A DNA stretch of 61,819 nt, counting the filler, from Bipalium vagum (lineage: Eukaryota), in the NCBI GenBank assembly GCA_037834085.1. It is 3 parts of 3 records of this genome, joined end to end, with 100 filler letters (N's around TTAATTAATTAA, not from the genome) between each part and the next. Parts side by side here need not be neighbours in the genome. Positions count along the whole stretch, not along the records: positions 44,015 to 61,819 come from JBBMKC010050160.1; 2 more parts are not named here. The stretch is one strand, 5' to 3'. The position numbers were made by a program, and so were the translations under genes. The notes beneath the pieces are model-generated. The model was given only the letters and a program-made list of their open reading frames with translations. It searched no databases and was not told the DNA's origin. The first letter of the stretch is position 1. Each line of letters opens with the position of its first letter. Shown piece after piece: positions 1 through 61,819 of this stretch.

Positions 1-26573: not shown

Positions 26574-28288
26574 TAGTATTAAGACGGTGAAAAATGTCTG
26601 ATTCCTGACCGCTAAGAATAATGTGAAATAAATATATGATAGCAAGCTATTCGTTATGAACACAGAAATATTTTATTTGGATCTGGTTCACTGCTGTATT
26701 TTATACAATGAATAATTTATGATCATCCTTTATGGAGGATGAATGAGGTTGTTTTAAATATTAAATTATTCATCTTCTTTCACAATTTTCCTTTGAAAGT
26801 GATTCTTTTTAATCAAGTTATACATATATCAAACGTTTCTTTATATTTCAATAAATACGACTTACGACTTCTGAAATTGATTATTTATTTAAAAAACATG
26901 GATAATTCTGTTATGTGTTTCAAACCAAAGTATGAGTCCTGGGATGAAAGATACATTCATTTTGTACATGATGAAGTTGATCATCTTGTCTTGAACTTTT
27001 CCAAGTATTTTTGAGAGCGAATTATAAAAGAATTTTTCATTGTTTGAATAAATGATGGTTCAATAGACCTATAACTATTTTAGATATCAGGTTATGTAAA
27101 GTATCCAGACGAAGGGAAACACAATTTCATTACCTGATCATACAGTGTTATTATAGACAACTCATACCCCCACGTTTTATTGGCATTAATAAGCTTTAAA
27201 CAAAAGCTTTATTTCTTTACCCTAAAATTTCAAGTCTCTCTTTCCAAAGAGAAAAATTAAAAGATAAGAAAAAGTTATCTTACTCAAATTCACATGTTTA
27301 AATATCTGTCTGAATTTATATAAAATCTACCTTCAGATATCTAAATATTCTCACGGAAAAAAGATACTTAAGATATTTGTAATATACCTATATATGTTTT
27401 CTGAAAGTCCTCTTTGGATTTGATGTTAATCAAACTTTAGTTGTAATCAAAATTGATAGGACTTAAGCTAATAATGTTATTATCTCAAAGTAAAAGTGCA
27501 AAATATAAATTACAAATAACAACTTTTTCTAATTTTATTTTATTTTTGGATGTCCCACTCCTTTGTGAAAATTAATTGAACAAACGGGATATATTATAAA
27601 TTCTAAGTAATAATTGAACACGGTTCGGCATAGATTCCACTAGTATTGAATAATCACTGATGATTTTTGGATTCTTGTCCTATACTTGGGTAATGGCCGA
27701 AATTAGGTTTTTATCATGATACAAAAACCTAATACTTAATTTATCATCATCTGACATGATCAGTCGAAAAACAAAATAAATGTAGAAACCAGATGAAACC
27801 AAATTAATATGCAGATCTTCGTGATCGACTTCAAGTGTTGAAGCTTGATTATAAAATTATATTGCATACATGCATAATTTGTTCTCTAGGAACAGTACCA
27901 TAAAAAATAATCGATCTATTGGAGAAAATAGGTTTTCGGAACTCACAAAAATGGTCTAATTCTCAAGAAATGTGCAGCATCAAACATTTAATACTCTTCA
28001 AAGATTTTGTAGTACCATATTACAGGAATCCTGAGAGATATTTAAAACTGTGATATTACTCGATGTCACCAAAGTTTGGGAAAAGAACGCCGAAGCACGA
28101 TTCGCTTAAAGCCGATGACCTCAGCACAATTGTCAAAGTTCCATGTAGATCCACTGTGTCCTGAAGAAATAAATTCAATTTTTTTATTAAATAAATTTTA
28201 TTATATCTTTTAAAGGTCTTGATCAGAACCTCTTTAAATTAAAAGCCAATGAAAACAATGAAGTCACGTAAGATTACATAAAGTAATA

Positions 28289-28770
28289 CAGGCATGTCAA
28301 ATATGTGGCCCACTGGACGTATGTGACCCCTTGCAGGTTTACTTGCGGCTCTACAGACGATTTAAAACAATTTTGAGAGATTTTTAAAAATCAGAGAGAA
28401 AAAGGAAAAGATCAATGAATGAAGCGTAAATAGTTATTTTCCTTCATGAAATTAAAATATACTTCTTAGAGAGCTAGGTTGACTGATAATCACCTGTCAT
28501 CTTGTATAAAACTCGGCACTGCATAGAAATTTCAGCCAATCATACCAAAGATTATTAAGAACAAGAGATGTCATGCCTCGGGATAAAACATGAAAAATAT
28601 TTGAATACTTGATATAAATGTACATTTGGAATTATTGTAATTTATTTTCATTGTATTTGTTGTTGTTGTATTCAAATACATGCAGACCATTTCTTATTAA
28701 ACGATTTAAATTATATGATACCACAACTTGATTCCTACGGCCTTTGCGGGACTCTAAGTTTGACATGCCT
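28289..28770 (+). mobile_element. hAT (Buster/SPIN-type) deletion derivative / MITE
   Basis: TIRs caggcatgtcaaa / tttgacatgcct; imperfect 8-bp TSD aagtaata/aagtaacc; residual C-terminal coding IPKIIKNKRCHASG*. Confidence 0.75.
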
Positions 28771-29708
28771 AAGTAACCTAAACATAAACGTGATTTATAA
28801 ATAATGTTTTACCTTGAAGCAAATTAAATTATTTATCTGGAAATAATAAATTATTTAAATATTCACATAATTTTCAGTGCATATTTGATTCAAATAATTA
28901 TCAATAATTCACAAAAATAAATTATTGTTAATTTTTTGAAAAAATATAATTTTGAGATGCATGTTAATTGATATCCAATAATTATCTTTATAATTATAAA
29001 ATATAAATTGATTTTTTTTAATATTTTGATATCCTTTTTATTTATCAAGGTATTTTTCAATTGTAACCTAATACATAAAATTGTTTTAATTTACACACTG
29101 ATCAAGTATAATTTTATTTCCTTTATTTTATTATCATTTATTAATATGAAAATCTTAATTTCATCGGATTTTTTTATTAAATTCCTAAAAAATAATTTCT
29201 CTACTAATTGGTCTTAGAAATTATTTCTTTAAATTTTTTTTGTCAAATCGATTATATATTTACAAAATGATGAAAAAAAATAATTCTTTGAAACGCAAAA
29301 CTTCTCTTATTGTAAAACAGAGAAATTCTGTGGAGAACCTTGAGATAAATTATTAAATAAATATTAAAAATGGCTCAAATTAAACATCCGTTCCATTTCA
29401 CTAAATATAAATATATTTCCCTTGTAATATTCGACACAAATTTTGTATTATAAGAATTTTTATTTTTTTTATTCTAAGACGTGATCAATATTCCTCTAAT
29501 ATGTTAATGAGCATTTCCCTTAGTGCTGCTAAATTATATTGCTGGGCCCAATTAATAGAAAAATAAGTATTGTTTATTTATGCAAATTTGGTCTCCTGAT
29601 TTTTGTAATACAGAAAAAATTATATTTGTTTTTTTAAATGCAAAGATGTAATTATCTGTTTTTTTTGTATTTTCATTATTATATTTATATATTTTATTTT
29701 TATTAATC

Positions 29709-29712
<4 letters not shown>

Positions 29713-29764
<52 letters not shown>
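29713..29764. repeat. (TTA)n microsatellite
   Basis: Directly visible in the sequence. Confidence 0.95.
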
Positions 29765-30492
29765 TAAGTATTAAGAAATTGAAGAATATGAAATTAAAAA
29801 TACAAACTTTAATCTTTTATTTCTGAAAAATTTCTAATATACTGATATTTCATAAACAAAAAACAAAATTTTGTGTTATGTTCATCTAATATAAGAAAAA
29901 TGCAAAATAAGTGACAAATAAATAATTTTAAGCTTCTAATTATCAGTCAATATTATAAAGAAGTTATTAATAAAAATCTTTACATTCGTTGAACAATAAT
30001 ATCTATCGGATAAGGATTACTGTTGAAATATTTTAATTAAAATAAAAAAATAAAATAAAATTTTATCAAAAATAATTGAAAAAAGATGAAGTTTATATTA
30101 AATTCTTTCAAATATTATTATTTTTTTTAAATTATCAATTAAATCATCAGTGAAAAATATAAATAAATACTATTTTTGATGATATAGAAGTTTCATTAAT
30201 GCTACATTAAGCTTTGCTATTCTTCAAACTGTCTAATAGCAATATATAAAAGCTTTTTTGTTTACAATATTTCCTTAATATTTATATTTTTATATATTTC
30301 ATATATATGAAACTTTAATATTTCCTTTCAATAGTATCGCAATTGGTTTTCCAACTTGAAAATTTAAATGAATTATATAAACAGTTTTTCCTTGCTTAAT
30401 TATTTTTTTAATTCATTTAATTTTATTAATAATATAAAATATAAATATAAAGTAATAAATGTCATGCCCAATTTTTCATTTATAATATTTTG

Positions 30493-31615
30493 ATATTGTA
30501 TAACGTATCTCGTTAATTTTTCTATATTTAAAACCAGCTTTATCTTAGCTTGTTAAGTTAAAAATGCGCGTTTTTTGAAAGTTTTAATTCTTATGCTGAA
30601 AACAATGTTCACCAATGTCAATGACTTTTCACAAAGAGAATGAATAACATTCCCAAAGAATTTGATTTTCTGCTATAGAAAGTATTCGAACATCAAAAGT
30701 CCGATATCGCCAGTAATCTTTTCCAGCCAACGAGTGTTGCATTAATCTGAATAAGTGATAGTCCTATGACCCAAATCAGGACTTTATGGCGGATGAGGTA
30801 AAAATTTTTAATCAATATATTTAAGTTTTTCCTGAACAGCCTTTGCCATCTCAGATCGAACTTTGTTCTCGATAACATTTGTTTATGTCGTATCCATACT
30901 CTGTAATCGTAGCGCCTGTTGTTGATCTAATTGTTCTGCGTACAGATCATCTGTGATTGTCTAACTAAGATTCAGCACTTCAAAGTAAACTAAGCCTCTC
31001 ATGTTCCACCTCAGACAGAATCGTTTTTTGAAATCGAAATTGTCTGTCGTTTTCTGAAGGGATTTTCAAAATGTATCCACTTTTCATCCGCCGTAAGGAT
31101 TGTTTAAACAAAAAGTAATATTTTCTGATTTACACATTATCATCTGATTCAGATTAACACGAACTGTTATGTTTACATTATTTAGTCGAAGTGGGATCCA
31201 TTTGTGACATCAATTTATTTTACCGATTGAGTATAAATGATTTGCTATCTTCACGTGTCTGCATTTGAATTTCGAGTAGTTTTTCGATTATCTGTCTCCT
31301 TGGATTCCTGTAAGTCATCATCGTTTACTGTTTGAAGACGTCCTCTACAATGATTATCTTTCAGATCTATATTTTCATCTTTAAATCGTTGAAACCATCT
31401 CTTACTTTGATTATTACTAGGTTTCCTTAACTTGTTTTGCATGATTATCTGGTAGCATTTTCCTGTTTGAAATCATATCAGATGTAACAGTTATGAATTT
31501 TTCGACATTCTTGTTTCTAAGTTTATTTTTCAACAAAACTGAATAAAATTGAAAACATTGATAAAACATTATGAAGCAGACAAATATACAATAATGTTTT
31601 GGTGGTTTTTGCAAT
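30493..31615 (-). mobile_element. degenerate mariner
   Basis: KRWFQRFKDENIDLKD..RGR, WIP, ILTADEKW and PHPP*SPDL motifs, with stops. Confidence 0.85.
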
Positions 31616-33059
31616 AATAAATGTTATTCATTAAAACACTTATTTCTAATTTAATAAATTTATATAACATAAATACAAATAGAAAGAAGAGAAATAACTA
31701 TTCCAGACTATGCTTTAAAATATTTTTTAATATTTTTTTTATTTATCCAAATTAATTTCATCAAATTTAAGACATTGTTTTAATAGTATAAAATATTTTA
31801 ATTTTTATGAAAACGGTGATTATTTATATAAATATTTAAGTGGAAAAGTCAGCCGTTGGATTATTTATGAAAGGAAGAAGAAAATTAAAAATACGTCAAT
31901 TTGAAAAAAGAAATTTTCCAAAATTATAATTAATGTTTTAAAGAAATATTAGAATTTATGATAAAAATTGTCTGTCAAAAATAATCATTTTCCAATAATT
32001 TTGTTTATTTTCGTTTATGAGACAATTTTATTAATTAAATGCAATAAGCCGAGTGGAATGAAAAATTGCAATTACATAGAAAATCTTTAGTAAAATGCCC
32101 TTAATGAATAAAAAATTCCTCATATTTCACAACTTAAATGGCGATGTTTAATATCTATTCCCACAGGCCATTTGGAGATTAATTTCGCCACGATTTGTAA
32201 TTACAAATCAATTAATACTACCAAGAATAAATTGAAAATTTCTTCCAAATCAAAATAAATGACTTTTTTCATTTCTATATCATCATATCAGATCTTTCTG
32301 CAGTCTTTTCTGGTCTTTTTAGTCGTTCTGTAGTCTGTATGATGGAGGAGCTGACTGCTTTCTTCCTTCAAAATTTCCCAGCTAAATTAAAGAAAAAAGA
32401 AATCGAATGTTCAAAATTATCACAATACCTTCAGAAGCAATTTCTTTCATCTTTTCTTTCAAAAAATATTTCTTCTCTGATATTATATATCGTAATATTT
32501 TATTTCGTATCTATGATCATATGTACAATTGTTAATGTATTATTTAGGCGTAGATTATATAATACACATTACTTTGATTAATTGTTAATTATTAATTTAA
32601 TTAATTTAAAGATTTATGGATAATAAGTAAAAAGAATATCGATAAATTTTCAACCTTATTGTTTAGTCTTAAAATTTTTCTTTAAATTAATTCCATTTAT
32701 TCCAATAAAAAATAAAATGAATATTCCTCCTTCAAATTAATAAATAATAATTTATTGTTTGGACTAAACCGTAAAGAAAATTATCTTTTAATTTTTAGAA
32801 CCTTATCATTTACAATACGTAAAGAGGAGAGCTGATTTCGTAATGAAATAATTTATTCAATTTTACAAATTCTTTGTATAACTGATCTCAACTCAAACAA
32901 ATTTGTGATTTAACCTGAAACATTACAAAATTATTTGAGATTTGTCATTAAGTTTCTATTAAATTTTTCTTAATTTAATTTATATATTATAATAAAAACA
33001 TTATTATTTTTTTTATTCTAATTTTTATTTATTTTACTCATTAATTGTTTTATTATTTT

Positions 33060-33093
<34 letters not shown>

Positions 33094-35566
33094 CATCATT
33101 TCAGTGTTATTCAAAGAACATCACTAATAATCTCTTTTACCAATTAAATAATCATTATAAAAAAATTTTAATTACATTTTATCTTAAATGAAATAATATT
33201 TGTCAAATCATCTTAATTAAAATAAAATGATGCAATTAGTTTCTATTCAATTAATCTTAAAAATAAATAATGCTTAAATGAAGAAAATATTATGAATTAT
33301 ATTTGCACAACTAATTAAATATTTGTTTGAAATTAGTTAATTGTAAATAAAATATTTGTTTAAACAATCTAAAAGTTAAATTTGAAATCTGAAAAAAAAT
33401 TCTTTTTTTACATTAAAATAATTAATCATAATAAATATTACTACTACTAATAATAAAAAACTTATTAATTAAGCTTATTATAAACTTATTAAATAATGAT
33501 ATTTTAAATATTATTTTTATTATAAGTTTTAATTTGTATTATAAATGTGAATTATAGAAATTTATATCCATTGAAAATGTATTATAATTATTATCATTTA
33601 ATAAACACAAAATCATATTGTAGATCAAATAAAATGTATTCAACGTCGAAGGGATAAGTTTATAATCTTAATAAAACGACGTAAAAAGAATAATTAACTT
33701 AATTAGAAAACAACTTAGCACTGAACGAAAGTGTAAATTTTACGATAATTCTCTGTGATCACAGTTACCGGTTACAACCGAATCATGCCGAGCTCGAAAT
33801 ACAATGTATGCTCGCTTGAGATCCTCTAATTAATTCGTTACCTTCTTGATGACATCAGCAAAGAATTGATTGTGTTATGAAATTTTGATTTTGCTTGTGA
33901 CACCGCATAGGTAATAATAATAAAATTACAACTTAAATCGAGAATGGCCAGAAATTAAGTGAATAATGAATGTACAGATTTCCGTAAAACTATACTTTTA
34001 TTTTCTTAGCTTCATTAGCAGTAACTTGGTTTTGTTGTCCATCCAGGGTTTTACAACCGAGCTTAACACCTTTGTAAAATTAATAATATCAAGCCTTCAA
34101 TACTTGTCATCCTTTCGCTTACGGTCAGACTATTTGTGATATTTTCTTTTGGCATAAGAATAATAATACGTTTTCAAATTTGATTAGTCTATTTCATAGA
34201 TAAATTAGGTGACTTAAATAAAAATAATTATAGCAGTTAAATGATGATCTTTTAATATAACGTTGATGTTATATTAAATTGATGTTAAATGTGTCAAATT
34301 TATCTGGATTACCCTGTCAAATCAATGAATTTTATAATATTAAATAATTATTTTTTAAAATAAAACAGTCTATAATTAACAGTATAATAAAATTTGGCAT
34401 AAATAAATTTATTTGTTTAAAGTGAAACCTTATTTATTATGAATTACGTTTTCTAAGTTTCAAATTGATTAGATGACAAATAAATAATAGATTTATTGTT
34501 TTAATGTTTGCAAAGCATGAGCAAAATGTAAATGATTTAGAAAAAAATCCAATTAAATATAATAAAGAAATATATAATAGTTTATTAGGGGTTTTTAAGA
34601 ATAACCACTGCAATTAGAAAAATTATACGTATTATCATTATAATATTAAATTTAAATCATTTTTAATCTAAATATTATAAAACTCAATTGATCATTTATG
34701 ATTTTCTAAGAGGTATAAATAATATATAAAGTTGAGATCTGTATATATTACTCTTGAAAAAAAGGAACCAAAAACAATATTCTTTGTTTATTATCAATAA
34801 TAGGGTATTGTTTTTCATTGATAAATATTTCATCACAAAATCATATGCAATGCAAAAGTTCATATGAAAAAGAAATTAATTCAGAGAAGATAATTTTCAA
34901 GAAAGAAAAGAAAAAATAATGCAAAAAATGTGTGACTTGGTAATTATAAAATAATTAAAAATTTATTCAACAGCAAATTTTCTTTAGTTTATTTATTTAT
35001 TTTATTCTAAAATATCAGTGAAAGTTTATTAGGTAATATGAGAAAATTTTCATTATTAACTTTCAATACACATTCTTCTTTAGACTCAGAAATGTGGGTA
35101 AATCAAAGAAATATTTTTTTATAAATTCAATTCAAAATAATATAATTATCTTTAATAAATAATTTTTTTCAATCCACTTCCTTAATATATTATAAACCTT
35201 CAAAGAAAAAACGATGCGAAATTAAACATTTTTTCTCAATTTTGAAAATCATAGGAAATATCACATTTTATTATAATAATAAAAGAAATATATGGAATAT
35301 TTCGTTCCCTTTATATTTTTCAGCAAATTCATCTGCTTTCCTACAACATAAACGTGAAGGAATAATTGAGAAAAGACTGTATTATTCTTCAGTGTTATTA
35401 AACAAAGTGTAAAATGAATAAATGAATAAAATATAACAAAGAAATAATTATTTATTTTCCACATCTGATTAATATTGTAATTACTTCTTTAGATATGAAT
35501 TTTTATTTATCATCACTGTAATTACTTTTATTAATACAATAGGAAGAATGATGATAAAAACTGAAT

Positions 35567-35603
35567 ATGATGATGAGGATGATGAGGATGATGAGGATGA
35601 TGA
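35567..35603. repeat. (GATGATGAG)n short tandem repeat
   Basis: Three copies plus flanking GAT. Confidence 0.85.
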
Positions 35604-36399
35604 AATGGGCAATGATTTACATCGAATTCATCTTAAAATGAATTTATGCAATTAATTTGTCAAAGGCAGATTGACAGCAAACGTTATAATAGGACATTTC
35701 GAAAATTAACTGGCATAAATTATACAAAATTAATAGCCAATTTCCTCCTTCATTTCACGGTCATAAATGATTTGATATATAAATTCTGACGTTTCGAATG
35801 GGAATATCAACCATTTGTTTAGTGAGGGGAATGTAAGGAAAATATTTATTAATTTATTTTGTCACCAGGTCCAGCACAACAATTAGAAATTTCAAGCTTT
35901 GTTCACAATTGAGGACAAAATATATTTATTAATAGCTTCACTTTGTCGAATGGATATCTGTCAGCTTTCATCTTGATATTCGTTGCAGAAGCCAGACTTA
36001 AATCTGTTGACACTTGCTAATGAAAAAGTGACATTTATCCACAACTAATTTTAAGCAGCCTACCTTTTATATTTCCATATAAATTTCATTTCTTATTAAA
36101 CTATTATTATTATTATGATTTTGATTAATATTATATATAAAATTAATCAAAATTATCATTATTATTACTTTAATTAGTTTATTATTTTTTTATTATCATG
36201 ATATTTGAATCTTTTTTTTATTATTATGTTACTAATAAAATTATTCTAAATCAAACACATGCTACATATATCTCTATTGATATTATACAATTCATCAGTG
36301 ATGCACATTTTGTATGCTTAATTCTATGGAGTTTAATTTCAATTGTATAATTTTTTCTAATAATATTTTTATAAATTAATTTTAGAATATTTAATATGT

Positions 36400-37185
36400 T
36401 CAGTCAATTTAAAAATTTTATTTTATTTTAATCAAGATCATAATATCCTTTGAGATCGAATTTTTCTCATAAAATGTTATTATTCAAGAGGAGAAAGTTC
36501 AAATTTAAGAAGGAACGTGATCTCATAAAAGGAAACATTCACAAATCAGTGTAAAAAAAGACTGGTTGCTAAATTCGAAAGAACGGGCAGTATCAATGAT
36601 ATGGGTAAAGCAGGACGATAATCTATGGAAAATGATCGATGTGAAATCGTAGAAAAATTATTGAAACTCAGTACATCAGAACAATTTCAGACGACACAAA
36701 TATCCCCCATCCATTGTATTCTTAGAAAATAACCTGGGACTGTTACCTGCACACATCTCTCGGGATGTGAAGGTATTCTTGTCAGAACAATTGGGTGTCA
36801 TCAGGTGTCATGTCATCAGTCGACATTTTTCTTACTTCTGACATCCTCGTTTCCCACATCTCAATCCGTCCCATTTCTGGCTTTGGATATACATGCAAGC
36901 AGCAGTGAACCTCCAGGATTCACCAAACACCAAAGATGAGTTAATTTGTCGTGTCAGAGATGCAGCAAAAACCATCCATTCCATACCATACAGTGCAACA
37001 GCTATTAATTCTTTGGTCCACCAAATTGAATCCCTCGTCTCAGAAAATGAAGGACATTTTGAACATTTATTATAATTTTTTACAATATTCCTTGCTTATA
37101 TTTTGATAAACATTACTTTAGTATCTCTACCTTTTTGTATATTACATTGAATTTTTATTGTGCGTCACTTAAGAATCAACGTGTA
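36400..37185 (+). mobile_element. degenerate Tc1/mariner-superfamily element (WPPRSPDL...GHFEHLL type, rosa/DD41D-like)
   Basis: RLVAKFERTGSIND, HPRFPHLNPSHFWLW.YM and C-terminal ENEGHFEHLL*. Confidence 0.75.
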
Positions 37186-39789
37186 TATTAATACAAAAGT
37201 TTTTAATATTTATTTTTTATAAAAATTCGTATTGAATAAAGGTTTCATAAATATATCTCGACAAATCAATTATGATTTCGTAAGAAAGATCTTCAAAAAC
37301 ATTTTTTAACATCGGCAAACCAAAATTCTGTCTGGCATAAAATTGAATGTCAACTTTAATTAATTTTTCCTATTAATTTAATTTAAAAAATCACAATTAA
37401 TTTTATTTTTAAGTAATTAATCATAAAATATTTTTCAGTTATTTTCAAAACTTAATAATAGTAAATTTAAAAACTAATAATAACTATTATTATTATTTAT
37501 TATTATTATTTTCGTTATTATTATTAATATCATTATAACAATAACAAGAACAATAATAACAATAATCCTTCAAATGTCATATATTATAGAAAACATTTAC
37601 TGATTTCCTTTTATCTAACTCACCTCGATGTAGGTTTACACATCTTTTAATCCTCAATGTCATTTTTTGTATTTTACATTAATTTAATTAGGTATTGAAC
37701 CAAAGGTGGCATTTTAAGTCAAGCTTTTTCAGGAAAAACTATCTAATAAATATCGCTGTGATCTTAGCTATTGAATATGTCGCTTTATATTCATATATAT
37801 ATATATATATAATAAAAAAATTAAAAATAGAAAAAATAATAGAAACAATATATTTCAATTTTAATTTTTCATTGATTTTTATTTAACATTTTTTCACAGA
37901 ATCTTAATTTTAAATATTTGTTTTACAAATATGTATTATTTATTAATATTAAGAAAAATTTTGAGAAAAGCTCTATTCAACTGAAAATTATTATAACTAC
38001 TTGCCTATAGAAAACTATTATTATTAAAATTTTATTATTACTTTTATTTAATTTTTTTATTTAATTTTTATTTTTTTTTATTATAATTATTATTTTATTA
38101 TAAATATTTTTAAGGTAACTGCAAATTTTTGAGTTTAATAAAAATGAAATATTTTACGAATATTTTAGTTTGAGACCTTACACGATGATTGTAAGGAAAA
38201 AATTAAAATTTTATAATTTTCGATTATTTTTTATAAATTCACCAAAAAAATTTTTTTACAAATACATTATTTATAAAACTTATTTTCTTCGAGTACATTT
38301 TAAATATTATATGAAATATTAATATTGTTGCTTTTAATCGTATTATTTGATATTGATTTTATTTTTTAATTTCGATAATTTTAGAAATTTTAATGAGAAA
38401 ATTTTACTATTATGATAATGATTTTAAAAATTATAGATTTTGAAAAGTTATTAAAAAATATTTTCTCTTTTGAAAGATAAATTCATTTTTATAATAATAT
38501 ATTTTTCTCCATGAGATTTATTTAGAAAAAAACTTACTAATCCCTTTTTCCAGCAAATTAGGTTAACATAAAATATTTAAAATTGTAATAAAATTATTTT
38601 TATTTTTATTATGCCTCGAATGTTGGGCAGTGACAAACTTAGCGTTGTCGAAAGACTCAAAACTTTGAATTGAAATATAAATACATTCTTATGTTCATAG
38701 GTTCACTTAAGCTTAGATTCTGACATGTATCTTTTAAAAATAAAATAATATTTTTATCGTAATTATTTTTATTTTATATTTCAGAGATAAGAAAAAAGTT
38801 TATAACTGGGTCTTAAAAATATTTTAATGAAAACAATGAGACTTTCTGCAGATCAAATATTTGTTTTTGCAAATAATCCTGTTGGATTTATAATTGGTGT
38901 AGATAATAATTTCGATATAAATTTATTAATTATTAAAAATATCTATTATTTATTTTGTTTTTTCTAAATATACTTGAATAAGTTACGAAGGAAAGACATT
39001 AAATGACAATGAATACACTATATTGATTAATTTAAGTCTTAATTACGAATCTGATATTTCTAACAATATTATTAATAGAAGAATTATTTGATAAAATAAT
39101 AATTACCAAGAAAGGAAGAGAGCTGCAAACATGTTTCAACAATGCTCAGTCTTCGTAGTGAAAGTCAAATTTTCCTCGACTATTATACGCTTTGGAATAA
39201 CGACGGAGATTATTTTTTGTCTTTGCTCTCTGTGACTGTGCGGTTTTTATAAATATTTATGCAGCTACATCCTTTTGCAATTTATAATTAATTTTTATTA
39301 AAAAAAATAAAATTTTAAAAATTACAGAAAGCAAAATAATATTTCTCACAACTTTTTTCATATTCATTCATCTATTTTCTAATATTTTACTTTATAATCA
39401 ATTTGATTAATTTAAATTAATGAAAAATTGATTATAATTATTTATCCTTAATTGTTAATCGATATCATAATTTTATGAAATAAAATAATTTACTAAAACT
39501 TTTTTCAAAAATGTTTTATTTATTTTAAGTAATATAAAATGATGATATAGTTATATTGATTTAAATTCGTCTTCATCATTAAAATATACCCATATAAAAT
39601 AATGGTCTATAATTAAACAACTGATTTTTCAATGTAAATTAAATAAAATAAGCTGATTATGGAAACCAAGGATTTTGCTTATGTTATCAATTTATTAAAA
39701 CTTAAATTCCTCATATAATAAAGAATTTTACAAATAAATAAATTTGTTTAAGTAATAGGCCGGATTATCACACAATTTAAAATTTGTAG

Positions 39790-41418
39790 ATTCAAAAATG
39801 TCTTTGAAGCTTTGACTCGTCCATAAATGAAAAACAAAGAATTCTATAGTTCCATGACAAGATACCTAAATTTAGTCAACGTAGTACTATTCATTTAAAG
39901 ATTTCGAAACCTCTTTTATGTAAGTTGATAAAAACACATCAGACAGTGAAACAACAAGACTCGCTAATGCAATTATGAAAAGAGCATGTTTATTGTCCAG
40001 GTTGAACTTGTTTAAAAAATTCGTTCAGAAATGTTCGTGAAAAACAGGCTGTTGTTATTAGGCCTATTATGCAAAAATGTACAGAAAATTGCAAAAAATA
40101 TGAGTATATAAAATTTTTATCCAACTGATGGATGGTTTAGCACATTGGCAAAATCTATAAAATGACCTGCTGATTTGCATGGTAGGCGAGGAAAAAAGCT
40201 GAATTTCGTGTGGCCAATGATTGGATAAAGAGAATATAGCCAAAAATATTCCTGAGTCTGCATCCAAGAATATTTACTTGTAGATAAAACAACATTATTT
40301 TTATGCAACATCTGAACCTACACATTTATATGAAATATAAAGTGATAAAGGATTTAAAATTTTAAAGACCGAGTAAAAATGCTTTGTACTAATAGCGAAG
40401 GTTAGAAGAGAGATTTATTATTATTTGGGAAAAGTATAAATCCTAGGTGTTTTAAAGGTGTTCAACGTGTGTATGTTAATGATGATTCTAGTCAAAATTC
40501 ATGGATGACTAGTGTAAATTTTAAAAATTGGTTGGTTAAATGGGATTTACAGGTAAAACGGAAAATTGTCTTAGTTGCACGGCACATCAAATCAATGTCA
40601 TTAAATAATATCAGAATTATTTACCTTCAAATACTACAGTCATGTGAAAAGGCTTTACAAACTTTAGCTCATTATCGCAAAGAAATACCTCACGAATCAT
40701 AACTGAACATGATAATACAAATCCATTTGATGAAATTGAGATTACAAAAATATTTCCTGCTTGATGCATTGCAGTTGGTAGCAGTATCGTGGAAGCATAT
40801 CACAGAGAACTCAATCATAAACTGCTTCAAAAAAGTAGATTTTTAAAACTAGATTCCGAAAATTAATGAATTTTATGATTTTACTGGCGATATCTTGGAT
40901 CAACAACCAGATGGTATGTCAAAAGAGAATTTTTATAATTGGTTATTTATTGATAATAATTTCCAAAAGGCAGTAATAATGTCAACATCAGACTTTTGTC
41001 AATCTCTTTTAGATTCCCATATATCAGTAAAGACTGGAGATAAAATTCAAAAAGAAATTTTAGAAACTCCACCAACAGATTCTCAAATGCAAGAAGCTTT
41101 AAAATTTCTTCACCGTGGTCAACGAAAAAATTTCAAAGTCGAGAAAAAAATGTTCAGGAACGTTATGAATATGAAAAATTCATTAAGTAATTATTGAACT
41201 CAAAGAAACGTAAAACTAATACTGGATGAATATTTCAAATAAAATCTTTTTTCTATGAAATGTGACTACAGGAAAAAGGTAATAAATTTTAAATAAAATG
41301 TTATTTGTTATGGTGATATAATAAAAGTAGAAAGATGTGGTAAATTTTAATATCCTTCGGTTAATGTTATCATAAGTGGTAGATCCCAGTGTGATCACAT
41401 TGAGCGAATTCTGAAGTA
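39790..41418 (+). mobile_element. degenerate Tigger/pogo (DDE_1, TIGD-like) element with right TIR
   Basis: KDRV..LCTN.EG..K..LL..GKS.NPRCFKG, NSWMTS..F.NWL.KWD and W..I....IINCFKK motifs; right end gtgatcacattgagcgaattct..TA. Confidence 0.85.
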
Positions 41419-43914
41419 TATAATTTTTAATTAAAATATTATCCTTAAAAATTGATCTTGTATTTTTAACACCTTTTAAGAAGAGAATTTGTTTAGCACC
41501 ATATTTTAACCTTAACCAAAATATAAAATTAATTAAATGTTAAATTTATGAAGTACAAATTAATTATATAAATAAAAATAATTGTTTTATTAATCTATTC
41601 ATATAGTTTCTATAAATATATTATTTTCAAAAAACATTTAAATATATATTCATAGAAGGAAAAAAACATTATATTAACGTCTTCAAAAATAGTTTTAATA
41701 TCTGAAAATTTTCCAATGTATAGATTTAACTTATATATATAAATAAAAGGAAGAATTAGGCTGGATTAAGCAGATGTAATATTTAATAATAATAATAATA
41801 AAAATATTCATTAACTTCAATATATAATTTCAGTTGAATTATAATCATTGTATGATATTATAAGAATTCATATGTTCGTAACTTTAAAAAATGTTTAATT
41901 AATTAATTATAGCTAATTTTTACAAAACATCTTTTTATTTCTTACAAATATTCTTTTCTCCAGATTTATTTAATATATGAATATTATCAACTTTATTAAA
42001 TTAGATAAAATTCTCAATGGCAAAACGTCTACGTGACAATTTTATCAATTTTAATTTTTCAAAGAAACCGTTATCTATTAAATTAAATATTTAAGATTTA
42101 TATAATTTTTTAAAAATTCTGAAAATTGATTGGAAATAAAATTAATGAAATAAATAATTTGAAGAGAATAAAAATAATTAAATATTTTACATTTATTGGA
42201 AAAATGTGCCAGAAATTATTTTGTGAATTCGTCTGCCATTTAAATGCAAGTATTAAAATGGAAAATACGATATGGAATTTTTTCCATTTTTTTTAGTCTT
42301 TGCAGAGAAATTTCAGTTTTTGTTGCTCGTTTATTTATTGATATTAAGAAATAAATTAAATAGAAAAATCTGATTAATTTGATAATATTAATAGCAATTT
42401 ATTGACTATTTGTGTTTTGTTATTCGTGCCAAGGAATATTGATTATTATCTTGATTTATAAAATACTATTTTATTATTTGGTTAAATTAAGTTTCAAGTA
42501 TAAATAATAATTAACAAAAATTAATTATCGAAATAATTATTATTTTTTAAATTAAAATTTTTGTGATTTTTTTCTTTTTTACTGTACAAATTTCGGTTTC
42601 GGAAATTTATTTTGCTGTTCTACATTTATTCATTATAAAATATTGATTATAAATAATTATTTATTGTGAAATAAAAATATTCTTCAAGAATTTAATCTGG
42701 TCGAGAAATAATGATTTTACAAAATTTTTTTATTTTATTATTATTTATTTTATTTTATATTCACCAATATTTTAATATGGGAAATTCGGAAGTCGTTTTT
42801 ATAAACAAGGGATTTCAGATATTTCCGAGATTTACGAGTTAAATTAATTAAGGTAAAATTGTAAATTGTGAGAAAAGGATTTTATGCTACCTAATTCTGG
42901 TAAACTTTTTACTATGACTTTTCTTAAGTTTTAATTATCCTTGTTTTCATATGAAAAATAAAAGATGTATGATCAGTCAGCCAAAAGGCTTTCAATACTC
43001 AAAAAGATTTTTGTTTACTTCATAGGAGGCTTTTTAAAAGTCCGAAAACCAAGTCACGTCCTAATGAGGAATACACTTTGAGTTTTTAGATAGATACCCA
43101 GATATTTTTATAAGCAAGACGAAGGAAGAAAGCTTTCTCTACTCTTAAGAATTTGTTTTTCTTTCAATTTTTGAGAATATATTGTTTTATTTTCCTTAAA
43201 TATGTAATGGGACAGTTTTAATTAAGGAATATTAATGTAATTTTAAAAAGGAAAATTGTTTTACGTTTGAAAAAATATGATATTATTTTAATTTTTTCTC
43301 ATTTTTTTTCATTAAAAATATTGATTTTTTAAATGCTCGAACACATTCTTAATTAGTATTTTTTTGAGAAAGGATATTGTCTTTCAAAACTTGTGTTAAA
43401 CTTTAACTGTCTCAAAAATATTATATTTATAAATTGTAACAAATATTTGTAATTATTAGACATTAAATAGACTAGAGTAATTTATTAATATTTTAAAATC
43501 TTTTAGACCTATAAAATATGTAGTGATTTAAACAAATTTCTTTATCTCTTTAACTTGGAGTATTTTTTGTTTATTAGTATTAATAATCAACTTTTACTTC
43601 ATTCAAAAATGAAATCGAAACATTTAAACATTAATATCAGGAGAATCACTTATATATTTTAATTAAAAGCTTTTTAAATAAAAATGTATTAATTAAAACT
43701 GTAACAGAAAATCAATAGGACTCAGAAAAAGTTTTAATATTTTCGAAAATATTTTTAATTTTTTTAATAATTATAATTTAGTAGTAAAAATTAAAATCTT
43801 AGATAATAAAACTTAAAAGAAATAAAAAATTAAAAAGTAATTTAATAATGTGAAAAACAATGATTTATTAATTCTTAATTTTGATAAAAAAGGTAAATCT
43901 GTTCTGTATTATAA

Positions 43915-44014
43915 NNNNNNNNNNNNNNNNNNNNNNNNNNNNNNNNNNNNNNNNNNNNTTAATTAATTAANNNNNNNNNNNNNNNNNNNNNNNNNNNNNN
44001 NNNNNNNNNNNNNN
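43915..44014. other. artificial 100-nt contig spacer (N44-TTAATTAATTAA-N44)
   Basis: Same linker as 23940-24039; followed by (AAT)n at 44015-44083. Confidence 0.95.
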
Positions 44015-44025
44015 AATAATAATAA

Positions 44026-44085
<60 letters not shown>

Positions 44086-47000
44086 TTTTAGAAACATGAA
44101 AAATATAATAATAAATATTATCAAAGAGATTGATGAGATTTAATTATTCTGCTTATTTTTAATATTTATTTATCAGAATTGCTCACTCGTTCTGTATTCT
44201 CACTCATAACCAATTTATAAACTTTAATTTAATCAATATTTCTTTAATTAAAAACAAATTAATGGATTTTCTGTACAGGAATTGTTTTAATTCGTGTACA
44301 ACAATATATTAATTCTGCACATCATTCATGATCTGCAAGAAGAGTATTTCAGCCAGAATAATTTTCTTGCAATATTGAAAATAATTAATTATTATTTTCA
44401 ACAAAATAAATAAATAAATAAATATATTCTCCTTATTACTTTTCAAATAAAGTCGTACAGCTTTCCGTTTGTGGAGAATTGTATTCGAACATAATAATAT
44501 GATTGCGGACATCTGAAAATACTAATTAGCAGGAGATGATATAGCGACAGTCGACGTACGCGGACTGCAAGGCTGACGGGGCTGGGCATCATTAGGTTGT
44601 CCTTGTACAGCCTTCTTCACGAGGCCTTCTCGGGGAAATCGCCGTTTCATAGCGAATGAATTTTGAACGAAATATAAATAATTTTCGCAATTGAAAATTG
44701 TGAAAAAAGTGGGAAAATTTTTATGAAAAATATTATGCCTTATTATTAAAAGATGACATAGAAAATTAATTAAAATTACGTTTCGTAAAATAAATTAAAA
44801 AGAGAAGTCTTACACGAAAAATTGAAATATATCGTGAAAATGGCAATTTGAAAAGAGATTTCATTTTCATACGGGTAATATTCTTGGAGAATATTTTTAT
44901 GAATTAAAGTATATTTCTGGCATTATGTATAATAGTATATTATTACATGTGGAGCTGATAAAAATGGTTGTCAATGGTAATTAAAAATCATAAAAAATCC
45001 CATCTTATAAAAAAATAAATAAATTTTTTTTAGATAAATGCACCTTTTTCAAAATTAAACAAAAAAATATATTTCGTACAAAAGGGTTTTAAATTTTTTA
45101 AAATAATATTAATTTAATAAATAATAATAAATAAAAAAATAATAATTAATAATTTTTGCAAATAAAAATCGAATTAAATTTTAAAAATTTTTCACATTAA
45201 TTAATTTTTTAATTTCTGTGTTAAAAAGTTGGTCGAGAGAATAATTGCATGTTTCATATTTATTTCATTTTAGATATGGATTTTATTCAGCTTTCGGAAT
45301 TAATTTTTTATCATTTCTCTTTTATCAATTTATATCTCAATTATCTCCGACTTTCCATCTTTTCTTTTACCTCTCGTGTTATAGATTATTTTTATAGTGA
45401 TACAGTGTATATATATTTTAATCTAGTGAATAATAATTTTTTATTTTTCAAGTATACGCTTTTTAAAAAAACATTTTTGAACACAAAAATTTTTATTTAT
45501 ATTAATATCGTGAAACATGTTTCGATCTTTTCTCTCAGATCTTTTCCAGTCAATTTAATTCATATCATTGGAAAAAATTAAAAAAACCTTTTTAATTCTA
45601 AATACTTTAAAAATAGAATTTGTTAATATATTTAAAATTTTCCTTTTTCCTTTCCTTCCTTTATTTTGTGAATTAATTTCTGGTTTCAATTTTTTTTAAA
45701 TTACCAATGATTCGTATATTTTTCTTTCTTTATCATTATTAAAGTTGTTCATTACTTCACTAAACTCATTTTCATTGGCATATTTATTTCCTTTTCTTTC
45801 TTGGCAATTAAAGTATGATGTGGACATATTTAAATTTGTGAAATTATTTGTAAATCAATTTTCAACAATATAATGAACATTTTTCTTTGAATCATGCACA
45901 TCAGAAAAATATAAATTAGAAAATCAAAAACTTAATAACAGAAAAAAATTCATTTTAGCATGGTTGCCATATTAACAACTATTGGTTTGCAACCCACAAG
46001 AGAAGATATTTTTTTAATAATTTTTTAAGTAACCTTGAAAATCTTAGTATTCAAACAAACTTCTGTCAAAGCATGGTATTTCATGTCATTAGAAAATACC
46101 TTCAAAATTTTACCATTATTACTTTTTCAAATTTCCAAGTACATTAAATTACATTTCAATACATTAATCAATATTTTAATTGAAACATTAATTAAAATTA
46201 ATAAATCATTAAATTAAAATCATTAGTACAAAAAATACATTAATATTTAAAACAAAAATACTTTAATTAAATTTTTAAAGTTTTTTTGTATAAAATTTAG
46301 TATTAATAAATAAATCTACATAACTGGAAATAGGATTTTAAAATTAAAAATTCCCTTGATCTGACTAGTCTTCTTATAACAGAAGTGAACGTAATGAAAC
46401 ATAATAAAAACGTAGGAGAAGAAATAGGAGAACCACGTATAACCAATAAGAAGACATGTGAAGAATACAATAAGTAATACGTACTAATATTAAAAAGGTA
46501 GGGTAATTTTTAGACACCTCACCACTTTCTGCATAAATTTTTTCCGTAAAATCAAAGAAAATGTACATTTATTGTGTATCCTTTTTTACATAAGAATATA
46601 AACATGAGTAAACCAAATGGGAAATGCTCATACAACTCTCGACAAGCAATTTAGCCTTTCCAATGAACGTAGACCTCAAAATCATCAGTAAATGTCTGAA
46701 TCAATCTGAAGTAATACAGCTTTGAGTGCAATTCTTTCATCACCTTAGGGTTTATTTTATGTTTGTTATTCAAACAGTTCCAGATTCAATGGGTTTTAAA
46801 ATTCAATGACGATGTACTTGGATGGACATTGATTAAGAAAGTCTCTATCGCCATCCCTTAATTGGCCAGCCTCTATGGGAGTCCTCACTTCTTCAGCCCT
46901 GATTTCCTTCAAATAAAAGAAACATTGATCAATATTTGTATTTTTTGTGATTTCGAAATATTTCGTTTTCTTTGAAATATTACGATCCCAAAGTTTATTG

Positions 47001-47783
47001 ATCACATTTGGTCCAATGTGTAAATTTGTAAATACTTTTTAGTAATAATATTGTGATAAAATTACATATAAATTTCTACTACTGAATTCTTTTTATTTTT
47101 AATTTCTAATAATAATAATAATAATAATAATTACTATTATTAATTATTTTATTAATTATTTGTTTTTACTATTTATTATCTTTTATTTATTTTAATTTCT
47201 TTTTCTTCTTTTCGATGATATCATACAAGTATTTTCATTATTGCCCCTTCAAACACATTCTACGTTGCACCCTTCGACTGTTCATTCGTCTTCTTGATTA
47301 ATTGGGTCCCACCTTCGAAGATTTTGTCACGTCTCTCACCATCCTCTTATCCCTTATATTTCTGTGTAAAGTTGAATTTAAACAATAAAAAGGAAAGAGA
47401 CATTATTAAATATTATTCGAAAAATGAATATGATATATAAAAAAAATGAATTAAATATGCGGAGAATTATATTAAAGTTACCTGAAATTATCAAAGGAAA
47501 TCTGTCAGAAAACGAGACGTCCCCTATCCGACGTGAGGTGAGAGACGAAGGAAGATTTTTAAGAATAATTCTAAGCTGAAAAACAAAATTTTACCCGACG
47601 TAATTAATAATTAATAAAACATTTTTCAGCGAAAATACGTTATATCAAATAACAATCGATATGTTTCCCTGCAAATACTCGCCATGAAAAGAGTGTGATA
47701 AATTTCTGTTGGATTTTATTTTAATTTTCCCAATTTAAGTTATTGTATGATGACTTAGTGATATTTTAATATTGTGATCACAG

Positions 47784-47896
47784 ATCTCAAATGGAAGAAT
47801 TTGGCCAAAGAATCCCTGGAGGAGCTTGAATGGTGTCTGCTACAATTGACTAACGTCCAGACCAAACAGACCTTTGGCGATATTTCCACAGAAAAA
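47784..47896 (+). CDS. PDE4: cAMP phosphodiesterase PDE4/dunce-like, UCR2 exon A
   Basis: cacag|..LKWKNLAKESLEELEWCLLQLTNVQTKQTFGDISTEK|gtaatt matches UCR2 KLA.ETLEELDWCLDQLET.QT..SV.EMAS.K, with the conserved phase-0 junction. Confidence 0.85.
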
Positions 47897-48092
47897 GTAA
47901 TTTCTATTATGATCTCTCACGTTCACTCTCCTTCTCTCTTTCACTCATTTATCACTGTTAATTTACAGTTAATTTTGTAACGGAATTATCATCGTTTTGC
48001 TTTCATTTAATAATTAACGTCGTCAGTACCAACAATTGAAAGTTCACAACATCTGTCTCGATGGCCATCAGTACTGGACATGAAATCCAGAA

Positions 48093-48206
48093 ATGCCAAT
48101 GCCTGGTTCCAAAAGTCTACGGGATGCCTCCGTTGCCATGGGAATCACTAGAAATTTGACATTCCTCTTTTTAAAAACTGATGATAAAAAATATTTTCCG
48201 AAGTTG
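48093..48206 (+). CDS. candidate alternative first exon of a super-short PDE4 isoform
   Basis: ATG-started open frame MPMPGSKSLRDASVAMGITRNLTFLFLKTDDKKYFPKL ending at a phase-0 GT (gttaaa); in frame with the FKQVL exon. Confidence 0.4.
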
Positions 48207-49149
48207 GTTAAATATCAACCGATTTTCTGAATGGCACAAATTTTAATGATAGTAAAATTAATAATATTATTATATAATAATATTAAAATAATATAATAAT
48301 AATAAAATAAAAACTGAAGTGACACAATTTTTAAATATAAAAATATTATTAAAATTGAAATTTATCAAGTCGCAATTTGATTAGGCATAATTAAAACAAA
48401 ATTCAGTTCCACAATCTTTTTTAATTTAATTTAATATTATTATTATTACATCATGTAATTACGGGGATAATTATCTTAAATTTCAAACAATTATATATAT
48501 TTAATTAAAATATGAAATTTTTTAAAATTTTAATTGACGTTATTATTTCTGATTTGCACCAATCGTTTTTTGGAAAAATATTTAATATTTATTTAGATAA
48601 TATTATAATGTTGACATAATACTTCTGTTTTCGTATTATTTTATATAAAATGATTGTGGAATGATTTTTTTGTTTCTTTTATATAAAGCATTGATTTTTT
48701 ATGATTACACCGTTATCTGGATAAATACTTTAAATCGTTCTGAAAACCTTCACGAAACACCATTTTGTTTATTTAGAGTATTTAAACAAATAGTTGATCA
48801 AAATCATATATTTAAAATTATCCACTTCCATGTCTTCAACATATTTTATTACTTCGACCTTTCGCTCTATTGCTATTTCGTTTCTTGTTTTCGGCTTATT
48901 CATTTAAAGTTGTAACAAATTTTGAATTATTAAAACAGTATTAAAACAAATTAAATTCATTTTACATGAATCTTTTTCTATATATTAAAAATATTTTGAC
49001 CTACAAAAAATTTTAATTCACGTTAGACAAATATTCATAGTATACGAAAATTTTTTTTGAGACCCAAGTATGGATTTAATTTGGGACTTTGAAATTCATT
49101 CACATTAGACAATTTTTCATATTACACACATTCTTTATTTAGGAGAACT

Positions 49150-49470
49150 ATAAATTTTCCTAACCAGTTATACAACATGGCACACATATATATGTCTAGG
49201 CCTGCTTCAACAGTAAAGGAGTTGGACTTTTAAAAAGAATCAATGGTAATATGAATGCCGAGAAATATCGAAAAGAGATTTTTCATGACATAAACATAAT
49301 TGGTCAATGCTTAGTCTTACCAAAAACAGTATTCATCTCTCAACATGATTTGGCTTCACCATATAGGTGTCAAAACGACTCAGGCTTTCTTAAAAGAAAT
49401 ATTGATGTCATATTGATTTCATATTCTCTTGACACGAATCCAGTACAAAATCTTGGTGATTTTTAACATT
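49150..49470 (+). mobile_element. Tc1 (DD34E-like) transposase fragment
   Basis: MNAEKY..I...FISQHDLASP...SLDTNPVQNL (compare SPDLNPIENLW). Confidence 0.7.
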
Positions 49471-49859
49471 TGACTCATTAGGTGTATTGCAGACGCAGTC
49501 TTATGAAAGGTATTAATCGAGGTGTTGTGTGTCCTTATGTAATGAAGGTTATATCCTGTGATTTAAGTTTAAAACTATTTAGCATTTTTTTGCAGGGAGC
49601 TCTGTAGATTTAGTCCCACAGTAATTTCAATTTTATGTCAGTCTTGTACCAAGATTATGATACTTTTGGGATTTTATTTCTCCATTGATATTTCTCTATC
49701 GAATTATTTTTTCTTTATATTTTTATAATGCATATTTTTTATTAATTCTACTCAAACTTTCTCATGATATTCCTAATTCTCTAAGCAATGTTTTATGATT
49801 TCTCTTTGTAAAGTATGTTCAACATTTTTATATTTATTAAGTAATATGACAATTTTCAG

Positions 49860-49950
49860 TTTAAGCAAGTTCTTGAAGAGGAGCTGTTACAACTTGCATC
49901 GAACTGCAAGACCGGGGCTGAAGTCATAGATCATATTAAATCATTTCTGA
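49860..49950 (+). CDS. PDE4: PDE4/dunce-like, UCR2 exon B
   Basis: ttttcag|FKQVLEEELLQLASNCKTGAEVIDHIKSFL A|gtaagc, compare [31 protein letters not shown]. Confidence 0.82.
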
Positions 49951-51399
49951 GTAAGCTCACAATCTTTACCTTCTTCTAATGTGAAATATCAGATTTAATT
50001 AATCAAACTTTTACAAGATATTTTTCTCTAAAATAATAATATTATTTTTTCAAACAATTTTATTTTCCTTTATCTGTAATCAACAAAAAGTTTTGATTTT
50101 TTTTAGAACAGTTTCCGGTAAAATTAAAATAATAATAAAAAAAATAAAATAATAATAATAAAAAACGTAAAGAAAAAAATTACAGAAAATTATTTCCAGC
50201 TGTAGCAATATTAATATATTAAATTAATATTATAATTAATATACAAATTATAATATCCTCTTTATATTTTTAAAAAATCATTATCACTTTCTTCAATAAT
50301 TGATAATATTGATTTTATCATAAAAATTCAAGATTTAATTAATGAGAAAAATATCCTGCTATTAAACTTGAGTTATAAATAATTATTAATAATTTTTTTT
50401 AAAAATGTGCATGAAAAGATTTTATTTAAATTTGTGATTTATTTTAATTCTGAATATTTATAAAATGTTAAAGTGAAAAATATTGAGCCTTTAACAAAAC
50501 ATAATAGTTAATTTTAAATGAATGTAATGTAATAAAATGTAAGGTGACATAAAAATTATATGGCTAATTTCTGTACCGTTCATAAAAGAAAAAAATTGGT
50601 AACAAAACAGTTAAAATTTGTTGAAAGAGATCTTTGACTGAAAATCAGTCGGAATGGGTTGAAATATCTTTCCTGCTTAATAATGACAAAAATAAAACTA
50701 AATATTCATCAATAACACAATACCTGGCCATTGAAATAGACAAAAGTATCGAGATTCCAACTGTTATATTGCGTCAAAATGAATAACACCCATAGCGGAT
50801 CGACAAACACTTAATAATACTTTTTTCCCATGAATATTTGGTTTTGGGGTCCACAAAAAAGGGGTCCACATTAAAGCCACTGTATATACAAATAATGTGT
50901 TTTTAAAAAATATCACAGAAAAATTTGCCTAGTGGCAAATACAATTTATCTTTCTTCTCGGTCATTTGCAGTTGTCTTCTGCATATGTCTTCTGGAGGTT
51001 TCAATCGCCTTGGATTCTGACGTATTAAAGTTTTTTCTATTGCTGGAGTTGACTCTTCTTTGTCCTTCGTCCATCTGGGCTTTGTCAAGGTCGTCCACGG
51101 AAATTTTTTGATAGATGAAGTTATTTTTTTCCTCCAGAGCATCCAACCTTTTAATGATGAACTTTTGTTCCTCTTTGTTTTAACAGCCTTCCATAATTTC
51201 AAGTATTTATTTTCTTTTATAATTATATATAAACAAATATTTCCTTTTAAAAAAAATATATCAACGAATATAATTTTTTCTTTTATGAAATTTAACCTAC
51301 TACTCATTTTCTTCTGCCTTTGGAATGAATTATGTTACGTGATGTTATTGATTTTGTTCTGACGTCATTGCTTGATTTTTGTTTAGCAGAGCGCTTCTG

Positions 51400-51652
51400 T
51401 AATCTCATTTTTAAAAATGCATCGAATGATTTTAGATTTAAACGAACGTATCTTCAATAGATTCACGCATGTTGAAGAAAGATGGAAAGCAAACTTTAGA
51501 ACACCTGTACCGAGTCCAATCTTGTATGCAAATTAGAAGTTCAAAGCGCACATTTTGAACATTTGTAGACACTAAATATACCTATTAAATTTTTTTTTCA
51601 TATCTTATTTTTATTTAAGTTTGTGGTTCCGTTAGTTTTGGGACACCCAGTA
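51400..51652 (+). mobile_element. 3' end of a Tc1/mariner-superfamily element
   Basis: ...AHFEHL* followed by a TIR-like gttagttttgggacaccc..TA. Confidence 0.55.
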
Positions 51653-52099
51653 TGTTTTGATTGGATTTGTATGATTTTTCCCGAACTGTTTGATTCACCT
51701 TCGTATAGTCAAATAACAAAGTAATTATTGGAACAGTCATATCATATAGTCCTCTGATCCTTTTGAAATGAACCTGTTGGATATTTTCCTAGGAAGTAGA
51801 GTAATAGGACAATTCAATTCCAATAATTGACTAAAGCTGTCCTCAAAAGAATCCTTAGAAGACCAGAGAGAGATGGTGTATAGTTGTAAAGAGTATTGAT
51901 CGTTAAAAGTACCACCTTTACTGAATATACTTTCTTGAAAAAGTACGGTTGTTTGGTTGCCCTCTGTTTAATTCAATTTATCGTTATCCATTGTTATGGT
52001 TATTATGAATTCGTAATTATTTTTATATTTCTAACTGAACATTAATCTTTTCGAATTGTGTACAGTTTCCATCATAAATTATCTTTTGATGTTTTATAG

Positions 52100-52194
52100 G
52101 GTACATTTGAACTACATGAGAAGCCTAGGTCTACCCATCCACCTGTGTTCCGAATTTGTTAGAAAGCAAGTGAACATAGTCAACTTGACAGACG
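52100..52194 (+). CDS. unassigned exon (possibly PDE4 linker region)
   Basis: Strong ttttatag acceptor and gtaagt donor; only open frame is VHLNYMRSLGLPIHLCSEFVRKQVNIVNLTD (phase 2-1). Confidence 0.55.
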
Positions 52195-53229
52195 GTAAGT
52201 GAACGTTAACTTGTTAATAATTATAATAAAAATATGTTTTATATTATTTATTTCTGTTTTCACCACCGTGGATTCTTATAAAGTGGTCATTTAGGAAAGT
52301 GGGTAACTTACCATATTTAAATTTTGTTCCCAACAGAGCACATCTTCATTTCATTATTTTTCCCAATATTTAAAAATAATATTAGCAAAGAAAAACTTAT
52401 AATATCCCAAAAGCTAGACATATCATTTCCTGGGAGAAAGCTGTCAGATTAGTTCAATCTAATAAAAAAATAATTTCATCCTGAAAATATTAATCCCCGT
52501 TCTTCTTCACCATTTAAATTCGTGAGATAATTTTATTTATTTATTAAATTTATCTGAGAAGGAAATTAATTTCTTATTATGTAAGTAACAGTGTAAAATA
52601 GCAAAATTACCGATTGGGTCTGGTCATAGAGAGCAACCTTGTTCTGTTAGGACTCTTAATCGAACCTCCTTTGAATGACAAAACAGCTGTCATCTTTAAA
52701 TCCTCACGTCTAAGATTTTTAATAATTTAATTAGTCTAATTTATTAACGTTCCATCTTCAAACCACTAACTTTGTCTGCAGGTTTATCATTTTTTCTACA
52801 AGATCCACATCTAGTACTCAATAAACCAATGTTTCCCTTTATTTAATTGGAGTTTGTTTAACGGTTAAATAACTTACTCATTGAACGATGAATTTCTCAA
52901 CATCATCACCTTTGCTGAATGCCTTTGATAAATAACGCTCCGTGATAAAGTCAAAATGCATTAGTATCACAATTTTAACATTTATCCGTTTTTAATCCAT
53001 AAGTCAAGATTTTCAATAATTTATTAATGATCATAACAAATCCGATTCACATTTAAAGTTATTAACTGATTAAAATCTATACTTTATTAACACTGTGAAG
53101 ATTAAAAAGTTAAGAATAATTTAAAATAGTTTGATAAATTTTTATTTAAACTAAATAATTAATTTGTTTAAGTAATTGTGTTATTAAAAATTGACAATTA
53201 AATTTTCAATAATTTTTAAGAGGGTATAA

Positions 53230-54100
53230 TACAAAGCGTGTATAAGGTAAGTATCCGACTTTTGAGTTCAGCAAAAAAATATCATATCATAATTAAATAT
53301 ATTTAATTGACATTTTATTAAGAAATATAATTTCCAAAAGTTATTGTAATTGTTTAAATAAGTCGATATTATCGAATTTAACGGCAGTAAATTCAAATTT
53401 TAATAATATTCTGCATCAAAGGAAAATTGTTTTATTGATGCTTGAAATGAGTCACATTAGTCAGTGGCCATTTAGAATAATTGAAATAGAAAAGGATACA
53501 TACAATGAGATGATGAGAAAGATATTCCAAAAAATAAAAAAGATTGAGTATGGTTGTGATCTTTAGAAGTCTGGCAGAACATCAATTGAAGGTGAAAAAA
53601 AATGAAATTAAAAAGATAAAGTATCAAGTCAAAAAGGATGGCACCTCGAAATGATGAATTGACGAAATAATAGAATAGGTTTTGTTTTCTCTAGTATCAG
53701 AGGACGTCAATAGATAGGTATCATCAAGTGATTGTCTTGACAATTCTGTTAATCAGGATCCAGCTTACAATTAGCAAAACTAAGGCTGTACAAAAAATGA
53801 AAATATTTTTATTCTCAGAAAAATTCCATTTGCTGATGAGTCTGACTGAGAGATGCTCAACTGCAATCTTTATTAATGGCAACTCACAAGGAGTCTATTC
53901 TCTGGGATCAGACTAACTAGACTGACTCAGGATGAGATCATTCTGAAACTATTTTTTCATATTATGATTTGGGAAAACGGATAACAATATCGCAAATATT
54001 CTCCTCAGATATTAGAAAATATTTCCGAGATGGGAGAAAAATATTTTTCGAAGAATTCTGATTTTTAAATATGTTTCGGTCAACAATAACTAATGAAGTT
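53230..54100 (-). mobile_element. highly degenerate Tc1/mariner-superfamily remnant
   Basis: Minus strand ~53520-53580 resembles a decayed SPDL.P..FF.W.Y motif; TA-flanked terminus near 53230. Confidence 0.45.
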
Positions 54101-54299
54101 TTCAATAAACAACTTAGAAAGTAAACAGTTCTGTTTATTATTAGTCCATTAAATATGAAATATCAGATTTGCAAAATCCAAAGAGTGACATTAGATAATT
54201 TATATAATTGATCTCGAAAGTTATTTGTTTTAGTTTTACTGCTTAAATAAGTAATCAATTTTTATAGCACATATTTAAATATCTAATTATATTTTAAAT

Positions 54300-55030
54300 T
54301 GGCCTTCTTTGAGAAACCTTTCTACACAATGGATATTTCAAAAATTCTTGTCAATTTTGAATACGAGTTCCGTCGTGGAACTAATGCACTGCAAACGATT
54401 CGAAATATGAGTTGTGTTTGGAAGCAAGGTCGTCAATGAACGAATGATGCAGCGATGGGTTTAGAAGGTCCTTGTAGGAGATTTAAGTCTTCTAAATATG
54501 TAACGTGTTTTGTATCTGAGAAGAAGTTGAATCAATCTGTGCTGAAAGATGTTTTTGGGAAAGATTCATCTCAAAGTACTCAGGAGTGAGTGTTGACATT
54601 ATATATTTTCATCTCAACAAGTTAACAAGGTTAAAAAGCTTGACTGATGGGTATCACACGAAATGTGGGACTATCAGAAAACAAATCATATTCAAGCTTG
54701 TCTATTTTTCTTATTACGACAGAAAGGCGAACCATTTCTTCAACGTATTGTAACACGTCTAAGGCTTAGATTAGATAATCACATATTATCCCCTTAATGG
54801 TTGAATAAAGATGAAGCACTCAGACCTAGTCCAAAGCCAAAAGTTCGCCAACCATGTTATCCGTCTGGTGGTCCGTTGCTAGAATTATCCTCTACATTTT
54901 TTCAAAACCATAAAATTCTTTTACAGTAGAAACAATCTGGTACCTTATTAAAGGATATGATGAAGTGATCGGTATTAATCAACCTAGATTGGTTAAACGA
55001 GACAAACCAATTCTCTTGCAACAAAACGCT
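54300..55030 (+). mobile_element. degenerate mariner (cecropia-subfamily-like), 3'-truncated
   Basis: MDISKIL..FEYEFRRGTNA.QT.RN...NER..QRW, WVSHE, PFLQRIVT, MLSVWWS and PILLQ.NA motifs. Confidence 0.85.
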
Positions 55031-55339
55031 ATATGTAATACTACTTTCCCCTGTTCCTATCTTTATTATTTCCGATATTTTCTTCTTACAATTAAAAAAA
55101 TTATCATTGACTTTTATTTAATGTGAAATAATTTTATTAAATTTTCTTAATATTATCAACTGAAAATAATTTAATCATATTTTAATAAAATATAAATAAA
55201 TTATTTTATGATAATAATACTTCATATAGAATATATAATCATAGTCATTTAATTTTTATATTTTTTAATATATTCTTTTGAAAATGTTGAGATTTAAATT
55301 CTATAAAAAAAATTATAAAATTAAAAACTTTAAGATGTA

Positions 55340-55698
55340 CCGTGGCTTTCCGAAAATAAGCCCTTCCTATAATAAGCCCATGGGTGTATTATCGGAAGGG
55401 CTTATTTTCGAAAAAAAAAACTTAAAATTAAATTATGCTTTTTTTCAATATTAAAATTTGTTTTAATACTTTAAAAATTAGTAAATAAATAGCGTATTAT
55501 GATGAATTCTTCAAAATCATTTGAAAATGAAATGCTGTCAATCGATGAAAATGATGAAATCGACTTTATTTCGAATGTTTAATCTGATGGCAATCATTTA
55601 AAACAATAAATTACTATTTGAATTTTAACTATATTTAATAAAGATAAGAATTTTTATTTTTGAAAATATGCCCAGGGCCTATTTTCGGAAAACCCCGA
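55340..55698. mobile_element. TA-flanked MITE (pogo/Tc2-type TIR)
   Basis: TA|ccgtggctttccgaaaataagccct ... agggcctattttcggaaaaccccga|TA; internal inverted copy of the TIR core (aagggcttattttcg). Confidence 0.8.
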
Positions 55699-56032
55699 TA
55701 ATATATATAATTTTTATTAATTAATGAAAATGTAAAATAAAGAAAAAGCAATAATCAATATTGATTTCTGATTTCTCCATTGTGCGTGTTAATTTCAAAT
55801 TTTTTTCTTTTGATTATCAATGACTCACAACTTTTTCTTTAACCATAGTTATTGAAATTAAACATTATCACTGTAAACGTAACTGTAACTCCGTATTTTC
55901 TTTTTCCGATCTTTGGACTAACGTAAAAAGAATTGATAATTATAATTTTTGGAGAGAACTCTGTTTAAATTATAATAAAATGATATTTTAAATAACTATT
56001 ATTAATTTAATAATAATTTTTCTTTTTAACAG

Positions 56033-56079
56033 ATGAAATGGGGCGTCTTAAAGAAGTAATCGAGAGTTGGAAAGAATGA
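56033..56079 (+). CDS. unassigned exon phase-compatible with 52100-52194 (terminal exon or 23-nt microexon)
   Basis: ctttttaacag|AT GAA ATG GGG CGT CTT AAA GAA, then either donor gtaatc at 56056 or read-on VIESWKE* to TGA. Confidence 0.45.
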
Positions 56080-56689
56080 AGCGTTATGATTTATTTTATC
56101 CTTTTGACTTAAACGTGTTTATCTCCATGAATGTTGGTTATTACTTTACTTCATGGACACTGTCGAGATAGATATGAATACGAAATTTATTATTGTAGAT
56201 GTAATAATTGAATAAATAGCATTAGGACTTTATTATTATTAATATTATTAATAATAATATTTTTTAATATTAGTATTATTAATCTTATTATTATCATCAA
56301 TAGTATTAATATTAACATTATTATTAAGGCTGTTATTATTAATATTATTATTAGTTTTGTCTAAAACCAACCTATTCTTGTAGATAAAACTTACTAGTTT
56401 TTGCTGTGTTATCTCTAATCTGAGTAAAACAATTTATTGATAATTACTTTCCAGACCGAAAAAGCAAAAATTTCAGAGGTAAATTTAGGTACATACAGTA
56501 ATGAGAATCATGATTCTTTATAATGAGTCTTGGTTGAAGTAGACCTCAAAGCTCACCTCTCTGTACAAAATAGAACTAAAATATCATTGAAAACCCATAG
56601 GTTGAATTGCACCACTGTTAGTGATATTTGTAATTCAGTCAATAAAACTGAATGATGTGCTATGGGTTAAAGAAGATGGTTTTTAAAAC

Positions 56690-57350
56690 AAAAGGACAAT
56701 CGTTTCTAGAGATACACAAAATTATTTATTCAAAGAAAATAATATTACCTAGCCATTCATTTCTCCAATCTTTTTTTTTAATTTATGCATAGTGACCCAA
56801 GAGAATTTCCCTCGCTTTCAGTCGAACCATTTAGAAACACAGTTTTTGACATTTTAAGAAGTTTGAAATGCTGCTCAGACGCCGTTGACCGAAACAGGTG
56901 AAAATTTTAAGGAGCAAGATCTGGCGAATAAGACGGGTGGGTGAGTGATTCCATGTTCATATCCTTTGACATGTTTGTAACTGCATTGGAAGTGTGAAAC
57001 TGTGGAATGTCATGAACAAAAATCACGTTGTAATGTCTTTGAGCCCATTCTAAACGTTGATTACAAGACTAATTAATTTTTGATAGCTCTCGAATTTAAC
57101 AGTTTCAACTGATTTTGATGACCTATTTGTTCACTCCTTTTTTATCAATGTAGAACATTTTCTTTACCAAAGAGTTATGGTTTTACAGTCTGTTTTGGAG
57201 TTTCACGTGGGTAACCAATGACTTAAAGCGTAATTTTTATAATAAACCTTAATTTTCAACTAAAAACATCAGACATTATTAATACTTTTGATTTCCAGTT
57301 ACCTTTCATTCAATTGATAACGGGCCCACTTCCTTCTTTTGAGCGTATCA
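56690..57350 (-). mobile_element. degenerate mariner (mauritiana/Mos1-like)
   Basis: EWAQRHYNVIFVHD, THPSYSPDLAP*NFHLFRS, EQHF and MHKL motifs. Confidence 0.8.
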
Positions 57351-58385
57351 TGAAATCGTACATATATAAGTTGCTGAGTGCAGATTATCTTCTGGAAAGT
57401 TGTTTTTTTATACTGGCTGACATATTTATCCAATAATTTTTCTAAATTTAGTTCTTCAGTTTTGTTCTTTATCTTTTATTTTATTTTTTTTCTGTAGCGG
57501 TTAAACTCACATATATCTTGAGATCCTACATATTTTCCAAAAATGATAATAAAGAATACGGTACCCTTCTGTACCATTTTTGTTCATCATAAGCTGATAA
57601 ATAAGAAACTCCAACAAATAATCTTGGCTTGAGATAAATAAAGGTATGTTTAAATTTAAATATCTTGAATATATTACAGGTTTGATTCATTACTCCAGCA
57701 AACAGCGATTATTAAAACAAAATTGATTTGAATTGAATTGCAATACCATGTCAGTGAATCGATTTAAATAAATCTGTATTATTTACCTGTAAACATTTTA
57801 TATTGACAAAAGTTTCATGTTGAGGAAACAAATTAATCAAAAGAAACTTGTGGTAATATAGACATTTAATATTTCAAAATTGTTTATCACACCTTAAAAT
57901 GAGGTATTTGAAGCAAAAATGTGTATGTTTACAAATTTCTAAATTTCGTGTGATTTACCTTGCTTATCTAATTTCCCAAAAACAAATATCAAGATTAAAA
58001 GTTGGACTGACCCAGTACCAGGTAGTCCTTCTTTCGCCAATTTCAAAGTACCAAGTAACTAAAAAAGATCAATAAAATTCGAAACATCGTTGGGTGAAGT
58101 ATATAGCGTACTGTCTTAAATTTTAATACAAAAAAGAGAATTTCAGCAACAATATTCTTAATATGTATTCTTATACATATTACACAATAAAGGAACAAAT
58201 TGTATCAATTACGTCTGATGTAACAAAAGTTAAAAAAGAATACAGTCAAATCCCCATTAGGGTCAGACTTTGTTTCTTAAAACCGGAGTATATGCTTAAA
58301 TATAGTGAGGCGTTACACAATCAAATAAAGGAAACAAATGTAAATTATTATTATATGTTAATAATTACTATTATATCTCAATAAT

Positions 58386-58870
58386 GTAACTTGCGCTCGT
58401 CTACCAGTCACTTCTCACTTTAATAAAGTTGTGCTCTTAACCTAATTAACCTCAGTTTAAATCAAAATCCTTACAATAAAACTTTATTTATTGAATCAAA
58501 ACACTCACGATAATACTCTATCCGCACCCTGATTGAATTAAAGCAAATCACAATAAAACTTTATTGTAGTCACATCTACCACCCAAAATAACAATTTAAA
58601 TCAATCCATTACAAAACCAACGCCAATCGATTGTCTGATAACTCGAGTCAATATAAGCGAATGTTAGAATAAGATAGGATATTCAAAAGAAAAATATTAA
58701 ATCAATAATAATCATAAAAGCAAAACTGAATATAATCGATAAAAATAAAATCAAGTAAATAACTTCAACAGAACAACAAGGGGTCTCGGGTCGTCCACTA
58801 GGCCCTTTTCAGGTTGTCTAGGGATTCCCAAGTTCATTGGGTCCCCTTGTGTAATCCTGTTGCATAACCA
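58386..58870 (-). mobile_element. probable solo-LTR-like dispersed repeat
   Basis: TGTAAC boundary, AATAAA on the minus strand, and homology to 11990-12090 and 13090-13520. Confidence 0.55.
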
Positions 58871-59527
58871 TATCGCACGAAAAAAAAACTGAAAAGCAAG
58901 TACAATTTGTGCAAAAGTCACTCGAAAATGACAAGACAGTTGACATCATACCTGAATATGAGTAAAGACACTCTTGATTATATACAGGTTTGATTGTTTA
59001 GACAATAATGATTTACAAAATACTTGAGAAAACTGAAAAATCAATTAATTTTATTTCTTCTTTCTTGAAGAAGACCTATAAATAATCTTCCTTTTAATTA
59101 TTGATTATTCGATTTGGTATACATCAAATATTGATTTTCCCTAGCTTGAGGCTTATAAGTTATTGTTAAATGAAGATAACAAGGTTTTAGAGATCAACGA
59201 GTATTCGGAATTGAAAAATAATGCTAAATAAGAATTCAAGTTTCTGATGAATTACTAATACGATTCACTAATAAGCCTACATCATAACCTTCACCATTCA
59301 ACCAACATGATACTGCGGTGGACATCTGATATAAAGGGTATTGAATGGATTTAATAACAAGAGATAGAACTGCAAAATTCAAATCATTACGATAAAGTAA
59401 GCAATTGAAAATAAATATATATCCAAAGGTCACTGGCCACTTGTGATAGAGTACATAAAGTGATGAATAGGTCATTTTGTGACAATATTTTTAGAACTAT
59501 TTTTTATCACTTCACCGAATTCTTTCA

Positions 59528-61025
59528 ATGAACATTCCACCAAATAACTTCAGACCTCTTCAACTTGTATCTTCATCGAAGGGTCCGGCAAAAATATATC
59601 GATCAACCGAAGTATGTGAAGAACATCATACGATTCTTCAATGGTTAACTGAAACCGTCGGAATCAAATCTTACATAGACTTGAGATTAGAGGCAGAACT
59701 TTCTCCTTTGGGTCTTATGGACGAATATTTCATTAGCAGAGAACCTCGAGAAATGAGTTTGGAACAGCTGTCAAAAGACTCTCTTCAGACAGATAAGAGA
59801 TACAGATACCATGTACCATTATCTATTTTAAACATTCAGAATATTTTGAACTATTCAATGATCGAATACTATTGTATGATATTGGACCAATGTAAAGACC
59901 ATTTCAAGGTCTTATTTTCCGTTATGTTGAATGAAAACTGTTTCCCCATCTTAATAACCTGCAAACTTGGTAAAGATCGCACTGGGGTGGTCGTAGCCAT
60001 GGTCATGCAACTGTCTGGGGTTAGTGACCAAACAATAATAAACGACTATGTGTTGAGTGAGGTAAATATTTAATTATTTTATTAATTTTTTAGTTCGTTT
60101 CTTTAAGGAGATTTTCATTCCTAATTAAGTTTAAGTGATATATTATATGAATGTGAATATATTTATGAAACTCTACAAGAGAAAAGATAAACGTCATCAA
60201 GATCTTAGTTTTTAAATGTTACACGACTTATCCCAAAGGTGTTCCAGTTGACTACCACCTTTAGAGGGTTGTGAATCCCTAGGATAAACGTCATCACTTT
60301 ATTTAACTGGAAAATGAAGTAATGAATGCAAGAAAATTACAAAATGAGTTTTGTACAAGAATAATAATCATCTTACACTATTAACTAGTAGTACTAACGT
60401 GTAACCTCTAGTTGATTAGGCCTAGGGCACTTCATGGGAATACTTGTGTTTAGCATCTTTAACCTTACTTTTTATTTTTGAAATCTCAGATTACGAGACA
60501 AGAGAGTATTTCTACCTGTCTATCGATAGTAGTCAGGGGTTTTCTAGGGTCTATATTTTCCAGGCAAAAACTATCTTTGCAGAATTATTGTAATTACAGA
60601 TTTCGGAAAAACCTCGTTCTCACAGTATGTCTTTCAGAGAAAAATAAGTTTGAATTACTGTTTGATGGAACTATAAACAAATTAACAACTATCTAACAAT
60701 ATTTCAAATATTCGCAAAAAGTGATTCAAATAAACAAATGCCGTTATCAATTATCAATTTGTTAATAAACGAGAATTTTAAATTGAAAAGAACTGATATG
60801 AAAATCTTCGAAGAATAAATGAAACTGAATGAGAACTTTGATATCTTTTATCTTAAAACATTTTTTAGAAAAATAATTGATAAAATGATGATATCTTTCA
60901 TTTAGAAGTCTTATCTCCATTTCAAAGAAAAGGTACCCGAAGGTGTGGAGGATCTGAATAATGAAATTCTTATTAGTTCTCCTCAAACAATGGAGGAGTT
61001 TTTAGCATATCTGCAGGAAAAGTAA
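59528..61025 (+). CDS. IphP/MptpB/LipA-type tyrosine/lipid phosphatase (Y_phosphatase3 family), 2 exons, ~217 aa
   Basis: Exon 1 59528-60061: NFR, IYRS, GIKSYIDLR, HVPL, P-loop ILITCKLGKDRTG, LSGVSDQTIINDYVLSE|gtaaat. Exon 2 60906-61025: ttag|KSY...SPQTMEEFLAYLQEK*, phase 0. A donor at 61022 could instead extend the gene. Confidence 0.88.
60217..60406. mobile_element. small element with inverted termini (solo-LTR/TRIM-like) in the phosphatase intron
   Basis: tgttacacg ... cgtgtaac; gataaacgtcatca is repeated at 60186 and 60283. Confidence 0.35.
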
Positions 61026-61401
61026 TTTTTTTTTCGATTTTATAAAACAGTTTATTTTTAAATGTTTACTATACATTTTTACAATATTGAAAATACAAGA
61101 ACAAAGGATTTTTTTAGAGTTACATGACAATTGTGTCATTTTATACAGATGACAGCCCTAAAGGCAACTGAGAAAAAAAATGTTCAATCAGTTTTAATAA
61201 GGCACACAAACAGAGTAATAAAATTAAAACTTGAAGATTCAAATAATAAGCTTTATTCCCTTTTTATTCCCTCTTCTTAAACCCAATTGGAAACATTTTT
61301 TTCAAGTGGAAGAATGTAATTTGTGATGGTCAATCAAACATCGAACCGCAATTGATACGCCTGGTGGCACCAGATTACAACGGGTGCCCGCTTGGAATTC
61401 T

Positions 61402-61469
61402 TCAGAAATATGTTTTCATTTCTTCCAAAAAGGCATCAAAGAAATTCAAATTATCGATGCTTGATGAAA
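61402..61469 (-). CDS. probable last coding exon of an unidentified convergent gene
   Basis: atattacag|..SSSIDNLNFFDAFLEEMKTYF*, followed by two minus-strand AATAAA signals at ~61252-61268. Confidence 0.4.
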
Positions 61470-61819
61470 CTGTAATATTGATGTAAATACACTGTCTGTT
61501 TCTAATTACAAGGAGCAAATCAGAAATATAATTTTAAAAATAAAAAATAAAAAATGGAATATGATAATTTAAAAAAGGACCTGTCAAACTCTGTACTTAT
61601 TTAACTATGAGGAAACTTATAAATAAATTCTATGGTAGACGTTCTCAGTTTATCATTTGGAAGGTGTACTTAGTTACGCTTGTGTGTTTCGATTTTTAAC
61701 TTTTAAGCTGATTGTGTTGTCTCTGTTAAAGCAAATTAAAAAGTTATTAATCTAAATGATATTCTTCGTGGTCATCAATGACTTCTACCGTAACTTTGAT
61801 GTTCTTAATCTAACGGTTT

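What the first reader, a model, noticed from the sequence alone, without database searches (positions are those of the whole stretch)
59528..61025. Intron-containing, microbial-type IphP/MptpB/LipA phosphatase in an animal genome
Seen: an intact CX5R loop (C-K-L-G-K-D-R-T-G) with the NFR, YRS, IDLR and DY.LS motifs, split by a GT-AG intron that itself carries a repeat. It is therefore host-integrated rather than bacterial contamination. Established: the HCxxGKDRTG family (Nostoc IphP, M. tuberculosis MptpB, Listeria LipA, fungal and trypanosomatid homologues) acts on phosphotyrosine and phosphoinositides and is not a standard vertebrate family. Inference: either horizontal acquisition followed by intron gain, or a patchily retained ancestral gene. 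The H-to-T change before the catalytic Cys and the extra Lys in the loop may change substrate preference.
Basis: partly seen in the sequence, partly recalled or inferred. Interest (0 to 1): 0.7.

Follow-up and report, generated by a model that had tools for sequence, protein, structure and literature searches.

The report
Flatworm family of microbe-type lipid phosphatases
This three-exon gene, one of at least nine copies in what is likely a flatworm genome, encodes a predicted phosphatase of a family reported as absent from animals, and both its introns sit at the same places as in a distant animal-like group, so it was likely inherited from early animals rather than taken from bacteria.

Summary
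The gene is real but has three exons, not two. It scores far above the PF13350 cut-off. The assembly holds at least nine exon-1 copies, partly in tandem, under purifying selection (dN/dS 0.16-0.50). The host is likely a flatworm (mitochondrial code 9). Transfer from bacteria followed by intron gain is unlikely: (1) both introns match in position and phase those of a distant clade (about 25% identity) whose neighbour gene is animal-like RAD1; (2) long-form paralogues keep a ~40-residue hydrophobic insert shared with chytrid fungi. The tree agrees, but AU tests reject no origin. The window's subgroup looks bacterial in length only because it likely lost that insert. All 7 short copies carry Lys at loop position 2, the feature that published work links to multiply phosphorylated inositides; 0 of 5 long forms do. 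Best reading: an old eukaryotic gene kept patchily in animals and expanded here, with a likely shift in substrate. Activity and expression are untested.

The parts
59406..59429 (+). AT-rich motif about 100-120 nt upstream of the ATG, kept in the short-form copies; possible core promoter (inferred)
   Evidence: visible in the alignment of upstream DNA of all 7 short-form copies, weak in the 1 long-form copy aligned
59528..60061 (+). exon 1, residues 1-178: catalytic core of a PF13350 phosphatase
   Evidence: Met1 invariant in 13 of 13 flatworm-type rows; in-frame stops upstream
59831..59836 (+). place where the short-form subgroup lacks a 38-39-residue hydrophobic helical insert that the long forms carry
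   Evidence: alignments; spacing and hydropathy; helices 101-142 of the P0005 model
59960..59986 (+). phosphate-binding loop C145-K-L-G-K-D-R151-T-G, preceded by Thr instead of His
   Evidence: sequence; C, G, D, R, T, G invariant in 13 of 13 rows
60062..60905 (+). intron 1, GT-AG, 844 nt, phase 0
   Evidence: GT at the same codon in 9 of 9 exon-1 copies; same column and phase in L023 and L026
60607..60819 (.). degenerate dispersed repeat inside intron 1
   Evidence: 38 other genomic places at 69-87% identity; no Pfam match when read through with X
60906..61021 (+). exon 2, 116 nt (38 codons plus 2 nt)
   Evidence: homologous exons ending AA|GT in 6 of 6 loci with an exon 2
61022..61819 (+). 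intron 2, phase 2, 940 nt in all; runs on into contig C53285 (L019), where exon 3 starts at base 220

Best explanation
The locus is a three-exon, 244-codon gene of Pfam family PF13350 (IphP/MptpB-like), one of at least nine copies in this genome, likely inherited from an early animal ancestor and predicted to encode a soluble cysteine phosphatase for phosphoinositides and phosphotyrosine. Shown: exon structure, copies, constraint, fold and loop sequence. Inferred mechanism, by analogy with Beresford et al. 2010: Cys145 attacks the phosphate, Arg151 holds it, the in-loop Asp150 is the general acid (there is no WPD loop) and Lys149 binds the inositol head. The window's subgroup arose inside the flatworm-type clade and likely lost a ~39-residue hydrophobic helical insert, a presumed membrane contact. 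It also carries a second basic residue at loop position 2, as PTEN, INPP4 and SopB do, so it would favour multiply phosphorylated inositides or soluble inositol polyphosphates over mono-phosphorylated lipids. My odds: vertical inheritance within animals about 0.75; active enzyme about 0.85; shift to poly-phosphorylated substrates about 0.45.
For: Family. Fold: the model of full-length relative P0005 (pLDDT 92) matches C. difficile PTP (E 2.5e-9) and MptpB (E 1.6e-8) best; the exon-1 model of the window protein matches the C. difficile enzyme first (E 1.1e-4). Copies: 9 exon-1 copies plus one fragment; exon 3 of one copy lies upstream of exon 1 of the next on C126171 and C191293. Constraint: dN/dS 0.16-0.50 over 21 of 21 pairs, 0.22-0.28 for the window copy against its five older paralogues; exon 1 is 94% and intron 1 82% identical to the nearest copy. 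Splicing: relative P0005 reads through both junctions as one 285-aa protein. Ancestry: intron 1 (phase 0) and intron 2 (phase 2) fall in the same alignment columns in L026; intron 1 and the donor of intron 2 do so in L023. 28 of 29 relatives P0186-P0214 end in a read-through at the same codon and the 29th continues like a spliced product. The neighbour gene in L025 and L026 is RAD1, about 61% identical over 77 residues to the 282-aa RAD1 of the PDB (that it is human is recalled). The insert is shared with named chytrid proteins and missing in 17 of 20 bacterial-type rows. Tree: flatworm-type clade SH-aLRT 97, on the eukaryote side of a 95 branch; holding the 24 animal-like rows together gave a likelihood 15.3 higher than the quick free search, p-AU 0.81. 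Loop: Lys in 7 of 7 short own copies, Arg in P0002, no basic residue in 5 of 5 long forms; role of that position from PMC3091653.
Against: AU tests reject no origin: p-AU 0.43 for an animal clade, 0.16 and 0.21 for nesting in two bacterial groups, 0.07 for nesting in fungi (also 0.24). The free trees do not join the flatworm-type clade with the intron-sharing clade, and one puts two fungal-looking rows between them. No animal relative carries a source name, so 'flatworm' and 'animal-like' rest on the mitochondrial code and a RAD1 neighbour. Only 2 of 20 bacterial rows are named. Exon 2 was found in only 2 of the 4 loci L023-L026. Whether fungi share these introns was not tested. The His of the published signature is missing. 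In PMC3091653 a position-2 Lys gave new poly-phosphoinositide activity in one of three enzymes tested and only raised existing activity in the other two. A basic residue there occurs in 22 of 202 related loops, so it is not unique. dN/dS against the nearest copy is 0.50.
Confidence: 0.68

Rival explanations
1. Transfer from a microbial eukaryote (fungus or protist) into the flatworm lineage, with the introns already in place or gained at favoured sites.
For: Fungal-looking rows lie next to the flatworm clade in one free tree (SH-aLRT 94.7); the insert is shared with chytrids; the nearest ESM Atlas clusters are mostly Ascomycota; nesting in fungi is not rejected (p-AU 0.07).
Against: It has the lowest likelihood of the five trees tested. 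Both introns are shared with an animal-like clade. The closest non-flatworm rows (P0059, P0020) are unnamed, and P0020 ends at the same intron codon.
Confidence: 0.13
2. Transfer from bacteria into an ancestor of this flatworm lineage, then intron gain and duplication.
For: Most of the 150 listed hits look bacterial; the short form has near-bacterial spacing (94 against 72-89 residues); nesting in bacteria is not rejected; PMC3091653 reports no animal homologues.
Against: It needs two independent intron gains at the same codon and phase as in a distant clade and an independent gain of the eukaryote-type insert in the long paralogues. No bacterial hit scores above 66 bits, against 103-164 bits for the four flatworm-type hits. 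Free trees put the clade outside all bacterial rows.
Confidence: 0.07
3. This copy is a decaying duplicate or an enzyme with little activity, for example because the His before Cys is lost.
For: dN/dS 0.50 against the nearest copy; His missing; many copies in a repeat-rich genome.
Against: Open frame over three exons and canonical splice sites; Cys, Asp and Arg invariant; dN/dS 0.22-0.28 against older copies; SopB/IpgD work with Asn at that position (PMC3091653).
Confidence: 0.09
4. The gene comes from another organism co-assembled with the animal (prey or gut eukaryote).
For: The assembly holds three distinct COX1 types, two in code 9 and one that reads better in code 5.
Against: The contig is 17.8 kb at 27.5% GC, like the window's other two stretches at 23-26%; its intron repeat recurs across the assembly; at least nine copies lie on separate contigs.
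Confidence: 0.03

Closest known systems
Atypical lipid phosphatases (MptpB, Listeria Lmo1800/LipA, Leishmania LM1; Beresford et al. 2010, PMC3091653); Pfam PF13350
   Same: PF13350 above cut-off; MptpB-type fold; C-x-x-G-K-D-R-T-G with in-loop Lys and Asp; phosphatase domain only
   Different: Thr instead of His before Cys; Lys at loop position 2, which the paper's group 2 lacks; three exons; multi-copy in an animal, where the paper reports no homologues (its table lists one C. elegans motif hit)
Eukaryotic long-form PF13350 proteins: chytrid P0027 (Polychytrium) and P0043 (Borealophlyctis), and the unnamed intron-sharing clade (P0186-P0214, L023-L026)
   Same: Same C-terminal helices; both intron positions shared with L026; hydrophobic insert shared with this genome's long-form copies
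   Different: The window's subgroup lacks the insert and the His; identity about 25%; L025, L026 and P0071 appear to add an N-terminal membrane segment
PTEN, INPP4 and SopB/IpgD (group 1 loops of PMC3091653)
   Same: Lys at loop positions 2 and 5; the window's C-K-x-G-K-D-R matches the SopB/IpgD loop as printed in that paper
   Different: Different family: no such Pfam or sequence hit and none among the fold matches listed; the likeness is limited to the loop and is likely convergent
Siw14 / plant PFA-DSP inositol pyrophosphate phosphatases (PF03162)
   Same: PF03162 just over its cut-off (31.4 against 27 bits); second-best fold match for the exon-1 model
   Different: PF13350 scores far higher; the GKDRTG loop and the long C-terminal helices are of the IphP/MptpB type

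Membership tests
Pfam PF13350 Y_phosphatase3 | score above the curated cut-off | tested here: met
   85.1 bits against 22.2, exon 1 alone
Pfam PF13350 Y_phosphatase3 | MptpB-type fold | tested here: met
   P0005 model: top 7 Foldseek rows are C. difficile PTP and MptpB; window exon-1 model: C. difficile PTP first, Siw14 close behind
Atypical lipid phosphatases (Beresford 2010) | signature HCXXGKDR[TA]G including the His | tested here: not met
   Thr144 in place of His; all other signature positions match
Atypical lipid phosphatases (Beresford 2010) | in-loop Lys (position 5) and catalytic Asp (position 6) | tested here: met
   K149, D150
Atypical lipid phosphatases (Beresford 2010) | no WPD motif and no PH, C2, GRAM or FYVE module | tested here: met
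   no WPD in the translated exons; only phosphatase families in Pfam for exon 1 and none for exon 2; exon 3 is 27 residues
Atypical lipid phosphatases (Beresford 2010) | group 2 loop: no basic residue at position 2 | tested here: not met
   Lys146; Lys in 7 of 7 short-form copies
Atypical lipid phosphatases (Beresford 2010) | activity on phosphotyrosine and mono-phosphorylated phosphoinositides | not testable with these tools
   needs an enzyme assay
Horizontally acquired bacterial gene | nested inside a bacterial clade with support | tested here: inconclusive
   free trees place it outside bacteria, but AU does not reject nesting (p 0.16-0.24)
Horizontally acquired bacterial gene | introns private to the recipient lineage | tested here: not met
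   both positions and phases shared with L026; intron 1 with L023 and, by read-through, with 28 of 29 further relatives
PTEN / INPP4 / SopB families | family-level sequence or fold match | tested here: not met
   no such hit; only the loop pattern agrees

The most novel reading that the evidence does not exclude
IphP/MptpB-type phosphatases, described as confined to microbes, were part of the ancestral animal gene set (two introns conserved between flatworms and a probably sponge-like clade) and were lost in most lineages. In this flatworm lineage they expanded into a tandem array in which one branch dropped its membrane-contact insert and converged on the PTEN/SopB-type double-Lys loop, giving animals an unrecognised enzyme for poly-phosphorylated inositides.
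Probability: 0.33. Interest if true: 0.62.

Novelty: new variant of a known kind. Interest (0 to 1): 0.4.

Why it matters
The defining paper calls this family absent from animals, and my paper searches found no report of animal members; the library is incomplete and database annotations may already list them. If the reading holds, the family's history is loss rather than transfer, a caution for screens that call microbe-like animal genes horizontal on best hits alone. The short and long forms within one genome are also a natural test of the published rule that a second loop Lys opens the site to multiply phosphorylated inositides. It is not a new kind of system.

Tried and rejected
Two-exon model ending at 61025: rejected. 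A short 32-nt intron after exon 1: the nearest copy lacks that AG and no homologous coding sequence follows. An upstream coding exon: no conserved acceptor, and in-frame stops upstream. Word-indexed search with the exon-1 protein: 0 of 8 candidates. No RNA holder listed: 1 run holds the stretch, not on record as RNA, possibly the source data; this says nothing on expression. No reads were laid, so splicing of this copy is not shown by reads. The ZIP transporter exons next to copy L004 first looked like host linkage, but they follow a long ATT microsatellite with no phosphatase exon 2, so a misjoin is possible and I do not count them. No taxon titles were held for L023-L026. GTDB genomes were not scanned for named bacterial relatives. 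A bacterial promoter scan was uninformative (3 sites against 3.8 expected). PMC9774629 (passages) and search gave nothing that I used on the His. Four look-ups of earlier findings returned nothing. No complex was predicted, as no binding claim is made.

Full report
Observation. The window is a pack of three stretches; the third (44015-61819, 27.5% GC) is the whole of contig G000:C50160. It holds an open frame from ATG 59528 to 60061 (178 aa) that matches PF13350 at E 9.7e-24. The loop C-K-L-G-K-D-R-T-G starts at 59960 and is preceded by Thr. A GT follows at 60062, an AG ends at 60905, and a 116-nt exon follows in phase 0. The intron carries a degenerate repeat at about 60607-60819 that recurs at 38 other places.

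Correction of the gene model. The TAA at 61023-61025 is part of a donor (AA|GT). The contig's last 77 bases are identical to the first 77 of contig C53285, which carries an acceptor and a third exon. The three exons join without a stop. Both contigs that continue C53285 give the same last residues and a stop, so the protein has 244 residues. Paralogue L013 has all three exons on one contig with the same phases, and the unnamed relative P0005 reads through both junctions as one 285-aa protein. Splicing of this particular copy is inferred, not shown by reads.

Gene family. A search of the own genome gave 12 matches: 9 separate exon-1 copies on 8 contigs and one fragment (one search added one exon-2 contig). 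All 9 have GT after the same codon. In one search, 6 of 6 loci with an exon 2 end it in AA|GT, and 7 loci show an exon 3. On C126171 and C191293 an exon 3 lies a few kb upstream of the next exon 1 on the same strand, so the copies are at least partly tandem. dN/dS is 0.16-0.50 over 21 of 21 pairs of the 7 short copies; the window copy gives 0.22-0.28 against five older copies and 0.50 against its nearest one. An AT-rich motif about 110 nt upstream of the ATG is kept among the short copies.

Host. The two best COX1 matches use AAA at conserved Asn positions and ATA at conserved Ile positions, that is mitochondrial table 9; a third reads better in table 5 and may be prey DNA. With the low GC and ATT microsatellites I infer a flatworm, probably triclad-like; that last step rests on recall.

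Relatives. The full HMMER scan found 1,894 proteins at E up to 0.001 and listed 150. The best four (P0002-P0005, 103-164 bits) are unnamed and share the genome's motifs; the next scores 66 bits. An alignment shows two forms. Long forms (this genome's two copies on C206681, P0003-P0005, P0059, P0020, P0048, P0071 and the chytrid proteins P0027 and P0043) carry a hydrophobic insert of about 40 residues before the helix that leads to the loop; the window's subgroup and P0002 lack it. The distance from the DLR motif to the catalytic Cys is 93-94 in the short forms, 127-132 in the long flatworm-type forms and 72-89 in 17 of 20 bacterial-type rows. In the P0005 model the insert is helical. The short form therefore looks microbial in length, but it sits in one clade with the long forms (SH-aLRT 97) and shares their intron, so loss of the insert is the simpler reading.

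Shared introns. A profile search gave 42 proteins, 29 of them in one further clade at 23-31% identity to the query's first row. 28 of these 29 end in a read-through at the same codon as the window's intron 1; the 29th continues like a spliced product. A metagenome scan gave 9 loci, 4 of this clade. All of L023-L025 have GT after that codon. In L026 both introns, and in L023 intron 1 and the donor of intron 2, fall in the same alignment columns and phases as in the window gene; exon 2 was not found in L024 and L025. In L025 and L026 the gene lies head to head with an intron-rich RAD1 gene whose exon is about 61% identical to the 282-aa RAD1 in the PDB, with no other clamp subunit listed up to E 10. 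I take the hosts to be animals; 'sponge' is a guess from recall, not a result. Two matches of two among about 730 coding positions are unlikely by chance even with a tenfold bias for favoured sites (my estimate).

Trees. FastTree on 181 rows and IQ-TREE with a mixture model on 65 chosen rows and 278 columns both place the flatworm-type clade outside the bacterial rows. Near-duplicates and most bacterial hits were left out of the 65; only 2 of the 20 bacterial rows are named. Holding the 24 animal-like rows together gave a likelihood 15.3 higher than the quick free tree (p-AU 0.81). But nesting in bacteria is not rejected (p-AU 0.24). Under LG+F+G4 none of five trees is rejected: free 0.82, animal clade 0.43, two bacterial nestings 0.16 and 0.21, fungal nesting 0.07. 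The free trees do not join the two animal-like clades. The case for inheritance therefore rests on the introns and the insert, not on the tree.

Mechanism. Models match the C. difficile phosphatase and MptpB best. PMC3091653 (parts 1-4 of 5 read, that is the main text and methods; supplements not opened) shows that this family uses the loop Cys, an in-loop Asp and a position-5 Lys, acts on phosphotyrosine and mono-phosphorylated phosphoinositides, and that a Lys at position 2 marks enzymes that take poly-phosphorylated inositides. Adding it gave new activity in one of three enzymes and raised existing activity in the other two. The window protein keeps Cys145, Lys149, Asp150 and Arg151 and has Lys146. 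All 7 short copies have that Lys, P0002 has Arg, and none of 5 long forms has a basic residue. This is likely one evolutionary event, not eight. I predict a soluble phosphatase shifted toward multiply phosphorylated inositides. The His-to-Thr change is shared in kind by the whole clade (0 of 13 have His) and by 44 of 202 related loops; the hit set is biased by the query.

Comparison and novelty. It is a member of PF13350. It fails two features of the published atypical lipid phosphatase definition (the His, and the absence of a basic residue at position 2), so I file it as a variant that likely works like those enzymes. PMC3091653 states that no homologues were found in animals, though its table lists one C. 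elegans motif hit; PMC8027504 (passages) repeats 'bacteria and lower eukaryotes'. Searches (listings only) found no report of animal members. The library lacks most subscription papers.

Verdict. A real, constrained, multi-copy gene of a known fold in an unexpected host, likely old rather than transferred, with a testable change in the active-site loop. Interest 0.4.

Noticed in passing
L015 (G000:C206681) 1111-1731 and 2440-3063, minus strand: Two long-form exon-1 copies lie in tandem about 700 nt apart, and my motif search found no exon 2 between them; a long-form exon 2 and 3 lie on C239053. Alternative first exons or a partial duplicate.
   Followed up: partly
L014 (G000:C126171) 5797-7412, minus strand: Exon 1 of copy L004 is followed by a long ATT microsatellite and then ZIP zinc-transporter exons on the same strand, with no phosphatase exon 2 found. 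Likely a misjoin; a nested gene or fusion is not excluded.
   Followed up: partly
window 59050-61819 against L012 (G000:C206489): The two nearest copies (dS 0.13, introns 82% identical) are alike only from about 480 nt upstream of the ATG, end on the same 77 bases and share one exon-3 contig that then splits in two: recent duplicates or very divergent haplotypes.
   Followed up: partly
L020, L021, L022 (G000:C253947, C246471, C253320): Three distinct COX1 types in the assembly, two in mitochondrial code 9 and one better read in code 5, plus many broken copies: mixed DNA (prey) and nuclear copies.
   Followed up: partly
L025 4746-4970 and L026 3890-4087: The intron-sharing clade seems to have an extra upstream exon with a hydrophobic, probably membrane-spanning segment, also seen at the start of P0071; the gene lies head to head with RAD1 in both loci.
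   Followed up: no
window 55-441 (-), 6001-6405 (+), 40406-40702 (+), 56910-57068 (-): DNA transposase remnants: Transposase_1, weak DDE_3, DDE_1 and a mariner-like piece (by recall).
   Followed up: no
window 12061-12573 (+): A 170-aa frame that resembles the end of a retrotransposon integrase (recall); no Pfam match.
   Followed up: no
window 58770-58870 and L013 about 760-880: A similar GC-richer stretch lies about 700 nt upstream of the window gene and downstream of paralogue L013; possibly a shared repeat of the array.
   Followed up: no
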